A stretch of DNA of 64,000 nt. Origin: a virus (taxonomy: Duplodnaviria > Caudoviricetes). Made by a program: the position numbers and the translations under genes. Below are positions 1-64,000 of the stretch, piece after piece (positions within the stretch are counted from its first letter, which is position 1; every line of letters starts with the position of its first letter). The notes beneath the pieces are model-generated. The model saw nothing but the letters and a program-made list of their open reading frames with translations. It was not told where the DNA came from and ran no database searches. The stretch is from positions 1 to 64,000 of IMG/VR virus record IMGVR_UViG_3300027991_000080. One strand, 5' to 3'.

Positions 1-333
1 TCGCTTCGATTCGACCAGCCACCGCGCGAGCTCTGGAGAGAGTTGGACGCTAGATCGGGAGAAGCGCTCGGGAGAGTATCCCAGCAGCTCCTCAAGCGCC
101 TCGAACCCGCGCTCCGTGACAACGACGGTGAGCCTACGAGAGACACGAACGAGACCCCAGATCTCTAGCGTACGTACAAGCCTGGTCGCTCTGTCGTGGT
201 CTATGATTAGAATTCTCGCCACTCGTGAGCGTCTGGGAAATTGACCGTACACGCGCCAGTGAGCAACTGAGGCTACCAGCAGCTGCAGTTTGCTACGCTG
301 TTGTCCGTGTAACAGCTTGACCGAGATGTTCAC
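1..333 (-). CDS. partial ORF, possible winged-helix DNA-binding protein (runs off window edge)
   Basis: GTG at 333 overlaps dam stop (GTGA); open to position 1: MNISVKLLHG...RATRLVRTLEIWGLVRVSRRLTVVVTERGFEAL, a wHTH-like ending. Confidence 0.45.
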   Translation of the reverse strand, partial: MNISVKLLHGQQRSKLQLLVASVAHWRVYGQFPRRSRVARILIIDHDRATRLVRTLEIWGLVRVSRRLTVVVTERGFEALEELLGYSPERFSRSSVQLSPELARWLVESKR

Positions 334-1157
334 CTTGCACTCGGCCCACGAATGAGGAGCTCCCCGACATTTCCGCGCTTCTCACCTTTGGAGTTGATGT
401 TGCGGCGCGCCTGCACTTCTTCGATCAGAAAGTCCTTGTACAGCTCGCGAGCCTTCGGCGTGTCTGCGTTGGAGAGCAATACGTGAACACCTTTCTCGTC
501 GAGGCGAAACGCCAGATCTCGCAAGGCCTGATGATCCTCTGGATAGAACCCTGCCTTGGTGTACGCGGTGAAGTTTGCTGTAGGTGATGCTGGCATGTAC
601 GGCGGATCGAAGTAGACGACGTCGCCAGGCTTGGCCATGTAGACTCCGTCCTCGAACTCTCGAGCAAAAACCTGAGAGTCGCGCAGCGCCTCAAAGACGG
701 CGAGAATGTTTTCTTCGTCGCAGATCTTTGGGCTCTTGTAGTCGCCAAACGGAACGTTGAATCCGCCTGACTTGTTCACTCGGTAGAGGCCGTTGAAACA
801 CGTCTTGTTGAGATAGATCATTCGCGCGGCACGCTGAGTCGGGGTCAGCTTCAACGGATCCTTTCCGCGAATTTCGTAGAAGTACTCCTCCGAGTGGGAT
901 TCCCCGTGTTTCTTCAATGCGTCAACCAGTAGCCCCGGAAGCGTTTGCGCCATCCGGTAAGCATTGATGAGCTCCTCGTTCGAGTCAGACAGCGTCGCAA
1001 ACTTGAAACGTTTCTCCGCCGCCAGAGCGAAGAACACCGCCCCTCCGCCGACGAACGGCTCGAAATACCGATTGATCTTCTTCGGCAGGCGCTCGAGGAT
1101 CTGTGGAAGCAGTTGCGTTTTTCCGCCGCTCCACTTGAGAAATGGACGGGCCGTCAC
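330..1157 (-). CDS. dam: DNA adenine methylase, Dam/D12 class
   Basis: PFLKWSGGK, YFEPFVGGGAVF, YLNKTCFNGLYRVN, DPPY catalytic motif. Confidence 0.95.
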   Translation of the reverse strand: MTARPFLKWSGGKTQLLPQILERLPKKINRYFEPFVGGGAVFFALAAEKRFKFATLSDSNEELINAYRMAQTLPGLLVDALKKHGESHSEEYFYEIRGKDPLKLTPTQRAARMIYLNKTCFNGLYRVNKSGGFNVPFGDYKSPKICDEENILAVFEALRDSQVFAREFEDGVYMAKPGDVVYFDPPYMPASPTANFTAYTKAGFYPEDHQALRDLAFRLDEKGVHVLLSNADTPKARELYKDFLIEEVQARRNINSKGEKRGNVGELLIRGPSAR

Positions 1158-1960
1158 GGTACCCTCACGTCTCCTCGCTCGATGGCGTCAGCAAGATCAT
1201 TCAGATCTTGCTTAGGAATAGGCCTACCGCCGCTGCTGGAGAATTCTGCGGCGAACCGCACCGCTCTAACGATAGTCGACTGAATCTCGTTGTCGTGCGC
1301 GGCCATCTCCTGGTCACGCCGATTCATGAGCTGATGCCGATCCGCGGCAGCCGATTCGTACGAGCCTTTCGCTTCCGCCAGCTCGGCGGAGAGGCGGTCG
1401 CGTTCCTCTGCGGCGGTACGGTAGTGGACCTGCTCGTACTTAAGGCTTAGCTCCGCCGCTTCCTTCGCTGCGATTGCGGCAGCGAGTTCGGAACGCGGGA
1501 CGTACGCGACCACGCGACTCCGATACTCGGCAACGCCGGTGCGACGATACGGTTCGTCCCAGTCGCGTTCAGCCGTCGCGTGCCCCACGATAAATTGGTG
1601 GTACCCGCCGCCGATCTCTTCCTCTTCCCAGATGAAAAGACACTGCTGACGGGTCAGCGCGTGACCGGTAAGCAATGCGATTGCCGGCACTGGCGTCTGC
1701 TTCAGTCGCTCCAACTCCTCCACTGCGCCGCGCATAGTCTCGCGAGCCGCTCTGTGGACTTCATCCACTAGCTCGTTGTATGCCGCTTCCTTCGCTGTAA
1801 TTTGACCCTGCGTCTGCTCACGCAGCTTCACGATCTCGTTGTCCCACACCGCAACCAACGCATCCAGCCGTTCCGTCAGCAGCTTTCTCGGGCTCTCGTA
1901 GGCCACCGCGTGCTCGATGGCTTCACGGAGGGAGGACAGTTCTGGGCTGTCATGCATCAT
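1154..1960 (-). CDS. hypothetical coiled-coil protein
   Basis: Start re-called to ATG 1960, coupled to the upstream stop; heptad-rich segments. Confidence 0.6.
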   Translation of the reverse strand: MMHDSPELSSLREAIEHAVAYESPRKLLTERLDALVAVWDNEIVKLREQTQGQITAKEAAYNELVDEVHRAARETMRGAVEELERLKQTPVPAIALLTGHALTRQQCLFIWEEEEIGGGYHQFIVGHATAERDWDEPYRRTGVAEYRSRVVAYVPRSELAAAIAAKEAAELSLKYEQVHYRTAAEERDRLSAELAEAKGSYESAAADRHQLMNRRDQEMAAHDNEIQSTIVRAVRFAAEFSSSGGRPIPKQDLNDLADAIERGDVRVP

Positions 1961-2166
1961 TTGATCTCGAACCCACAGTTCGGACACCTTCCGTCAGCCT
2001 TACTTCGACCTCCAGGAAACGTTTCGAAGAGACATGGCGTCAAGTGGCCAGAGTACTTGACGCAGCACTTGACGCCCCCGTCCTCCCCGGCCTGCGTCTT
2101 TGGACAACGCAGGGTCGGGGAGTTAACCGGACAGTATTCAGGGATCAGTTCTTTTTCCTGCGACAA
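1957..2166 (-). CDS. small Cys-rich protein
   Basis: Seven Cys with terminal CPNC; stop overlaps next ATG (ATGA). Confidence 0.45.
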   Translation of the reverse strand: MSQEKELIPEYCPVNSPTLRCPKTQAGEDGGVKCCVKYSGHLTPCLFETFPGGRSKADGRCPNCGFEIK

Positions 2167-3565
2167 GAAACAACTCCTTCTTCGCCCGAGTGCAGGCGAC
2201 GTAATAGAGATTCTCCTCTTCCAGTCCCGGACGCTTCATGTACGTGTCGGAGAGCAGCCAGACCCGGTCGCGCTCGAGGCCCTTTGCCTTGTGCGTCGTC
2301 GACAGCGTGATCCTCGACTTCTCGTCACCGTCCGAGAACAACGACTCGATGCGGCGTGTTACCTCTCCGACCGTCTTCGCGCCATCGCTGAGAGCGAGAA
2401 TGCACTCCGCGCGGTCCTCCACCGAAGTGGTATCGCGACGCTTCTGCGCCAGGCGGGCGCATTCGTTGTTGCGCCACGTCTCGACGTAATCGCGAAGCGC
2501 TTCGACCGTCTTCGCCTTGCTCTTCCGGACGAACGCAGCAAGCGAGGCACCAACGTCGCGGCCCTGGATGTTTGCCCGGCGCCCCTCGGTGAGAAGGGCC
2601 ATGCAGATCGAGATCAGCGGGCCATTGGTGCGGCTCAGAATGAAGTCTCCCGGTTTCGCTTCGCGATACATCCTCTTGGAGGTCGCATCCGACACCACGC
2701 CATCGACAGCGTCCGGCGCCCATTCGATCTCCGGAACGACGGTCTGCGCTTCCTGAATGACCGACTTGCAGCACCGGTAGCACACGCTGAGCGGCAGAAC
2801 CTTCGCCTGCAGCCGGCTCACCACGTTGGAGACGGCGCTCGAATCCGCTCCGCGGAAGCCGTAGATGGCCTGCCGCGGGTCGCCAACGGCGCAGATCCGA
2901 CCGTTCTCCGAGACCGCGCGCATCGCAAGCTCGATCTGACAACGGTTCAAGTCCTGTGTCTCGTCGATGAACACGCGGTCGAACTTCGATTGCCGGAGCT
3001 CGAGGACCACCGGAAGCCAGATCATGTCGTCGAAGTCGATCCGCCCGTCCTCCTGAACCTCGGTGCACTGGAGAAGGATCTTGAGCGCGTTCTGAATGAA
3101 CGTCGCGCGTTCCCCGTTCTTCGCCGACTCGATTTCGAAGGCGTCGACGATTGCGTCGATATCGGCCTCGTCGCTGGCGAGCTGCCCCTTAGCGAGCGAA
3201 ACCGTTTTCGCCAGGTCGCGCCGCATGTCGAATTCCTTCGGATCGTCGCCGAGGGCGGCCTTGATCAGGTCTTCCACCCGGTTTGCGTCGATGCGCAGGC
3301 GTCCGAGGCACTTGGTGATCGTGCGCAGGCCGTACGAGTGCAGCGTTGACACCTCTACGCCCCGCGGAGCGCGCTTCTTGAGCTCCTCAGCGATGCTCTT
3401 ATTGAACGCCACGAAGAGCGTCCGACAGCCTGTCGGAACGTACTCCATAGCCTTGACGATCGTGGTGGTCTTGCCCGAGCCGGCGACCGCGGTGATTACC
3501 GTGTGCCCGGAACCGTTCGCAACGTCGTCGAAAACCGCCTGCTGATACTTGCTCCAATTGGTCAT
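2138..3565 (-). CDS. UvrD/Rep-like SF1 helicase
   Basis: AVAGSGKT Walker A, FIDETQD, VGDPRQAIYGFRGA, STTHKAKGLE, YVACTRAK; GGAG RBS before ATG 3565. Confidence 0.92.
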   Translation of the reverse strand: MTNWSKYQQAVFDDVANGSGHTVITAVAGSGKTTTIVKAMEYVPTGCRTLFVAFNKSIAEELKKRAPRGVEVSTLHSYGLRTITKCLGRLRIDANRVEDLIKAALGDDPKEFDMRRDLAKTVSLAKGQLASDEADIDAIVDAFEIESAKNGERATFIQNALKILLQCTEVQEDGRIDFDDMIWLPVVLELRQSKFDRVFIDETQDLNRCQIELAMRAVSENGRICAVGDPRQAIYGFRGADSSAVSNVVSRLQAKVLPLSVCYRCCKSVIQEAQTVVPEIEWAPDAVDGVVSDATSKRMYREAKPGDFILSRTNGPLISICMALLTEGRRANIQGRDVGASLAAFVRKSKAKTVEALRDYVETWRNNECARLAQKRRDTTSVEDRAECILALSDGAKTVGEVTRRIESLFSDGDEKSRITLSTTHKAKGLERDRVWLLSDTYMKRPGLEEENLYYVACTRAKKELFLVAGKRTDP

Positions 3566-3695
3566 GTTCGGGATCTCCAATTCCCGTTCTTGTCTACGTT
3601 GTCTACAGACGGATCTACCCCGCCGGGCCCGTGCTTCGCAAAAAAGATTCTACGGCCACCAAAACGGGCCCGACAGAGGAAGAATTCTGCCGTCC

Positions 3696-4166
3696 CTAGA
3701 AGGGCGGCGCGCTCCCTCCCCCGGAGGCCGGCGCAGAGCCGCCTCCGCCCCCTCCCAGAGCCGCCAGGCGCGCCTTGAACGTGTTCACATCGAGCGGCTT
3801 GGAAAGCGTCACGGTGCCCGCGCTGGTCACGATCTCGAGCTTCGCTGAGCCCATCTTGATGACGCCGGCGCTGTCCTTGTACTGCTCCGGAGCCTTCACC
3901 TGGCAGGGCACCCAGTTCTGGTAGATATTCCCCAGGTTGTCGATATCCTGGGGACCCTGACCCTTCCAGCCGAGCAACCGAAGACGCTCGTAGGCGTACA
4001 CGATCGATTTGTCTGTGAAATAGAGAAATGTGGTCATCTCTCCGACAATCTTTCCGTCTCGGCGAAGCTCCATATCGATGGCGATCTGGAGAGAACCTGA
4101 CTCGCTCTCCCCGAACTGAACCTTTCCCTGAATCGCTCGTCCTTCGCAGTCTCCCGGTGCAATCAT
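3696..4166 (-). CDS. putative single-stranded DNA-binding protein
   Basis: Beta-rich core, Gly-rich tail ending APPF, translationally coupled to the Sak4-like ATPase. Confidence 0.6.
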   Translation of the reverse strand: MIAPGDCEGRAIQGKVQFGESESGSLQIAIDMELRRDGKIVGEMTTFLYFTDKSIVYAYERLRLLGWKGQGPQDIDNLGNIYQNWVPCQVKAPEQYKDSAGVIKMGSAKLEIVTSAGTVTLSKPLDVNTFKARLAALGGGGGGSAPASGGGSAPPF

Positions 4167-5071
4167 GTTCCTGTTTTCTCCTTCGATGCCGCGCGTGATT
4201 CTTCCAGTCGAGCCGCTACGCGGTTTCGCGCCTCGACGATCATTGCAGAATTAGCTCGCAGGTATTCGTTGACCATGGTGGTCAGACCCTTGTCGTTGAT
4301 CTCCGCAAGCATCTCATCGATCTCCTTTCGGAGAGCAACGGCTCGCGCGTCGTCTTCTGCTCGCGCCTTGGCGAACTCATCCCACGACAAGAGCACACGA
4401 GACGGAAACATCGTAGTACCGCGCGCCTTCGCGTCGAAGGCTGGGCAGCGTTGTGTGTAGGCCCAGCGAACGCCAGAGGTCACCGCCTTCAGGTCGCCAC
4501 CGACTTTCTGTTGACTGACCTCCTCTCGAGCGAACAGCACATAGTCGCTCCACTGACGAAGGAGACCAGCGATCTTGTCGCGCATCGAAATCTCGAACCG
4601 GTCGTACGCCGGCCCCGTCGGATCGTCGAAGTGTTTCACCTTCATGTGTCCGACGAAGATGATTGGCTTCCCGGTCTTCCAGACTCGCTCCAGGGCCGCA
4701 AGAAGCTCACGCCACCGGGAGAGCGCAACCGTTTCACCCTTTCCGTATCCGCCGTCCCACTTGTCGATCGTAGATCCCGGGAAGAACTCCAAGTTGCCCA
4801 GGTGTTCCAGATCTCCCAGCGCATCAATGATCAGCGAGCCGCACTTCTGCGCGCCGGTCTCAACAGCGGTTATCCACTCGAGTGCCTCTGGCCACGTTTC
4901 AGGCACAACGCGCTTCACGTCGTACTGGTACGAGCCCTTGTTGACGTCGATAAAAAACGGATCCGGAGCACCAGCGGCGAAACGGGTCTTGCCTACACCA
5001 TCCCCACCGTAGACGAGCACACGCGGCTCGAGTTTCTGTTTGCCGGAGCTGACTCTCTTCAAATCAATCAT
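4163..5071 (-). CDS. AAA_24 / Sak4-like recombination ATPase
   Basis: VLVYGGDGVGKT Walker A, LIIDALGDLE, FVGH, QWSDYVLFA, AFDAKAR. Confidence 0.85.
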   Translation of the reverse strand: MIDLKRVSSGKQKLEPRVLVYGGDGVGKTRFAAGAPDPFFIDVNKGSYQYDVKRVVPETWPEALEWITAVETGAQKCGSLIIDALGDLEHLGNLEFFPGSTIDKWDGGYGKGETVALSRWRELLAALERVWKTGKPIIFVGHMKVKHFDDPTGPAYDRFEISMRDKIAGLLRQWSDYVLFAREEVSQQKVGGDLKAVTSGVRWAYTQRCPAFDAKARGTTMFPSRVLLSWDEFAKARAEDDARAVALRKEIDEMLAEINDKGLTTMVNEYLRANSAMIVEARNRVAARLEESRAASKEKTGT

Positions 5072-5333
5072 TTTTTCTCAGACTCCTTCTGTTCTTCCGA
5101 TCGAAGTTAGTGCCCCGACTGTCCCGCGCGCTCGAGGCTACACAGCGGTTTCTGGTTGTTTTTCGCCTTCCGGGTCCCATGCGCGCATCGTTCCTATCTC
5201 AGAATCTTCCAGACCAAACGGTCTGACGTGACCTGAGCCTTTTCACGCTGCGGGTGTGTGTTGTACGGATTTCACCTTTCCGCTGCGGGACTCCACGGAG
5301 GGGGGATAGACATGGAGCTGATCCGCGAGTCTT

Positions 5334-6188
5334 TTATTCTCCCCGCACCGACCTCCACTTCCCTGAGCGGATGCACTTGGTCATCTCACCCACGTCTTCG
5401 TAGTTCGCGTCGATCCACGCAGCGATGTCGGTCGCCACGGCGTCTTCCCCCTTCTTGCTGACAGTGCTCTTGCCGGTGACGATCTCTCGCGCCTTGGTGC
5501 CGTTCTTGCGACGCTTCTGCCCGGGAGCTCGCGGAGCCTTCTCGATGAGCTCCTCTACCTTCTCCTTCGCGTCTGCCGGCTCCAGCTTGGCGAGCTTGTA
5601 CCCTTCGCTCGTCGAGATCTTGCCAGCCTCGACAGCGCTCCGCACGATCGCCGGTGCATCAAGGAGCCCCAGCATGTTCTTGACCGACGCCTGGCTGATA
5701 CCGAACAACACCGCCACCTCAGCTTCGTCGCGCCCGAGCTCGATATAGCGCTGCATCTTCTTGGCGCGCCCGATCGGCGTGTCGTCCTGGCGGTTTTCGT
5801 TCTCGCTGATGAGAACGCCCATCGCGCGGTAGCCGTTGCCGGCGGACACGCGCTGAATCATCGCGGGCACTCGAATCGGTTCGAGACCCTGCTTCTTCAG
5901 GCGCTTGTTCGCCTCGCGAGCTGCCTTCACGCGCTGTCGTCCGACGACCACCTCAACCTTCCCAGTCTCGGTGTTGCGCGCAACGGTGATGGGCTCGATC
6001 ACTCCCTGAGGAACGCCATCCGGCGCGTGCATCATGTTCAGAACCAGGGACTCACTCACCGGCAGGTGAACCCGTTCGTCGTAGAGCGGCGACTTCTCGT
6101 CCTCGACGAGGATCACGTCCTCCGGATCGAACATGTAAGCGTCGCGTTTTCCCTTGGCGTTGAGCGAGTCTCGAGAGGTTTTCGGCAT
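5334..6188 (-). CDS. ParB-like N-terminal domain protein with HTH
   Basis: PLYDERVHLP, GVIEPITV, VVVGRQRVKAA, SENENRQDDTPIGRAKK, HTH-like EVAVLFGISQASV; start re-called to ATG 6188. Confidence 0.85.
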   Translation of the reverse strand: MPKTSRDSLNAKGKRDAYMFDPEDVILVEDEKSPLYDERVHLPVSESLVLNMMHAPDGVPQGVIEPITVARNTETGKVEVVVGRQRVKAAREANKRLKKQGLEPIRVPAMIQRVSAGNGYRAMGVLISENENRQDDTPIGRAKKMQRYIELGRDEAEVAVLFGISQASVKNMLGLLDAPAIVRSAVEAGKISTSEGYKLAKLEPADAKEKVEELIEKAPRAPGQKRRKNGTKAREIVTGKSTVSKKGEDAVATDIAAWIDANYEDVGEMTKCIRSGKWRSVRGE

Positions 6189-6225
6189 GGCTGGAATCCT
6201 TGTGTAGCGCGTGTTGCGCTTGTTG

Positions 6226-6492
6226 TCAAAGTCTACGTTTGCGGCTTGCGGATCTTCCCCGTTTCCGAGCAAGACGCTTTTTCGCGTCCTCACGTATCTG
6301 TCGATGGGCCTCCCTGAGTCTTCCTTCAGCCATTTCAACGGCTTCCCCCATTGCCTTCGCAGCACTTATAGCAACGGCGCTACCGAAGACTTTTCCAAGC
6401 ATGGTGATGATTACCTTGTATCCGTTCGGGCTGTCGTAGATAGCCGCCTGGAACGAACGGTGCTCTTTAAGGAATCCCCAGGTTTTTTTCAT
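6226..6492 (-). CDS. hypothetical protein
   Basis: ATG with upstream GGAG; co-oriented in operon. Confidence 0.5.
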   Translation of the reverse strand: MKKTWGFLKEHRSFQAAIYDSPNGYKVIITMLGKVFGSAVAISAAKAMGEAVEMAEGRLREAHRQIREDAKKRLARKRGRSASRKRRL

Positions 6493-6508
6493 GGTTTTAT
6501 GGCTCTCC

Positions 6509-7570
6509 TCAGACCGGCGACGTCAAATCCCGCACCGCTTCCGCCTCGACGATGGCGTCGACCTTCCCGCCTAGCGAAAACGTTTTCGAGGCAGCACCGG
6601 TGGCAGGGTTGATGAGCGGGATCTGAAACAGTTTCTCGATAGCGACCACTCCTGTCGTGGGCCCCCAGTACGCCGCGTAGCCCATGATCATCGCCCGCTC
6701 CTTGGCGCGCACGTACGGATCTTCCGTCTCGAGCGCATCGATCGCGGCATCGACGTAGCGATCACCGCCTCTCCGGAAGACGTCGAGAGCTGCGTGCACG
6801 CTATGACCAGTGGAGAGCGTATCTGCTCGCTTGATGGGTCGCATGCGCAGAATGTAGCGAAGCTGCGCAAGACGCGGACACTTGCGATAGGCGCGCATGA
6901 AGCTCTGAGTAAGCAAGTTCAGATCGCTCGACACCAGTGCGCCGTCTGACGCGAGCTCTTCATGCACGTCTTCGTCGAACTTGAACAGCAACGGATCCTT
7001 GATGTCGGTGATTCCCGAGCACACGTTCAAGTAGTCGCATTCGCGCCCCCATTGGATGCACGAGTCCGGATTGCGCGGATAGATGTTCAGACGACGCGCT
7101 TCTCGCATGTGCTGAGCGGTGTTCCAGATGTCCGCTGCAGCTTCGCGTTCGTCGGCCTCGAGACGAACGACGACTCCGCGAGCGTAATACTTCTGCGGGT
7201 TCTCTGCGATCGCCTCGAGACAGCGAGCACCATACTCCTCTGGTGTCTCCGGACGAGACTTGAGCACGTATCCGAGCTCCGTGTCGCCGGTCTGGCGCCA
7301 CTTCTTACCGTCCTTCGTGCGAACACGCTGGCCCGCGGCATCGACGACGATCTTGATTCCGTCGGAGTCGAGCTCGGGGATTGCGGACGGTTTCTGATCC
7401 GGCTTGCGCAGCACATCGTACACGCATCCGCGCACGTCGTGACCCATCGCGCGCACGGCGGGCAGGTAGAGAGAGAGCTGCGGATCGAGCGTGGTGCGTT
7501 TCCAGAAGGTTGAGCCGAAGGAGATATCTTCGCTCGACGTTTTCGTCTCCCAAAGAAAAACCTGAGTCAT
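6509..7570 (-). CDS. PD-(D/E)xK Cas4/AddB-like exonuclease, circularly permuted
   Basis: WETKT, PQLSLY and CIQWGRECDYLNVC are N-terminal; RKCPR, GHSVH, IEKLF and GGKVD are C-terminal. Confidence 0.85.
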   Translation of the reverse strand: MTQVFLWETKTSSEDISFGSTFWKRTTLDPQLSLYLPAVRAMGHDVRGCVYDVLRKPDQKPSAIPELDSDGIKIVVDAAGQRVRTKDGKKWRQTGDTELGYVLKSRPETPEEYGARCLEAIAENPQKYYARGVVVRLEADEREAAADIWNTAQHMREARRLNIYPRNPDSCIQWGRECDYLNVCSGITDIKDPLLFKFDEDVHEELASDGALVSSDLNLLTQSFMRAYRKCPRLAQLRYILRMRPIKRADTLSTGHSVHAALDVFRRGGDRYVDAAIDALETEDPYVRAKERAMIMGYAAYWGPTTGVVAIEKLFQIPLINPATGAASKTFSLGGKVDAIVEAEAVRDLTSPV

Positions 7571-7719
7571 TTGTCGGTCAATCCATCGATCTGTTCTTGC
7601 ATTTTTTCCACCTTCTTCTCCAGATCGCGAATCCGATCGAGCATCGACTCACCATCTTCAGGACATTCGTGATCTTGCTGGTACCGAGCGTTGCACTTTG
7701 GACAGATGAGCATTCCCAT
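7567..7719 (-). CDS. small Zn-finger/coiled-coil protein (50 aa, not in ORF track)
   Basis: MGMLICPKCNARYQQDHECPEDG...LEKKVEKMQEQIDGLTDK; stop overlaps nuclease ATG. Confidence 0.55.
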   Translation of the reverse strand: MGMLICPKCNARYQQDHECPEDGESMLDRIRDLEKKVEKMQEQIDGLTDK

Positions 7720-7726
7720 GATTCAC

Positions 7727-8020
7727 CTATATTCGCCTGCGATTCTTCAGTTCCGCTCGCAGCTCTTCGATTTTGTCTTCCGGAAAACCGATCCTCTCTG
7801 CGTACGCGAGTGCGTTGCACAGGTGATCGTCGGTCATCTCGGAGATTTTGATCTCGAATCCGGTTCCTGTTTTCCAGTAGCCGGCTCTCTTTGGATTCAA
7901 TCGGTCGTACTCCAAGAGAGACTCGCTTCTCGCCTCCTCCTCCTCCTCGAGCGGATGCAATGCGCTGCAGTCGTAGATGGCGTCTTCGTTGTCCCAGCCA
8001 CAGTCACTTACTTTTGTCAT
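7727..8020 (-). CDS. hypothetical protein
   Basis: ATG 8020 after GAGGGG; co-oriented. Confidence 0.5.
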   Translation of the reverse strand: MTKVSDCGWDNEDAIYDCSALHPLEEEEEARSESLLEYDRLNPKRAGYWKTGTGFEIKISEMTDDHLCNALAYAERIGFPEDKIEELRAELKNRRRI

Positions 8021-8127
8021 CTTTCCCCTCAAACAGTTCCGGAAAAACGTGATCAGTAAGCGTCGACTCGTACACGCCCGGTCCTGGGATGTCGGCAATC
8101 TGTTTCGCGAACGCGAACGCCTCACGG

Positions 8128-8595
8128 TCAGGACAGGCACCGCCGCACATCTGACAGTTTTTCTCTTCGTCTCGGTTTGCTAGCGCGCAGTTGTTGATGC
8201 GGCCGTCCGGGTTTCGAGCGATCTTTCCGGCGGCGGCCATTTGTCTGAAGATTGCTTGACACGTGGCAATCTGATCCTGTTGCTCCTGAATACAGGCTTT
8301 CTTGATCGTCGTGCTCCGCTTCGACCGCTTCCTTGAACTCACGAAACCTGCGGATCAGCTCAGGCGCGTACAACCCTTCAACGGCTTCGTTGTACGTGGT
8401 GAACGGTCTCCGTCTCGTGGTGAAACAGTTGTCGAGCGCATGCTGCATCGCAGCCAGAAAAGCGTCGTCGTTCATCGCTGGCACGAGCGCTTGCCACTCC
8501 CAAGAGTTACATCGAAGACTCGCCGTCTCTTCAGGAGTCACGTTTCCGCGCTGAATCAGCGCGCGGATTTCTGGGCGGATCATCTCTTCGCTCAT
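8128..8595 (-). CDS. hypothetical protein (3' frame uncertain)
   Basis: N-half looks coding; overlaps alternative ORF 8004-8342. Confidence 0.45.
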   Translation of the reverse strand: MSEEMIRPEIRALIQRGNVTPEETASLRCNSWEWQALVPAMNDDAFLAAMQHALDNCFTTRRRPFTTYNEAVEGLYAPELIRRFREFKEAVEAEHDDQESLYSGATGSDCHVSSNLQTNGRRRKDRSKPGRPHQQLRASKPRRREKLSDVRRCLS

Positions 8596-8598
8596 TAC

Positions 8599-8802
8599 TC
8601 AGTTGCTCCTCTCACTCCGACCGATCTCGCTCTCCCCTTCCAAGAGAACGCGCACCGCCATTGCTTCCTTCCCCGACAACACCGGCAGTATCGATCGAAG
8701 CACCTCGATGATGGCCGTGTATGCGGCGTCCGCTATCTCGAGCTCGTGACGAGCAAGCGCCAACTCGCGGCGCGTTTGAGCCAATTCCTCCTCGGTGGTC
8801 AT
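8599..8802 (-). CDS. small coiled-coil protein
   Basis: Coupled to upstream stop; heptad pattern. Confidence 0.55.
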   Translation of the reverse strand: MTTEEELAQTRRELALARHELEIADAAYTAIIEVLRSILPVLSGKEAMAVRVLLEGESEIGRSERSN

Positions 8803-9014
8803 CGCTTTTGTTCTGCCAGCTCCTCGAGCAGCCTCGAGGCCTCAATGAACCCTTCCGCAATTAGTCTTGCGCGAGCTCTACCGAGCTCGTCTCGAATGGC
8901 CGGCGGATTGTTCACTGAGCCAAGCGCCGGCTCTCCCGCGCGCGCCTGAAAGTAACGGGATCGATCTATAGCGTCGAGCGCAAGTCTCTCCAGAGCGTCC
9001 GACAGAAAGCTCAC
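8799..9014 (-). CDS. hypothetical protein
   Basis: GTG 9014 overlaps exonuclease stop. Confidence 0.5.
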   Translation of the reverse strand: MSFLSDALERLALDAIDRSRYFQARAGEPALGSVNNPPAIRDELGRARARLIAEGFIEASRLLEELAEQKR

Positions 9015-9688
9015 GCGACGACCTTGTTGACCTTGAACGGAAGTCCTTTCGCGTCTTCCTCCGGCATCCGCCGCCACCAGATCTTTTTGCTCGGGTCCCA
9101 CCTAAATCCTGCCTGTTTCACCATCTCTCTGTCGTCATACGACGCGAGCGAGTGAAACATCGCCTTCGGTCGCATCGCGTGGCGGATGATCGCCTGCAGG
9201 TCATGTCCGCGCTCCGCGAGTCGAGTGAAGATGCGCGAGAGCGTGTCGACGTCGGCCATCGCGCGATGCGCGCTAGCGACGCCGAGTCCCAGCGACAGAG
9301 CCAGGTGCACAAGGGAGCCGCCTCGCTCACGCCCCGGCCATTTGAAATCGTTTTCCGAACAAGCCCATGGCTTGTCGAAGTTTGGACAGAACTGCCAATC
9401 GAACTCGGCGTTGTGAGCAATGATCACAGTGGCCGGCTCGATAATCCAGCGCACCGCGCGCCACACCGGATCCGCCTCTCGCGCAGACGGAAGCATCCCC
9501 GCCGGGATCCCGTTCACAGCGAACGCTGCGTTGGACTCCCCGCGGATCAGGCTCGCGAACGATATAACCGGTTGCGCGTGAGCGACATCGAACAGCGCGA
9601 CCGCTACCTCGATGGTCCTGTCGACCTTCGGATCCATTCCAGTGGTCTCAGTGTCGAGTAGAGCGACGTACTTGATCTCGTCAGACAT
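9011..9688 (-). CDS. DEDDh 3'-5' exonuclease (DnaQ-like)
   Basis: LLDTETTG, IAHNAEFD, AHRAMADV motifs. Confidence 0.9.
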   Translation of the reverse strand: MSDEIKYVALLDTETTGMDPKVDRTIEVAVALFDVAHAQPVISFASLIRGESNAAFAVNGIPAGMLPSAREADPVWRAVRWIIEPATVIIAHNAEFDWQFCPNFDKPWACSENDFKWPGRERGGSLVHLALSLGLGVASAHRAMADVDTLSRIFTRLAERGHDLQAIIRHAMRPKAMFHSLASYDDREMVKQAGFRWDPSKKIWWRRMPEEDAKGLPFKVNKVVA

Positions 9689-10130
9689 CGCGCAACCCGT
9701 CCAAGCTCGTGATAAACGTCGCCTCTCGGAACATGAGCTCCGGCTCCTGCGGTTCGAGCTGTACGACGTAGCAGCGCTTTCCCTGTCCCATCGCGTACCC
9801 GAATTCCCAGGACGCAGAGCGTCCGCAAGGCAACACGTACACGCAAACGTCGCACTCGCGAAGCGCAGTGATGTCGAGCAAGTACCCTGCTTTCGCTATC
9901 GGGTGTTGAAGCGTCTTGACTAACTCTTCTGCGGCTACCGGTTCACCCGGAACCCAGTGCGGATTGATCTGGCGCCACCCGAATCCGTTATTTCCGGGAG
10001 CCGGATTCCTGAAGTCGTAAACGTCGTGCCCGCTCTGTCGAAGGATCTCGACGACGCTCTGTTGATGCGGATTCCGCCAGCTTGAGGCCACGTATATTTT
10101 TGTCGCCGTCGCCACGTATGTCTTCATCAC
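9681..10130 (-). CDS. nucleoside 2-deoxyribosyltransferase-like protein
   Basis: KIYVASSWRN, DITALRECDVCVYVLPCGRSASWEFGYA, matching the NDT fold pattern. Confidence 0.75.
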   Translation of the reverse strand: MMKTYVATATKIYVASSWRNPHQQSVVEILRQSGHDVYDFRNPAPGNNGFGWRQINPHWVPGEPVAAEELVKTLQHPIAKAGYLLDITALRECDVCVYVLPCGRSASWEFGYAMGQGKRCYVVQLEPQEPELMFREATFITSLDGLRDV

Positions 10131-10155
10131 TCACTCTCTCCTACTCTCGCCGTCG

Positions 10156-10185
10156 AGCTTACGGCACGAATGTTATCCTTGTCAA
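10156..10185 (-). promoter_or_regulatory. sigma70-like promoter with overlapping palindromic operator
   Basis: Minus strand TTGACA-N18-TAAGCT; CCTTGT-CA-ACAAGG palindrome (10177-10190) overlaps the -35. Confidence 0.6.
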
Positions 10186-10215
10186 CAAGGAAAAATTCAG
10201 ATAGTTAGAGGAGCC

Positions 10216-10380
10216 ATGAGCATGAAGAAAACCACGGAAATTTTGATCTCCACCCGCATTTCGATGGCGCTTCACGCAAAAATCGTCAAGCGGCAGAAGG
10301 AGGCGAGCAAAAATACGGGAATCAAACCGCCCCTCGCCGCCGTAATACGCGCGATGCTTGAGGAGTCCGCTGCACGATGA
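10216..10380 (+). CDS. ribbon-helix-helix regulator (54 aa, not in ORF track)
   Basis: GAGGAG RBS; ILISTRISMALHAKIVKRQ...LAAVIRAMLEE strand-helix-helix pattern. Confidence 0.7.
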   Translation: MSMKKTTEILISTRISMALHAKIVKRQKEASKNTGIKPPLAAVIRAMLEESAAR

Positions 10381-10778
10381 TCGAGTACTCAGAGAGACAC
10401 ATTTTCACCAGGCGAGAACTGGACCTGCTGAAGCAGGCACAGAATCTGGTCGCGAACGCACCGTACCTCGACGGAGACGGAGAACCGATCCGATGTCACG
10501 AGCTCGCTCGTGCTGTCGGTCGTGTGCTTTGTCTCGACTACGCGGACGGGAGGTACGGATTCGTTGACCACACGTGGCTGTGGACCGAATCTCCCGGAGA
10601 CTCCATTCCTTGGAAATTGCCCAACGTACTCGATGTGTATGTGCCGGGGAGTCTTCCGCAGGTGCAACTGGTACACACCGACTCCTCAGGGCTCCCGCCG
10701 CGATACTATCCGTCGAAAAACTTCGATGTCATCGTCAGGCACGAAGTGATCGAGTCCCTGATTGCGGGGTTCGCGTGA
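10377..10778 (+). CDS. hypothetical protein
   Basis: Coupled operon gene. Confidence 0.65.
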   Translation: MIEYSERHIFTRRELDLLKQAQNLVANAPYLDGDGEPIRCHELARAVGRVLCLDYADGRYGFVDHTWLWTESPGDSIPWKLPNVLDVYVPGSLPQVQLVHTDSSGLPPRYYPSKNFDVIVRHEVIESLIAGFA

Positions 10779-11263
10779 CGGAGCCACTCACCGAGCGTCA
10801 GATGCTCGTCACCATCGCGACGATGGCGCTCGAGATCGACAACCTGACCGGTCACGACATCATCGATGCGCTCAAGGGCCTCGGATTCGGATCAGTGATC
10901 AGTGAAGCGCGCGAAGAACCAGCAACGCTGCTCAACCTGGAGACAACCAACAATCCCGAGTTCGAGAAACTGTTAGAAGCGGCGCGTCTCGCAGATCGGC
11001 TCCACCACAAGCACCGCGCCATGAACGGCGAACGGCACGGGGCCGGCGGCTGCTACAGTCACACGTACGAGACGTGCGGCGAACATCACGGTCACACGAT
11101 GACCTGCGGCGGCTATCCGCGCGTCTGCAGTCGCCGGGAGTCCGGACCGGAGATCGATGCGATACACGAAGCGTTGAGCGAGTTCTGTCGATCCTGCGAC
11201 GGTACCCGAGCCAACTGCGATTCCTCTCGGATCAAGTGCTGCCCGGATTGTACGCACCGATGA
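10775..11263 (+). CDS. hypothetical Cys/His-rich protein
   Basis: GTG 10775 overlaps upstream stop; many C/H in the C-half. Confidence 0.6.
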   Translation: MTEPLTERQMLVTIATMALEIDNLTGHDIIDALKGLGFGSVISEAREEPATLLNLETTNNPEFEKLLEAARLADRLHHKHRAMNGERHGAGGCYSHTYETCGEHHGHTMTCGGYPRVCSRRESGPEIDAIHEALSEFCRSCDGTRANCDSSRIKCCPDCTHR

Positions 11264-12525
11264 AACGTTTCGAACTCTCCCATGACCAGGCCAGCGTCTA
11301 CAGCGCCATGCTGGACTGGGTTGCATCTCCGAACGCAGGCAACCTGCTCACGGTCGGAGGGTACGCCGGCACCGGAAAGAGCACGCTGCTCGGACTTCTC
11401 GCCGCGGAGTGCGACACCGACCACACCGCGTTCATTTGCTACACCGGTCGAGCCTCGAGCATCGTGGGCCGGAAACTCGCCGAGGCCGGCGTGCGCACCA
11501 CAAATCGTGCGATGACCGACGATCCGAAGCGCCTCAGTGGGCGCTGGTCCCATCTATTCTATTCTCCGGCGAGCCCCGAAGCGCAGAAACCGTTCTGCGG
11601 TACCATGCATCGCCTCCTCTACCGCGCCGTCATCGACGAGCGAGAAGAGCTGATCGGATGGCAGAAGCGAGACCAGCTCGATCGCGACTACAACCTGATC
11701 ATCATCGATGAGGCCTCGATGATCGACGCGAGAGCGCTCGACGACATCTTGGCTCACGGCGTTCGGATCATCGCTGTCGGCGACCATGGCCAGCTGCCAC
11801 CGGTTATGGGAGACGGTTCGCTGATGAGAGCTCCCATGCTTCGCCTCGAGAAGATCCACCGGCAGGCAGAAGGGAGCCCCATCATTCAGCTGTCGCGCGC
11901 GATCCGCGAGGAATGCCGGATGGCTCAGGAGTTCGCCGACGGAAAACGACTCACGTTTTACCGAGGCCCAATCGAAACCCTCGTCGAGCCTGGACTCGAG
12001 AACGCCGTACTCTGCTGGCGCAACCAGACCCGTGTCAGTGTCAACCGAAACGTTCGAGCTCGGCTCGGGTACGCTGGAAAGCCGCCACAGAAAGGGGAGA
12101 CGGTCATCGCACTACGCAACTATCCGCCCGTGTACAACGGGATGCGCGGACTCCTGACCGAGTGCTCAACTCCTGGAGATGAATGGTGGAGAATCGAAAC
12201 CGTTTTGGACTTTCCGGACGAAGGACTCACGAATCTCGAGTTCACGGTGTGCCGAGATCAGTTTCACCGCCCCGAGACGTTCAAGAGCGTCGATGACATG
12301 AAAGCAGCCGGCATCCCACTCGGATCCTTCGGCTCGATGAGCGAAGCTGGAAAGCTTTTCGACTTCGGCTACGCGATGACAGTGCACAAGAGCCAGGGTA
12401 GCCAATTCAAGCACGCGATCGTCGTTGTCGACTGGCGACAGAACTACAACGACGACGGCGTGCGGAGACTGGCGTACACGGCCGTTACGAGGGCGGCGGA
12501 GAGGTTAACGGTAGTTCTGCAATGA
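11260..12525 (+). CDS. RecD/Dda-like SF1B helicase
   Basis: GYAGTGKS, IIIDEASMI, VGDHGQLPPV, IHRQA, YAMTVHKSQGSQF, YTAVTRA. Confidence 0.9.
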   Translation: MKRFELSHDQASVYSAMLDWVASPNAGNLLTVGGYAGTGKSTLLGLLAAECDTDHTAFICYTGRASSIVGRKLAEAGVRTTNRAMTDDPKRLSGRWSHLFYSPASPEAQKPFCGTMHRLLYRAVIDEREELIGWQKRDQLDRDYNLIIIDEASMIDARALDDILAHGVRIIAVGDHGQLPPVMGDGSLMRAPMLRLEKIHRQAEGSPIIQLSRAIREECRMAQEFADGKRLTFYRGPIETLVEPGLENAVLCWRNQTRVSVNRNVRARLGYAGKPPQKGETVIALRNYPPVYNGMRGLLTECSTPGDEWWRIETVLDFPDEGLTNLEFTVCRDQFHRPETFKSVDDMKAAGIPLGSFGSMSEAGKLFDFGYAMTVHKSQGSQFKHAIVVVDWRQNYNDDGVRRLAYTAVTRAAERLTVVLQ

Positions 12526-12734
12526 GCGAAGCGAATAAATACGCCCCCGTGCTTGAGAAGATGGTCGAGCTTTTAGGCGCCAAAAACAACGAGAAGCTTA
12601 CTTTCGGAATCGCTCTGGAGCGCGCAAGCATTCAACTAGGTATCCCTGTACCCGATCACATGTACGGGCCACTGCTCTCCTCCGCGTTTCGGATCATCGG
12701 GATCGGAAGAATCCCCGGGGCACCGGATGCCTAG
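12522..12734 (+). CDS. hypothetical protein
   Basis: Coupled operon gene. Confidence 0.5.
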   Translation: MSEANKYAPVLEKMVELLGAKNNEKLTFGIALERASIQLGIPVPDHMYGPLLSSAFRIIGIGRIPGAPDA

Positions 12735-13089
12735 CCAAAAATCGACAACCACGCTCGCCGAGCTCCAGGAACCACTGACCGAAGCGCTGCGTCGCCTCAT
12801 CGAGAAAGAAGAGGATCGCAATCCGTGGGTGCGTGTGGAAAATGTCCCTCAGTGGCCGCTTTGCTTCGTTCAGTTCGCCGGCTCCCGCACCTCTCCGCTC
12901 GTCTACGACTGTCCGCCGCTTGGCGTCTACAACGACCGACGCATGCTGAGCGATGCAGTCTGGATGGGGATTGAAGGACTCACGAGGCAAGGCGTGAAGC
13001 CGGAGGATGAGCTACAGATCATCGAATCTGAGGACCGACCACGTGGAGGGATCCGGGATCTGTTTCGGCGGTTGCTGGGAGCTACATGA
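12727..13089 (+). CDS. hypothetical protein
   Basis: Coupled operon gene. Confidence 0.55.
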   Translation: MPSQKSTTTLAELQEPLTEALRRLIEKEEDRNPWVRVENVPQWPLCFVQFAGSRTSPLVYDCPPLGVYNDRRMLSDAVWMGIEGLTRQGVKPEDELQIIESEDRPRGGIRDLFRRLLGAT

Positions 13090-14738
13090 GCACCCTCCCA
13101 CTCTTCACCCGCTCCCAGCTTATAGCGCTCGATCCGCCGAAGCTCCGTCCGTACCAGTCCCGCGCGATCCAGGCGCTCCGGAATCACATCTGGGCTGGCA
13201 AGAAACGCATCCTGCTCGTCGCTCCAACCGGCTCCGGAAAGACGACGATCATCGCGAGCATCATCCGTACGTCGTCAGTGCGCGTGCTCTTTGTTGCCGA
13301 CGCAATGGAGCTAATCGACCAGTGCGTCGAAGACTTGTCTCGCGTCGGAATCACCAACGTCGGTGTGATGCGTGGAGACGACGAGCGAACTAACCCGAAC
13401 GCAACGGTGCAGGTCGCATCGATTCAGACGCTACTCCGGCGCGACAAACCCGAGGCTGGAATCATCCTCATCGACGAGGCCCACCTGTCGGCCAGCGACT
13501 CCTACGTCACGCATATCTTCGATCACTACAAGGACGCCATCATCATCGGTTTCACCGCGACGCCGGCGCGCACGGACGGAAAACCGCTCGGCAACCTGTA
13601 CGAAGTGCTCGAGGTGGTGTGCACGTACGAGGAGCTGCTCAAGATCCCCAAGGGAGCGGCTACCGGATTCCTGGCGGAGCCGCTTTGCTACAGCGGACCC
13701 GCGATGTTGGACTTGTCAACCGTTCGCATGGTCGGTGGCGACTACGACGAGGACAGCCTCAGCGAAGTCATGCGCGATCAGGGACTCATCGGAAACCTTC
13801 TCGAGCAATGGCAAAAACTCGCGAACCTGTATCCGCGCGACAACGGGCACCCTGGCCTCATCGAAGGTGAGTACCGCCGTACTTTCATTTTTGCCGTCAA
13901 TGTGCCGCACTCCCAGACCATCCAGGCGCGCTTTTGGTCTGCCGGCGTCCGCATCGCGCACCTCGACGGAAAGACGCCTGAGAAGGAGCGCCGACGCATC
14001 CTACGGGCGCTCGAGGACGGGAGCCTCCAAGCCGTGACGAGCGTCGGCGTGCTCCTCAAGGGGATCGACATTCCGGCCGTGAAATGCGTCCTCCACGCCC
14101 GGCCTACGCAGTCGCTCGTCCTGTGGCGTCAGAGCTGCGGCCGGATCCTTCGCCCGTGGCACCCGAACTGTCGTCGCGGATGTGTCCTGCACCCGAGCGT
14201 CCAACCGATGCTCATCGACCACGGCAACAACATCAACCGTCTCGGGTTCCCCCACGAAGATCTTCACTGGGAGCTCCGCGAGACGACGCGCGCTTACGTA
14301 CGGCATGAGGCCGTGCGGATCTGCAAGGGTTGCTTTGCGTATTTGAAGGCGTGGCAACGTCTGTGTCCGCACTGCGGAGCGGACGCTCCCCCGCCGGCGG
14401 CGACAGATCTGCCGCGCGAGAGCGAAGAGCAGTTGTCTCGACTCGCCACGACCCCAGAAGCGATGCGACGCATGTACTTCGACATGATCGTGAAGGTCGC
14501 GCGCCTGAAGGGGTACAAGCCCGGATTCGCATCGGCGAGGTACAAGGATCGGTACGGCGCGTGGCCGCCGTGGGAGTGGAGCGAGCAGGTAAAGTCGAGC
14601 TTCGCGAGCGATCCGGAGTGGCAGGCCAGCTACGAGGCTCGCGCGGTCAGACGAAAGCAACGCGAAGTAGAGAAGCTCGCGAAGGAGCAGGCGAAGACGG
14701 AAGGAGCCACGGGAGACGATGACGACGTCGCCTTCTAA
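13086..14738 (+). CDS. SF2 DExH helicase (RadD/YejH-like) with C-terminal Zn ribbon
   Basis: APTGSGKT, IDEAH, FTATP, GIDIP, QSCGRILR, CKGC...CPHC. Confidence 0.92.
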   Translation: MSTLPLFTRSQLIALDPPKLRPYQSRAIQALRNHIWAGKKRILLVAPTGSGKTTIIASIIRTSSVRVLFVADAMELIDQCVEDLSRVGITNVGVMRGDDERTNPNATVQVASIQTLLRRDKPEAGIILIDEAHLSASDSYVTHIFDHYKDAIIIGFTATPARTDGKPLGNLYEVLEVVCTYEELLKIPKGAATGFLAEPLCYSGPAMLDLSTVRMVGGDYDEDSLSEVMRDQGLIGNLLEQWQKLANLYPRDNGHPGLIEGEYRRTFIFAVNVPHSQTIQARFWSAGVRIAHLDGKTPEKERRRILRALEDGSLQAVTSVGVLLKGIDIPAVKCVLHARPTQSLVLWRQSCGRILRPWHPNCRRGCVLHPSVQPMLIDHGNNINRLGFPHEDLHWELRETTRAYVRHEAVRICKGCFAYLKAWQRLCPHCGADAPPPAATDLPRESEEQLSRLATTPEAMRRMYFDMIVKVARLKGYKPGFASARYKDRYGAWPPWEWSEQVKSSFASDPEWQASYEARAVRRKQREVEKLAKEQAKTEGATGDDDDVAF

Positions 14739-14943
14739 AAAACCGCGACGAGCTAAGCGCCCGCGCGGAGATCTGACCGAGCTCTGGACCTACGAATTCG
14801 AAGGCTCCTTGTATGAGCTGGAGCTCGAGATCGATCGAAAATGGATCGTTGTTCAGCTCGCGCGTCGCGCGATCAGAAATACCGGTCAGAAGGCGTCTCA
14901 AGTAGCGGGAGCCGTGATCGTGCGCGTGAAAGGGAAGAAATGA
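14719..14943 (+). CDS. hypothetical protein
   Basis: Operon gene. Confidence 0.5.
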   Translation: MTTSPSKKPRRAKRPRGDLTELWTYEFEGSLYELELEIDRKWIVVQLARRAIRNTGQKASQVAGAVIVRVKGKK

Positions 14944-15140
14944 ACCCTCTTGCCGCAATCGAAGCACTCCGTGACCGTCAGATCTTTTTCGCTCTTCCTA
15001 TCGAGGTACGCATCCGCAACACCTGCCCGGCCTGCGGATGCCGTCTCATCGACAACGACTACAAGCGAGCGATCGAATTCGTCACCGGACCTCCTAAGCG
15101 AGGCAAGTGCGGCAAGTGCTCGTGGGTTGGGACCAAATGA
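14940..15140 (+). CDS. small Zn-ribbon protein
   Basis: CPAC...CGKC; ATG 14940 coupled. Confidence 0.55.
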   Translation: MNPLAAIEALRDRQIFFALPIEVRIRNTCPACGCRLIDNDYKRAIEFVTGPPKRGKCGKCSWVGTK

Positions 15141-15850
15141 AAGTCTCGGGACCGCTGTTCAAGTGGTTCGGATCGAAATGGCTCTCGTCGAAGCTCTACC
15201 CAGCTCCGGAGCGCGACGTCATTTTCGAGCCGTTCGCCGGATCTGCGGGATACTCGCTCAGGCATTGCGAGAAGAGAGTCGTGATCTGGGAAGAGAACGA
15301 GCAGGTCAGGCATCTCTGGGAATGGCTGATCTCCAGCGCAACGACCGCCTCGGTGCTCGAGATCCCGATCGGACTTCCGGAGGGTGCGGACATCCGAGCC
15401 ATCGGACTCATGAAGGGGCAACAGCTTCTTCTGAAGCACTGGCAGCGCACCAACAACGTCGGCGACTGCTGGACGACATCACCCTGGGGAAACAAGCCTG
15501 GACAGTGGACGGCGAACACCAGAGCTCGAGTCGCGGAAGAGATTCACGCGGTGAAGCACTGGAAGGTGGAACAGATCCGTCCGAACCTGCCCGGCACGTA
15601 CTTCTTAGATCCTCCGTACATCTACAACTACCGGTACCGTTTCAAGGTGTTCGACTACGGAGATCTGGTCAACAAGATCGCGATGATTCCGAATGGAAGT
15701 CAAATCATCGTGTGCGAGGCAGCGTGCCAGAAGACAGGTCGCGTGCCTGAGTACCTCCCGTTCAAACCGTTCGCGTCGCGCATCACGTCCAGGCGCAAGA
15801 AGAACAACAACCATCATTCGAACGAGTATCTGTACTACGAGGTTCGATGA
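15137..15850 (+). CDS. N6-adenine DNA methyltransferase-like (compact)
   Basis: FKWFGSK, FEPFAGSAGYS, YFLDPPY. Confidence 0.8.
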   Translation: MKVSGPLFKWFGSKWLSSKLYPAPERDVIFEPFAGSAGYSLRHCEKRVVIWEENEQVRHLWEWLISSATTASVLEIPIGLPEGADIRAIGLMKGQQLLLKHWQRTNNVGDCWTTSPWGNKPGQWTANTRARVAEEIHAVKHWKVEQIRPNLPGTYFLDPPYIYNYRYRFKVFDYGDLVNKIAMIPNGSQIIVCEAACQKTGRVPEYLPFKPFASRITSRRKKNNNHHSNEYLYYEVR

Positions 15851-16566
15851 GCCATCGCCTTCGACCATTTTGGAGATACTTCGGCGGCAAGTGGCGCGCT
15901 GCTCGCCGGTATCCCCAGCCAGAGCATGACATCATCGTCGAACCGTTCGCTGGCGCTGCCGGGTACGCTCTCAGATATCCTGACCGTCGAGTTGTTCTGA
16001 TTGAGAAGAACGAGATCGTTGCTGGGGTTTGGGCCTACCTGATCCGCGTGAGTGTTAACGAGCTACTCCGAATTCCAAATGTCGACACGATCGATGAGCT
16101 CCCGGCCTGGGTTCCTCAAGAAGCCAAGTGGCTCGTAGGGCTTCGCTTCGGCGCGGGAGACACTCGTCCACGAACAAGAGTCTCACCAATGGTAAAGCGA
16201 GACGGAGGCTACGGCGTGGCATTCATCGCTCACCAGATCGAAGCCATTCGTCATTGGCGCGTGATTCATGGCGAGTACACCATGGCGCCGCAAGTTTCGG
16301 CTACCTGGTTCATAGACCCACCGTATCAGATTTCAGGCTCAAGAAATCGCACAGCAGGTGCTCGCGGAAGAGTTCGTTACCCGAATGGTGGAGATTTCCT
16401 GAACTACTCTCTTCTTGGCGAATGGTGCCGCAAACGCCGTGGTCTCGTAATCGCCTGCGAAAACGTAGGTTCTAATTGGCTTCCATTTGAACCTATATTT
16501 ACGCACGCTTCTTGCCTTCCGGGCGGAGTATCAAAAGAAGCTGTCTGGGTTGGGAGGCGCGCTTAA
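15847..16566 (+). CDS. N6-adenine DNA methyltransferase-like (compact), tandem paralog
   Basis: WRYFGGK, VEPFAGAAGYA, WFIDPPY. Confidence 0.85.
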   Translation: MSHRLRPFWRYFGGKWRAARRYPQPEHDIIVEPFAGAAGYALRYPDRRVVLIEKNEIVAGVWAYLIRVSVNELLRIPNVDTIDELPAWVPQEAKWLVGLRFGAGDTRPRTRVSPMVKRDGGYGVAFIAHQIEAIRHWRVIHGEYTMAPQVSATWFIDPPYQISGSRNRTAGARGRVRYPNGGDFLNYSLLGEWCRKRRGLVIACENVGSNWLPFEPIFTHASCLPGGVSKEAVWVGRRA

Positions 16567-16569
16567 AAA

Positions 16570-16977
16570 ATGGCCCGCCGCCAGATCCCACTCTTTGAAG
16601 AAGAACCGGAGCCCCGCGTGACCGAATCTCAGCTGCAGCAAGCACTACTACTCACCGCTCCGACCGGCCTACCATCATGGCGACTCTTCCGGCGCAACAT
16701 CGGATCGGCGACGATGCGTGGCGGATTCGAAGTGAAGTTCGGGATCAAAGGCCAGTGCGATCTATACGGACTCATCCGCGGCGGACAGCACGTCGAGATC
16801 GAGCTCAAGGCAGCCGGGAAGCGCATCAAGCCCGGATCGGATCAGGACACGTGGCGAGCGTGGTGTCTCTCGTGGAATGTTCCCCACGTCGTTTTGACTG
16901 GCCTGAAGAACGAGACTGTCGATGAAACCGTTTCCAGGTGGATCGAGGAGCTACGCGCGCTACAGCGGAGCGCATAG
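16570..16977 (+). CDS. VRR-NUC-like nuclease
   Basis: LFRRNIG, GQCDLYG, EIELK: PD-(D/E)xK pattern after an SF2 helicase. Confidence 0.65.
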   Translation: MARRQIPLFEEEPEPRVTESQLQQALLLTAPTGLPSWRLFRRNIGSATMRGGFEVKFGIKGQCDLYGLIRGGQHVEIELKAAGKRIKPGSDQDTWRAWCLSWNVPHVVLTGLKNETVDETVSRWIEELRALQRSA

Positions 16978-17394
16978 TTTCTGAATCACCCACCAAGAGA
17001 CTCGGGTCCTCGTCTCCTCGGTGGGCCACAGTGTCTCGATCCACTCCGCTGCCGTCCTGTTCCCGCGTCGCGAATTGCATCGACCGCAGCAGGTCAGCAG
17101 ATTCGTCGGCGCGTGAGTGCCGCCGTGTGACCGCGGGATGAAATGGTCTAGACCGGCGCCGGCGTCGCCGCACCAGACGCACCGGTGGCCGTCTCGGGCG
17201 TAGATAGCCTGGCGGACCGCCTTCTTCACCCATCGGCTCCCCTTGCCCGCATTACCGGCCTTCGGCGCCCGCCTGGCGCTGCCACGAGGGTCACAGGTCC
17301 GGCCGTGGTGGCAGTAGCAACCGGGAGCGCAGGGGCAGGTGCCAGGCTTCTCGTTAGGGTGTTCGCATGCAGTGGGATCAAATCTTCGAGCCAT
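16960..17394 (-). CDS. HNH endonuclease
   Basis: RDGHRCVWCG...LDHFIPRSHGG...NLLTCCGRCN. Confidence 0.85.
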   Translation of the reverse strand: MARRFDPTACEHPNEKPGTCPCAPGCYCHHGRTCDPRGSARRAPKAGNAGKGSRWVKKAVRQAIYARDGHRCVWCGDAGAGLDHFIPRSHGGTHAPTNLLTCCGRCNSRRGNRTAAEWIETLWPTEETRTRVSWWVIQKLCAPL

Positions 17395-17410
17395 AGACCG
17401 AGGGGCCTAA

Positions 17411-17606
17411 CTTAGGGAGATGGAGTACATCAGGGCGATCTCCCCTGTCGCCAGGTTCTCTTTTTGAACATTTTTTCTCGATTTTTTTCCGAGCAAAATT
17501 TGTTGTCTACAACCCCCATTTTCTAGAGATATTTTTTCAGGAAAAATGTTCAAAAACTCCAAACGACGACTAAGGGCATCCCCCGTATGTACTCCATCTC
17601 CCTAAG
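17411..17606. repeat. nested inverted-repeat element (candidate replication origin)
   Basis: 20-bp IR (17411-17430/17587-17606) and 15-bp IR (17461-17475/17542-17556) share one symmetry centre; central GTTGT-CT-ACAAC. Confidence 0.9.
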
Positions 17607-17620
17607 CCGATCATGGGATT

Positions 17621-20395
17621 TCAAGTAGTTGCAGAAACGTGCCAAAGCGTGATGTGGTTGTTCCCGTTGCGAGCGACCAGCTTGCGCCCCCCTACCACCC
17701 GAGACCGCATCGCCCTCAGCTTGTACCCGAGCGTGGTGGCATCGGGCTTGCTAGGAGACGGACGCCCCTTCGGTTTGCAGAGCACCTCGATCGCGTCGCG
17801 GAGCGCTTCGAATTCCGACCATTCTGGAACTTGCTCGTATAGCGCCGAGATGATGTGTCGGGCCGCCACGCCCTCTGTGGGGCTCCCGGGAGCCAGGCTC
17901 ACGAGCTTTGCGTGCAGCATCGGAAGCTGGTCCAGGAGGCACGAGAGCGCCTGCGTTTCGACGTCTACGTCTTCGTCCCTCTCCGGCCTGGCAAGCATAG
18001 GGTCGGCGCCGCCGGCGAAGACGATCGCGTGAGGGATGAGCCGGCTCCACTCCTCGAAGGAGCCCCATCGAGCGCATCCCATGTCCGGGCGTCCAGCGCG
18101 CCAGTACGCGCGAAGAATCAGCAGAGCGGCTCCCACGAGTCGCGGGCGCTGCACTCGAATGAACTCGAGTAGGTCTTGATGCTTGAACGTGGTGCGCCGC
18201 TCGGGGCTTTCTTCCTGAGGCTCGAGACGGGCCATGAGAACTCGGCGCGACGTGTCGCCGAAGAGCGCCATGTTGTTGCCGGTGGCCATGATCAGCGCGC
18301 GCCAGGGGAGAGTGGGAACGTGTGACTTCCCGAGCACGCGGAGATCCACCTCGTCACGCGCCGTGATGCATCGATCGATCGGACCTCCACCGAATGGTCG
18401 CATTGCGGGAACGTTGTCGAGACAGATGAACGATGAACCCTTGAGCGCGTATCCGGCGAGGATCTTCTCGAGCTCTACCTCGTCGATCGTGTAGTTCATA
18501 CGCGGAGCTCCGCGCCCGGTCGCGATCATCGCGATTGCGTCTGTCTGAAGCGTCTTTCCGCTTCCTCTGGTTGAAGCGTCGAAGAGCACCGCTGGGATGC
18601 TTCCGTTGATGGCAGGGCGAGCTATCAGGGTCATGATCGCAGCGACGGGAACCGACCGATGCGAGGCGTTGACGTAGGGGAAGTCGGAAAAAATTCCGTT
18701 CAGCATTCCGAACGCCCACCGAGCATCTTCCTGAGAAGTGCGCTCGTCCTTCACTTCGGGAAAGTGACCGCTCGGTATGTACAGGTATCCTGTGTCCGGA
18801 TCGTAGCCAGGTCTCTGCGCAATGGTTCCGTTGGCTCCGAAGGTGGGTGTCTCCGTGATTCCGGTGAGCGTTCTGATGCCTGGCCAGTGCCCCTCATCGT
18901 GAATGTGTCCAACGATGTCGTCGGTCGGAAGAACGTTCTTGTATCCGCCCGACGATTCGACCCACTTCTGAAATATGGCGAACTTGCTCAAGCGCCCCTT
19001 GATCACCGCTCGAGTGAGGATCTGGATCTGTGGACTTCCTTCCACCAGCTGTCGATGAGTGACGGAGTCATCCGTGTCGATGGTGGGAGACTGTTCGCTG
19101 TCCGTCTTTGAAACCTTCGTGACGCTCACGAGTCTTCCGCTGCGCTGATACATGTTGTCGTCGGTGCGGAGCGCCTTCACAGATTCCAGTACATTCGTGT
19201 GAAGCTCAGTGCTTATTCGGATCGTGGGCCTTCTCTCGCGTACTTGCTGAGATGGTGGGATAGAGGACGGAGATGACTCCGGAGAACTTCCGTCCGCAGT
19301 AGCGGGAGCCGGATCCGCGAGCCATACCGGTTGTCGTACCTTCCCGCTCTCGCGCGTCTTCCGATCGGCGCTGTCGAGCGTCTTGCGCGACTCGCCTTCT
19401 CCGAGTCCGCACGCCTTTGCGGCCGACAGCATCTCGTCGTAGATCCATTGCCACTTGTGCCCCAGGTACACGCCGGCGCACTTCTCGAAGAGCATGCAGG
19501 CTTTCGCGTAGAGCGTGTTGTTGCGCATGCCCTCGGTGCAGGCAGCGAGCGCGCGGGCCTCGTTGTGGACCGCTGCCTCGAGCCATCGCTCGACTCGTGT
19601 TCGCGCGCGCCGATCTTCGCTGAGTGTCTTCGGTGTGTACTGGGAGATGATCTTGGGGAGCTCTGGCTCCGTCACCAAAACAGTTCCCCAGTGCACAGGC
19701 AGCTGCGCAATCGCACCTACTCGCGTCCACACGTAGCGCTTCCCGTTGGCGTGTAGTGACGGAGCGACGACGACTTGACCACCTTCCACCTTCACGTCGA
19801 CGCCGGGCTCTCCGCCGACTCCGGCGACGTTTACGAGGCGCTTAACGTCGATCTCCGGAGGCACCGTGAAAAAAAGTCGATAGCCACGCCCAGAGTCGCA
19901 GCGAGCCGTTTCCGGGAGCGGTCCGAGCTCCGTCTCAAGCTTCGCTCCACGATCTAGATCGTCGATGTCGACGGCGAGGATGTACTCGTCGACGCCGAGC
20001 TGCCGCCCGAGCACCATGCCGACATTCGGTTCGAAGGATAGTCGAGCGAGGTGATCGCGGATCCCCTCGATCGAGAAATCCCCTTTCGCCCAGTTCTTTG
20101 CGATGGGGTGCTTTCCCACGGACGAGGAGCCGTTTTTGGACTTACCGTGCGCCTTGCCGCAGGTGCATCCCCCGGAGTCGGTAGGGGCGTGAATCAGGAT
20201 CGGCTTGAGGCCGGCCGCGCAGTATTCGGCGACGGCTTCCTCAGCGGTCTCGACGGTCAGCAGAGAAGCCGGGAGTACTAGGCTGGGGCGATTTCGAACA
20301 GGAGGGAGATCAGGGAGATCGGGAGGGTTGCTATCAGTGTCACCAGTGCCATCCGTGATTTCTTCCACCACGCCGATCGTCCTTTCCTGACACAC
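17621..20395 (-). CDS. bifunctional primase-polymerase fused to a helicase-like ATPase
   Basis: CTCG...GKHP, NVGM, LAVDID, GVDVK...VVVAPSLHANG (Prim-Pol); TRGSGKT Walker A and ICLDNV Walker B. Confidence 0.9.
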   Translation of the reverse strand: MCQERTIGVVEEITDGTGDTDSNPPDLPDLPPVRNRPSLVLPASLLTVETAEEAVAEYCAAGLKPILIHAPTDSGGCTCGKAHGKSKNGSSSVGKHPIAKNWAKGDFSIEGIRDHLARLSFEPNVGMVLGRQLGVDEYILAVDIDDLDRGAKLETELGPLPETARCDSGRGYRLFFTVPPEIDVKRLVNVAGVGGEPGVDVKVEGGQVVVAPSLHANGKRYVWTRVGAIAQLPVHWGTVLVTEPELPKIISQYTPKTLSEDRRARTRVERWLEAAVHNEARALAACTEGMRNNTLYAKACMLFEKCAGVYLGHKWQWIYDEMLSAAKACGLGEGESRKTLDSADRKTRESGKVRQPVWLADPAPATADGSSPESSPSSIPPSQQVRERRPTIRISTELHTNVLESVKALRTDDNMYQRSGRLVSVTKVSKTDSEQSPTIDTDDSVTHRQLVEGSPQIQILTRAVIKGRLSKFAIFQKWVESSGGYKNVLPTDDIVGHIHDEGHWPGIRTLTGITETPTFGANGTIAQRPGYDPDTGYLYIPSGHFPEVKDERTSQEDARWAFGMLNGIFSDFPYVNASHRSVPVAAIMTLIARPAINGSIPAVLFDASTRGSGKTLQTDAIAMIATGRGAPRMNYTIDEVELEKILAGYALKGSSFICLDNVPAMRPFGGGPIDRCITARDEVDLRVLGKSHVPTLPWRALIMATGNNMALFGDTSRRVLMARLEPQEESPERRTTFKHQDLLEFIRVQRPRLVGAALLILRAYWRAGRPDMGCARWGSFEEWSRLIPHAIVFAGGADPMLARPERDEDVDVETQALSCLLDQLPMLHAKLVSLAPGSPTEGVAARHIISALYEQVPEWSEFEALRDAIEVLCKPKGRPSPSKPDATTLGYKLRAMRSRVVGGRKLVARNGNNHITLWHVSATT

Positions 20396-20409
20396 CAGAC
20401 AGAAGGACG

Positions 20410-20476
20410 AGACTAAGCGCCTCAGGGAACGGGCGTCAAGTTTCTGTTGCTAAACAGCGGCAACAATGTTTACAGT
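20410..20476. promoter_or_regulatory. back-to-back divergent sigma70-like promoters
   Basis: Minus: TTGACG-N18-TAGTCT (20439-20410); plus: TTGCTA-N18-TACAGT (20447-20476). Confidence 0.5.
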
Positions 20477-20654
20477 GAGTTCCGTGAAGCACGACGAATT
20501 TGTTGGCGTTCGCCTACCGCGTCAACTACGGGGGGCCATCGAACGAGAACGTCTGCGTATGAGCCGAGCGGCTGGCGCAGAGGTAAAACTGAGCGCGGTC
20601 ATTCGCGCAGCACTCGAGAAACAGTTTCAGCAGCGTCGCCGGAGGGCGGCTTGA
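20466..20654 (+). CDS. ribbon-helix-helix regulator
   Basis: FVGVRLPRQLRGAIERER...LSAVIRAALE; GTG 20484 is an alternative start. Confidence 0.7.
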   Translation: MFTVSSVKHDEFVGVRLPRQLRGAIERERLRMSRAAGAEVKLSAVIRAALEKQFQQRRRRAA

Positions 20655-20852
20655 TAATCCTGTCAGTGCTGGCGATCGTGGTCGGTGTTTCGTACGCGCT
20701 ACACTGCGCGGTTCGCTTCGGGTACTCGCAAGCGATGATACACGTGCTGGAGGATATGCGCGCGGAACTCGACTCTGTTAAAGGCGAGGAAGGGTTCGCT
20801 TTGGTGATTCGAATTGTCCAGCGAATCGAGGCGCGCAAAGTCGGGTGGACGG

Positions 20853-21365
20853 CTAGAAGTCGGTAACCAGGTTCATTGTACGAACCATCTCCGCCGCCTG
20901 CTCTCCCGTCATCACGTCTCGCGGATTGAGCGCGAACATCTCCGCAGTCTTGTGTCTTTGTAGCGATGCCGCTAACTGAAGACGGTTTGTCTTGGCGTCC
21001 GTCTTGAACAGTTCCTTCTTCTCCACCTGCCGCCTCCGCACCCGCTCGATGACCTCCGGGGCTTGTACCCGTTCGAGTTCCCTGCGGAGCTCCAGTTGCG
21101 CCGACAGCTCCAGTGACGATGCCGCCGCCAGGAGTGTCAGCATGACGCCTCCGAGCTCTTGGTGGGTCTCGCCGACGGGTCTCGAGTAGACGAACCCGAG
21201 CAGGTCACGAAGTATCTCCTCGGGGATCCGAATCGACTGGGCGAGCTCGAACGCCTCCTCGAGAAAACGAAGCGCTCGCTCCTTCGGGTTTCTGAGCGAC
21301 TCTTCCCCGAGCGCCAGCTTGACCCACTCGTCGACTTGGGATTGCAAATTTTCTAGCGGATTCAT
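20853..21365 (-). CDS. MazG-like NTP pyrophosphohydrolase
   Basis: ERALRFLEEAFEL...HQELGGV: EExxE and ELxx pattern. Confidence 0.65.
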   Translation of the reverse strand: MNPLENLQSQVDEWVKLALGEESLRNPKERALRFLEEAFELAQSIRIPEEILRDLLGFVYSRPVGETHQELGGVMLTLLAAASSLELSAQLELRRELERVQAPEVIERVRRRQVEKKELFKTDAKTNRLQLAASLQRHKTAEMFALNPRDVMTGEQAAEMVRTMNLVTDF

Positions 21366-21877
21366 CGCGGCCGTCCGCTCTGCGCGTACTTCTCTTGCGC
21401 GTCGATCGCCAGGTCGAGACATTCGAGCGGATCGAGACCGAGATCATCGATCCATCGAATCGTAGAGAAGATGATGTTGCCGAGCTCTTTCTTGAACTCG
21501 CGCTGCTGCTCGTCACTGAAAGCCGCGTAACCGGCGTCGCGACAAACGCGCGCCATGTCTCCGATCCCGACCATCATCCGGAGAACAATGTCCCCGGTGC
21601 CGCCACGCAGAGGCGTGTATCCCCAGATCTGCCGCCCCTGCACGCGCAGCGCCGCAATGCCTGCGTGTACCTGTTCTCGAACCTTTTCGTGCTTCCTGAT
21701 GTCCACTTCCACTGTCTCGCTCCTCTTGCAATTCGGATATTGCTCGCAAACACAATCGCTGTCGGCGCCGTCGATACTGAAGAACTGCGCCGGTGCGTTG
21801 CAGCGTTTGCAGAAGAATCCGTATCGAGCGGCTTCTTCTGACGAAATTTCTCGGTCAACACGAGTCGAGGTCGTCAT
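21362..21877 (-). CDS. Zn-ribbon plus MazG-like helical domain protein
   Basis: CKRC...CVC N-terminal; VGIGDMAR...KKELGNIIF...LGLDP C-terminal. Confidence 0.5.
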   Translation of the reverse strand: MTTSTRVDREISSEEAARYGFFCKRCNAPAQFFSIDGADSDCVCEQYPNCKRSETVEVDIRKHEKVREQVHAGIAALRVQGRQIWGYTPLRGGTGDIVLRMMVGIGDMARVCRDAGYAAFSDEQQREFKKELGNIIFSTIRWIDDLGLDPLECLDLAIDAQEKYAQSGRPR

Positions 21878-22072
21878 GGCGATGGCGTCCCGCTGTACTG
21901 CCGATCGATCCACTGGAGCATTTTTGTCATCTCATCTGGATCGGAAGATCTGCGCCACGCATACCTGGTGCCATCGATAGCGACCAGCGAAGCGTCCACG
22001 AACCCGCCTCCGTCTCCAGAGTCAAACAGTACACTCATCTCAGAGACGGAGGAGATGCTAGTGAGACCCATT

Positions 22073-22726
22073 TTACCAGTCCGTCGACTCGCCGCCGTAT
22101 TCAACCCATCCGTATCCGTGGATCGTAGTGAACATCGGCATCGTACAGACGATGGCGGAATACCCGTTCGCGTAGGTGGCTCCGTGCGACCACGGCTCTT
22201 GCGGTACGTTCGGGTACGGGATCGTCAGATTGATCCGCTGGTAGTTCTGCGTCGCTGGCGTCGGCGTCGAGGTGAACGGACCGAGCTCCGCCCAGGTCTT
22301 CACGAGTCCGTTCAGCGTGTACGCGCCAGTTGTGTTCTCGAGGCGACACGAGATTTTGCGGTCAGGAGGAGGACTCACGATGGCACCGATCTCTACGTCG
22401 ACCCAGGCACCGCGAGGTCCCACGCCGTCTTGGTATCGGTCACGACTGATCGGGCAGGTCACGTCGCAGGTGTCGGTCGGTGATCCGCCGTGAACGATGA
22501 GCTGGTGAGTGCCTGTGGTTACCGTCAGGTTTTGCAGTCCAGCAACGGTTGTCGGTATGAAGGTGCACGCCGAGATCTTGCAGGCCGATCCGGCCATCTG
22601 CTTCGAGTCGTAGACGGCAGGCACCGCGGGCGATGCGTCCGCAGGAGGCACAAGTGGTGTGCCGATGCCGACAGAAATCAGAACGGCTCCGAAGAGAACG
22701 AGGAAAATAGCCAGGATGTTTCTCAT
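22073..22726 (-). CDS. secreted Cys-containing beta protein, paralog A
   Basis: N-terminal hydrophobic signal; shares long blocks with 22739-23395. Confidence 0.8.
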   Translation of the reverse strand: MRNILAIFLVLFGAVLISVGIGTPLVPPADASPAVPAVYDSKQMAGSACKISACTFIPTTVAGLQNLTVTTGTHQLIVHGGSPTDTCDVTCPISRDRYQDGVGPRGAWVDVEIGAIVSPPPDRKISCRLENTTGAYTLNGLVKTWAELGPFTSTPTPATQNYQRINLTIPYPNVPQEPWSHGATYANGYSAIVCTMPMFTTIHGYGWVEYGGESTDW

Positions 22727-22738
22727 TTGTGTTTCCTT

Positions 22739-23395
22739 TCACCAGTCAGTTGACTCACCCGCGTACTCGGTCCAGCTATACCCCTCTATCCGTGTACCCC
22801 ACGGAATAGTGCAGTCGATCGAAGAGTAACCGTTGGCGTAAGTCGCTCCGTGTGCCCACGCTGTCTGCGGGACGTTAGGGTACGGGATCGGGAGATCGAT
22901 GCGCTGCGTGCCGTGCGATGTCGGTGTGAGCGTTAGCACAGTCGGACTGTTCGGACTGATCTCTCGCGTGAGCGAGCCGTTGAGCATGAACGTACCGGTG
23001 GTTTCGCTGAGGGTGCAGTAAATATTTCTGCCTCCTGGTGACGACGAGACGGAGTTCACTTGAATCTCGATCCATGCTCCGCGAACCCCTACGCCGTCTT
23101 GGATCCTATCGCGGATGATCGGGCAGATGTATCCGCACGTGTCAGTCGGTCCCGCCTGAGGTCCCCAGGCGATGCCTAGAGAGTCCACTCCGGTAGCCTC
23201 GACATTGTACAGCCGATCCAATGTCATTGTCGCCGAGCATCCGTGCGGTACGCACGCCGAGCCGGGCATGTTCTTCGTGTCATACACCGCTGGGACTGCA
23301 GGTGTCGCGCGAGCGACAGCTGAATAGCGGAGCGCGACAGACATCACTACGAATCCGAGGATGATCAGACAGAGTGAGCTGACTTTCTTTTTCAT
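22739..23395 (-). CDS. secreted Cys-containing beta protein, paralog B
   Basis: Signal peptide; PAVPAVYD, TDTC, QDGVG.RGAW, IPYPNVPQ, HGATYANGYS, GESTDW shared with paralog A. Confidence 0.8.
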   Translation of the reverse strand: MKKKVSSLCLIILGFVVMSVALRYSAVARATPAVPAVYDTKNMPGSACVPHGCSATMTLDRLYNVEATGVDSLGIAWGPQAGPTDTCGYICPIIRDRIQDGVGVRGAWIEIQVNSVSSSPGGRNIYCTLSETTGTFMLNGSLTREISPNSPTVLTLTPTSHGTQRIDLPIPYPNVPQTAWAHGATYANGYSSIDCTIPWGTRIEGYSWTEYAGESTDW

Positions 23396-23404
23396 GACTT
23401 CCTT

Positions 23405-23698
23405 TCAGGCCAGGCCTACGCCTGACTTCTTTCCGAAGATGCGATCGTACCCCTTGCGGTACGCCGGCGTCGACACCTGTGCGGGCCCGTTGCGGTAGAT
23501 CACTTCGACGTTGCGCCATCCGTCGGCGTCTTCCTTGCCGACATTGACGAGTTCTTCACCGGGTGACATCGGAGTGCCTTCTTGGATCTCGTGGAAAGTG
23601 CCCACCTCGTACTCCCCCTCAACTCCGCGGTTTCGAACTACTTGGCGCACGCCGTCTACCTGCGGCCCCAGGCGCACTCTGTCGATCGTGCGTTTCAT
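23405..23698 (-). CDS. hypothetical protein
   Basis: Coupled operon gene. Confidence 0.55.
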   Translation of the reverse strand: MKRTIDRVRLGPQVDGVRQVVRNRGVEGEYEVGTFHEIQEGTPMSPGEELVNVGKEDADGWRNVEVIYRNGPAQVSTPAYRKGYDRIFGKKSGVGLA

Positions 23699-24075
23699 GG
23701 AATTCCAGGGATAGCTCTCGACAGTTCATAGAGGTGCAAGTGCCTCACGATTTCGTCGACAGACATTCCTGTCATGTCGATGGTGGGCTTTCTGTCCTGG
23801 GTCGCCCACCCGCCTTCGAGTTGCATTCCGGATGACATTTCAGGTCCAGTGTACCAGAGCTCATCAACGCGAGAGATCTGCGCGCGATCGATGTCCAGGC
23901 CTAGGTAGCGCTTACCCTCATCCCAATATCGAGCAAGGATGATCCATGAGCAGTGCGGGACAATCGGCAGTCGCTCGGACAGGTCGGCGACAAGTTTTCC
24001 GGCCGCTTCGATGTTCGCCGCTCGGTCAGGGCTCGAGAGACGATGGGCAATGTAGACGTGTAGCCGTTCGGTCAT
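23695..24075 (-). CDS. DUF4406/NDT-fold-like protein
   Basis: VYIAH..S...ANIEAA...IVPH...ISRVDELW...SSGMQLE. Confidence 0.6.
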   Translation of the reverse strand: MTERLHVYIAHRLSSPDRAANIEAAGKLVADLSERLPIVPHCSWIILARYWDEGKRYLGLDIDRAQISRVDELWYTGPEMSSGMQLEGGWATQDRKPTIDMTGMSVDEIVRHLHLYELSRAIPGIP

Positions 24076-24551
24076 TTTGACTGTTCCGCAGGGTGTCGGG
24101 GCCACGCTCCAAAGAGTCCAATGATCATGTTCTGCACCATCGCATCAGGATCGAAGTCTTTCAGTTTTCCGTTCATCGTTGAGCACCGGATGGCGTAGCG
24201 TGCAGCGGTGCGTATTTGATCGAACAGAGGTTTTGATTCAAGCCCGGAGAAGGCGACACCGCGAAAAGGCGCCGGCGGCTCTTCGCGCCCCTCGGTGTAG
24301 AGCCAGTGGTCTTTCGGAAGCGGCATCGACGCGATGAAGCATCCGCTCCCGTCTGGAAGACGAACAGGCTCGGTCGCCGTTGGGATTTCGTGCGACGTCC
24401 ACACGGTGCGCCCCTCGAGCATCACCTCGATTCCGTCGTCGCGCATCGCGACACCGAAGAGGCCCATCGGAGCACGAAACCCGACGCCGTTGAAAACTTC
24501 GTAAAACACGATTGTTGGCTCCCCGCCAACGAGTTCTGCTTCGACCTTCAT
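24072..24551 (-). CDS. hypothetical protein
   Basis: ATG 24551 coupled to upstream stop. Confidence 0.55.
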   Translation of the reverse strand: MKVEAELVGGEPTIVFYEVFNGVGFRAPMGLFGVAMRDDGIEVMLEGRTVWTSHEIPTATEPVRLPDGSGCFIASMPLPKDHWLYTEGREEPPAPFRGVAFSGLESKPLFDQIRTAARYAIRCSTMNGKLKDFDPDAMVQNMIIGLFGAWPRHPAEQSK

Positions 24552-25033
24552 GGCTTGGCTCCCAGTCCGCCGGTGCTCGCTTCGAATTCCTGGATACCTT
24601 GATAGATCGCAGCGCGCATGTTGATAAATCCGACAACTCCTCCGTGCATCATTGCGCGCAAGTACATTGCAAGCGGAGTGGCGTGGCCGTCTCCCGGGAT
24701 ACCTTGCGAATCCTCGTGTTCGATAACTCGCCACGCCAGAGCACGCCAGACGACATCCGTTTTGCTTGAGAGATCTTCCTCCGACAACTCGAAGACCCGT
24801 CGCCGCTCCTCCTCGCGAAACGTGTACCAAAGCGCCGACTTCAGATCGCGCATCGGCGTCTCGCTCTGCTTGAGCCCACACCGCCAGATGTACTTGACGG
24901 CGTTGCCGAGGTTGAGAGGCAAGTGTTCAATGAGCTCGATGCACTCGATGTTCGAGCCGTGCTGGTTGTAATGACGGGGGTGGTTCACCCGCTCGTTTGG
25001 ATCTTCACTCTGCGTTGTCGGCATGCTTCGCAT
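24548..25033 (-). CDS. DUF3310-family phage protein
   Basis: VNHPRHY, IECIE, GNAVKYIWRCGLK, DLKSALWY. Confidence 0.85.
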   Translation of the reverse strand: MRSMPTTQSEDPNERVNHPRHYNQHGSNIECIELIEHLPLNLGNAVKYIWRCGLKQSETPMRDLKSALWYTFREEERRRVFELSEEDLSSKTDVVWRALAWRVIEHEDSQGIPGDGHATPLAMYLRAMMHGGVVGFINMRAAIYQGIQEFEASTGGLGAKP

Positions 25034-25649
25034 CTTCCTTCATCCGCTCCAATGCGGCGTTCGTAAAAATGGCCACCTCGTTCGCAGTCGCCGGTCTCGG
25101 TTCTGCCGACACCCACTCCTCCCCGATCGGCCAGCAAACGGTTGCGTGATCCGGATCGGGTAGCGGGCGTCGGGTGACAATGGTGACGGTACCGTCTTCT
25201 GGGAACGACTCGTGAAGCAGCAACGCCTCTTCGGTATACTTGTCGCCGGCGACGTAGGAGTGCTCGCGCGAGCGCAGACGTACCGGGCGCGGAGCAAAAT
25301 CGGGAACGAGACCTCCGCCTTCGCCGCAACGGATGCGGCCGAGCGTGTGGGTAGGGGGGTCTACCGCGTAGGCGTCACGGATGTGGTTCGGTTTCCAGGA
25401 CGTACCGAATCCGTCGAACGCTACGTCCCAGATCCGATTGACGACCCACCCACAGACGATCTCCGATTCGAAATCCCACGGGTGACTGTGGATCGTAGAA
25501 ACGTTTTTGACAGCGAACCGCGGACACCAGATGTGCATCCGCACGTCCGACGACAGGTAGAGACGCAGCATCCCGAGCCCTTGGTAGGACCATCGGTATC
25601 GGTTGCCTTGCTCGAGGATGCGGGTGACGAGGAGCTGAGTCGTGTTCAT
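25005..25649 (-). CDS. cupin-like protein
   Basis: RMHIW...IHSHPWDFESEIVCG, later LLHES. Confidence 0.55.
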   Translation of the reverse strand: MNTTQLLVTRILEQGNRYRWSYQGLGMLRLYLSSDVRMHIWCPRFAVKNVSTIHSHPWDFESEIVCGWVVNRIWDVAFDGFGTSWKPNHIRDAYAVDPPTHTLGRIRCGEGGGLVPDFAPRPVRLRSREHSYVAGDKYTEEALLLHESFPEDGTVTIVTRRPLPDPDHATVCWPIGEEWVSAEPRPATANEVAIFTNAALERMKEDAKHADNAE

Positions 25650-25729
25650 CTCCGAGCCACTCTACCGCCCATCCCGCCTCCGGTCAATTCTATTGTTTTC
25701 AACGTCCACAACTGCTAGCATTCGTCGCC

Positions 25730-26716
25730 ATGGGATATGCCTGCAAAATTCTCGCTGATTCAATCTCACTCGCCGGCCATCGAATCACGACATTCGAGGT
25801 GACGTTTCCTCGCATCGTGCTCGCGGAGGTCAACACTCACTGCATGCTCGCGCGCTGTAGCGCTAGCTCACGAGCTCAACCGGTACCGAAGAAGATCAAC
25901 GCCGTTCAACTCGATCCGTTCATTCCGGAAGCGTTTGGGCGCAACCAGAAGGGCATGCAGCCAGGAGAAGCGCTCGATGGACAGGAAGATCGGAAGGCGC
26001 GAGAGCTCTGGGTAACCGCTGCCTCTGACGCCGTCTATAACGCCGGCAGGCTCGCAGCACTCGGCGTGCATAAGCAGTACGCGAACCGCCTTCTCGAGCC
26101 GTTCAGCTGGCACACGGCCGTCATCACGGCGACGGAGTGGGACAACTTCGAACACTTGCGCGTGAACCCGATGGCGCAGGGCGAGTTCCAGACGATCGCA
26201 CGGATGATGAAGGAAGCGCGCGAGCATAGCGAGCCGCGCAAGCTGCTCGAGGATGAGTGGCACATGCCGTACGTCGGATTCCACGAGGGGATCGAGCTAC
26301 AGAAGGACGCGATCAATCCGGTGAAGGTGTCGGTTGCTCGCTGCGCTCGCGTCTCGACTCTCACCCAAGATGGCGTCAGGGACTCTCGCGCAGACGTCGC
26401 GCTGTACGAGCGCCTTCTCGAGTCGGGGCACATGTCTCCGCTGGAGCATGTTGCGCGACCGATGACGAAGTGGGAACTTCTTATTACCGAATCTTTCGAT
26501 ATCGCGCTCGATGACGGACCGATCTTGCGCGTGGCCTCTTCATCCTTAGACAAGGCCCCAACGATCGGTGATACCTGGAGGACGGAAGACAGTCTGAAAA
26601 CGATCACCTATGCCAGGGGTCCGGTTCACTTTTCTGCAAAATTCAACGGCTGGGTCTCGCGACGCCAGTTCGTACACGGGGAGCATGATATCCTCGGACA
26701 CCGAGCCGCAAAATGA
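25730..26716 (+). CDS. thyX: FAD-dependent thymidylate synthase
   Basis: RIVLAEVNTH..ARCSASSRA, HKQYANRLLEPF, SVARCARVS, GHMSPLEH. Confidence 0.85.
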   Translation: MGYACKILADSISLAGHRITTFEVTFPRIVLAEVNTHCMLARCSASSRAQPVPKKINAVQLDPFIPEAFGRNQKGMQPGEALDGQEDRKARELWVTAASDAVYNAGRLAALGVHKQYANRLLEPFSWHTAVITATEWDNFEHLRVNPMAQGEFQTIARMMKEAREHSEPRKLLEDEWHMPYVGFHEGIELQKDAINPVKVSVARCARVSTLTQDGVRDSRADVALYERLLESGHMSPLEHVARPMTKWELLITESFDIALDDGPILRVASSSLDKAPTIGDTWRTEDSLKTITYARGPVHFSAKFNGWVSRRQFVHGEHDILGHRAAK

Positions 26717-26982
26717 ACCATCGAGAAAAAACCAAGAAACTGATCGAGCTCGCCTCCGACGAGCGCACGCCGAAGGAAGAGCGAGCGGTCGCTGCGGTGC
26801 AGGCGGTCGCGCTCATCCACAAGTACGACTTGCTCTCGAGTCCGCTCGACGGAATCGCTGACATCGACAACGACACCGTACAGGCCGCTCGGGCCATCTA
26901 TGAGACGTTCACCAATCCGAGCGTTGCTAGCGCTTTCAAGAAGGTGGGCGCCAAGCTCAAGAAGAGACGGTCTGGTCGGTAG
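26713..26982 (+). CDS. hypothetical protein
   Basis: Coupled to thyX. Confidence 0.55.
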   Translation: MNHREKTKKLIELASDERTPKEERAVAAVQAVALIHKYDLLSSPLDGIADIDNDTVQAARAIYETFTNPSVASAFKKVGAKLKKRRSGR

Positions 26983-27215
26983 ACCCTGGCGGGGGTACCA
27001 TCTGGATCATGGCCACACGTCATCAAGTGATCTCGAAGCCGAAGAAAAAGAAGAAGCAGGACTCCGCCACGACGAAGCATCGTATGCAGCAGTTGTGGAA
27101 GAAGGCTACCGGAGGCGTGCGCAGCAGCAACTCTCGCTGAGTTTCAGGTAGAGAGCGAAGACCGGCCACGCGACTAGGCAGACGCCAAGGAAGGCGGCGT
27201 CTGCGGCGGTGAGTT

Positions 27216-27386
27216 TCATCGTTTTCCTTCCTTCTCGAGTCGCTCTACGCCCATCGTCGCCGCCAAGCGCAGCACCTCGGCACGGGTGACGTCGATCCCG
27301 GGGCGTGACATGCGCTTCGCGATCTTGTCGATCCGTTCGATGAGGTTCTCTGGAAGTCGGATGCCGGTGTGGACTTGCTTACTCAT
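27216..27386 (-). CDS. ribbon-helix-helix regulator
   Basis: VHTGIRLPENLIERIDKIA...RAEVLRLAA. Confidence 0.75.
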   Translation of the reverse strand: MSKQVHTGIRLPENLIERIDKIAKRMSRPGIDVTRAEVLRLAATMGVERLEKEGKR

Positions 27387-27598
27387 GTGGATTTTTTCTG
27401 GGCGTGTTCCGGACACCATACATCACCGTCCCTACAAGCCCACTCGGATCCTCCGCCGTCAGGCTTGAGCGGGAAATCGATATCACGATATAGAACCGGA
27501 TCCATGTGATCTGGTCCAGTGTAGGCGATTGCTGTTGCAGTGGTGTATCGCTTGCAATCCTGGTTTCCGCAATGAGCCACGATAGGAGCGCGGATCAT
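27383..27598 (-). CDS. small Cys-containing protein
   Basis: CGNQDC...WCPEH; coupled. Confidence 0.5.
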   Translation of the reverse strand: MIRAPIVAHCGNQDCKRYTTATAIAYTGPDHMDPVLYRDIDFPLKPDGGGSEWACRDGDVWCPEHAQKKST

Positions 27599-27776
27599 TT
27601 TTTCTCCGGGTGGAACTTCCCGTCTCGGAAGATCCCGTTCGACTTCGCCCAGACGTCCTCGCGATGCTCGCGTCGCTTGCGCATCTCGTCGGTCGTAGCG
27701 GCGAGTTTGGCGGTGTGCTCGGTCAGATCCTCTCGCGCCTTCCTGAGAGCGCGTAGCGCCGGGTAGGATGGGCGGT

Positions 27777-28010
27777 TCACAGGGGCGCCTCGAACTCCGT
27801 CGTGGACGGGACCTCGGTGTCCGGAGAAACCGTGAGTGCGAGCAGGCACAGCTCCGGAGTGATGCCTTCGCGAAAGCCGACGTCTTCGATGTACGCCTTC
27901 CAGATCACATGGGTCTTTCCGTCGGTGCCGTTGACCACGTCGACCTCGGAGCTGGAGTATCGTCCAGCGGCTACCTTCTTCACTTCTTCGTTGAACTGGA
28001 ACAGTGTCAT
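27777..28010 (-). CDS. hypothetical protein
   Basis: ATG 28010 after GGAGGA. Confidence 0.5.
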   Translation of the reverse strand: MTLFQFNEEVKKVAAGRYSSSEVDVVNGTDGKTHVIWKAYIEDVGFREGITPELCLLALTVSPDTEVPSTTEFEAPL

Positions 28011-28346
28011 TCTTCCTCCGGCCATTCGATCAAAACGTGAAACCCTTTGACCTCGATGGTCACTCCGTCGTGTTGACGTACGAGGCGCACGCGAGCCGTG
28101 GGAGGGATACGTTCTTCCGGCGGCTTGCAACCAGACATCTCTGCCGCGAGATCGCGAATCTCTTCGAGGGAAAGTTTCACTCGATTGGTTTTCACGATCG
28201 TTCTCGCTTGAGATAGGCGGCAGGATATCCGCCGTTCGCTTCTGAAACGCAGACAAGTTCCCATCCGTCTCTTCCGAACGAATTGAGTACTTGCTGACGG
28301 TTTTCCTTGGAGCCAGCTAGGGTCACCTCGATGTACTCCCACTTTT

Positions 28347-28718
28347 TCATCCGTCCTCCGAATTCAGCGCCAGTACGAGCGTGAGCTGACCGAGGGCGTC
28401 AGCTACGTCAGCGCCTAGACATCTGTTCGATGTTGGCGCGTCTTCGCCGAAGTTGTCACTCGACGCCTCCCATTTGAATCCGTCCAGGTTGTGCTTGAGG
28501 GATCGCAGCGTGAAATTTCCACCCGTCTTCTCGATGACTTCGAGGATCTTGAGCGCCTGAGCGGCTCGGATTAAGGCCACCTCGAGCCGAGAAACGTTTT
28601 CTCCTTCCTCTGCTTTCGGAATGAGGGTCAGATCCAGGTTCTCCTTCCTCGCCTTCTCGAGCAGGATCGCCACCCCTTCCAGGATCTCGACGTCGGTCAC
28701 AGTGTTCACGGTGATCAC
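28347..28718 (-). CDS. hypothetical protein
   Basis: Coupled operon gene. Confidence 0.55.
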   Translation of the reverse strand: MITVNTVTDVEILEGVAILLEKARKENLDLTLIPKAEEGENVSRLEVALIRAAQALKILEVIEKTGGNFTLRSLKHNLDGFKWEASSDNFGEDAPTSNRCLGADVADALGQLTLVLALNSEDG

Positions 28719-28917
28719 GGTTTCACCTTGCGGAGCGGACTGTCGCGAGTGGTGACCTCGAGAGCATCCATGGCAGCGCGATGCGGATCAGAAAAATGGC
28801 GTCCAGCGATGTCTCGCTCGTGAACCCATGCGTCCGCGGCTGCGCAGGCGATGGGCGACGACTCGAGCCATTCCTGCTCCTCTTTTTTGGAGAGACGCCA
28901 GATGGATTTGTTCATTT

Positions 28918-29262
28918 TTACCCCTGCTCTTTCTTGAGCCGCTTCATCCACCGAGCGGCATGAACAGCTCGCTCCCGATTGTTGCCGCCTTCGTTGTTGA
29001 TCATGTCTCGCATCAGGCCTTCAAGGTCGCCGCGACGACGCCGGCAAGAACGAATCAGAGATACGCCGTTGGTTGCTCCGAGTTCACCGCGCGTGAGGCG
29101 AATTCCGGCGTGGGAGTTGACTACTAGATCGATCAGGTTGACCTCTGCAGTGAGCCACTTGTGGCCGTACGCTTTGGCCTGAAGGATCCCGGTCGCCCAG
29201 GACGGAAGCGTTTGCTTCGAGCGGTAGAACTCGACGTCGGTCAGGTTGGGGAAACGACCCAT
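28918..29262 (-). CDS. hypothetical protein
   Basis: First gene of leftward small-ORF operon. Confidence 0.5.
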   Translation of the reverse strand: MGRFPNLTDVEFYRSKQTLPSWATGILQAKAYGHKWLTAEVNLIDLVVNSHAGIRLTRGELGATNGVSLIRSCRRRRGDLEGLMRDMINNEGGNNRERAVHAARWMKRLKKEQG

Positions 29263-29356
29263 GCTAGGCCCTACGCCCACCCTCCCAAAAATGTTCCCTC
29301 CCGTCAATCACTGTTTGACAGGGGAGAACGGGAGGACACAATGCGTAGGACGGATC

Positions 29357-29911
29357 ATGGTGCGCGAAACTGTTCCGATGACCGCCCTTCTTACAGTGGG
29401 ACTGATCGGGGCCTACGAGCTCGAGAAGCAGGCCGGCGGGTACGAGGTGTGTCTGAAGTACGGGTTCAAGCCGGATCAGGCGACACTGGAAACCGCGGCA
29501 ACATCAGTATTTCTTCATGATCCGAGCTCGGTTTTCCACCTGGTTGGAAATGTTGCCTGTCTCCTTGTTTTCGGGATCATCGTCGAGCGGGCCATCGGGA
29601 GTCTTCGTTTTCTGATGCTCTTCCTGGCCGCTGGCGTAGGCGGAGCGCTGCTCCACGGGGTCATCTACGCCGGGTCGTCAACGCCTCTGGTCGGCTGCTC
29701 CGGGGCGGTATTCGGTCTTCTGGCGCTCGCCTGCGTTATCCGTCCGAGTCTCCTCTGGGCCGGAGCCGCGATGGTTGGATTCGAGATCTGGAAAGCGTTC
29801 TCGTGTTCCTGCGACGGGCCTTCGTTTGCGTGTCACCTGGGCGGTTTCTCTGTGGGTGCCTTCGTTGTCGTCGTGATGTGGCTGGTCGGCAGTGAGGTCC
29901 TGGAGTCATGA
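29357..29911 (+). CDS. rhomboid-family intramembrane serine protease
   Basis: FLH...HLVGN, VERAIG, GCSG catalytic Ser, ACHLGG catalytic His, about six TM segments. Confidence 0.9.
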   Translation: MVRETVPMTALLTVGLIGAYELEKQAGGYEVCLKYGFKPDQATLETAATSVFLHDPSSVFHLVGNVACLLVFGIIVERAIGSLRFLMLFLAAGVGGALLHGVIYAGSSTPLVGCSGAVFGLLALACVIRPSLLWAGAAMVGFEIWKAFSCSCDGPSFACHLGGFSVGAFVVVVMWLVGSEVLES

Positions 29912-30147
29912 AAACGCTCCCTCCCGCCTCAGGTGGTCCCTCGATGAGCCGCTACCAAAAACTCGAGAACGAGCGCCTGTACTGGGTCTCTCGGTACATC
30001 GAGTGGCAGTCCCAAGGGTGGCTGCCAGAGGCGAAGATCGCGCTCGAAAACATTCGCGTAATCCGTGACGAGATGGCTCGCATGAACAACCCGCGGGTAT
30101 TGCCCCCACCGACGGTGAGGCTTCCGCGGCCGAAGGGGGTACGATGA
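29908..30147 (+). CDS. hypothetical protein
   Basis: Coupled. Confidence 0.45.
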   Translation: MKTLPPASGGPSMSRYQKLENERLYWVSRYIEWQSQGWLPEAKIALENIRVIRDEMARMNNPRVLPPPTVRLPRPKGVR

Positions 30148-30482
30148 ACGCAAAATTGGATCCGGCCGTTCTCCGCGCCACGAGCGCCGAGCACGCTATC
30201 GAAGTTCGCCGGCTGGAGCTCGTAGACATCTTACACGAGGTGGACAAGGTCCCGCACCCGGGAGGCGTCGTATCTCACGACGCAGCGCTGTGGGTTACGC
30301 TCGCTCGAGGCGACTCCGCGATCGTGGTCGTGTTCGTTCCAGGGGTCGATCGAGTCGGGGTTACGGCGTATTATCAACGTCGGTACATCTCGTACCGTGA
30401 GAGTTCGAGGGAAGAGGCCGAAACCATGGTGACGGAGCTTCGATCAAGAGGGTTCGTCCCGAACGAATGGAACACGAAATGA
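30144..30482 (+). CDS. hypothetical protein
   Basis: Coupled. Confidence 0.55.
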   Translation: MNAKLDPAVLRATSAEHAIEVRRLELVDILHEVDKVPHPGGVVSHDAALWVTLARGDSAIVVVFVPGVDRVGVTAYYQRRYISYRESSREEAETMVTELRSRGFVPNEWNTK

Positions 30483-30856
30483 ATCACGTCGTACAAGTGG
30501 CAGAGATCCCGATTGGCAGCATTCTCCGTGTTGTTTCAGGTGGCTCGACGATGTTCGTGCAGCTCATCCAAACGAATGGAGCTCGGCTCTTCGTGGATGT
30601 TCACAGCGAGCCGGTCGATTTTAGCGACTGGGAGTACGCCACCCGGCTCGAGACGGAAACGTTTCGGACCACTCGGCGGGCGGAGCTGTTTGCCGATGAG
30701 GTCGATAAAAACGGAGCGCCGGCGTTCGTAGCAAGGATCCGCTGGTTCCCCGGGATAGATCGAGACGTGCTACTGCGTCGCATCGCTGCAGCACTGACCG
30801 CACGCGGCAAGAGCGGGAAGGCCAGCCAGGTACTCTCGTACCTGACCCAGGACTAG
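30479..30856 (+). CDS. hypothetical protein
   Basis: Coupled. Confidence 0.55.
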   Translation: MNHVVQVAEIPIGSILRVVSGGSTMFVQLIQTNGARLFVDVHSEPVDFSDWEYATRLETETFRTTRRAELFADEVDKNGAPAFVARIRWFPGIDRDVLLRRIAAALTARGKSGKASQVLSYLTQD

Positions 30857-31395
30857 CGTTCCGCTGCCGGTTCCGGTACGCCTGCGCGCTCGAGAGCGGC
30901 GTCGATCCTGAACGCTAGGCGAACCCTCTTCTCGGCTCCCGACCACGAGCAGGGGCGCGCCGCGAGGGCGGCAAAGGCACCGTGGAACGGGGTCGCAGCG
31001 TGCTCCCGGCAACGGTGCATCCCGTGCCACATTTGACGCATGGCGCAACGCGCTTCCTCTGCCATTGATTCGTCGGATCCGGCCGGAAATGCGTAGGCGG
31101 TTCGGCACCAGGGATGAACTTGCCAGACCCCTCTAGCCCTACCGTGATCGCAGTCATCGTCCGGCATTCGTTCGCAGTGACCCTCCACGACATGGCTCGC
31201 CATATGGGTCTCGGCGTCGGCATCGGCGAGCAGCAACGAGAGCGCGTAGCGCGTCTGAGCAGCGGCTACAGCGGCGCGCACGACCCGTTCGACTCGTGCT
31301 TGTCGTACGGAAGGCTCTTCGCCCTTGTCGACCTTTGACGCAGGTAAAATTTGAAGGACTACAGCGACAACAACGGCAACGATTGTCTCGGGCAT
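30853..31395 (-). CDS. putative lytic transglycosylase (lysozyme-like fold) with N-terminal hydrophobic segment
   Basis: DAET candidate catalytic Glu; GRARGVWQVH resembles the GxxQ motif. Confidence 0.5.
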   Translation of the reverse strand: MPETIVAVVVAVVLQILPASKVDKGEEPSVRQARVERVVRAAVAAAQTRYALSLLLADADAETHMASHVVEGHCERMPDDDCDHGRARGVWQVHPWCRTAYAFPAGSDESMAEEARCAMRQMWHGMHRCREHAATPFHGAFAALAARPCSWSGAEKRVRLAFRIDAALERAGVPEPAAER

Positions 31396-31412
31396 GCTAC
31401 GTGAGTAGCACG

Positions 31413-31637
31413 ATGTCTCCGTCGCCTCTCAGTGAAACTTGCCTGTGCGGAGGTTCGTCGTGGCACTCGATGCTGAACGGCATAATCTGGTGCCGCAGGT
31501 GCGGGTGCGCGAAACTCGGATTCGAGAAATACTGGAAAGTACCACTCGATCGAGCGAGGGACATGTCCTCTGCGGTAGTCGCGCCGGATGACGGGGAACC
31601 GGCAACGATCCCGGACACAGGGAAGCCTGAGCCTTAG
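31413..31637 (+). CDS. small Zn-ribbon protein
   Basis: CLCG...CRRC. Confidence 0.5.
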   Translation: MSPSPLSETCLCGGSSWHSMLNGIIWCRRCGCAKLGFEKYWKVPLDRARDMSSAVVAPDDGEPATIPDTGKPEP

Positions 31638-32497
31638 GAAGCTGGCGGTATCTCCGGTTTTCCGCGCGCAACGACGTGTCGGAAGTGCCGGTACGTCCCC
31701 TTTTCGTCATACTCCCCGAGCCCTAGCTCAACGAGCATTGCGGAGAGCGCTTTCGCCTCCGGACCGTGATCCTTGTACCCGTACCAGACGATGCCGTACG
31801 GATAGACGCGAACCATCTGCGCATTTAGGCGCTTGGCTTGCAGAGCTCGATCGGGGCTCTTCGGCATCTGTGCAAGCACGGCTATCTGTCGCTCGAACTC
31901 TTTGAATTGTGCATAGGCTGCGGCAGAGCGCGCGTCAGCCTTGGCTTGTTTCGCAGCGCGCTTCGCGTCTCGCTCGAGTTTCGCCGCTGCACGCTCCTCT
32001 CGACGAGTAGCTTGCTCGCGACGCATCTCGGGAGTACGCCCCTCCTCGTCGATCTCGATCAACTCCCCCGGTGCCCATTGCTCGATGAGTTTCGTCATTC
32101 TCCGGTCGGAGAAGTCGATCTGAGCGATCTGGCTCTTCGCGGCGTTGATTGCGACCTGCAGCGCTTTTTCGTACTTGTCTTGCTCGATCGGGTCGCTCGA
32201 GTCGCGCCGGTAGGTTGTGTATGTCCTGTTGATCCTTGAGTACCCGTCGATCTGCTCCGGACGCTCTTCGTATTTTCGAATCGATTCTTCGTATCCGGAA
32301 CGCCACAGAGCGAGCTGATCTCGATACGCGGAGCACCCGGAGCTGGATTGCTCGTACGGCGGATATCCAACTCCGAAGCAATCACCGACGACGTTTCCCG
32401 TGCCGGGTCTCTTGTAGCCGTGGAGCACCATCCGCCCGTTGGGGTTCACCTTGAAGTGACCCTCGCAGACCGGACACGTTCCGACGAAGCGGGTCGT
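31634..32497 (-). CDS. Zn-binding phage protein, probably starting at a non-canonical ACG
   Basis: GTCPVC...HGYKRPG...DCFG; the CPVC lies upstream of the first GTG (32449). Confidence 0.65.
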   Translation of the reverse strand, partial: TTRFVGTCPVCEGHFKVNPNGRMVLHGYKRPGTGNVVGDCFGVGYPPYEQSSSGCSAYRDQLALWRSGYEESIRKYEERPEQIDGYSRINRTYTTYRRDSSDPIEQDKYEKALQVAINAAKSQIAQIDFSDRRMTKLIEQWAPGELIEIDEEGRTPEMRREQATRREERAAAKLERDAKRAAKQAKADARSAAAYAQFKEFERQIAVLAQMPKSPDRALQAKRLNAQMVRVYPYGIVWYGYKDHGPEAKALSAMLVELGLGEYDEKGTYRHFRHVVARGKPEIPPAS

Positions 32498-35349
32498 TAC
32501 TTCTTGGACTTCTTCTTCGAGCGCGTACGGCGCTGAGTCGGGCGCCGCACCGCCTTCTTCGTGCGACGCCGGGGGGCTTTTGGGGATGATCTAACGCGAC
32601 CTCGCGACGGTTTCCGTGACGCCATCTCCGCGTCAACTTTCTCTTGAGCCTCGTGAACTATCTCACCGATCTGGTGAGCGTACCTTATGAAGTGCCCAAA
32701 CTGAGATCGGGTGCCGTACGCAGCGCGCTGAAGCTCTGTCCACGTCTTTTGGTACGCTTTCTTAGGCGGTGTACCGTTTTCTCTGTGACGTCTGTAGTGA
32801 GCGATAGCGAACTCGAGCGCTTGCGCTCGCGCTTCGGGCGGAACAGGCTCAACTCCGTATTGGTCTCCTTCTTCCCGGACGGAGCCGCCGCTCAGTTTTC
32901 TGATGGCAACTCGGTACCGATTGAGCGCTCCGGCTCCCTTGTCGGTGAGCACGAAATAGTCACCGAACGATGAGAGCCCCTCTGTCTTCCGCTTGAGGAC
33001 GATGTAACCGTTTTCTCTGAGTGCCGAGTACGCCCTGTCGTAGACGACGGAGTCTCCCTGCATCGGCACTTTTGCTCCGCCGGCGTGCTCTCCCATTCCG
33101 TACAGGAGTACGTTGAGCATGGTCGGCGTGATGCCATCTCGAGCCAGTTCTGGTGGCACCCAGGTGTCGCTGCCGCTGCGAGACCCCTCACGGAAGAGCG
33201 GGTACGACGACGGCGCCGGTGGAGCTCCTCTTCGATGCTTCGGCACGAACTTCACATGGCCACCTGGAGGCACGTGCGAATCGGCTTGGTGTCGGTGAGG
33301 GAAGGGGCCCGCGGCGCGACGGTCGTTGCGGTCGACGGCGATGTAGTCCTCGCGGGCCTCGCTGGTGCTCTGCGAATCCCACACGAGCTCCCCGTCGCGC
33401 GTGATGACTTGAACGTAGTCGCCCTCGAACGTGGGATCTCGGAGCAGTTTTTTTGCCTCTCTCACCGCCACATCTTCGTCGTCGAATCCGAATGACTCGC
33501 CGCCTCCGCCACCGAGACCGCCGACGATCGTGCCGTCGCTCCAGAGTGGTTGGATGATGTAGAACGGGTCCTCTACAGGTTCGTGTCGCGCCTCGCTCAT
33601 TCCTTCTTCGTTTCTGCACTGCGACTGCGCTTCGTACAGACCGTCGAATTGCGTCACGAGCTCTCTTGGGGCTTTCAACACAGCGCGACAGTATGCGCGC
33701 ATCTCACGATCGTCACCGATCACATCTCCGAGGCCACCCGAGAGCGCGGTGCCTGGAGTCGTACCGGATCCGGTGGCTCGTTCGCGGTAGAACGCATGCC
33801 AAATCCGCGGCGCCTGACGGAGAAAGCATATCTGCTCTCCGGGAGTTTCCCCTTGAACGGCACTCATCTTGTAGGCCACGAGCCATCCGTCGCCAACGTC
33901 TTGAGAGATAGTCCAGCCCGACATCCAGCGCAGGAAGTCGTAAGCTGCGGCGCTCTTCCTTCCTCGTCTGCCGGTGCGTGCCTCCGCCGCATGTCTCCGT
34001 CCTTCGATCGGTTTTGCTCCGTTCGGGATCCGTTTTACGCCTTCGCGTGATCCAGGCCCCTCGGCATGCCAGTACCCGCCCTTGCGCCAGGTGCGCGCTT
34101 CTTCGTACGGATACTCGCCGCCGCGGGGAAAGTAGATCCACGCCTGAGTCTTGTCGCCGTTGAAAACAACGTGCGTCGCTCCCAGCTCGCGGCCCGCGTG
34201 CGCCACGAGATCTTCGAGCGTGTTGAAGTCGGCGACCACCCTAGACTCGCTGGCGAAGTTCGGCTCGTTCGACGCTCTCAGCCCAGCCTCGATCCCGGCG
34301 CTGGTCGGCTCCCATCCTTTTCGACCGTAGGCCACGAAACCGTTGTCGGCGAGATTTTGAAGCGCTCCGTCTCGGTAGGCGTCTCCGTTGTTCCAGGATG
34401 CGATCATCCAGTCTTCGATGCCGCCGCCCTCTCGAACACCCTTCGCCTGACGCCCTCCCAGCGTCACCGTGTGGCCAGAGGCGTCGATCGGGTACTGCTC
34501 TCCGCGACGAGCTTGGATCGTGGCTGCGTGTTGCTCGATCTCTTTTCGGAGCGACGCGGGGCAGTCAGGATAGAACTTGAGCGTGAGCGTGTCGAAGTCC
34601 AGGAAAGCGCACTTCGCGTAGTCTCCGTGCTTTTCGCGCTTCCTGTCGGCGTACGAGATGCCGGTCGAGTACACGCCGATAAACAGACGGTCGTTCGTGT
34701 GGTTTTGCGATTCGCTCAGATTCCCGCCTGCGTACCTACCCGTTCCAGCGAACGTCCACGTCGATCCGTCGCTCGACTTCCACAGCTCGTGCCAGGTGGT
34801 GTCGCCGCTTCTCTTCGTGTCGCTGATTCGAACTTGCGCATCCTTTGACTGCGGTCGGTGACGCTGCATGAAGCCGTTCGCGAACGCCTGCGCTTCGCCG
34901 TGCGTCCAGAAGACGGCTTTTTCTTTTCCCCCGACATGACCCGGCATCATGTCTTTTGTTTTCCAGTAGCCATCCCAACCGAAGACTTCAAACAGATCGT
35001 TCTTGTAGCGAACGGGAGTGCCGGCGCGCTTCTTTCGCGCCTCGCTAAGATCCGTCTCGTCTCCGTGAATCCCCGCATCGTCGAGCGACATCTGAAGCGC
35101 ATCGCGGATCGTGTAGAGCTCGTCGATCTCCTTCTTGGAAAAGGTTCCCTTGCCGAGTTGGAACTTGTTTCGACCCACCTTCTTCACGCGCGAGATCTCG
35201 GAGTTCAGATTGCTGATGGCATCCTGAAACACTTCCGCCTCGTGCTGTCCACCCATCGAGTAGATAGCGTAGAGCGGGTCTCCTTGGCTGCTCCACCATC
35301 CCTGCATAAGGTTGAGCGCATCGTCGTCGTACAGTGTGACCTGGGTCAT
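32497..35349 (-). CDS. ~950-aa multi-module (polyvalent-like) protein with basic C-terminal tail
   Basis: ATG 35349 in TAATG overlap; short unrelated modules separated by hydrophobic-x-E linkers; K/R-rich tail. Confidence 0.8.
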   Translation of the reverse strand: MTQVTLYDDDALNLMQGWWSSQGDPLYAIYSMGGQHEAEVFQDAISNLNSEISRVKKVGRNKFQLGKGTFSKKEIDELYTIRDALQMSLDDAGIHGDETDLSEARKKRAGTPVRYKNDLFEVFGWDGYWKTKDMMPGHVGGKEKAVFWTHGEAQAFANGFMQRHRPQSKDAQVRISDTKRSGDTTWHELWKSSDGSTWTFAGTGRYAGGNLSESQNHTNDRLFIGVYSTGISYADRKREKHGDYAKCAFLDFDTLTLKFYPDCPASLRKEIEQHAATIQARRGEQYPIDASGHTVTLGGRQAKGVREGGGIEDWMIASWNNGDAYRDGALQNLADNGFVAYGRKGWEPTSAGIEAGLRASNEPNFASESRVVADFNTLEDLVAHAGRELGATHVVFNGDKTQAWIYFPRGGEYPYEEARTWRKGGYWHAEGPGSREGVKRIPNGAKPIEGRRHAAEARTGRRGRKSAAAYDFLRWMSGWTISQDVGDGWLVAYKMSAVQGETPGEQICFLRQAPRIWHAFYRERATGSGTTPGTALSGGLGDVIGDDREMRAYCRAVLKAPRELVTQFDGLYEAQSQCRNEEGMSEARHEPVEDPFYIIQPLWSDGTIVGGLGGGGGESFGFDDEDVAVREAKKLLRDPTFEGDYVQVITRDGELVWDSQSTSEAREDYIAVDRNDRRAAGPFPHRHQADSHVPPGGHVKFVPKHRRGAPPAPSSYPLFREGSRSGSDTWVPPELARDGITPTMLNVLLYGMGEHAGGAKVPMQGDSVVYDRAYSALRENGYIVLKRKTEGLSSFGDYFVLTDKGAGALNRYRVAIRKLSGGSVREEGDQYGVEPVPPEARAQALEFAIAHYRRHRENGTPPKKAYQKTWTELQRAAYGTRSQFGHFIRYAHQIGEIVHEAQEKVDAEMASRKPSRGRVRSSPKAPRRRTKKAVRRPTQRRTRSKKKSKK

Positions 35350-35954
35350 TATCTTCGGTTCCTTCGCGAGTGCCCCATGTGCTGCTCGTAGATGCTCTCC
35401 GGCGTGTCTCCGGATCGATTCAACAGATTCACGACGAGATGCGTGAATCCGTCCGCTTCGACTGGGCTCGTGTTCCCCTCTTTGGCGATGTGAGCGAACG
35501 GTTGTCCGTTGAAGCAGATTTGTCTTCCAGCTTCTACGGTCCACCCGTGCGCTGAGCTCTCTGACATTTCGCGCGCTCCGATTCGGGTGTCGACGTGATC
35601 GTACTCCCCGTTCTTCACGGAGTTGCGAAAGCTAGCCTCGAGCTGCCCCGCGGCCTCGCGCCTGGTCGCAGGAGTGAACATCGTGCTCCACTCGCGAGGA
35701 GACGAGCTAAACTCTTTCGCGTAACGCTTTGCGCCTGACTCGACCAGGTACCCGAACAGGGTAACCGCGCGAGCCGGATCGTACGTGCCCTTGCGCCACT
35801 TGCGCAAAGCGTTCAGGAGGACGCTCCGGCCTTGCCCGCTCGGTCCGTCTGGGGATAGGTCGGAAGTGTTTTCGATGAACATCACGAGCTCTTGTGCTGC
35901 GTGTTCATCCGCGGGGGCGCCGCGACCTGCGTGCATGCTGCGTCTGATTGCCAT
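35349..35954 (-). CDS. two-module phage protein
   Basis: ELVMFIENT...KGTYDPARA...GAKRYAKEF module, MSES linker, second small module. Confidence 0.75.
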   Translation of the reverse strand: MAIRRSMHAGRGAPADEHAAQELVMFIENTSDLSPDGPSGQGRSVLLNALRKWRKGTYDPARAVTLFGYLVESGAKRYAKEFSSSPREWSTMFTPATRREAAGQLEASFRNSVKNGEYDHVDTRIGAREMSESSAHGWTVEAGRQICFNGQPFAHIAKEGNTSPVEADGFTHLVVNLLNRSGDTPESIYEQHMGHSRRNRR

Positions 35955-36857
35955 TTACTCGTCCTCCTCTTCGTCTTCGTCTTCATCATCTTCTTCGTCT
36001 TCCTCCTCGTCGTCCTCGCCGAGTATCTCTCGACGGAACTCATCGTCCTCGTCTTCGAGATATTCGGATCCGGCGATTTTGCCCGAGGCCCACTTCACCT
36101 CGTCGTGGATGATGTCTTTGGACCAGCCGGCGGGGCCTTCATCTACGGCGTATCCGTAGTCGAGCAACCCGCACGCGATCGCAAGCGCTCGCTGCTTCGG
36201 TTTCAGATCTTCAAGGTCGCTCGTGCTCATACCGATAAAGCTCAAGGCTTTCCGGACTTCGTCCTTGCTTGGCTGGAGATCTTCCGCGTCGTAGCTCGCC
36301 TCGCGAGTCCAAAATGGGAACCCAACATCAGCCGCCTCGTCGTCGCCAACGTACTCACGCACCGGTTGAATCTTGAGCAGCTCGAGTGTGTCTCCGTCGC
36401 TCCGGGCGATGGTGCCGCCGTACTTATCTGGGCTCATGTCGCCGTCTACCTGCTCCCACATCGGCATGTTCGGGATCGAGATCTCGATTTTTTCCGGAAT
36501 GTCCTCGTGTCCTGGAAGGCTTGGTTGTCGACGGCTCGCCACTCGTCGTGGGGCACTTTCTTCGAACCCATCGTCTTCGTCTCCCCCCGTCGCCTTCTGC
36601 TCTCGCGCCTGCTCAATCAGATCTCGAGCGATGTCCTTCGAGTCGAATCGCCTGTTATCGCCTGGTACGCTCGAGGAACCCCAGTACCCTCTGTGATCTT
36701 GGTCGTAGTCCGACGAGCCCCAGTTCACTGTCCAGTTTCCGTCTGTGTGAACTTGCAACCGGACGTCGATTCCGCCGTCGTCGCCATCATCACTCGATTG
36801 TTGCTTGTTGATACTGCGGAGCTCGGCCGCAACGTCAGCGATGCTTGGGAAGCGCAT
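35955..36857 (-). CDS. two-module protein with acidic tail
   Basis: IDVRLQV...SDYDQDHRGYWG module, FEESAPRR linker, D/E-rich end. Confidence 0.75.
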   Translation of the reverse strand: MRFPSIADVAAELRSINKQQSSDDGDDGGIDVRLQVHTDGNWTVNWGSSDYDQDHRGYWGSSSVPGDNRRFDSKDIARDLIEQAREQKATGGDEDDGFEESAPRRVASRRQPSLPGHEDIPEKIEISIPNMPMWEQVDGDMSPDKYGGTIARSDGDTLELLKIQPVREYVGDDEAADVGFPFWTREASYDAEDLQPSKDEVRKALSFIGMSTSDLEDLKPKQRALAIACGLLDYGYAVDEGPAGWSKDIIHDEVKWASGKIAGSEYLEDEDDEFRREILGEDDEEEDEEDDEDEDEEEDE

Positions 36858-37026
36858 TGTGTCCTCTGTTTGCAGGGGTTCGAATTCTTGAAGACTATCG
36901 CAGAACACGCGCGTGAGGCAGAGCGCCTCGCGTCCAGGCTGCGACGGTTATTCTAGTATGGCTGAAAAATGGATTTTGGGGAAGGGGGTGGGCGAGGGGC
37001 GCGTAGATGGTGTATACAAGGTAAAC

Positions 37027-37317
37027 ATGAACAAGCTTCCCAAAAAGTGTCCAAAATGCGAACGGGAGCTTCGTCTCGCGCACGGCATGAACGGAACGCT
37101 GATCTGCGTGTCGTGCTCCACTTTTTGGGCGGAGCGATGGGGTAGACCGTACGGCGGCGAGCGCAACATGCTCACCGGCGATGGGCGCCGACTCACGCTG
37201 CGCCGTCGCGGACAACGCTGCCGGTGGTACGACGGCGCGCGACAGGTCGGACCGGAGCTCGCAAACGTTGCGCCGGCGCTCGCCTACGCCGAGGCGCAGG
37301 GGTGGCGGAGCTCATGA
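37027..37317 (+). CDS. Zn-ribbon protein
   Basis: CPKC...CVSC. Confidence 0.55.
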   Translation: MNKLPKKCPKCERELRLAHGMNGTLICVSCSTFWAERWGRPYGGERNMLTGDGRRLTLRRRGQRCRWYDGARQVGPELANVAPALAYAEAQGWRSS

Positions 37318-37574
37318 ACCTCCAAGACCTGAAGCTGCTTGTCGACGTCGCCTATCACGAGCGCGACGGACAGCAGGGATTCACCGTCGGACAGGGGTTC
37401 AAGGCTGCACGTGAGCGGCTGATCGCTGGCAGTCTTCTCATTCGTAACCCTTCGCAGCCGAAAGAGACGGCTCAGGTCACCATGACGAATTCCGGGTTCG
37501 CATTGCTGAATCGTCTAGTCGATCGCCTGGAGTCGGGAGCGATCGTCGCGGCGATCGGAGATTTTATGCGATGA
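37314..37574 (+). CDS. hypothetical protein (wHTH-like)
   Basis: Coupled; ends VTMTNSGFALL. Confidence 0.5.
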   Translation: MNLQDLKLLVDVAYHERDGQQGFTVGQGFKAARERLIAGSLLIRNPSQPKETAQVTMTNSGFALLNRLVDRLESGAIVAAIGDFMR

Positions 37575-37774
37575 CGGACGCTCTATTGGCAGAGCTCGCT
37601 CATCTCTTCTCGATCGAAGCGTTTGAAGCAGATAGGCGCCCTGATCCGGAAGAGGCGGATCGATTGTGGGATATCGCGGACGAGCTGCACGAGATGTGTC
37701 TCGATGCAGATAAGGAATGGATCGATGAAAACTTTGGGCCAGATCGCCTACGAGGCGTTCACATCAGGACGTGA
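37571..37774 (+). CDS. small acidic protein
   Basis: Coupled. Confidence 0.5.
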   Translation: MTDALLAELAHLFSIEAFEADRRPDPEEADRLWDIADELHEMCLDADKEWIDENFGPDRLRGVHIRT

Positions 37775-37866
37775 TCTTCATTCTCCGCTTGTGCCATGGG
37801 AAAAACTCCCAGAGACAGCCAAAAGGCGCTGGGAGCGCGTAGCGCAGGCAGTCAAGAAGGCCTGAG

Positions 37867-38073
37867 ATGCCTCGCGGCAATAGAGCCAAAACGCCCGGTG
37901 TTCTCGATCTGGTGACTCTGGTCGAAAAAGTTGGAGGAACCGTTTCAGAGGGAACGGCTCTCGAGCTCTGTAAACGGTTGCGAGCCGCGGAGCTCACGAT
38001 CCGGGCGCAGCGGGAAGTAATCGAGGAGCACGCGCGTACGATCGCTAGTCTCCAAGAAAGGAAACAGAAATGA
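37867..38073 (+). CDS. small coiled-coil protein
   Basis: Coupled to next gene. Confidence 0.5.
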   Translation: MPRGNRAKTPGVLDLVTLVEKVGGTVSEGTALELCKRLRAAELTIRAQREVIEEHARTIASLQERKQK

Positions 38074-38699
38074 TCAATCCGAGATGGTACTGGTTGTTTA
38101 GTGCGATTGTAATCATTGTATCCGGTTGCGGTGGGAGCGATTTTTCTTTCACCGAGAGCCCTGTGGTCGACTACGACTCAGGTCATCCGTCGACAATGCC
38201 GGTCGATGACGCGGGCGCGGTGCCTCCAGACGTCGCTCCAGAGACGTCAGACGCGGGCGCCGGAGGCGCACCCGGTACCGGAGGCAGGACGGCCACAGGA
38301 GGCACTACGGGGCACGCTGGAACCGTTTCTGCCGGCGGGAAGACTGCGACCGGCGGCTCGAGTGGAGGTGTCACGGCGACCGGAGGAGCGCAGGGCACCG
38401 GCGGTCATCCGTCGGAGGATGCCTGTGTTCCTGTGACGCACACCAATGGCGTCGGGCAGACATGGCGCGACTGCGTACCGGTGGGCACCTACGACGAAAC
38501 GCAGGCAATGAAAGCGTGCCTTGCGCGCACCGGCGACCGGCGGAGGTGTAGCCTCGCGCCTGGGTGCGGGAGCGCCGCACAAGTCGTTCAAGGTACGGGC
38601 GAGGGATACAATCTGCTCTGGGGGTTCGACGGAAACACGGCCGGTTTCGTCGGGATCGACGGCGCCTGTCCGAGCGGACACAGCGGGGCGTGGCAATGA
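38070..38699 (+). CDS. lipoprotein with Gly/Thr linker and Cys-rich C-terminal domain
   Basis: Lipobox VSGC; GGAPGTGG-type linker; seven Cys in total. Confidence 0.75.
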   Translation: MINPRWYWLFSAIVIIVSGCGGSDFSFTESPVVDYDSGHPSTMPVDDAGAVPPDVAPETSDAGAGGAPGTGGRTATGGTTGHAGTVSAGGKTATGGSSGGVTATGGAQGTGGHPSEDACVPVTHTNGVGQTWRDCVPVGTYDETQAMKACLARTGDRRRCSLAPGCGSAAQVVQGTGEGYNLLWGFDGNTAGFVGIDGACPSGHSGAWQ

Positions 38700-38950
38700 A
38701 GTACACAATCGTGAATTACCTGCTCTGCGCGCTCGGGCTCACGCTCGGCTGGCTAGCTCTGCAGCGAAATGCTCGCGCCGACGCTCAGGACGGTCTCTAT
38801 GCGGAGAAGTCGACCGCGCTCGACGGGGTTGTTGTTCGCCGCATCCGCGATCCCCACAACGACGTTGTTTGCTACGTCGCTATCGGCAACGGTAGGGGAT
38901 ACGCCAACCAACCGATGGTTTTCCCTGCAATTTCCTGCGTGCGCCAATGA
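38696..38950 (+). CDS. small secreted/membrane protein
   Basis: N-terminal hydrophobic helix; IRDPHNDVVCY. Confidence 0.6.
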   Translation: MKYTIVNYLLCALGLTLGWLALQRNARADAQDGLYAEKSTALDGVVVRRIRDPHNDVVCYVAIGNGRGYANQPMVFPAISCVRQ

Positions 38951-39128
38951 CCTGGGAAGACGTAGCCCAGCTTCTTCTCGATGATTTCGATGTCGCCTCG
39001 GCGTTCAAGACGGAGGAACTGAAGGCCGCCCTTGCGAAAAGACTCGAGGAATTGGCGGTGATAGGCGTGATCGATGGGCCTTACGGGTCCTGAAACGTTT
39101 CACGTGAAACACGAGTTACAATGATCCC

Positions 39129-39887
39129 ATGCTCCCCTCGATTGGCTACGGAGTAGATGTCTCGGCGTACCAAGATCCGGCCACACTGCCTTGGAAAGCC
39201 TTCGAGTCCGGGCTCAAGTTCGCGATCTGTCGAGCTGCCTACGGAGCCGAACTTCGGGATGCGCGAGTTCAGGAGCACGCCCGGCGTTTTCGAGATCTTG
39301 CTGTCAACCTCGGTCTCTATCTCTTCTTCCGAAATATTCACAACGTACGGAAGCAGTTTGATCTCCTCTGCTCCGTCGCTGACGCCGTCCGGCTCGGAGA
39401 AGGCGACATCTACCCGGCGATCGATATCGAAGCAGACACGTTCCCGAAAAGGCGCCTGGTGACGCCCGACTGGTCAGGTCCAGCAGAGGAGCTCACGAAC
39501 ATGATCGTCGAGCGCTGGGGAAATTGCCTGGTGTACATCACGCGCGCGGAGTGGCGAGCCATGGGGTCGCCGACATGGGTTCTCGAGCGCCCGCTGTGGG
39601 TCGCGAACTACACGAACGCGCCGGCGCCGTACGTGCCTGGTGATTTGGTGCCGACCATCTGGCAACACCGCGTGGCGCCGTTCGAGCTCAACGGTGGAGG
39701 CGGATACAACAAGGCGGCGCCGCTCCTCGATCAGAATCGACTGATTCAACCGCTGCCGATCATCGGTCTCGATCGCACCGAGGTCGGCAACGCTTACAAG
39801 GAGCGCCTACAGGGACTCATCGCGTTGACAGCTGCGCAGGCGTTGCATCCGGATGAGGCGCCGCAGGATAGGATGAGGGCAGCGTAG
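39129..39887 (+). CDS. GH25 lysozyme (endolysin)
   Basis: GVDVSAYQ, AIDIE (DxE), LWVANY, IWQH. Confidence 0.9.
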   Translation: MLPSIGYGVDVSAYQDPATLPWKAFESGLKFAICRAAYGAELRDARVQEHARRFRDLAVNLGLYLFFRNIHNVRKQFDLLCSVADAVRLGEGDIYPAIDIEADTFPKRRLVTPDWSGPAEELTNMIVERWGNCLVYITRAEWRAMGSPTWVLERPLWVANYTNAPAPYVPGDLVPTIWQHRVAPFELNGGGGYNKAAPLLDQNRLIQPLPIIGLDRTEVGNAYKERLQGLIALTAAQALHPDEAPQDRMRAA

Positions 39888-39936
39888 CGTCTTGCCCCGT
39901 TGACCGTGCCGTCCTCGAGCGGCGACGCTTGGAGCC

Positions 39937-40097
39937 ATGATAACGATTATCTCATTGCCGTCCTAGGGGCTCTCCTGTACGCGCTTGCGGCGAATCCGAA
40001 GCTCGCGGAACTCGGGAGGATCATGTTTTTTTGCGGGCTGCTCTGGACCGTCTACATGCTAGCCGGTGCGACATTCGCCGTTGGTAGAATCCGATAG
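39937..40097 (+). CDS. small two-TM protein (holin candidate), apparently frameshifted
   Basis: GGAG-ATG 39937 reads MITIISLPS*; the TM-coding frame begins one base back at 39951. Confidence 0.4.
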
Positions 40098-40116
40098 CTG
40101 CGGTATTCTGAGGTCC

Positions 40117-40512
40117 ATGTTCAAGGTGGGCCTCGAGTTCGCGAACGGAACGACCGAAGACTCCAAGAAGCTCGTGTCCCGGCTGTTCACGCCGGCGGAC
40201 ATCCTCACGGCGATGCGCGATGCGCGCATGCAATTCAATACGAGCGACGTGGTGCTCGTCGCCTCCGATACCGACGCAGACGGATTCGATGCGATGCCCC
40301 GTCGCGGGTACCTCGATCGACTCCGGCGCGTGCTGGGCCATCGAGCTCCGCGTGCGCTTGCGAACATGACGATCGCTCACAAGTCAGCGCAGAAGGTTGT
40401 TCAGCTTCCAGCCGAAGATTCGGCGGCGTGGCTTGTGATCACGCGCGGGAAGGACATGCCGGTGATGTGCGTGATCTACGCCACGCCGTACAAGATTTCG
40501 GAGGCGAACTAA
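40117..40512 (+). CDS. hypothetical protein
   Basis: ATG after GAGG; strong G/C-ending codon bias. Confidence 0.65.
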   Translation: MFKVGLEFANGTTEDSKKLVSRLFTPADILTAMRDARMQFNTSDVVLVASDTDADGFDAMPRRGYLDRLRRVLGHRAPRALANMTIAHKSAQKVVQLPAEDSAAWLVITRGKDMPVMCVIYATPYKISEAN

Positions 40513-40513
40513 A

Positions 40514-40786
40514 ATGAGCGCAAAGTCAGGACTGCTGAGCGCCCTCGGGGCCATCATGGGAGGCGTTGCAGGCGCCGCCGCGGGGCACGCTGCAGCGACG
40601 ATGCGACCGCGCATCAGGTACTCGGCGGAGAGCACCGGAGACACCATCGAGGACGCTATGGTGGTCGGAGGTGCCGCTGGAGCGGTGCTCGGGGCGTTCA
40701 TCGGGGGAGCTGTCGGAGGAAGCGACGGCGCCACGCATCAAATTACCTCAACGTCAACCGCGCAGCTTCCGCCGAAGCAACTCTGA
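40514..40786 (+). CDS. glycine-zipper membrane protein
   Basis: Two GxxxG-rich hydrophobic helices. Confidence 0.7.
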   Translation: MSAKSGLLSALGAIMGGVAGAAAGHAAATMRPRIRYSAESTGDTIEDAMVVGGAAGAVLGAFIGGAVGGSDGATHQITSTSTAQLPPKQL

Positions 40787-40863
40787 CGCGCTGCAAGGTA
40801 CCGCAAACGGTACTTTTGCGGCAAATCGCCACGATTATGCCGGTCTGAGCTACCTTGTCGGCC

Positions 40864-41178
40864 ATGACGCCCGATGAGCGTATGAAGTGGCGCGAGTTCG
40901 AGAGGGAAGCTGACGAGCTCAAGGCTGAAGTACTTGTGATGTGGGGGCGGATCCGTCGATTGCAGGACAACATGGCTACGTTCAGCGACGAAACGATCGA
41001 ACGGGCCAGCCAAACCGCCCTTGAGAAGTATCGCGATGAGATGCCAAGCGAGACAAAGCTGTCGATCTCACCTCAGAAGGTGCGTCTACTCTTCACGAAC
41101 GGGCGACCGTGGGCCTTCGTGGTCTGCACTGCTCTGATCGCTATCGTGGTGCTCGCCTGGATCCTTCGGCCCAGGTGA
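40864..41178 (+). CDS. coiled-coil protein with C-terminal TM
   Basis: WAFVVCTALIAIVVLAWIL at C-terminus. Confidence 0.6.
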   Translation: MTPDERMKWREFEREADELKAEVLVMWGRIRRLQDNMATFSDETIERASQTALEKYRDEMPSETKLSISPQKVRLLFTNGRPWAFVVCTALIAIVVLAWILRPR

Positions 41179-41314
41179 TTTTTTGGGTAGTTCAGTCGGG
41201 GGAGGAGGAACGGAAGGACCGTGCGTCAACCGAGCAAGCCTCTCGAGAAACGCTTTCTCGAGTTTTTCGATGGCTATCTCGAGAGCTAGGACGCGTTCTC
41301 GAAGAGTCGGCGAC

Positions 41315-41824
41315 TTAGGCACGACGAGGAACGTAGTAGACGACCAGCGCGCCAGCAACGATGGCGAGCACTGCGCCGGTGATCCATGTGGTGGTCTTCG
41401 CGGTTTGCTTGATTCCCTCGAGCTCTTGCTCGATCTGCGTCGGGATCGACGGAACCGGATCTGGACGCTGTCCGGTATCGCTTGAGCTGGTCACGTTCTG
41501 TCCGGCGACGGTAGGAAATCCAGGACCGTTCCACGGTGTCGGCGCGGACACCTCGAACAGGTACCAGTCCCGCGGCGGGTCTGAGTCGTAGTGCTCGGTG
41601 GTTCGCACTGCGACCGTGGGCTTGTTCGATGAGAGCCACGCTCCGAACGCATCCGAGTCCTTGGCGAACACGTCGACCCAGTACTTACCGGCTGGAAGCG
41701 GGTTGTGGCGTTCGACTTTGCCGAGACCCATCCCGAGACGGATCACTCGATGACCGTTGAGATAGATCCCCTCAGGACGAATCACGGGACACGCGCCCAG
41801 GAAAGCGGTTTCTTCGCCGATCAT
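41315..41824 (-). CDS. C-terminally anchored membrane protein
   Basis: LGMGLG near N-terminus; TM WITGAVLAIVAGALVVYYV followed by RR. Confidence 0.7.
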   Translation of the reverse strand: MIGEETAFLGACPVIRPEGIYLNGHRVIRLGMGLGKVERHNPLPAGKYWVDVFAKDSDAFGAWLSSNKPTVAVRTTEHYDSDPPRDWYLFEVSAPTPWNGPGFPTVAGQNVTSSSDTGQRPDPVPSIPTQIEQELEGIKQTAKTTTWITGAVLAIVAGALVVYYVPRRA

Positions 41825-42225
41825 GATCTCGCGTGCCAGTTGGATAGAGTAACAACGATCCCGATGAAGAGGCTTGCCGCAGTCAGAACGGCGATGGTCT
41901 TTCCGAGACTGTCAGCGTTGCTCGACGCCGCGAGCGCACTTTGCGGCAGGTAGACAGCCGCTGCATGGTAGCAGCCTTGATTCCCTGTGGAGGCCTGCCA
42001 CATGTGGGGCTCGACGCGAATGAGCGCGGTGACCCCCGGGAGTGGGTAACTCTCCGTTGTGCCGAGCGGCACGGAGATGTCGTTTGATAGCGCGAGCGCG
42101 CGCTGGGCTACTGCTTCCGGAATAGGGCCGTCGCCGGCGCTCCAGGCTCTCCAACCGTTGGGAGGCTCGAGGCGCGGACATTGCGCAGCGAGCTCTGTAC
42201 CAGCGCCGTATTGCGCCATTTCCAA
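41821..42225 (-). CDS. C-terminally anchored membrane protein
   Basis: TM IAVLTAASLFIGIVVTL at C-terminus. Confidence 0.7.
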   Translation of the reverse strand: MEMAQYGAGTELAAQCPRLEPPNGWRAWSAGDGPIPEAVAQRALALSNDISVPLGTTESYPLPGVTALIRVEPHMWQASTGNQGCYHAAAVYLPQSALAASSNADSLGKTIAVLTAASLFIGIVVTLSNWHARS

Positions 42226-42290
42226 AGGATTCTACGTGGGGCACCTTGACACGTCCAGTTTGGAGGGAGCAGTATGTCACCAGGCATACA

Positions 42291-42491
42291 ATGGTACGGC
42301 CTCCGGCTAAAACGAGAGTTGCAACTTTCAAGGTAACTCCCGAGCAATGGGAGCAAATTGAGCGCTGCGCCGAGCGATGCAAGGTCAGCGCAAGCGCATG
42401 GCTGAGATCGGTCGCGTCGCAAGCCGCCACAAGTCGACCGACAGCTGACGGCAGAATTCAAATTCGATACCCCAACGGAGCAATGACATGA
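42291..42491 (+). CDS. ribbon-helix-helix regulator
   Basis: VATFKVTPEQWEQIERCAERCKVSASAWLRSVA. Confidence 0.7.
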   Translation: MVRPPAKTRVATFKVTPEQWEQIERCAERCKVSASAWLRSVASQAATSRPTADGRIQIRYPNGAMT

Positions 42492-42997
42492 CCGCCGGAG
42501 TGAGAGACGCAAAACAGTTGATGGGGTTCGAGGTTCCTGGAGACCAAAAGGTCGCTCTGCCGGTGCGACATTGGAACGCGCTCAAGCTCGCGCTCTGGAA
42601 AAATCGACAGGGCGGCGAGATCATCGAGCGGCAGGCGATAGAGATTCTGGAGTCGTGTGGTCACGTAGAGGGGTGTCCGGGCATTGATTCTGCTGTCGAG
42701 CCATGTCTGAGAGAGTGTCCTGATCGAGAAACGCGCATGAGTGCGCTAGTGATCATACAGGCGACTCGGATGGTCACGCCGATCGATGCGGCAAAAATCG
42801 CCAACGAGCCGTACTACGCACCGAGTCGCGAGTACTTCGCAGAGATCGTTGCGGAGCTCGCTATCGCTCAAGCCGAGAACGATGCGATGCGTGAGCTCCT
42901 TCGGCAGGCAAACATCCCCGCTCCAACTACTACCGAACAACTGGCGACGTTTCCGGCGCCGCCTCCTCTTCCGCAGCTCGAGTCTCCAACAGGATAG
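42488..42997 (+). CDS. hypothetical protein
   Basis: Coupled; CGHVEGC...CLREC. Confidence 0.65.
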   Translation: MTAGVRDAKQLMGFEVPGDQKVALPVRHWNALKLALWKNRQGGEIIERQAIEILESCGHVEGCPGIDSAVEPCLRECPDRETRMSALVIIQATRMVTPIDAAKIANEPYYAPSREYFAEIVAELAIAQAENDAMRELLRQANIPAPTTTEQLATFPAPPPLPQLESPTG

Positions 42998-43003
42998 AAA
43001 AAA

Positions 43004-43414
43004 ATGAAGTTCGTTCCGCGCTACGGTCAAATCATCGGACGCATGGTCACGGTGCGTGCGCCGTCGCAGATCATTCGTGTCAACGAGGGCAAGGTTTCCG
43101 TGTTCGTGCTCGTCGATGCGGCGGGACCGGATGCGGTGAGCGCCGGGATCGTGCCCGGAAGCGTGATCGTGCCGCTCGTGATGGCGCACGTGATTCTCGA
43201 GGACGCTCGTAGACCGATGGTCGAAGAGAAAAGTGTGGCCTTTTTTGCGCGCGATCTCCTGAATTCGGATCTTCTGATTCAGAACGAGAAGGGTGACAGG
43301 TTCGTGGCGTTCGATTCTGATGAGGCAGCAAAACCTCTCGGTGGCGGCGAGGATGGTGTCGCAATCCGCGCCTCTCGGGAAATGGCGCAATCTGCGCCCG
43401 TTGCGGAGGCGTGA
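43004..43414 (+). CDS. GroES-like co-chaperonin candidate
   Basis: MKFVP..GQIIGR...II...VLVDAAGPD...PGSVIV...MVEEKSV spacing resembles Cpn10. Confidence 0.5.
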   Translation: MKFVPRYGQIIGRMVTVRAPSQIIRVNEGKVSVFVLVDAAGPDAVSAGIVPGSVIVPLVMAHVILEDARRPMVEEKSVAFFARDLLNSDLLIQNEKGDRFVAFDSDEAAKPLGGGEDGVAIRASREMAQSAPVAEA

Positions 43415-44016
43415 TGTCCTGCGCCTGTCCTTCCCGTTCCCCGCGTGCGCTCGGAGAGCGAATCCAGCGCACGCTGGGGACCAGCAAACGCATCAAGCCT
43501 CACGCGCCACGTGAGGAAGAACCTGTCACGCTTGTCGGTCGACCTGGCGCCAAGTGTCGTCCATACATCCAGGTGATCAAGGACGACGAAAAATTCGCGG
43601 CGTGCAACGCGCTCGCGGATGAGCTCGGGCCAATCAACACGCCGCAGAAAGCGTTTCGCCTGATCGGGGAAGCAATCGGAGACGAACTCAACGAGGTGTT
43701 TGGCGTCGCGATGTTCGATATCCACCTTCGCTTGAAGGGTCTCTCTGAGACTGGGCGCGGGGAACCAGCGAGCGTTATGGCGCCGCTCATGCCCACGCTG
43801 CAGGCGGCACTGATCAACGGTGCGCACGCCGTGATCATTTTTCATGTGCATCCGTCTGGTATCAAAGCGGAACCGAGCGAGGCCGACAACGCGACTACGA
43901 AGGAGTTCGCGAAGGCCTTCGACACCGTAGACGTCAAGTTCTTAGACCATGTCATCGTTGGCGGCGATTCTCGCCGCCGCAGCTTCTACTCATACGCAAA
44001 ATCCGGAGCACTATGA
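43411..44016 (+). CDS. RadC-like JAB/MPN metalloprotein
   Basis: NEVFGV, HVHPSG..EPSEAD, FLDHVIVG: intact JAMM motif. Confidence 0.85.
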   Translation: MMSCACPSRSPRALGERIQRTLGTSKRIKPHAPREEEPVTLVGRPGAKCRPYIQVIKDDEKFAACNALADELGPINTPQKAFRLIGEAIGDELNEVFGVAMFDIHLRLKGLSETGRGEPASVMAPLMPTLQAALINGAHAVIIFHVHPSGIKAEPSEADNATTKEFAKAFDTVDVKFLDHVIVGGDSRRRSFYSYAKSGAL

Positions 44017-44456
44017 ACGATTCTCTCAGACTTCCTCCGCCGAACGTTTCGCGTCCCATGGTGACGCGCGTGCTGAGCGATGCATTGGTTCCGGAGGATG
44101 GTATCGACGCAAACGGTAAGCCTATTCCTCCTGGGTTTCCGTTGATTTGGGCATCGGGGCAGAGCCATCCGCTCGTCCCTGGCGCGAGAATCGTGCGCAT
44201 TTATCGTGATCCGGACGGAGGCGTCGAGCTCTACTCGGTGTTCGATCGGAATACGAAAGGGATGCGTAACTACATCCCTCCGGAAAAAATTCGACTCGTT
44301 GAAGAGGTGATGTCGATCGATCTTCTGGAAGAGGAGATTGCCATCGCGGAAGAATCCGACGACGAAGACGGCGACAGAACCGAACCCGAAGGAGATCATC
44401 CCGAACAGGAAGAAGAGGAGTCTCCCGTCAACGCGCAGGTGAACGGACAGGCCTGA
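44013..44456 (+). CDS. hypothetical protein with acidic tail
   Basis: Coupled. Confidence 0.65.
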   Translation: MNDSLRLPPPNVSRPMVTRVLSDALVPEDGIDANGKPIPPGFPLIWASGQSHPLVPGARIVRIYRDPDGGVELYSVFDRNTKGMRNYIPPEKIRLVEEVMSIDLLEEEIAIAEESDDEDGDRTEPEGDHPEQEEEESPVNAQVNGQA

Positions 44457-44460
44457 ACCC

Positions 44461-46050
44461 ATGCCTCGCAAGAAAATTTTTCCACGTCCGCGTTCTGAGG
44501 GCTCTCCAAACAACACGCCGACACAGGATGACGAGAACGACATTCTGCAAGAGGCCGAAGCGGAGACAGACGAGAACGGACAGACCGTGGTTTCCGAAGA
44601 AAAGATTCGGGAGCTGGGCGCTGTCGACGCGGAATCAGTTCGGGAGAATCGCCGCTCTCAAGACGTGGTGAACAAGAAGAAGGGAAACGTTCCCAAGGTT
44701 GCGTTCAACACTAACGATCCGATTGCGATCTACGACATGGTTTTGCGTACGTGGGGCGCTAATTCAGTCGAAGTGATCGTGAAGAGACTCACCGGAGGCC
44801 CTCCGGTGACGCACGTGATTCAAAGTCGTCCGCGTAGCGGTGTGGAGCTCTATGCAGCGATTCAGCAGCAAGTTCACGGATTCAGCCCCGAAGCGGAGTA
44901 CGAGGTCAAAGTAATTGACTCGAGTCGCAAGGAGTACAGAGGCACCGGACGGATCGTGATGCCTGACACGCGCCCGCCTGGGCAACAGCAGCAAGGCCAA
45001 CCGCCAATGAACACCTACAATCCGTACGCGCCAAACGGGTATCCGCCGGGCGGAGCGCCGCAATCGACTCCGTACACGCCGCATCCAACAGGCGGGTTTC
45101 CTCCCAATTTCACACCGTCGCAACAGACGCCTGTCGTGGTGCCTGCACCGGCCCCTGCTCCTGCTACAGGCTTCGATCTTTCCTCGTTTCAGCAGATGTT
45201 CGAGATGTTTCAGGCATGGCAACGGCAAATGCAACCTCCCCCGGCTCCGGGTGCGCCCCCGACGCCTCCGATGGATCCGGCAATGTTCCGAGAGATGCTC
45301 GCGATGTGGATGCAGATGCAGCAAATGCAACAGCAGCCGCAGCAATCAGCACCGGCGCAAGCGCCAGCGCCAGCTCCGGCTCCACCAGTTTCTCAGATCT
45401 CGCAGGTTCAACCGCTTCTTACGCTCGTTCGCGAGCTCAAGCAGCTATCGCAAGCGCTAGGCATCGAAGAGGCGAGACACGCTCCGGCTCCAGCGCCGAT
45501 GTATCGTCGTGCGTATGAAGACGCTCCTCCTCCGCCACGTCATGTCCCCCCGCCGCCTCCACCGATGACGCCGGCGCAACAGTTTCGGGATTCGATCTCG
45601 TTTCTTCGTTCTGCGTCTGACGCTCTCGAAGAGTTTCGCAGCATGATTCCTGGAGGAGAGGCTCCCGAGAGAACACACGCGCCAACCTCGGATGACGACG
45701 ACAGTCCAGTACGAGTGATCGAGACTGGAGCCGCCAAGATCCTGGTCAACAAGAAGGACGGATCGCTTCGCCCAATGGAGACGGCGTGGGCGAACATGGA
45801 CAAGATCCTGAAGTGGAGCGGCGAACAGATTGACAACGTCAACAGGGCTCGTGAGCGGCGCGAGAACGTTCGTGTGCAGCTTCCGGCCGGGTACGTGGAG
45901 ATGACTCCTGGATACCAGCCTCCGCCGGGCATGGTGGCCGTTCCGGTCGATCAGAGCCAGCTTCCGCCACCTCCTACAGAAATGCCTCCACCGATTCGTC
46001 AGCATCCACAGCAAGCGTCGTGGGGAGCGCCGCCAGAAACACAGGAGTAG
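44461..46050 (+). CDS. Pro/Gln-rich protein
   Basis: 529 aa, low-complexity middle; co-oriented operon gene. Confidence 0.75.
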   Translation: MPRKKIFPRPRSEGSPNNTPTQDDENDILQEAEAETDENGQTVVSEEKIRELGAVDAESVRENRRSQDVVNKKKGNVPKVAFNTNDPIAIYDMVLRTWGANSVEVIVKRLTGGPPVTHVIQSRPRSGVELYAAIQQQVHGFSPEAEYEVKVIDSSRKEYRGTGRIVMPDTRPPGQQQQGQPPMNTYNPYAPNGYPPGGAPQSTPYTPHPTGGFPPNFTPSQQTPVVVPAPAPAPATGFDLSSFQQMFEMFQAWQRQMQPPPAPGAPPTPPMDPAMFREMLAMWMQMQQMQQQPQQSAPAQAPAPAPAPPVSQISQVQPLLTLVRELKQLSQALGIEEARHAPAPAPMYRRAYEDAPPPPRHVPPPPPPMTPAQQFRDSISFLRSASDALEEFRSMIPGGEAPERTHAPTSDDDDSPVRVIETGAAKILVNKKDGSLRPMETAWANMDKILKWSGEQIDNVNRARERRENVRVQLPAGYVEMTPGYQPPPGMVAVPVDQSQLPPPPTEMPPPIRQHPQQASWGAPPETQE

Positions 46051-46053
46051 CCC

Positions 46054-46245
46054 GTGAAGTACCGGATCGCCATGAGCGTCGAAGTGGACGCCCGCGACGA
46101 CAATCAAGCTCACGATTTTGCGGTCAAGTTGAAGGGTCTGCTGAGCTCTCCTCTTGTACGTATGGCGGTTGAGGGTGAGGGGGTACGACTCTCACGCGGC
46201 GACGGGAAGCCAGTAGTTCACCAGCCGCAACGGCAGATTTACTGA
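46054..46245 (+). CDS. small hypothetical protein
   Basis: Operon gene. Confidence 0.6.
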   Translation: MKYRIAMSVEVDARDDNQAHDFAVKLKGLLSSPLVRMAVEGEGVRLSRGDGKPVVHQPQRQIY

Positions 46246-46297
46246 AGAATCTCGGGGAAGCTGGACGGATCCCCGACCACGCGCGTAGTCTTTTGGG

Positions 46298-47380
46298 GTG
46301 CTTTACCATGTACGACCTGGCGACAGTCCGGCGAGTATCGCGGCACGGGATGACATGGCCGGGTGTCCGAAGTGCGCGATCGATCTGATTCGAGCGAATC
46401 CGCACAAGCCAGTAGTGAGGCACCAGAACGGTTTTGTGACGTTCGCGTCGCTTGTTCCGGGGGAGGTGCTCAAGATCCCCGAGAAGTGGCACAACGGCGA
46501 GCTCGACACGCGCCCTCGCGCATACTTCGCGGCGCTTCCGTACACGGATGGCGTGACACCGTCTTCATTGGGCCTCGCCGCCGCTGGTGTGCTGAATGAC
46601 TACGCCGATCTTGATACGGCAACCATTCTCATCGGCACTCTGGCAACGATCGACGATCCGTCTTTCGTACAGATGGTCCCGGAGGCGACTGCACTCATTG
46701 ACGGATCTGTGGCAACTGCTGACTCGAGCTCGAATCCAGTTGCTGTCGCGCGCGCGAAAGATGTACACGCGGCTACGGCCGCCGCGAGGGCCAGTGCCGC
46801 CGTCATGGCCGCAGCCCTCGCCGCGGGCGACCAATCGGCGGCGATGGGAGCTCGACTCGCTGCGCAGAACTCTCTGTCTGCGGCGATTGGTAGCGTGCGA
46901 TTGGCTTTGCAGGCGGCGTACTCCGGGGAACCCGCAGCAACGATGCCTTCCACTCTTCCCCAGATCCCTCCAGCGGTGCTTGCTGCTGCCCAAGCTGCTG
47001 CAGCAGCGATCAAAACAGATCCGAATTACTGCGCAAATATCGGCAACGCAGGCAGCGCCGTCAACGCTGCCGTGCATGCCTTCAAAACGGCCTGGAACGC
47101 CACTCAGACTCCAAAAATTCCGGTCAACACGGGCAACTACGAACAAGAGACAGCGGAAATTCTGGCGGACGTTCTCGGGGGCGCTCCGTTGCCGTGCGAT
47201 CCGGTCGAGATCACTCCAACTCCGACTGCGCCAAAGCCGCCTCCTTATTCTCCGCCTCCATTCGTGGCATCGAATGCGCCGAGCGGCGAAAAGATCAGCA
47301 CAGGCTCCGTCACTTTGATCGCTCTACTGGCCGCAAGCGCCGCTGGTGGCGCCTACTACCTCGTGAAACAACGCACATGA
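46298..47380 (+). CDS. LysM protein with Ala-rich helix, PG-binding-like segment and C-terminal anchor
   Basis: YHVRPGDSPASIA...LIRANP...PGEVLKIP; AVHAFKTAWN...GNYEQET; GEKISTG+TM+KQR. Confidence 0.8.
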   Translation: MLYHVRPGDSPASIAARDDMAGCPKCAIDLIRANPHKPVVRHQNGFVTFASLVPGEVLKIPEKWHNGELDTRPRAYFAALPYTDGVTPSSLGLAAAGVLNDYADLDTATILIGTLATIDDPSFVQMVPEATALIDGSVATADSSSNPVAVARAKDVHAATAAARASAAVMAAALAAGDQSAAMGARLAAQNSLSAAIGSVRLALQAAYSGEPAATMPSTLPQIPPAVLAAAQAAAAAIKTDPNYCANIGNAGSAVNAAVHAFKTAWNATQTPKIPVNTGNYEQETAEILADVLGGAPLPCDPVEITPTPTAPKPPPYSPPPFVASNAPSGEKISTGSVTLIALLAASAAGGAYYLVKQRT

Positions 47381-48027
47381 TCGACAGACCCATCGACGGA
47401 GTTCAAACAGACCAACGGGTGCACCCTGCCGGAAAGAAGGGGGCTACGGTTTCTCTGCGCGAGGTTGCCGAGCGAGCATGGAAAGCCCGCATGAGTCCGC
47501 GCCTGCGCGCGTGGGTTACTCAGGAGCTCGACAAGGCCAAGATGGTAAACGGAACGCATCGACAAAAGGGTCAGGTGATCCTGGATGCGTTTCGAAAAAA
47601 GGTTCCGTACGTCGCCGATCCTGTGATGGGCGAGTTCATGGCAAAGCCGGAACAGGTACTCTGTCTCGACGAGGGTGGTCTTTGTATCGTCGGAGCAGAC
47701 TGCGACGAAGTGTCAATCACGCTTGCCGCAGCAATGATGTCGATCGGAATCGACGCGATGATCATTGGTTCGAGTCATCGAGAACCCTACGACACGCCGA
47801 CCCACGTGTTCATGGCGTTCAAAGACGAGCTCGACAAATGGGTGAAAATGGACGGCACGACGAAGCTTCCAGCAGGGAAGACTCCTCCTCACATGCGCGA
47901 GTTTTGGTACGAGCCTGGTGAGCAGGCGAAGGACAGCGGTGAGGGGGATTTCGTCGGCATGAGCGGTCCTGGAACTCTCAGCGGACCTCCACAACGATTC
48001 GATCTGCGGTATCCGGGAATACGGTAG
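47377..48027 (+). CDS. transglutaminase-like cysteine enzyme
   Basis: ADCDE (Cys), THVF (His), KMDGT (Asp) triad; YVADP. Confidence 0.8.
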   Translation: MIDRPIDGVQTDQRVHPAGKKGATVSLREVAERAWKARMSPRLRAWVTQELDKAKMVNGTHRQKGQVILDAFRKKVPYVADPVMGEFMAKPEQVLCLDEGGLCIVGADCDEVSITLAAAMMSIGIDAMIIGSSHREPYDTPTHVFMAFKDELDKWVKMDGTTKLPAGKTPPHMREFWYEPGEQAKDSGEGDFVGMSGPGTLSGPPQRFDLRYPGIR

Positions 48028-48414
48028 TAAGGCGATCGTTGTACGATCGTATGTCGCGTGTGTCACACGGTACGTGAATCTTTTGGCCTAATTTTGGCCT
48101 CAATTCACGGTGTAGGTGTATCGCGCCAGATTCTCGTAACTATTTGTTGTTACTTGAGTTTAGTGGCGTATCTGCGCAGTGCTCGAGGCGTATAGCTGTG
48201 CACTATTTCGGGATCTGTCAACGGTCATGCGTTGGGCTTGTATTGACTCGTGAGATCCGAATTTGAAAGGATTGCTAACTGTAACCCCCGTGACATGGGC
48301 CTTTACGACGATCGGTTGGCGGATCTCGAAGAGAAGCGACGCGGAGTTGCTAGCTCGAGGCCACGGAACCAAATGGGGAGTCGTTACGCCCGGGTAATCC
48401 GTCCAGAGGAAAGC

Positions 48415-49740
48415 ATGGCAAAGACCAAAGAAGCTCGCCGCCGCAAGAAGCGCTCCACCAAGAAGTCGAGCAAGGGTCGCCGTCGTCGGCGAGTTCGTGC
48501 TGCAGTCGCAGCTCCTCGGCGTCGCAAGCGGAGGGCGCGCAAGGTTCGCGCCCGTAGGAAGCGGGCAATGGTCATGGAGGCACCGAAGCGTCGTCGTCGG
48601 CGCCGCAAGGTGCGCGCTGTTCAAGCGTGGCACGGAAATCCGGCCGGCCATCGTCGGGCCGCCAAGAAGGGCCACGCGCGTCGTCGTCGCAAGAGCGGTC
48701 GTCGTCGGTCGCGCAGGACGCGCGAGATGCGCGAGACGATGGTGATGGCGCCTCGCCGGCGTCGTCGGCGTCGCAAGATGCGAGCGAGCGTCGTGAAGTC
48801 GTCGCGTCGTCGCCGGAGTCGTCGGATGCGTTCGAGCATCATGCGCGCCGGTCGCGGCGGGTCGATGGGAGCCGCGGAGCTGATGCTGGCGGTGTTCTCC
48901 GGTGGCATCGGGTTCGTGGTCGCGGACGGCGTGGATCGCCTGCTCGCGACGTACAACCCCGCGGGCACCGAAGCGCCGAAGGACAAGTTCACGTCGAGCG
49001 GTGCCGGCACTCTTGCCAACACCCTCAACGTGGCGGCGAAGCCGAACGTCATGCGCATCGGTGCCGGCGTCGGTATGACGGCGGTCCCTGCGTTCGCGTC
49101 GATGTACGTGCGGAACCCGTACATGCGTGCCTCGCTCGAGGGTATCACCGTCGGTGCGGGAGTCTCGCTCTTCAAGACGCTGTGGAACAACCTGCTCATG
49201 CCGCTTCTGTTGCCGAAGGACCAGAGCGTTCCCTCGTTGCAGAAGAACGTGATCGCCCGCCTGTACCCTGCGGAGGTGGCTGCGGCCATCAACCTCAAGC
49301 AGGGCGCGATGTCGGGTCCGGGTGCGCTGTCTGGCGCTCCTCAGCAGCTCGGCATGGGAGCTCCGGACGTTGGTCCGTTCGCGCTCGCTGGCGACTCGCC
49401 GTATCCGGACGCTGCTCAGGCGCTTCGGGCACAGGCCGGCGTGCACGATCAGTTCCCCTCCGTGCAGAACGTTTGGGGAACAGGTGGGCCCGGGAGCGAT
49501 TACCCGACAGCGGCTCAGGTGATCGCGCGCAACGCCGGCATGGCGGGTCCGGCCGGTCACGGCAACCCAGGTCAACCGGGCCTGAGCTGGACGCCTGGCC
49601 CTCCGTCGGACATCGGTCCCGGACCGCAAGCGGCCCCTCACAAGGATCCGTCGTGCGGGTGCATCGGGGAGAACAACCGGTTCCTCGGATTCATCGGCGA
49701 CAAGCAAGAAGAGGATCAGCTCTTCGTGATCAAGAGCTGA
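48415..49740 (+). CDS. protamine-like Arg-rich membrane protein (candidate core/DNA-condensing protein)
   Basis: GAGGA RBS; ~145 aa of poly-Arg blocks followed by hydrophobic Gly-rich helices. Confidence 0.8.
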   Translation: MAKTKEARRRKKRSTKKSSKGRRRRRVRAAVAAPRRRKRRARKVRARRKRAMVMEAPKRRRRRRKVRAVQAWHGNPAGHRRAAKKGHARRRRKSGRRRSRRTREMRETMVMAPRRRRRRRKMRASVVKSSRRRRSRRMRSSIMRAGRGGSMGAAELMLAVFSGGIGFVVADGVDRLLATYNPAGTEAPKDKFTSSGAGTLANTLNVAAKPNVMRIGAGVGMTAVPAFASMYVRNPYMRASLEGITVGAGVSLFKTLWNNLLMPLLLPKDQSVPSLQKNVIARLYPAEVAAAINLKQGAMSGPGALSGAPQQLGMGAPDVGPFALAGDSPYPDAAQALRAQAGVHDQFPSVQNVWGTGGPGSDYPTAAQVIARNAGMAGPAGHGNPGQPGLSWTPGPPSDIGPGPQAAPHKDPSCGCIGENNRFLGFIGDKQEEDQLFVIKS

Positions 49741-49845
49741 TCGACACACAACAATCGCGCCGCGGATAGTCCGCGGCGCAAAGTCAACAAAGAATCGGAA
49801 AAAGCTCGCGGCGGACCAGGAAACGGCGAGCAACGGAGACGGAAC

Positions 49846-51177
49846 ATGGCAGCAATGAGCAAGGTGAAGGAAACGGCGATTCTCGGGAAGCGCAACTCGA
49901 GGTTCGGTGACTCGCGCGACGTGAAGCGCGTTCAGTTCGGTCTCGGTGAGTCGCCGGGAACGGTTGGGGCTGGCGAGAAGTGCTTGCGCTGCTCGTTCGG
50001 CAACATCCCCGTGATCGAAGAGGTCGTGTGGACGATTCCTCTCCCGCTCACGGCGGACGAGGCTCTTTCGACCCTCGGTGACACGGTGAACCTTCTCTCG
50101 GGTTCCTCGAGCGTGCCCGGAGTGGCGTCGATCGACTCGACGTTCCTCATCAACGGCATTCTCCAGACGGACATCCTTGCTCAGGGTATCGGTGTGCACG
50201 TGTTCCATGAGCCGATGAGCTTCTCAACGATCGGCAACTCGTTCGCGGCTCCCGATGCGAGCGCGACTCCCCCTCCGTCTCCGGACGTGTGGACCGACAA
50301 CGATCTGTTCAACGGTGCGCTCGGTGGACAGTTCGCTGGAGCGAGCCCCACCGCGGACACTGCCCCAGCTCCGGCGGTGTTCGAGTTCGGTGTCGACGTC
50401 TGGCGTGCAGGCTGGAACTTCATCAACGCCTACCAGTTCCAGTGGAAGACGTCGCAGCGCGAACTCGTGTTGAACGAGCTCGCTGCAGACGTCTCCTACT
50501 TCGGTTCGTTCGCGGACGCAGAAGCGGCAGGAACGAGCGAGGTAGCGATCGCGGAGTTCGTGGCCGCCGTCAACGCGACGTACCGCTCGAAGGGTTCGAA
50601 TACGGTGTTCCTCCCGGCGAACTTCCGCCGCGTGGGCAGCGTGAACAGCACGTCGGCGACGAGCAACGTCGGCGTGTTCCACCCGACGAGGGACTTCGAC
50701 CTCGCTCCGGTGACCTGGGGTGGTCTCCGGTGGCAGGGGTACGGCTGCCGCGGGCAGATGTATCGGCAGGTCGAGAGCCCGTGCTTCCTCGAGCGCGGGA
50801 TCCCTATCGGCATGCAGTTCATCGTCCAGGACGCCGTGCACCAGGCGCTCATGCTCCAGGCCGTCACGATCAACAACGGCGCGCTCGGTTCGAACGTTTC
50901 TCCGGACGAGAACTTCACCTGCTTCACCCAGGTAGGCGGAGCGGCCGGGCAAGGCGTTCCGACCGCTGGAGCGATCGCTTCCGGCGCGAACAACGTCATG
51001 CTGGAGCAGACTCTCGACGCGACTCCGGTGCTCATCCAGCAGTCGGTCAACCAGTGCCGTCAGATCTACAAGGGCGGCATCCTCAAGCTCGCGATCAAGA
51101 TCAAGGGCTGGGAAATGCCGGGCGGTTGGAAGGCGTGGTGCGAGAGCACCGGCGTCATCGGGCCGTCGAAGGGCTGA
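49846..51177 (+). CDS. candidate major capsid protein (single jelly-roll with insertions)
   Basis: Beta-rich; FLINGILQTDILAQGIGVHV and LKLAIKIKGWE strand patterns; extreme codon bias; followed by a strong terminator. Confidence 0.6.
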   Translation: MAAMSKVKETAILGKRNSRFGDSRDVKRVQFGLGESPGTVGAGEKCLRCSFGNIPVIEEVVWTIPLPLTADEALSTLGDTVNLLSGSSSVPGVASIDSTFLINGILQTDILAQGIGVHVFHEPMSFSTIGNSFAAPDASATPPPSPDVWTDNDLFNGALGGQFAGASPTADTAPAPAVFEFGVDVWRAGWNFINAYQFQWKTSQRELVLNELAADVSYFGSFADAEAAGTSEVAIAEFVAAVNATYRSKGSNTVFLPANFRRVGSVNSTSATSNVGVFHPTRDFDLAPVTWGGLRWQGYGCRGQMYRQVESPCFLERGIPIGMQFIVQDAVHQALMLQAVTINNGALGSNVSPDENFTCFTQVGGAAGQGVPTAGAIASGANNVMLEQTLDATPVLIQQSVNQCRQIYKGGILKLAIKIKGWEMPGGWKAWCESTGVIGPSKG

Positions 51178-51198
51178 TTCGTAGTCCCCCGTAAAGAC

Positions 51199-51242
51199 AC
51201 GAGCGGCGTGGCGGATAGCGTCGCGCCGCTCGTTTCGTTTTC
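51199..51242 (+). terminator. Rho-independent terminator
   Basis: ACGAGCGGCG...CGCCGCTCGT stem followed by TTTCGTTTT. Confidence 0.85.
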
Positions 51243-51266
51243 AGGCATCTAGAAGGAGTTCCGCGC

Positions 51267-51872
51267 ATGCAGCCCCGTGACCACGATGTGAAAAACCTCG
51301 CCCTGTACGCGCCGCGGGTCGCGTACGCAATGGTCGTCGGCGTTCCCCGCGTACCAGTCGTGCTCGACATTCCGATCCAGTTCTCCTCGAGCACCGTCAA
51401 TGCTCCGCCGGTTGTGCAGAGCTTTCAGAACAACCTGACACAGGACACGCTGATCGAGCGCGTCTCGTACGCTCTGTCGCAGCCGAACAGTTTTCCCGGA
51501 TCGCCGTTCCAGAGCCTCTACTTCAACCAGCTCAAGCAGAGCGGGCGCACCGGAATCGGAATTCGAATGGACGTGTACGGCGGTCCAAAATACGCCATCA
51601 ACGATTCGTTCACCGATCTCGGTAACCTCGCCGACGTGTTCGCTGTGACGTGGCCTCAGGGATGGCCGCTCTACAAGCAGAGCAACGTCAAGGTCGCCGC
51701 GATTCTCACCGACACCCCGACTAGCGTTCCGTACAGCGCAACGATCTCGTTTCTCGGGTGGCAGTTCAACGACAAAACGATCGACGACATGTCCGATCAG
51801 GACGCTCGTGCCGCTCTCCGAAAGATCGGGATCGACACGCCCGATCTGATGAACCTGCTCCCGCAGAGATGA
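51267..51872 (+). CDS. candidate small capsid protein (single jelly-roll)
   Basis: Alternating strand patterns LTQDTLIERVSY, WPLYKQSNVKV, ATISFLGWQF. Confidence 0.55.
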   Translation: MQPRDHDVKNLALYAPRVAYAMVVGVPRVPVVLDIPIQFSSSTVNAPPVVQSFQNNLTQDTLIERVSYALSQPNSFPGSPFQSLYFNQLKQSGRTGIGIRMDVYGGPKYAINDSFTDLGNLADVFAVTWPQGWPLYKQSNVKVAAILTDTPTSVPYSATISFLGWQFNDKTIDDMSDQDARAALRKIGIDTPDLMNLLPQR

Positions 51873-51875
51873 TCC

Positions 51876-52763
51876 ATGAGCTCCCGCACCGAAAATGTGA
51901 TCCGGCTGCAGAAGCACCCTGGTGGGGTGGCAGCCGGATTGCGCTCGGTGCTCGACAACGGTCGCGTTGAGCTCATCACGAACGGACCCAACTCCGAGTT
52001 TCAGTTTATCGGAAGCGATCCCTGGAACACGAACGCCTACACGGGCCTAGTGGTTCCTGCTGCCCCGAGCTCTTCAATCGGCGATGCTCGGTATTTGTTC
52101 ATGCTCGCTCGCGCGAGCTTCGGAACTGGCGAGCAGAGTTCTGACAATCTCGGGGTAAGGCTAGTCGGAATCCGCCAGTACGCGGAGCTCGTTGCCCGCA
52201 TCTCGGCAGATGATGATGACGTGTTCGCCAGCGGCCCTCCCACCGGATCGACTGTCACGTTGCGTAAGGAGATCACTTCTCCGCTTTGGCATCCGTTCGA
52301 CGGAGACATCTCGTGGCACGTGATGATCATCAACAAGGTCCAGCGTGACACGCGAAACCCTGCGAACGCGGACGGGTTCATCTACCAGGACGCGCTTTCT
52401 CCGGCGCTGATCTATCAGACTGCCGCTCCGTACGCGCCGCCCAACGGCGGACGTCCGTGGGGCACCCCGCTCGCGGCGTCTCTCGGCAACATTCACGAGC
52501 TCCGGTATCCGTGGCGGACCACCAGGAGTGAGCGCGTTCTCGATATCCCGCTCCCGGTTCCGTGTGACGTTGCGCTCTTCGCGAGCGTACGGCAAAACGA
52601 TCCGACCCTGAACCCGGTATTTGCTGGAGGGGTAACATCGAACCAGCTCGCGTCACTCTCTCCTGAGGATCAGTTCGTAGCGGCATGGCCGGCGTTCGCT
52701 CAGTACGGGACGATCGCTGGAGCGCTCGTGTTCGACCAAAACATCGGAGAAGATGTGCCATGA
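51876..52763 (+). CDS. beta-rich structural protein (penton/minor capsid candidate)
   Basis: VRLVGIRQYAEL, LDIPLPVPCDVALFASVRQ, YGTIAGALVF; follows the two capsid candidates. Confidence 0.5.
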   Translation: MSSRTENVIRLQKHPGGVAAGLRSVLDNGRVELITNGPNSEFQFIGSDPWNTNAYTGLVVPAAPSSSIGDARYLFMLARASFGTGEQSSDNLGVRLVGIRQYAELVARISADDDDVFASGPPTGSTVTLRKEITSPLWHPFDGDISWHVMIINKVQRDTRNPANADGFIYQDALSPALIYQTAAPYAPPNGGRPWGTPLAASLGNIHELRYPWRTTRSERVLDIPLPVPCDVALFASVRQNDPTLNPVFAGGVTSNQLASLSPEDQFVAAWPAFAQYGTIAGALVFDQNIGEDVP

Positions 52764-53011
52764 GTGGAGTGTCCAACGAGGACGGTCGAGACTGGGGCGC
52801 TATGGCGAAAGCCGTAGCCATCCCAACGATCTTCGGCGCTGGCATGGGCGCAGCGATGTCTCTCGTCGCAAAACCTCAGTACCGTAGTCCGATCATCGGA
52901 ACCGGCGCTGCGTTTGGCGCCCTGATGGGCGTTGCATTCGTCGGAAGCACTGGGCTCTTTCAAGAGAGACCGCGCCAGGTTGGCACCAGCGGTTCACTGA
53001 GGTTCCCATGA
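52760..53011 (+). CDS. small two-TM membrane protein
   Basis: Two Gly/Ala-rich hydrophobic helices. Confidence 0.7.
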   Translation: MSGVSNEDGRDWGAMAKAVAIPTIFGAGMGAAMSLVAKPQYRSPIIGTGAAFGALMGVAFVGSTGLFQERPRQVGTSGSLRFP

Positions 53012-53721
53012 CCCCCGCGCAAGCGTACGGACACCCGAGATTCATCGACGACGTTGCGACTCAGGGACCTACTGATGAAGGTCTCCGTCGCGCTGACTGC
53101 ATTCAGCAAGAAAAACTTTCCAGGTACTCAGATTGTTCAAAAGGAGTGATTCCAATGTGGACCCAGCAGGCACTTTCGACCGTTCGTGGGCAGTCAGCCG
53201 GATACGTCGCAGGTGTCGGCGACATGGTCTTGTTTGGCGGAAGAGGCGCACTCGGATTCGCGCTCGAGGCTGCTGGAGATCCGGAAGTCTGGTCGAAGCT
53301 AGGCGCTGCGCAGCAGACGTGGGTCGCAAATACTTTGCGCAAGCTGAACGACAAGATCGTGTCCACGACGGGAAGCAAGTGCCCAACATGGAACCCCGCT
53401 GTCATCACGGCGACGGCCGGATGCTTTCAGGTGTGGTTCAACGCGAACTACGGCGGAAAGCTCACTGACGCGAGCGGAAAACCAGTCATGCTGCGCACGG
53501 ACGGAACCTTCGACCAGCAGACGCTAGACGCGCTCCGTACCGTCGTTGCGACGTTCGGAACCACGGATTTCCCGGATCCGTTTCCGGGCACGTCTCTTCC
53601 GGGAGAGACTGGCACCGGGGAGAAGAAGCTCTCCACCGGCGCCATGATCGGTATCGGGGCAGGGGTCGCAGCTGCAATAGGCGGCGGTCTCTACCTCGCC
53701 ACGCACAAGAAGAAGCGCTGA
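53008..53721 (+). CDS. PG-binding-like protein with C-terminal anchor
   Basis: WFNANY...TDGTFDQQTLDAL; GEKKLSTG+TM+KKKR. Confidence 0.75.
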   Translation: MTPAQAYGHPRFIDDVATQGPTDEGLRRADCIQQEKLSRYSDCSKGVIPMWTQQALSTVRGQSAGYVAGVGDMVLFGGRGALGFALEAAGDPEVWSKLGAAQQTWVANTLRKLNDKIVSTTGSKCPTWNPAVITATAGCFQVWFNANYGGKLTDASGKPVMLRTDGTFDQQTLDALRTVVATFGTTDFPDPFPGTSLPGETGTGEKKLSTGAMIGIGAGVAAAIGGGLYLATHKKKR

Positions 53722-53734
53722 AAGGGAATTTTCG

Positions 53735-55135
53735 ATGACGTTGTTTCCGTATCGCGTTCGGCAGGGGGAGTCGCCGGCAATCATCGGTCGCCGGTTCGGC
53801 GTTTCTTCGGCCGCAATCGTTGCCGCAAATCCGCACAAGCCGACCACGATGGTTGCCGGACAGCGCACCTTCCGATCTCTCGGGGTCGGAGAACAACTGA
53901 GCGTTCCGATCGGTGTCGGCGCAACGGTTCCGATTGCGGATCCGGCTGCTGCTCACGCGACAATCCGCGAGGGTAGCCGAGGACCGGATGTGGCTCTCTG
54001 GCAGACCATCATCGGATCAGGTGTCGACGGGATCTTCGGACCGAACACGACCGCGAAGACGAAGTCCTGGCAGGCAGGACATGGGCTTGCGGCGGACGGC
54101 ATTGTCGGTCCCAAGTCGTGGGCAGCGGCGCTCGGTGGCGCTTTCCCTGCGGCTCCGGCGGCCAGCGCACCGCTTCCCGCGCCGACGGTGACTCCGGTAT
54201 CGTTGCCGTCTCTGCCTTCCGTGAGCGCTCCTGCTGCGGCGATGGCGATCGCCACGATCGACCCGTGCTACTCCGGCAACGTCGACATGATCTGCGCGGC
54301 GCAGCGTGCGCTCGGAATCACGGTCGACGGAAAGTACGGCGCAGACACCGCCGCAGCTATCCGTAAGCTGGTTCCGAATGCACCGGCTGGATGCAGTCCA
54401 CGCCCATCGTGGTGGGCTCCTACCGGGAAGAGCAACTGCGGAGGCGGCGCCGTTCCGTCGTTGCCGGCCCCCACACCGCTCCCCATGCCGTCGCTACCGC
54501 CTCCGGTAGCTACTCCTGTGTCGGTTCCGGCGATGCCTCCAGTGTCGCTCCCGACGTCGCTTCCCGGAGCGGCACCGGTGCCCATCGCTTTGCAAGCGTT
54601 GGCGTCTGCCGATCCGTGCGCTCCGTCCAACTCCGAGCTGGTTTGCGCGGCGCAGCGCGTGCTCGGTGTGACAGTGGACGGGAAATACGGCAACGACACA
54701 GCGAACGCGCTGCGTCATTACGTTCCAAACGCTCCCGCAGGATGCTCCCCACGACCGTCATGGTGGAGTCCCACCGGATCGAGCAACTGTCGAGGAGCGG
54801 CGCCGGCGGTGACGCCATCCGCGCCGAGCGCACCGACGTTCATTCCGACCCCTGCCCCAGCGGCGCCGATGCCGGTTACGTCGCCTGCTGCTGCTCCTGT
54901 CATTCCGGCAGGTCCAGTTCAGCCGACAGTGACCCCTCCCTCTACTTCCGCGTCAATGACAACGACCGGTGACAAGAAGCTGTCTACCGGTGCCATCGTC
55001 GCCGGAGCGCTCGGGGCTGCTGCGCTCGTAGGAGTGATAGCTGTGGCCACTTCCAAGAAGAAGGGCACGCGACACCATTCTGGCGGGACGCATCACGCCA
55101 AGAAGCGAAAGTCCAGCAAGAAAAAGCGAAGGTAG
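53735..55135 (+). CDS. LysM + PG_binding_1 + two Cys-rich repeats, C-terminal anchor
   Basis: YRVRQGES...IVAANP; DVALWQ...VDGIFGPNT...DGIVGPKSW; GDKKLSTG+TM+basic tail. Confidence 0.85.
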   Translation: MTLFPYRVRQGESPAIIGRRFGVSSAAIVAANPHKPTTMVAGQRTFRSLGVGEQLSVPIGVGATVPIADPAAAHATIREGSRGPDVALWQTIIGSGVDGIFGPNTTAKTKSWQAGHGLAADGIVGPKSWAAALGGAFPAAPAASAPLPAPTVTPVSLPSLPSVSAPAAAMAIATIDPCYSGNVDMICAAQRALGITVDGKYGADTAAAIRKLVPNAPAGCSPRPSWWAPTGKSNCGGGAVPSLPAPTPLPMPSLPPPVATPVSVPAMPPVSLPTSLPGAAPVPIALQALASADPCAPSNSELVCAAQRVLGVTVDGKYGNDTANALRHYVPNAPAGCSPRPSWWSPTGSSNCRGAAPAVTPSAPSAPTFIPTPAPAAPMPVTSPAAAPVIPAGPVQPTVTPPSTSASMTTTGDKKLSTGAIVAGALGAAALVGVIAVATSKKKGTRHHSGGTHHAKKRKSSKKKRR

Positions 55136-55145
55136 CGCAATCCTC

Positions 55146-55403
55146 ATGCAGGTAGTCATCACGAAAGGGCAGCTCGAGGCGGTCAAGGCGTGCAACGTTT
55201 ACCTCGACTCCCCAGAATGGGACGCGCTCGAGGAAAGCCTCGTGTACGCGAACTGGGAGGCTACCGTTGAGCGATTGCTGGCAACGCGAGCTGGATCTTC
55301 GTATCTCGCGTTTCTGGTTTCGAGAGAACTCGTTCCGATGACGATGACGGAGTTCAAAGCAGCGCGAACCGCGCGGGAGCGAACGACGACCCATGGCATT
55401 TAG
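55146..55403 (+). CDS. hypothetical protein
   Basis: Operon gene. Confidence 0.6.
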   Translation: MQVVITKGQLEAVKACNVYLDSPEWDALEESLVYANWEATVERLLATRAGSSYLAFLVSRELVPMTMTEFKAARTARERTTTHGI

Positions 55404-55899
55404 AATTGGGCGCAAGTACGCGCAGCACACATATCCGGAGCCTCGCAGAAGTGGCGGCGTTACCCCGGATGAGTTCGCGAGAAATTTTGCGGTCGGTCCG
55501 GCCACTGACACCGACATCACGACGACTACCCCGCTACCGTGGTCTGACGTCGACGTTGGGGCTCCCGGGAACAGTGTGACGATCACTCCGGAGAGTACGG
55601 GTGTAGTCCGCGTCTTGGCGGTGATGACGTTCAAGAACCCTTCTGGAGCCGACACAGTGGATGCGGTCGTCCAGATCCTTCTGGATGGGGTGGCTCAGGC
55701 TTTTCCAAACAATGAGACGTTCACCGTGCCCATCAACGGTGGTCTTGTGGTTCCGATGCTGGTTGAGCTCGATGGGCTCAATGTCGGCCAAGCGTATGCG
55801 ATCGGAATACAAGTAAGCACGAGCGATTCCGCGACTCTGAGAATCGTTCAGGAGTCGTCTTCGATCGAGGTGCAAGAAGTCGAAGAATCGACAGGGTGA
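55393..55899 (+). CDS. beta-sandwich spike-like protein A
   Basis: Shared N-terminal GRKY-x4-YP motif; paralog of the next gene. Confidence 0.7.
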   Translation: MAFRIGRKYAQHTYPEPRRSGGVTPDEFARNFAVGPATDTDITTTTPLPWSDVDVGAPGNSVTITPESTGVVRVLAVMTFKNPSGADTVDAVVQILLDGVAQAFPNNETFTVPINGGLVVPMLVELDGLNVGQAYAIGIQVSTSDSATLRIVQESSSIEVQEVEESTG

Positions 55900-55903
55900 A
55901 GCG

Positions 55904-56422
55904 ATGTCCTTTCGAAGCGGCAGGAGACTAGCGCGGCACACGTACCCGGAGTTCCCCCGGGGCGGAGGAAGCTCGTCCGGACCGTTTGCCCGAAACTACG
56001 CCGAAGGACCCAGTACCGACACAACGATCGATGTCGATCCTGGTATACAGCTACCATGGTCGAACGTCGCGGTGGGTTCTCCGGGTGTGAATATTCCAAT
56101 TACACCTCTGTCCACCGGTGTTGTTCGGATATCCGGAACGATCGTTACTCGCAACGATACCACTGACCCAGAGACTCAGTCTGGTCTGCAGGTGCTCGTG
56201 CAAGTGGACGGAGCGTCTCAAACGTTTCCGTTCTTCGAGGCCCCATCTACTGAAATCGCGAGCGGTCAAGCGATCCCGTTCCTGGCTGAAGTTTCAGGTC
56301 TAGCGATCGGGGTTCAATCGAACATTTCCATTTTGCTCATCGCTCAAGATGCGAACGGAGCCGTACTACAAGAGCTGAGTTCATCGATCGAGGTGATCGA
56401 AGTAGCTGCATCTACCGGTTGA
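55904..56422 (+). CDS. beta-sandwich spike-like protein B
   Basis: ARN.A.GP.TDT.I, LPWS.V.VG.PG, SSSIEV.EV shared with 55393-55899. Confidence 0.7.
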   Translation: MSFRSGRRLARHTYPEFPRGGGSSSGPFARNYAEGPSTDTTIDVDPGIQLPWSNVAVGSPGVNIPITPLSTGVVRISGTIVTRNDTTDPETQSGLQVLVQVDGASQTFPFFEAPSTEIASGQAIPFLAEVSGLAIGVQSNISILLIAQDANGAVLQELSSSIEVIEVAASTG

Positions 56423-56435
56423 ACTGGAGAAAACG

Positions 56436-56624
56436 ATGCCGAAGATGATTCACGAAGAGCTGCTGTGCTGCGGGTCCAAGCGGTGCCCGACGGTGAGGAT
56501 CTTCGAAGATTGTTCCATGGAGATATCCGACGACGATTCCGAGATAGGATCGGTCGGAGTCGTGAAGCTGAGCCCGGAAGCCGTGAAACGCATCGTAGAA
56601 ATAGCTCAGAAAGCACCAAAATGA
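56436..56624 (+). CDS. small Cys-containing protein
   Basis: CCGSKRCP; coupled to next gene. Confidence 0.55.
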   Translation: MPKMIHEELLCCGSKRCPTVRIFEDCSMEISDDDSEIGSVGVVKLSPEAVKRIVEIAQKAPK

Positions 56625-57859
56625 CCTTCGTGATCGGTAGGGGTAGATACGCTCGATCGGTGTACCCGGTAGGCGGGTCTGCGGCAGGCGGTGACGCATC
56701 GATCGCGCCTCTGGCTCGTCAAAAGTTCATTGACGGAAACTCGTCTCAGACCGGAAACAACGGATCCGCTGGAGATCCTTTCACGACAATTGCGGCATTC
56801 ATCGCATCGCGACCAAGCGGATCTACTGAAGACGTCAACACCAACTACGTTGGTTGGTTGATGCCCAGAACCAGTGGGTATTCGGAAGATGTTGCATTCC
56901 CTCCGTACGCATCTACGGAGCTGCGAGCGACTTCTGTTGCCGACGGTGGTTCTTCGGGAGGCATGGAAATCACCGGAGACTTCACCTGGGCGAACGTGGC
57001 TGGCCCGGCTGCGGGCCCCACTGCCGCTGTATCCGTGTTCAACGTGCGCATCATCGGAGACTTTACAGTCACCGATGACGTAAACGCGCCTCCTTCTCAG
57101 GTATTGATCTCAGGAGACAACCCAAGCCCTCTCAGCGCTTCCCTTGGAGGTGTTTTCGATTCGTCCGCATGTACGAAGCTCGGCATCGTTTCATTCGTCA
57201 ACGCTGTTGCCGGAGACGACGTCGTGTGTGGCACCAATCCGAACAGCGCAACAGTTGTTTTCTACAACTCCCAATGCACGGGAGAAGTAAGCGCGCTCGG
57301 AATTAGGGCTGTACGAACGGTATTCAGCGGAGCGTCTCTGACGTGCGCCGACACAGGTCCCGCTATTTTTCAGGATTGCGCGTTTCAGTTTCCTGGGCAG
57401 CTGCTTACCTGCTTTGCTGGAGCGACATTCGACGGCACCTCTTGGGACAGTTTTATGGAGGCCGGAGGAACGCGATCCTCCGGCACTATCGTTTTAGTTG
57501 TGGGAGGGTATCGCGCCGGCGACGTGCCTGGGGCACCTCTCACCGGAATAAGCACAAGCGTTTCGCTGAACGGTACCGGTGCAACGGCTGGTTTTACCGG
57601 ATCCGACTCTGGAAACCATTACACGTGTTCAAGTCCTACTCCTGCCAGCGTCACCATGTTGACCGGAGGGGGAGAGTCAACCGGTGACACCATGTGCATT
57701 TCAAAAACCAATCTCGGGGCCAATGCGATAGCCGTCATCAACGGCGGTCCCGGAGCAGGAACGATCGGAACCATTCCAGCCAACAGTCGCGGATTCGTTG
57801 TTGCCAGATTCGACGGAACCAACTGGATATTCTCAGAGGGAGGCTCGATGGTCGCCTGA
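56621..57859 (+). CDS. short spike/receptor-binding protein (beta-helix-like head)
   Basis: N-terminal GRGRY-x4-YP; FIDG...GS..DPFTTI; head paralogous to the C-terminal domain of the collagen fibre. Confidence 0.75.
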   Translation: MTFVIGRGRYARSVYPVGGSAAGGDASIAPLARQKFIDGNSSQTGNNGSAGDPFTTIAAFIASRPSGSTEDVNTNYVGWLMPRTSGYSEDVAFPPYASTELRATSVADGGSSGGMEITGDFTWANVAGPAAGPTAAVSVFNVRIIGDFTVTDDVNAPPSQVLISGDNPSPLSASLGGVFDSSACTKLGIVSFVNAVAGDDVVCGTNPNSATVVFYNSQCTGEVSALGIRAVRTVFSGASLTCADTGPAIFQDCAFQFPGQLLTCFAGATFDGTSWDSFMEAGGTRSSGTIVLVVGGYRAGDVPGAPLTGISTSVSLNGTGATAGFTGSDSGNHYTCSSPTPASVTMLTGGGESTGDTMCISKTNLGANAIAVINGGPGAGTIGTIPANSRGFVVARFDGTNWIFSEGGSMVA

Positions 57860-57879
57860 GCGCCCACTGAGAGAAAAAA

Positions 57880-58332
57880 ATGGCACGAGTAATCGGCAGA
57901 GGGCGCTACATCGGTGAGACCTATCCGACCAGAAGGGCGGAGGGAACACCGATCATACAGCCGGCCTTTGCGTTCGATCAGAACGCTACCGAGTACACCG
58001 CGATCGAAGGTGATCCTAATCTTCAGATCGCGTCTGCGTCCATCACGCTGGTCGCTGGGTCTCGTGTCAAAATCGAGGGGCTTGTTTGTTTCACCGGATC
58101 TGTCGCCTCAGGAAGAGGAGTCGTCACGTCTCCTTTGTTCTCGCTGGTCAATGCGTCGCAATCGTTTGATGTTGGAGATTTCAGGACCTGTAATTTCCTG
58201 TCCGTTTCCGATCCTCAGCCGGCTGGTCTTGTAACCATCGGGTTGTTTGTCACGGTGTTGGGTAACGCAGGAGCTCGTATCGATGCTGCCGGATTGACTG
58301 CTCTCACGCTCACTGAAATTCTCGCAACCTAA
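57880..58332 (+). CDS. beta-sandwich spike-like protein C
   Basis: N-terminal GRGRY-x4-YP motif; beta-rich. Confidence 0.7.
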   Translation: MARVIGRGRYIGETYPTRRAEGTPIIQPAFAFDQNATEYTAIEGDPNLQIASASITLVAGSRVKIEGLVCFTGSVASGRGVVTSPLFSLVNASQSFDVGDFRTCNFLSVSDPQPAGLVTIGLFVTVLGNAGARIDAAGLTALTLTEILAT

Positions 58333-62186
<3,854 letters not shown>

Positions 62187-62188
62187 AA

Positions 62189-63178
62189 ATGACGCATCTC
62201 ATCGGAAGACGCGGATACAAGAGCGAGGCGTACCCGACAAGGGGAGCTTCGACTACATCAGGGGGGACTGCACCGCTCTCAAACGTTTTCTACATCGACC
62301 CGCATTCTACAGATGCGGGTCCAGCAGACGGATCCGACGAGCATCCGTTCACCACGATTCAGCAAGCATTTGACGCGGTGTTCCCGGGAACACTGATCGG
62401 TGCCGAACTCACATTCCTCATCACTCCGTGCTTTTTCGGTGACAATGCCGGCGCGCTTGTCCTTCCTGACAACCTGACCGGTCTCTTTATGTCAATCGTG
62501 GGCCTGTCTGGTTCAAACAGACCCATACTGACAAGCGTAGAGTCCTCCGTAATCGGTTCCTCCCCAACGGTCGACACCATCACAGGGGGCGATAACTCGA
62601 GCAATATTTCGATCAGTTTCCAGTCCTGCAGCGTGAACACGATTGACCTGGGAGAGGAAGGGGTAAGCGGGGGGCGCCTGTCTTTCGACGGTGCCCAGAT
62701 CGGACAGATCGACTGCAACGTGTACGAAGTTCTCGCCGTTGCATCGGCGTTGGGTGAAACGCAATGCGCGACACTCGAGGCATACTCGAGCTCCGGACAG
62801 GATTGCACGTGGACAGCTGACGAGATTCGGGTCGACTCAGCTACTCGGTTCCAGATTGCGCAGAACAACGTAACGCTTTCGCTCAACAATCCGACAGTCA
62901 TGTCGAGGATGCCACAGGCGACCATTTCCGTCGCTGTGCCGGTCCTAGCAACCGATGCGCTTGGGTACGTTGACGTGAGCACCGTCGGGACGGAGCTCGA
63001 GGGTATCAACATCGGGGACAGTATCGTCGCCAACCCGACCACTGACCTTGCTGGCGCCGGAGCCGGAAACGGCGGATTCTTGAACTGCAGGGTCTCTGCC
63101 GCGGACACCATTCGATGCGCGTTCGCCGGGGCCTTGCCTGGAGGGGCGGCAAATTTTACATTTGCAAGAGTGAACTGA
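62189..63178 (+). CDS. spike/receptor-binding protein (beta-helix-like)
   Basis: N-terminal GRRGY-x4-YP; FYIDP...DGSDEHPFTTIQQA. Confidence 0.75.
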   Translation: MTHLIGRRGYKSEAYPTRGASTTSGGTAPLSNVFYIDPHSTDAGPADGSDEHPFTTIQQAFDAVFPGTLIGAELTFLITPCFFGDNAGALVLPDNLTGLFMSIVGLSGSNRPILTSVESSVIGSSPTVDTITGGDNSSNISISFQSCSVNTIDLGEEGVSGGRLSFDGAQIGQIDCNVYEVLAVASALGETQCATLEAYSSSGQDCTWTADEIRVDSATRFQIAQNNVTLSLNNPTVMSRMPQATISVAVPVLATDALGYVDVSTVGTELEGINIGDSIVANPTTDLAGAGAGNGGFLNCRVSAADTIRCAFAGALPGGAANFTFARVN

Positions 63179-63190
63179 AAGGATTGACCA

Positions 63191-63406
63191 ATGAGACGCA
63201 AGCTGAAGAATCTGAAGAACAAGAACGGACACTCCGCCAACGGAGCGCCGCGACAGCTCCTCGATGAGGCCGTGTACCGCGAGGCATCGGCGAAGCATGC
63301 CGGGCTGACCAAGGGATACGACAGCGAGTACAGCGGCGGGAGCAATCCGTCGCGCCCGCGGGACCAGGCGATCAGTCTCCGGTCGCGCAACGTTCCGCCG
63401 GATTGA
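63191..63406 (+). CDS. small basic hypothetical protein
   Basis: GGA RBS; last gene of the operon. Confidence 0.55.
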   Translation: MRRKLKNLKNKNGHSANGAPRQLLDEAVYREASAKHAGLTKGYDSEYSGGSNPSRPRDQAISLRSRNVPPD

Positions 63407-63439
63407 TCCAGCAGATTTTCTGCGGCTCGGTTGATCTGT

Positions 63440-63468
63440 TTGACATTGTTGACAATGACTTGTAGCGT
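63440..63468 (+). promoter_or_regulatory. sigma70-like promoter with palindromic operator
   Basis: TTGACA-N17-TAGCGT; CATTGT-TG-ACAATG palindrome at 63444-63457. Confidence 0.6.
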
Positions 63469-63476
63469 CCAACGCT

Positions 63477-64000
63477 ATGCTCTTGACCAGAGGCCTTCTC
63501 GAGAAGGTCGACCTAGAACCGCTCCGCCCGTACGTCGCGAACCATGAACAGTTCTTCGGGAAGCGCGAGCACTACCGATTGCTCGCGCTTCTCGGACTGC
63601 ACGTAGGGCCCGGAAAAACGATCATCGATATCGGAACGCACCAGGGGGACTCTGCGCTCGCGCTGTCGCTTGGCGGAGCGGAGGTGGAGTCGTTCGACAT
63701 CACCGACAAAATCGGTGGTCGATTTTCACGCGACAACATCTACCCCCAGGCAGCGGATCTGTGGGATCCGGCAACGCGCGCTAGGTGGCGTGCCACGTTG
63801 CTCGAGAGTTCTCTGATTCTGATCGATATCGATCCTCACGAGGGAACGCGCGAGCTCGAGATGGTCAGGTGGCTTCAAACCAACGACTACCGAGGCATCA
63901 TCGTGCTCGATGACATCTGGTACTTCAAACAGATGCGGGACAACCTCTGGTACCGCATCGAACCGCAGCACCGAACCGATGTGACGATGCTCGGACACTG
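63477..64000 (+). CDS. class I SAM-dependent methyltransferase, partial (not in ORF track)
   Basis: IIDIGTHQGDSALAL, LILIDIDPH, IIVLDDIW; ATG 8 nt after the -10 box, so probably leaderless. Confidence 0.8.
   Translation, partial: MLLTRGLLEKVDLEPLRPYVANHEQFFGKREHYRLLALLGLHVGPGKTIIDIGTHQGDSALALSLGGAEVESFDITDKIGGRFSRDNIYPQAADLWDPATRARWRATLLESSLILIDIDPHEGTRELEMVRWLQTNDYRGIIVLDDIWYFKQMRDNLWYRIEPQHRTDVTMLGH

What the first reader, a model, noticed from the sequence alone, without database searches (positions are those of the whole stretch)
6509..7570. Circularly permuted Cas4/AddB-like PD-(D/E)xK exonuclease
Known motif order for this family: S..Y..CPR, GxxxH, E, GxxD, (D/E)xK, QLxxY, C-x-C-x-C. 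Seen here: WETKT, PQLSLY and C-x5-C-x5-C come first. After an acidic linker come TQSFMRAYRKCPR, GHSVH, IEKLF and GGKVD at the very C-terminus. The new termini fall exactly in the loop between the catalytic Asp and the ExK motif, and the four putative Fe-S cysteines become contiguous. The gene has coupled start and clean stop, so it looks intact. Inference: a functional permutant serving as the recombination exonuclease beside the Sak4-like ATPase and SSB.
Basis: partly seen in the sequence, partly recalled or inferred. Interest (0 to 1): 0.8.

Follow-up and report, generated by a model that had tools for sequence, protein, structure and literature searches.

The report
Circularly permuted phage Cas4-like nuclease
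This phage gene encodes an iron-sulfur DNA-end nuclease whose two halves are in swapped order compared with most relatives; the swap is natural, conserved and under selection, it cuts the chain inside the catalytic hairpin, and it is one of two different permutations found in this one protein family.

Summary
The gene lies at 6509-7570 on the minus strand and encodes 353 aa. It is a true circular permutant, called CP1 here, of a Cas4/AddB-like PD-(D/E)XK phage exonuclease.

- **Swapped order.** Against canonical relatives, residues 8-208 match their residues 134-334 (58% identity, E 1e-87). Residues 217-351 match their residues 3-138 (37% identity, E 6e-24).
- **Break point.** The chain is cut in the turn of the beta-hairpin between the catalytic Asp and the ExK motif.
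- **Junction.** The old C-tail (HxEL motif) is fused to the old N-head through about 6-10 new residues.
- **Not a misassembly or a relic.** The order recurs in 113 of the 270 family proteins retrieved. All catalytic residues and all four cysteines are conserved. dN/dS is 0.04-0.19, and this is the only copy in a 76.7-kb provirus.
- **Fold.** AlphaFold models it as one confident domain (pLDDT 90, pTM 0.84).
- **Family pattern.** The same family holds canonical forms and a second permutation, CP2, in which the first ~55-75 residues are moved to the end. One origin of CP2 is rejected (AU p 7.6e-6). One origin of CP1 is not rejected (p ~0.06).
- **Context.** In 90 of 90 loci with enough flank, whatever the order, a Sak4-like annealase gene lies downstream.
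- **Corrections.** The cysteine spacing is Cx6Cx5C, and the "acidic linker" is mostly a conserved family motif.

The scan's earlier notes describe the same CP1 and CP2 types on other DNA. I found no published description.

The parts
6509..7570 (-). Whole gene of the circularly permuted (CP1) Cas4/AddB-like PD-(D/E)XK nuclease, 353 aa plus stop
   Evidence: ORF. Pfam PF12705 at 49 bits against a cutoff of 22. phrog_1218 exonuclease, E 5.6e-22. 100% match to P0001, seen on 12 contigs. AF2 pLDDT 90.2, pTM 0.84.
6944..7564 (-). Residues 3-209, the part that is the C-terminal two thirds of canonical relatives. It holds the ExK strand (E8, K10), the QxxxY helix (Q31, Y35), a variable beta-rich insert (about residues 62-105), a helical region and the Cx6Cx5C triad (C171, C178, C184), followed by the HxEL tail motif.
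   Evidence: Maps to canonical profile positions 139-345. 58% identical to P0103 residues 134-334. Weak structural match of residues 1-189 to Cas4 chain 7mi4_A residues 93-206.
6926..6943 (-). Residues 210-215, the core of the new junction between the old C-terminus and the old N-terminus
   Evidence: Gap between the two profile matches. Lower pLDDT (77-78) around residues 201-220. Variable in length and sequence among CP1 homologues.
6542..6925 (-). Residues 216-343, the part that is the N-terminal third of canonical relatives. It holds the first Fe-S cysteine (C231 in ...CPR), GxxxH (H259), two long helices, the E strand (E312) and the GGKxD strand (D338).
   Evidence: Maps to canonical profile positions 4-134. 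37% identical to P0103 residues 3-138. Pfam best stretch is residues 220-344 to profile 2-135. Weak structural match to the Cas4-family protein ACE1, residues 5-157.
6509..6541 (-). New C-terminal tail (residues 344-353) and stop codon. The chain ends 15 residues after the catalytic Asp.
   Evidence: Tail length varies from 5 to more than 30 residues among CP1 lineages.
7567..7719 (-). Upstream 50-aa ORF with CxxC...C residues; its stop overlaps the nuclease start (ATGA)
   Evidence: No family match.
4163..5071 (-). Sak4-like ssDNA-annealing ATPase (AAA_24), the presumed partner of the nuclease
   Evidence: phrog_124, E 4e-30. PF13479, E 2e-32. A homologue lies downstream of the nuclease in 90 of 90 loci with enough flank, in all three gene orders.
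3696..4166 (-). 156-aa protein with a Gly-rich tail ending in PPF; a putative DUF669-like phage SSB
   Evidence: No Pfam, PHROG or NCBIfam match. Atlas neighbours include clusters in which 10-15% of members carry DUF669. Conserved next to Sak4 in the CP1 loci.
2138..3580 (-). DNA helicase that closes the recombination/replication module
   Evidence: phrog_1967, E 1e-95. Conserved downstream in the CP1 loci.
5334..6492 (-). ParB-like gene (5334-6365) and an 88-aa ORF (6226-6492) inserted between the nuclease and Sak4 in this phage
   Evidence: phrog_1033, E 4e-41, and the ParB HTH domain. The same ParB insertion occurs in L004, L008 and L009 but not in L001-L003 or L005-L007.

Best explanation
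The gene encodes a functional, naturally circularly permuted nuclease of the Cas4/AddB/AdnA type, that is, a PD-(D/E)XK core with a four-cysteine iron-sulfur 'staple'.

**How the order arose (inferred).** The order most simply arises from a head-to-tail duplication of a canonical gene. The two copies fuse in frame: the old C-tail with its HxEL motif joins the old N-head with its ...CPR motif. Both outer ends are then lost. The new start sits just before the ExK strand and the new stop just after the GGKxD strand.

**Fold (modelled).** In canonical enzymes the Fe-S cluster already ties the first cysteine, near the N-terminus, to the three C-terminal cysteines. Joining those ends is therefore structurally cheap. 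The only cost is an open beta-hairpin turn between the Asp strand and the ExK strand. The folded protein should rebuild the usual active site from H259, E312, D338, E8, K10, Q31 and Y35, and bind the cluster through C231, C171, C178 and C184.

**Function (inferred).** It is the end-processing nuclease of the phage's recombination module. It resects DNA ends to give single strands, which the SSB-like protein and the Sak4-like ATPase encoded downstream then anneal for recombination-dependent replication and repair.

**Shown here:** the permutation itself, its break point, its conservation and selection, the single-domain model and the gene context.

**Inferred:** metal and Fe-S binding, nuclease polarity, partnership with Sak4, and the duplication route.
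For: - **Swapped collinearity.** Two strong HSPs in swapped order against canonical relatives. Profile mapping is 139-345 followed by 4-134. Pfam matches in two stretches.
- **The junction is old tail plus old head.** See the alignments and the conserved HxEL motif.
- **Conservation.** E8, K10, Q31, Y35, C171, C178, C184, C231, H259, E312 and D338 are invariant or in at least 90% of 35 CP1 sequences down to 48% identity.
- **Selection.** dN/dS is 0.04-0.19 over nine CP1 genes; for example L001 against L006 gives dN 0.035 and dS 0.87.
- **Only copy.** It is the only copy in a 76,740-bp provirus estimated 95% complete.
- **Model.** AF2 gives pLDDT 90.2 and pTM 0.84, and its secondary-structure elements are those of the canonical model in rotated order.
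- **Fold of the family.** Canonical relative P0103 (pLDDT 96) matches ACE1/Cas4-family, AddB, RecE, AdnA and Cas4 SSO0001 at probability 0.97-1.00. The canonical profile hits AdnA at E 1e-5 and Cas4 4ic1 at E 2.7e-4.
- **The halves match the opposite halves of solved nucleases.** Residues 216-347 match ACE1 5-157 and residues 1-189 match Cas4 93-206, both weakly (Z 3.2-3.9).
- **Context.** Sak4-like gene downstream in 43/43 canonical, 38/38 CP2 and 9/9 CP1 loci with enough flank. In Pseudomonas phage Phi47 a helicase, a Cas4-domain exonuclease and a Sak4-like AAA protein, encoded next to a DUF669 SSB, co-purified with that SSB (PMC13687109).
Against: - No biochemical data exist for any member.
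- No model coordinates were available, so I could not measure that D338 and E8/K10, or the four cysteines, actually meet in the model.
- Structure searches with the permuted model gave only weak partial matches: Foldseek found nothing at E <= 1e-3, and VIA-align gave Z <= 3.9.
- No tandem copy, fused duplicate or flanking remnant was found, so the duplication route has no direct trace.
- In this window the nuclease is 1.4 kb from Sak4, not adjacent.
- The SSB assignment is only a lead.
Confidence: 0.85

Rival explanations
1. Assembly or gene-calling artefact: a canonical gene was wrongly joined or rotated by the assembler, for example through a collapsed tandem repeat.
For: Reads could not be inspected. 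Metagenome assemblies can collapse or rotate repeats.
Against: The exact protein was seen on 12 contigs. About 100 further 90%-identity clusters from JGI, ENA, NCBI and Logan have the same order at 48-75% identity. Ten IMG/VR contigs carry it in mid-contig with conserved neighbours. Changes are mostly synonymous. The gene lies 6.5 kb inside the record.
Confidence: 0.01
2. Decaying remnant of a tandem duplication: the ORF is open but no longer an enzyme, or it serves only as a DNA-binding or structural protein.
For: Permutants pass through duplicated intermediates. The catalytic hairpin is cut, which might be expected to harm activity. There is no biochemical evidence.
Against: dN/dS is 0.04-0.19. 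Every catalytic residue and every cysteine is conserved across CP1 down to 48% identity. It is the only copy in the genome. No remnants of a duplication remain.
Confidence: 0.05
3. The active unit is a strand-swapped dimer. Because the hairpin is open, the N-terminal ExK strand of one chain pairs with the C-terminal Asp strand of another. Active sites would then be built across subunits, as in T7 endonuclease I.
For: Domain swapping is documented in the PD-(D/E)XK superfamily (PMC3424549). The two catalytic strands are the free chain ends here. Some CP1 lineages carry long C-terminal tails.
Against: The monomer model is confident, with both terminal strands at pLDDT 92-95. No oligomer prediction was run and no coordinates were available, so this is untested rather than contradicted.
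Confidence: 0.08

Closest known systems
Canonical-order phage PDDEXK_1 'exonucleases' of the same family (e.g. P0103, P0116; Pfam PF12705, phrog_1218)
   Same: Same sequence family, with 37-58% identity per segment. The CP1 member P0101 reaches 66-78% identity to canonical P0116. Same catalytic residues, four cysteines, HxEL tail motif and optional beta-rich insert. Same position upstream of a Sak4-like gene.
   Different: Chain order. Canonical proteins run CPR - GxxxH - E - GGKxD - ExK - QxxxY - Cys triad. This protein starts at ExK and ends at GGKxD.
AddB / AdnA nuclease domains and Cas4 or Cas4-family proteins (PDB 4CEJ_B, 3U4Q_B, 6PPR_A, 4IC1, 9IAC ACE1)
   Same: RecB-like PD-(D/E)XK core in which one N-terminal and three C-terminal cysteines hold an Fe-S cluster. 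Canonical family members match them by fold at probability 0.97-1.00 and by profile at E 1e-5 to 2.7e-4.
   Different: Those proteins are all in canonical order. They are either helicase-fused (AddB, AdnA) or CRISPR/Argonaute-associated (Cas4, ACE1). This one is a stand-alone phage protein, permuted, and scores only 16 bits against the Cas4 equivalog model, whose cutoff is 65.
Second permutation (CP2) in the same family, e.g. P0105, P0115, many IMG/VR loci, and gp56 'exonuclease' of the cultured Tunturiibacter phage Tunturi_2 (PP885685.1)
   Same: Same family and same Sak4/SSB context. The old C-tail is likewise fused to the old N-head.
   Different: The break lies after the GxxxH helix (profile positions ~55-79), so only the first ~55-75 residues move to the end and the D/ExK hairpin stays intact. 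Break points vary, and a single origin is rejected.
Known circular permutation in the PD-(D/E)XK superfamily: Hef/XPF-type nuclease (PDB 1J22)
   Same: A natural permutation of the restriction-endonuclease-like core (PMC3424549).
   Different: There only the first core helix has moved to the C-terminus, in a different family without an Fe-S cluster. Here the cut lies between the two catalytic strands.
Cas4-domain exonuclease Gp61 next to the DUF669 SSB Gp63 and Sak4-like AAA protein Gp64 of Pseudomonas phage Phi47 ('Healer', PMC13687109)
   Same: Same kind of module: helicase, Cas4-like exonuclease, DUF669-type SSB and Sak4-like annealase. The SSB/annealase pair has been tested in recombinational repair.
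   Different: I did not compare its sequence or gene order with this protein, and the paper does not mention a permutation.

Membership tests
PD-(D/E)XK nuclease superfamily, Pfam PDDEXK_1 (PF12705) | Score above the Pfam gathering threshold | tested here: met
   49 bits against a cutoff of 22, E 1e-12, in two stretches.
PD-(D/E)XK nuclease superfamily, Pfam PDDEXK_1 (PF12705) | Catalytic D ... (D/E)xK signature plus the accessory H, E and QxxxY residues | tested here: met
   D338, E8-x-K10, H259, E312, Q31 and Y35 are present and conserved in 35 CP1 homologues.
PD-(D/E)XK nuclease superfamily, Pfam PDDEXK_1 (PF12705) | Collinear motif order (Cys/H - E - D - ExK - QxxxY - Cys triad) | tested here: not met
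   The order is ExK - QxxxY - Cys triad - Cys/H - E - D. This is the finding itself: homologous, but permuted.
Cas4/AddB/AdnA-type iron-staple nucleases | Four cysteines (one near the N-head, three near the C-tail) able to hold one Fe-S cluster | tested here: met
   C231 plus C171, C178 and C184 are invariant in CP1. The equivalents C17, C297, C304 and C310 are invariant or nearly so in canonical members.
Cas4/AddB/AdnA-type iron-staple nucleases | Actual Fe-S cluster binding and metal-dependent nuclease activity | not testable with these tools
   Needs purified protein (UV-vis or EPR, nuclease assays).
Cas4/AddB/AdnA-type iron-staple nucleases | RecB-like fold shared with solved members | tested here: inconclusive
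   The canonical relative matches AddB, ACE1, AdnA, RecE and Cas4 at probability 0.97-1.00. The permuted model itself gives only partial matches at Z 3.2-3.9, each half to the opposite half of a solved nuclease, and Foldseek finds nothing at E <= 1e-3. This is expected for sequential aligners on a permutant.
CRISPR-associated Cas4 proper (TIGR00372 equivalog) | Score above the NCBIfam cutoff, and CRISPR-Cas context | tested here: not met
   16.3 bits against a cutoff of 65. The neighbours are phage replication and recombination genes.
Phage exonuclease + Sak4-like annealase recombination module | Sak4-like (AAA_24) gene downstream on the same strand | tested here: met
   In the window it lies at 4163-5071, 1.4 kb downstream. 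Found in 90 of 90 related loci with enough flank.
Phage exonuclease + Sak4-like annealase recombination module | Cognate SSB next to Sak4 | tested here: inconclusive
   The 156-aa neighbour matches no family model. It is only DUF669-like by atlas neighbours, in which 10-15% of members carry DUF669.

The most novel reading that the evidence does not exclude
This nuclease family is a natural hotspot of repeated circular permutation. The Fe-S cluster holds the two chain ends together, so the same gene has been re-cut independently several times at two permissive sites, the D|ExK hairpin and the loop after GxxxH. The re-cut forms persist because they change how the enzyme works. For example, the open catalytic hairpin or the new free tails could alter DNA threading, oligomer state, partner binding, or sensitivity to a host inhibitor.
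Probability: 0.15. Interest if true: 0.8.

Novelty: new variant of a known kind. Interest (0 to 1): 0.66.

Why it matters
Natural circular permutants whose canonical and permuted forms are still 50-78% identical are rare. Here one enzyme family offers three chain orders side by side, in the same gene context. It is a ready-made test of how chain connectivity affects folding, Fe-S cluster assembly and catalysis. The CP1 cut lies between the two strands that carry the catalytic Asp and the ExK motif, a place one would expect to be intolerant.

There is also a practical point. Sequential structure search missed the fold entirely: Foldseek found nothing for the permutant, while its canonical relative hit AddB and Cas4-family proteins at probability 1. 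Such proteins are therefore under-annotated, and databases call them only 'hypothetical' or 'PD-(D/E)XK superfamily'.

The cultured Tunturiibacter phages carry the CP2 form, so at least one permutant can be studied in a living phage-host pair.

Tried and rejected
Contexts came from the search for related loci instead.
- **Foldseek of the permuted model against PDB:** no match at E <= 1e-3. VIA-align wide gave only Z <= 3.9, with P450 helical noise interleaved. I take this as the expected failure of sequential aligners, not as a new fold.
- **phmmer of the query against PDB sequences:** only alpha-repeat noise.
- **Search among longer proteins for fused tandem duplicates:** only three intein-bearing canonical forms.
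- **Search among shorter proteins for split genes:** only fragments on short contigs, plus one internal-start call on a long contig.
- **Second copies or relics.** Six-frame profile scan of about 100 loci: one nuclease ORF per locus.
- **Direct-repeat test of flanks against gene ends in 48 permuted loci:** nothing. The two outliers are a gapped GC-rich match inside the Sak4 Walker A region (L051) and a 25-nt match (L091).
- **In-frame extension upstream of the start.** In the window, L051 and L075 it resembles the preceding profile positions only weakly. It overlaps the upstream gene in the window and was not accepted as a relic.
- **AU test for a single CP1 origin:** p 0.065 with 56 rows and p 0.058 with 30 rows. 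It is not rejected, so multiple CP1 origins are suggested but not shown.
all 97 Sak4-like ORFs in my loci are collinear with the window's Sak4.
- **Genome-contig scan for hosts:** only two distant MAG hits, so the host remains unknown.
Full report
**What is there.** The finding's coordinates hold one ORF on the minus strand, 6509-7570, 353 aa. Its ATG overlaps the TGA of a 50-aa upstream ORF, and it has a single stop. It begins with ...FLWETKT. The motifs then follow in this order:
- PQLSLY
- a beta-rich stretch and a helical region
- C171-x6-C178-x5-C184
- the motif VHEEL
- ...YRKC(231)PR
- GHSVH(259)
- IE(312)KLF
- GGKVD(338), 15 residues before the end

Pfam PDDEXK_1 matches above threshold in two stretches. 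The best maps residues 220-344 to the first 135 profile positions. PHROG 1218 'exonuclease' also matches.

**Is it really a permutation?** Yes.
- BLASTP against a canonical-order relative (P0103, 336 aa) gives two HSPs in swapped order. Query 8-208 matches subject 134-334 at 58% identity (E 1e-87), and query 217-351 matches subject 3-138 at 37% identity (E 6e-24).
- A profile built from 14 canonical members (347 positions) maps residues 3-209 to positions 139-345 and residues 216-343 to positions 4-134.
- In that profile the catalytic Asp is position 129 and ExK is positions 144-146.
- The join is the canonical C-tail, whose HxEL motif is nearly invariant in canonical members, fused to the canonical N-head. 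Only about 6-10 residues are new.

**Not an artefact and not a relic.**
- The exact protein was recorded on 12 contigs.
- About 100 further 90%-identity clusters from four data sources share the order at 48-75% identity.
- Ten IMG/VR viral contigs carry it in mid-contig.
- In 35 CP1 sequences, E8, K10, Q31, Y35, H259, E312, D338 and all four cysteines are invariant or present in at least 90%.
- Pairwise dN/dS among nine CP1 genes is 0.04-0.19.
- The window belongs to an IMG/VR provirus record of 76,740 bp, estimated 95% complete, and this is its only copy.

**Structure.**
- AlphaFold2 with a 35-sequence alignment gives one confident domain (pLDDT 90.2, pTM 0.84). Its only dips are at the variable insert (residues ~81-100) and the junction (~201-220).
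- A canonical relative folds with pLDDT 96.2. Its helices and strands are the same series rotated: canonical E131-138 through E322-324 corresponds to CP1 E3-12 through E196-198, and canonical H8-16 through E114-128 corresponds to CP1 H222-230 through E327-342.
- The canonical model hits ACE1 (Cas4 family), AddB, RecE, AdnA and Cas4 SSO0001 at Foldseek probability 0.97-1.00. The canonical profile hits AdnA (E 1e-5) and Cas4 4IC1 (E 2.7e-4) by sequence.
- The permuted model gets no Foldseek match at E <= 1e-3. With VIA-align it gets only weak partial matches. These have the expected polarity: residues 216-347 match ACE1 5-157, residues 1-189 match Cas4 93-206, and residues 157-347 match AdnA 785-929 (Z 3.2-3.9).
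- I could not obtain coordinates, so the geometry of the active site and of the cluster site is not measured.

**The family has three chain orders.** I mapped 270 retrieved proteins onto the canonical profile. They comprised the 120 best of 570 word-search hits and the 150 best of 2,632 representatives at E <= 0.001. The result was 129 canonical, 113 CP1, 13 CP2 and 15 fragments or unclear.
- CP2 starts at profile positions ~56-79 and ends with positions 3 to ~60. Only the N-head carrying the first cysteine and GxxxH has moved to the end.
- CP2 is common in IMG/VR.
- CP2 also occurs in the cultured Tunturiibacter phages, where gp56 of Tunturi_2 is annotated simply 'exonuclease' and is followed by a Sak4-like protein and an SSB.
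- The optional insert at profile positions 200-241 is present or absent in all three orders.

**One origin or several?** I rotated the permuted sequences back to canonical order and aligned them to the profile. I dropped the insert, the termini and both break regions, leaving 253 columns, and built trees.
- FastTree on 158 rows and IQ-TREE on 56 and 30 rows all scatter the permuted forms among canonical ones.
- Starred branches force at least 2 changes for CP1 and at least 3-4 for CP2.
- The AU test rejects a single CP2 clade (delta lnL 106, p 7.6e-6).
- The AU test does not reject a single CP1 clade (p 0.065 and 0.058).
- The clearest CP1 outlier is P0101. All three of its segments are closest to canonical proteins (71% to P0112 and 68% to P0116 in the N-piece; 84% and 79% to P0116 in the two C-piece segments). 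It is only 49% identical to the window's protein.
- CP2 break points vary between positions 55 and 79, as independent events would.
- Gene conversion across the long collinear core could inflate the apparent polyphyly of CP2. The head segments of P0126 and P0154 are as close to canonical P0127 (69-72%) as to each other (69%), but P0175's head is closest to another CP2.
- My reading: several CP2 origins are likely, and two or more CP1 origins are possible but not shown.

**How the permutation arose.** The old-tail-to-old-head junction fits the classic route of duplication, fusion and truncation. I found no direct trace of it. There were no fused duplicates among longer proteins, only intein-bearing forms. 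There were no convincing split genes. No second copy or remnant appeared in about 100 loci. Flanks share no significant repeat with gene ends. The route is inference.

**Context and function.**
- In every related locus with at least 1.2 kb of downstream flank, a Sak4-like gene follows on the same strand: 43 canonical, 38 CP2 and 9 CP1 loci. It usually lies within ~100 nt.
- In the window, reading down the minus strand, the order is as follows:
  - DnaQ-like exonuclease
  - small ORFs
  - the CP1 nuclease
  - an 88-aa ORF
  - a ParB-like gene
  - Sak4-like AAA_24
  - the 156-aa DUF669-like protein
  - a helicase
- The rest of the window carries primase-polymerase, helicases, endolysin and a collagen-like tail fibre, so this is a tailed-phage genome.
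- In Pseudomonas phage Phi47 the genes for a helicase, a Cas4-domain exonuclease and a Sak4-like AAA protein lie next to that of a DUF669 SSB and their products co-purified with it. Its SSB and AAA pair mediates recombinational repair (PMC13687109).
- The most likely role is therefore end resection that feeds Sak4-mediated annealing. This is inferred from family and context, not shown.

**Comparison with what is known.**
- The PD-(D/E)XK survey records circular permutation only for the first core helix of Hef/XPF-type nucleases (PMC3424549).
- Full-text searches for permuted Cas4-like or RecB-like nucleases returned nothing relevant. The CIRPIN survey of permutations does not mention nucleases or phages.
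- The protein fails the CRISPR Cas4 equivalog model (16 bits against a cutoff of 65). It should be called Cas4-like or RecB-like, not Cas4.
- The scan's own earlier notes (AI notes, not publications) describe the same CP1 type on another genome (e1-5920483) and the CP2 type on two others (e1-5897878, e1-3467623). My results agree with them and were obtained independently on this window.
- One earlier remark, that the neighbouring ATPase is permuted too, was not reproduced in my loci.

**Verdict.** This is a real, conserved and selected circular permutant of a known enzyme family. It is a new variant of a known kind. The cut lies in an unusual position, and the family shows evidence of repeated permutation.

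Noticed in passing
P0121, P0122, P0123 (canonical relatives, 696-771 aa): These proteins carry inteins with a LAGLIDADG homing-endonuclease domain, inserted inside the catalytic ExK motif (EHK | C...HN | T). The site lies only 7-10 residues downstream of the CP1 break point.
   Followed up: partly
window 7258-7387 (-), residues ~62-105 of the nuclease; profile positions 200-241: A beta-rich insert (…DxxGxKIVxDxxGxRVRTKDGKKWR…) is present or absent in canonical, CP1 and CP2 members alike: 35 changes on the 158-row tree. P0098 has a different, Cys-containing insert at the same site.
   Followed up: partly
L105 (PP885685.1, Tunturiibacter phage Tunturi_2) 3249-4286: gp56 'exonuclease' of a cultured Acidobacteria phage is a CP2-type permutant (profile 59-342 followed by 6-57). 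It is followed by the annotated Sak4-like protein gp54 and SSB gp53. Tunturi_1 has the same arrangement. This is a usable experimental system.
   Followed up: yes
window 5334-6492 (-): A ParB-like gene and an 88-aa ORF are inserted between the nuclease and Sak4 in this phage and in L004, L008 and L009, but not in the other CP1 loci. The two ORFs as listed overlap by 140 nt, so the ParB start at 6365 is probably too far upstream.
   Followed up: no
window 3696-4166 (-): This 156-aa protein has a Gly-rich tail ending in ...APPF, like an SSB C-terminal tip. It matches no Pfam, PHROG or NCBIfam model. Atlas neighbours are viral clusters in which 10-15% of members carry DUF669.
   Followed up: partly
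window 9011-10130 (-): A DnaQ-like 3'-5' exonuclease (phrog_192) and a nucleoside deoxyribosyltransferase (phrog_12607) lie upstream in the same operon-like block. The latter hints at nucleotide salvage or base modification.
   Followed up: no
window 58336-61920 (+): A 1194-aa tail-fibre protein with many collagen-like repeat matches.
   Followed up: no
P0141 (443 aa) and P0144 (444 aa): P0141 is a CP1 form with an extra ~127-residue N-terminal extension. P0144 has only the C-piece (profile 142-344) behind 238 unrelated residues. These may be further rearrangements or fusions.
   Followed up: no
BFVD entry A0A6J5NSY1 (uncultured Caudovirales phage, 343 aa): This is the best viral structural match to the permuted model (E 6.6e-11, 305 aligned columns). 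It probably has the same or a similar permuted order but is annotated only as 'PD-(D/E)XK nuclease superfamily'.
   Followed up: no

Follow-up and report, generated by a model that had tools for sequence, protein, structure and literature searches.

The capsids of P23-77 (VP16 and VP17) and SH1 (VP4 and VP7) are formed from a small and a large single jelly-roll protein. In P23-77, the relevant genes run in the order ORF13 (the ATPase), VP16 (small), and VP17 (large). The known prokaryotic viruses with jelly-roll capsids are small, and to our knowledge, all large bacterial dsDNA viruses that have been characterised so far are tailed viruses with the HK97 fold and terminase motors. Prokaryotic viruses with double jelly-roll capsid proteins have genomes under 20 kb (PMC8812541). 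In SPV1 (Sulfolobus polyhedral virus 1, a member of the Portogloboviridae), the shell is built from the single-jelly-roll proteins VP4 (hexameric) and VP10 (pentameric) over a lipid layer, the DNA core is condensed by protein, and there is no packaging ATPase (PMC8459092, PMC8812541).

We studied three consecutive genes in a 64,000-nucleotide window (positions 1 to 64,000 of IMG/VR record IMGVR_UViG_3300027991_000080) of a 76.7-kb viral genome with 55 genes. An earlier note on this window had read their products as a set of single-jelly-roll capsid proteins: a large major capsid protein (MCP), a small MCP, and a penton. We propose that the trio is the module for the outer shell of a dsDNA virus that infects soil bacteria, has no tail, probably has an icosahedral particle with a membrane, and is known from its genes alone, and we give this proposal a probability of about 65%. 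We found no description of this lineage in the literature that we searched.

Layout, conservation, and expression signals of the three genes

All three open reading frames are real genes, and all are on the + strand: gene 1 (49846..51177, 443 aa), whose product is a candidate MCP; gene 2 (51267..51872, 201 aa), which encodes a second conserved protein of the putative shell module; and gene 3 (51876..52763, 295 aa), which encodes the third. Clustering of homologues at 90% identity gave over 400 clusters for gene 1, over 500 for gene 2, and 334 representatives for gene 3, so these genes are far beyond what chance would give. The trio is syntenic in 39 of 39 IMG/VR loci (about 30 distinct contigs) and in remote contigs, which together make over 30 distinct contigs of 55-127 kb, and synteny holds down to about 27-30% identity. 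The syntenic block is wider than the trio, which is preceded by the genes for a cysteine enzyme and an Arg-rich protein. Genes 1 and 2 adjoin and are about equally conserved in every clade: the best 120 of the more than 400 gene 1 clusters are 69-95% identical, and the best 120 of the more than 500 gene 2 clusters are 73-86% identical. Gene 3 is more divergent than either. About 20 soil metagenome DNA sequencing runs contain the lineage; there is no RNA run among those listed.

Sequence and profile searches of Pfam, PHROGs, and the PDB gave no match for any of the three families, and a tblastn search with gene 1 as the query found none in 50,697 phage records. Profile-profile comparison (hhalign) showed no similarity among the three families (E = 0.5 for gene 1 versus gene 2). 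No transmembrane segment is predicted in genes 1, 2, or 3. The earlier note had stated that the first two proteins end in similar strands. Both motifs are present (LAIKIKGWE in gene 1, residues 415-423; ATISFLGWQ in gene 2, residues 157-165), and the first is near the end of its protein, with 20 residues after it, but the second is 36 residues from the end.

The 443-aa gene had been said to have the strongest codon bias, and it does rank first among the 55 genes of the 76.7-kb genome (Nc = 34.7 and GC3 = 0.83, versus genome medians of 48.9 and 0.68 across the 55 genes). Gene 2 ranks 10th of 55. The strong terminator that had been reported after gene 1 is also there: an intrinsic-terminator-like hairpin (51199..51233, + strand) starts 22 nt past the stop and has 15 pairs (11 of them G-C), a 5-nt loop, and then a T-rich run. 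Its loop contains GGATAG. A second hairpin, rich in G+C and likewise with GGATAG in its loop, lies between the Arg-rich gene and gene 1 (49757..49780) and, as read from the sequence, has no T-run on the + strand. The ribosome-binding sites are GGAGA before gene 1 and a strong AAGGAG before gene 2. The start of gene 3 follows the stop of gene 2 by 3 nt, and, going by this layout, gene 3 is translationally coupled to gene 2.

A terminator that separates gene 1 from gene 2 points to a higher output of the large protein than of the small one. Genes 2 and 3 would be a coupled pair downstream of the terminator and are therefore probably expressed in smaller amounts. The expression signals and conservation of gene 1 fit a major capsid protein, and no other gene in the genome has MCP-like conservation or expression signals.

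Predicted fold of the 443-aa protein

Using an alignment of 112 sequences that reached down to about 30% identity, AlphaFold2 gave a model of the gene 1 product with pLDDT = 84.1 and pTM = 0.82. (A model from a shallow alignment, with 54 homologues that were all over 67% identical, had a pLDDT of 45 and was discarded.) Residues 1-40 form an N-terminal arm that is basic and disordered and contains a near-invariant G-x-G (32-34); this arm probably points inward. The jelly-roll-like core of the model consists of one group of strands at about 56-134 and another at about 385-424. Between them is a conserved alpha/beta insertion of about 250 residues (about 135-385), with about 11 strands and three helices. 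The loops at about 161-180 and about 361-380 are prone to indels. The claim that the proteins are beta-rich holds for the model of gene 1, in which strands take up about 33% and helices 20%; for genes 2 and 3, crude alignment-averaged propensities give more strand than helix.

We compared the model to 48,161 representative PDB chains. All of the Z-scores were at or below 6.3, which is under the search tool's typical best chance score (7-8), and just 13 of the 48,161 chains reached Z ≥ 5. The top ten were the capsid proteins of PBCV-1 and EhV-201, the Orf virus D13-like scaffold, HHIV-2, the Faustovirus MCP, SPV1, HCIV-1, peptidylglycine hydroxylase (twice), and an exo-arabinofuranosidase, which we take to be a member of DUF2961/GH172. 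Peptidylglycine hydroxylase (PHM) and DUF2961 are cellular kin of the capsid jelly-rolls (PMC8812541). The Helvetiavirae proteins matched over 118-139 residues (HHIV-2, Z = 5.6; HCIV-1, Z = 5.3; P23-77 VP17 and VP16, Z = 4.5), and two SPV1 chains had Z = 5.5 (149 residues aligned) and 5.3. A second look gave the STIV MCP (Z = 6.0), PRD1 P3 (5.9), and vaccinia D13 (5.7); overall, SPV1, PRD1, STIV, and PBCV-1 were at 4.8-6.3.

The core's top structural matches are almost exclusively capsid jelly-rolls and their cellular kin, at weak Z-scores (4.5-6.3). General beta-sandwich domains (discoidin, C1q, and carbohydrate-binding modules) come next, at 4.3-4.9. Because the scores are modest and these general domains are close behind, the enrichment suggests the fold class and does not prove it. 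Even between bona fide relatives among single-jelly-roll capsid proteins, Z goes no higher than 7.5 (PMC8812541). Foldseek searches with the model against the PDB and BFVD found no match at E ≤ 0.001; the weaker rows from both databases were mostly jelly-roll capsid proteins. The earlier note had named an HK97 fold as one outcome that would speak against its proposal, and the structural matches found for gene 1 include no HK97 capsid fold, although this absence proves nothing. Overall, the model suggests a capsid-type jelly-roll core. For gene 1, the idea of a jelly-roll capsid set is supported by a model with a pLDDT of 84 and by neighbours that include the proteins that had been named, or their close kin.

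The matches cover 110-150 residues that are scattered over positions 40-430 of the model, and each aligns to one contiguous jelly-roll in the target. Because scattered residues align with a contiguous jelly-roll, we think that the core is split by the insertion. This agrees with the previous description of gene 1 as an unusually long version with insertions. We propose that the N- and C-terminal strands of gene 1 would come together as one jelly-roll-type beta-sandwich that tiles the shell, with the highly conserved domain inserted between the core strands.

The insertion might instead be a second jelly-roll, which would make gene 1 a double jelly-roll MCP with an unusual nested topology and PRD1-like trimeric capsomers. 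The top matches are mostly to one barrel of PBCV-1, EhV, D13, Faustovirus, STIV, or PRD1; the insertion has about the 11 strands and three helices described above; and 443 aa is a typical length for a double jelly-roll MCP. However, no alignment is longer than about 150 residues, none of the listed matches (with the full-length model as the query) lies within 135-385 alone, and the known tandem order is absent. We consider the nested arrangement unlikely.

Proposed accessory shell proteins, packaging, and the search for another capsid

Crude propensities for gene 2 predict about eight strands (a beta part of 165 residues) and then a helical tail that is about 35 residues long, and from its sequence we consider it either a small capsid partner or a candidate penton. 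The one set of named neighbours that the ESM Atlas gave for the gene 2 family, PM2 P2_N/P2_C clusters with a score of 0.76, is at chance level and had no backing from Pfam or PDB profile searches, so we rejected it. We also rejected an ARAGORN tRNA-Arg call within gene 2, on the opposite strand, as a chance hit. In gene 3, the loop at 112-128 is probably surface-exposed, because a lectin-like domain (Laminin_G_3) takes its place in one relative (P0267). Gene 3 is a candidate vertex or adaptor protein. In our proposal, the products of genes 2 and 3 would be accessory shell components and probably less abundant than gene 1; one of them probably makes up the five-fold vertices (penton), and the other would either act as a partner within the capsomers or serve as an adaptor to the numerous fibre proteins that are encoded downstream.

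These roles could be divided in two ways. As in the sphaerolipoviruses, genes 1 and 2 might be the large and small single-jelly-roll MCPs of hetero-hexameric, pseudo-hexagonal capsomers, with gene 3 as the penton. The matches of the gene 1 core, with its inserted "tower-like" domain, to HHIV-2, HCIV-1, and VP17/VP16 are consistent with this arrangement, as are the adjacency and equal conservation of genes 1 and 2, a size and strand count for gene 2 that suit a small jelly-roll, and the faster evolution and exposed loop of gene 3. But the order is large-small rather than the ATPase-small-large of P23-77, the terminator between genes 1 and 2 speaks against having at least as much of the small protein as of the large one, gene 1 has no profile similarity to gene 2 or to VP16/VP17, and no ATPase of the FtsK-HerA, A32, or P23-77 type was found (FtsK in this genome; the others in this genome and four relatives). 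We view this arrangement as possible but doubtful.

Alternatively, and with the odds similarly against it, gene 1 alone might form the six-fold capsomers, as in SPV1 or PRD1, with gene 2 as a pentameric vertex and gene 3 as a peripentonal or fibre-adaptor minor capsid protein. The terminator and the codon bias imply that the gene 1 product is far more plentiful than those of genes 2 and 3, an SPV1 capsid chain aligns over 149 residues at Z = 5.5, and the beta part of gene 2, at 165 residues, has the size of a penton. Against this, gene 2 is conserved as strongly as the MCP candidate, which is not required of a penton.

Two genes just upstream of the trio accompany it in all clades. The first (47377..48027, + strand) encodes a transglutaminase-core-like enzyme that is a candidate maturation protease or cross-linker: its Pfam Transglut_core hit has E = 1.4e-4, just under the cut-off, and C108, H142, and D158 are invariant in 26 homologues. 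We also looked at G-[LIMF]-G as a candidate protease site; its occurrences are too few to judge. The second (48250..49740, + strand) encodes the Arg-rich protein, which is 50% R+K over residues 56-200, has one predicted transmembrane helix (206-224), and has a Gly/Pro/Ala-rich C-terminal half. Remote relatives have a gene of 487-523 aa at this position. The module also encodes several predicted single-pass membrane proteins. The Arg-rich protein is a candidate for a DNA-condensing, membrane-anchored core protein. The DNA would probably not be pumped in by an ATPase but more likely be condensed by this protein, and the shell would assemble around the condensed core, as in SPV1.

To look for other capsids and for packaging motors, we searched records that are 95-100% complete. 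Terminase_6N, the one terminase family searched in six frames, had no match in six genomes (this genome and five relatives). In this genome alone, we found no match to Phage_capsid (PF05065, also in six frames) or to FtsK_SpoIIIE (PF01580), and in this genome and four relatives, we found neither Pox_A32 (PF04665) nor a homologue of the P23-77 ORF13 ATPase. These are profile searches, which very divergent ATPases may escape. The only open reading frames with a Walker A motif are helicases and one AAA_24 protein. None of the module ORFs that were scanned had a Pfam or PHROG match to a head, portal, or tail protein.

It is quite improbable, in our view, that the trio is not a shell at all but a set of conserved beta-sandwich proteins of the virion or cell surface (adhesin, lectin, or enzyme-like), with the true capsid elsewhere, possibly a very divergent HK97-type protein with a divergent terminase. 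Z-scores in the chance range, the matches to carbohydrate-binding and C1q-like domains, and the IMG/VR-derived labels of the relatives, which lean towards Uroviricota, would be consistent with this. However, the lack of Terminase_6N in six nearly complete genomes, of an HK97 capsid match in this genome, and of head or tail matches in the module argues against it, as does the lack of any other gene with MCP-like signals. Phage-like replication genes are present and can account for the Uroviricota labels.

Peptidoglycan-binding domains, a GH25 lysozyme, and a tyrosine integrase are bacterial hallmarks in this genome. A scan of genome contigs found the lineage in just four short contigs from metagenome-assembled genomes (binned as Binatia, Chloroflexota, and Polyangiaceae), which is too weak to name a host.

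More broadly, and at somewhat less than even odds, we suggest that these genomes represent an undescribed, globally distributed lineage, at family rank or well above, of tailless, membrane-containing bacterial viruses of 55-127 kb that have a nested-domain jelly-roll capsid and motorless packaging via the Arg-rich protein. It would be a bacterial, five-fold larger counterpart of the portogloboviruses that is hidden under "Uroviricota" labels. If this is true, then a common soil lineage of 55-127 kb with a jelly-roll shell and no recognisable motor breaks the small-genome pattern, metagenomic classifiers misfile such genomes, and the debate over the origins of the Helvetiavirae, the Portogloboviridae, and the double jelly-roll viruses gains a missing bacterial branch. 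With its near-invariant sequence, the 443-aa protein offers a ready-made marker with which to find, count, and eventually isolate these viruses.

Comparison with known systems

Of the hallmarks of the Caudoviricetes, an HK97-fold MCP did not turn up among the matches of gene 1 or, as a PF05065 match, in this genome, and there is no Terminase_6N in the six genomes and no portal, head, or tail match in the module ORFs scanned. The double jelly-roll proteins of the Bamfordvirae (PRD1 P3, STIV B345, PBCV-1 Vp54, and vaccinia D13), together with PHM and DUF2961/GH172, are the best neighbours of the core barrel (Z = 5.4-6.3), and the double jelly-roll MCPs are similar in size to the gene 1 product. 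However, only one barrel aligns to gene 1 (over 114-148 residues), the predicted topology of gene 1 is split around an insert rather than tandem, and no A32/FtsK ATPase was found here.

Like the Helvetiavirae, this virus has adjacent genes for a large and a small beta-rich protein (the small one judged by crude propensity), the large protein is predicted to be a jelly-roll base with an extra domain (Z = 4.5-5.6), and an internal membrane is likely. The differences are that no FtsK-HerA ATPase was found in profile searches, which a divergent one could escape; that the order is cysteine enzyme, Arg-rich protein, large, small, and third protein, with large and small reversed relative to P23-77; that the genomes are 4-8 times larger; and that the layout of the operon would yield more of the large protein than of the small one. 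Also, hhalign against VP16/VP17 gave a probability of 0.1-0.2%, which would not be surprising even between truly distant relatives.

SPV1 is an archaeal virus with a circular 20-kb genome and small capsid proteins, whereas the viruses described here have bacterial hallmarks, genomes of 55-127 kb, and an MCP candidate that carries a 250-residue insertion and has no sequence similarity to SPV1. On the other hand, this MCP candidate has a predicted jelly-roll core that an SPV1 chain matches at Z = 5.5 over 149 residues, and, as far as can be told from the genes, an Arg-rich predicted membrane protein adjoins it and there is no detectable ATPase. An SPV1-like plan accounts for the design of the operon, the missing ATPase, and the Arg-rich protein no worse than a P23-77-like plan does.

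A conserved gene trio and its expression signals

Three consecutive ORFs on the plus strand, encoding proteins of 443, 201 and 295 aa (genes 1-3; 49846-51177, 51267-51872 and 51876-52763), are present exactly as an earlier note had described them. Codon bias is stronger in gene 1 than in any other of the genome's 55 genes (Nc 34.7, GC3 0.83; medians 48.9 and 0.68), in line with the note, which ranked it first within the window. The strong terminator that the note placed behind gene 1 is there as well, as a hairpin of 15 pairs (51199-51233) that runs into a T-rich tail. The ribosome-binding sites are GGAGA for gene 1 and AAGGAG for gene 2, and gene 3 starts only 3 nt past the gene 2 stop. From this operon design, we predict more gene 1 product than gene 2 product, and no less gene 2 product than gene 3 product. 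The similar terminal strands that had been noted in genes 1 and 2 do exist, but profile-profile comparison found no homology among the three families.

The trio is adjacent and in unchanged order in 39 of 39 IMG/VR loci. These come from about 30 distinct contigs, which are 55-127 kb long and in some cases carry direct terminal repeats. Gene 1 has over 400 homologue clusters and gene 2 over 500; among the best 120 listed for each, identities are 69-95% for gene 1 (on contigs of up to 139 kb) and 73-86% for gene 2. Gene 3 is more divergent: most of its 334 representatives (50% clustering) are 30-40% identical. Adjacency and order are kept even in remote contigs where gene 3 is just 27-30% identical, in the pattern 487-523 aa, 391-441 aa, 200-214 aa and 264-289 aa. 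A block of five genes is conserved in all clades (a transglutaminase-core-like enzyme, an Arg-rich membrane protein and genes 1-3). Rapid turnover is seen in the flanking fibre and lysis genes. Sequence methods did not link this module to any described family, and our literature searches found no description of such a module or lineage.

Two G+C-rich hairpins bracket gene 1 (49757-49780 and 51199-51233). Their loops share GGATAG, and only the downstream one has a T-run behind it; together they may be an element for RNA stability or processing. Antisense ORFs of 682 aa (48160-50208, minus strand) and 184 aa (50496-51050, minus strand) overlap the Arg-rich gene and gene 1. In both, the third codon positions fall on those of the sense genes (GC3 0.86), which makes these ORFs a product of GC3 bias rather than genes. 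ARAGORN's 97-nt tRNA-Arg(TCG) at 51759-51855 (minus strand) lies inside conserved coding sequence of gene 2 and is most likely a false positive.

Predicted fold of the 443-aa protein

With a shallow alignment, the AF2 model of gene 1 had a pLDDT of 45. A deeper alignment of 112 sequences, with homologues down to about 30% identity from the related loci and a second protein search, gave a confident model (pLDDT 84.1, pTM 0.82). Foldseek found no significant match for this model in PDB or BFVD; the weak rows were mostly jelly-roll capsid proteins. In an exhaustive VIA-align search of 48,161 chains, only 13 chains had Z ≥ 5, which is modest, given that according to the tool chance alone often yields a best score of 7-8. 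The top ten were the capsid proteins of PBCV-1 and EhV-201 (6.3), two entries for peptidylglycine hydroxylase (5.7 and 5.2), the D13-like scaffold of Orf virus (5.7), HHIV-2 (5.6), the Faustovirus major capsid protein (MCP) and Sulfolobus polyhedral virus 1 (SPV1; both 5.5), HCIV-1 (5.3), and an exo-arabinofuranosidase, which we take to be a DUF2961/GH172 member (5.0). FLiP (4.9), PRD1 P3 (4.8), and P23-77 VP17 and VP16 (4.5) fell below these. A second look at the model gave the STIV MCP (6.0), PRD1 P3 (5.9) and vaccinia D13 (5.7). The matches to the predicted structure are vertical jelly-roll capsid proteins and cellular proteins, and no HK97 capsid protein appeared among them. Peptidylglycine hydroxylase and the DUF2961 family are cellular relatives of such capsid proteins (PMC8812541). 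Our case for the fold class is the striking enrichment of this list, and no individual Z-score carries it. As a yardstick, the accepted relatives SPV1 VP4 and P23-77 VP17 match each other with a Z of just 7.5 (PMC8812541).

In each match, one contiguous barrel of the target aligns with 110-150 residues that are dispersed across model positions 40-430, so we place the core sandwich in the N-terminal (about 56-134) and C-terminal (about 385-424) strands. Between them is an insert of about 250 residues of mixed alpha/beta structure. It is as conserved as the core; variable or indel-prone stretches are confined to residues 1-30, 161-180 and 361-380. The proposal that gene 1 is a long jelly-roll large MCP with insertions agrees with this jelly-roll-like core and long insert, although the Z-scores are modest. 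Reading the same model as a nested double jelly-roll seems improbable to us.

A hydrophobic-G-L-G motif is near-invariant in the disordered N-terminal arm (residues 31-34; 49937-49948), and G-L-G or G-F-G recurs where distant gene 2 homologues are extended at the N-terminus (loci L028, L030 and L032-L034). These motifs, in few cases so far, may be processing sites. C46, C49, C301, C313 and C432 are invariant in the near clade of the putative capsid protein; distant homologues (L028, L030 and a partial gene at L001:3-782) have Cys-rich tails (C-x-C-x-C) in place of this genome's C-terminal tail. Stabilisation by disulfides or metal is possible. In another related locus, a 148-aa ORF (L031:11068-11514, plus strand) lies 4 kb downstream of the gene 1 homologue and contains a 41-residue near-copy of the segment around GG-x-RxxG...GIPIG and a 16-residue piece from elsewhere in the same protein. 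It looks like the remnant of a capsid-gene fragment.

Genes 2 and 3 and the conserved upstream genes

Crude alignment-averaged propensities suggest about eight strands in gene 2, with a helical tail behind them, and a gene 3 protein rich in strands and loops. In P0267, a relative of gene 3, a 217-residue insert (residues 80-296) with a Laminin_G_3/ConA-like lectin domain replaces a 17-residue acidic loop (residues 112-128 in this genome), which argues that this loop is solvent-exposed. The gene 2 tail (residues 170-201; 51774-51872) has weak LEM-domain matches in 7 of 37 family members (best E 0.033) and may be a small helix-loop-helix module. A language-model lead to PM2 P2 for gene 2 was dropped, as it scored at chance level and was not confirmed.

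Directly upstream of gene 1 is the 496-aa Arg-rich protein (48250-49740, plus strand). Residues 56-200 (145 residues) are 50% R+K, and a transmembrane helix (206-224) is followed by a Gly/Pro/Ala-rich half. We considered this ORF as a portal and ruled it out, as it is an Arg-rich protein with one transmembrane helix. In remote relatives, this position is always held by a gene of 487-523 aa. The transglutaminase-core-like protein (47377-48027, plus strand) is kept with the trio in all clades, and its Cys108, His142 and Asp158 are invariant in 26 homologues. It is a candidate maturation protease or cross-linking enzyme.

Genome setting, particle and comparison with known viruses

The sequence covers positions 1 to 64,000 of a 76,740-bp IMG/VR record that is classed as a provirus (95% complete by CheckV), with a tyrosine integrase at its end (75661-76740). 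Genes for phage-like replication lie in the left half of the genome (prim-pol, three helicases, ThyX, ParB, a PD-(D/E)XK nuclease and an AAA_24 ATPase). Pfam and PHROGs matches are rare in the right half, a block of genes in one orientation; they comprise peptidoglycan-binding domains, a GH25 lysozyme, collagen-repeat proteins, glycosyl- and methyl-transferases, and the integrase. A 529-aa ORF was ruled out as a terminase, as it is a Pro/Gln-rich low-complexity protein.

We ran six-frame profile searches for packaging and tailed-phage families on records that are 95-100% complete. Terminase_6N gave no hit in this genome or in five relatives (G001-G005, each 100% complete; three have direct terminal repeats), and neither Phage_capsid nor FtsK_SpoIIIE was found in this genome. 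Pox_A32 gave no hit in this genome and four relatives, and a homologue of the P23-77 packaging ATPase was not found in these five records either. Of the Walker-A ORFs, only four could be given a function, and each of these encodes a replication or recombination enzyme.

The evidence best fits a particle without a tail, with a shell that would be tiled by the 443-aa jelly-roll protein. An internal membrane is suggested by several single-pass membrane proteins encoded in the vicinity of gene 1. The Arg-rich, membrane-anchored protein could condense the DNA, and a role in processing or cross-linking shell components is possible for the conserved Cys-His-Asp enzyme. Two plans for the shell seem about equally likely. 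In a P23-77/HCIV-1-like plan, which was the view of the earlier note, large and small jelly-rolls form a hetero-capsomer and gene 3 is the penton; that genes 1 and 2 are equally conserved and constantly adjacent favours this plan. In an SPV1-like plan, one MCP forms six-fold capsomers, gene 2 is the penton and gene 3 is an adaptor for the fibre proteins. The terminator after gene 1, the lack of a detected packaging ATPase and the Arg-rich core protein (compare PMC8459092) favour the latter.

The module would work much like those of jelly-roll membrane-containing viruses. It departs from the Helvetiavirae (the P23-77, HCIV-1, HHIV-2 and SH1 group) in two defining respects, the lack of a detected packaging ATPase and the gene order, and from the Portogloboviridae, the family of SPV1, in host domain and genome size. 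It probably marks a new high-rank virus lineage.
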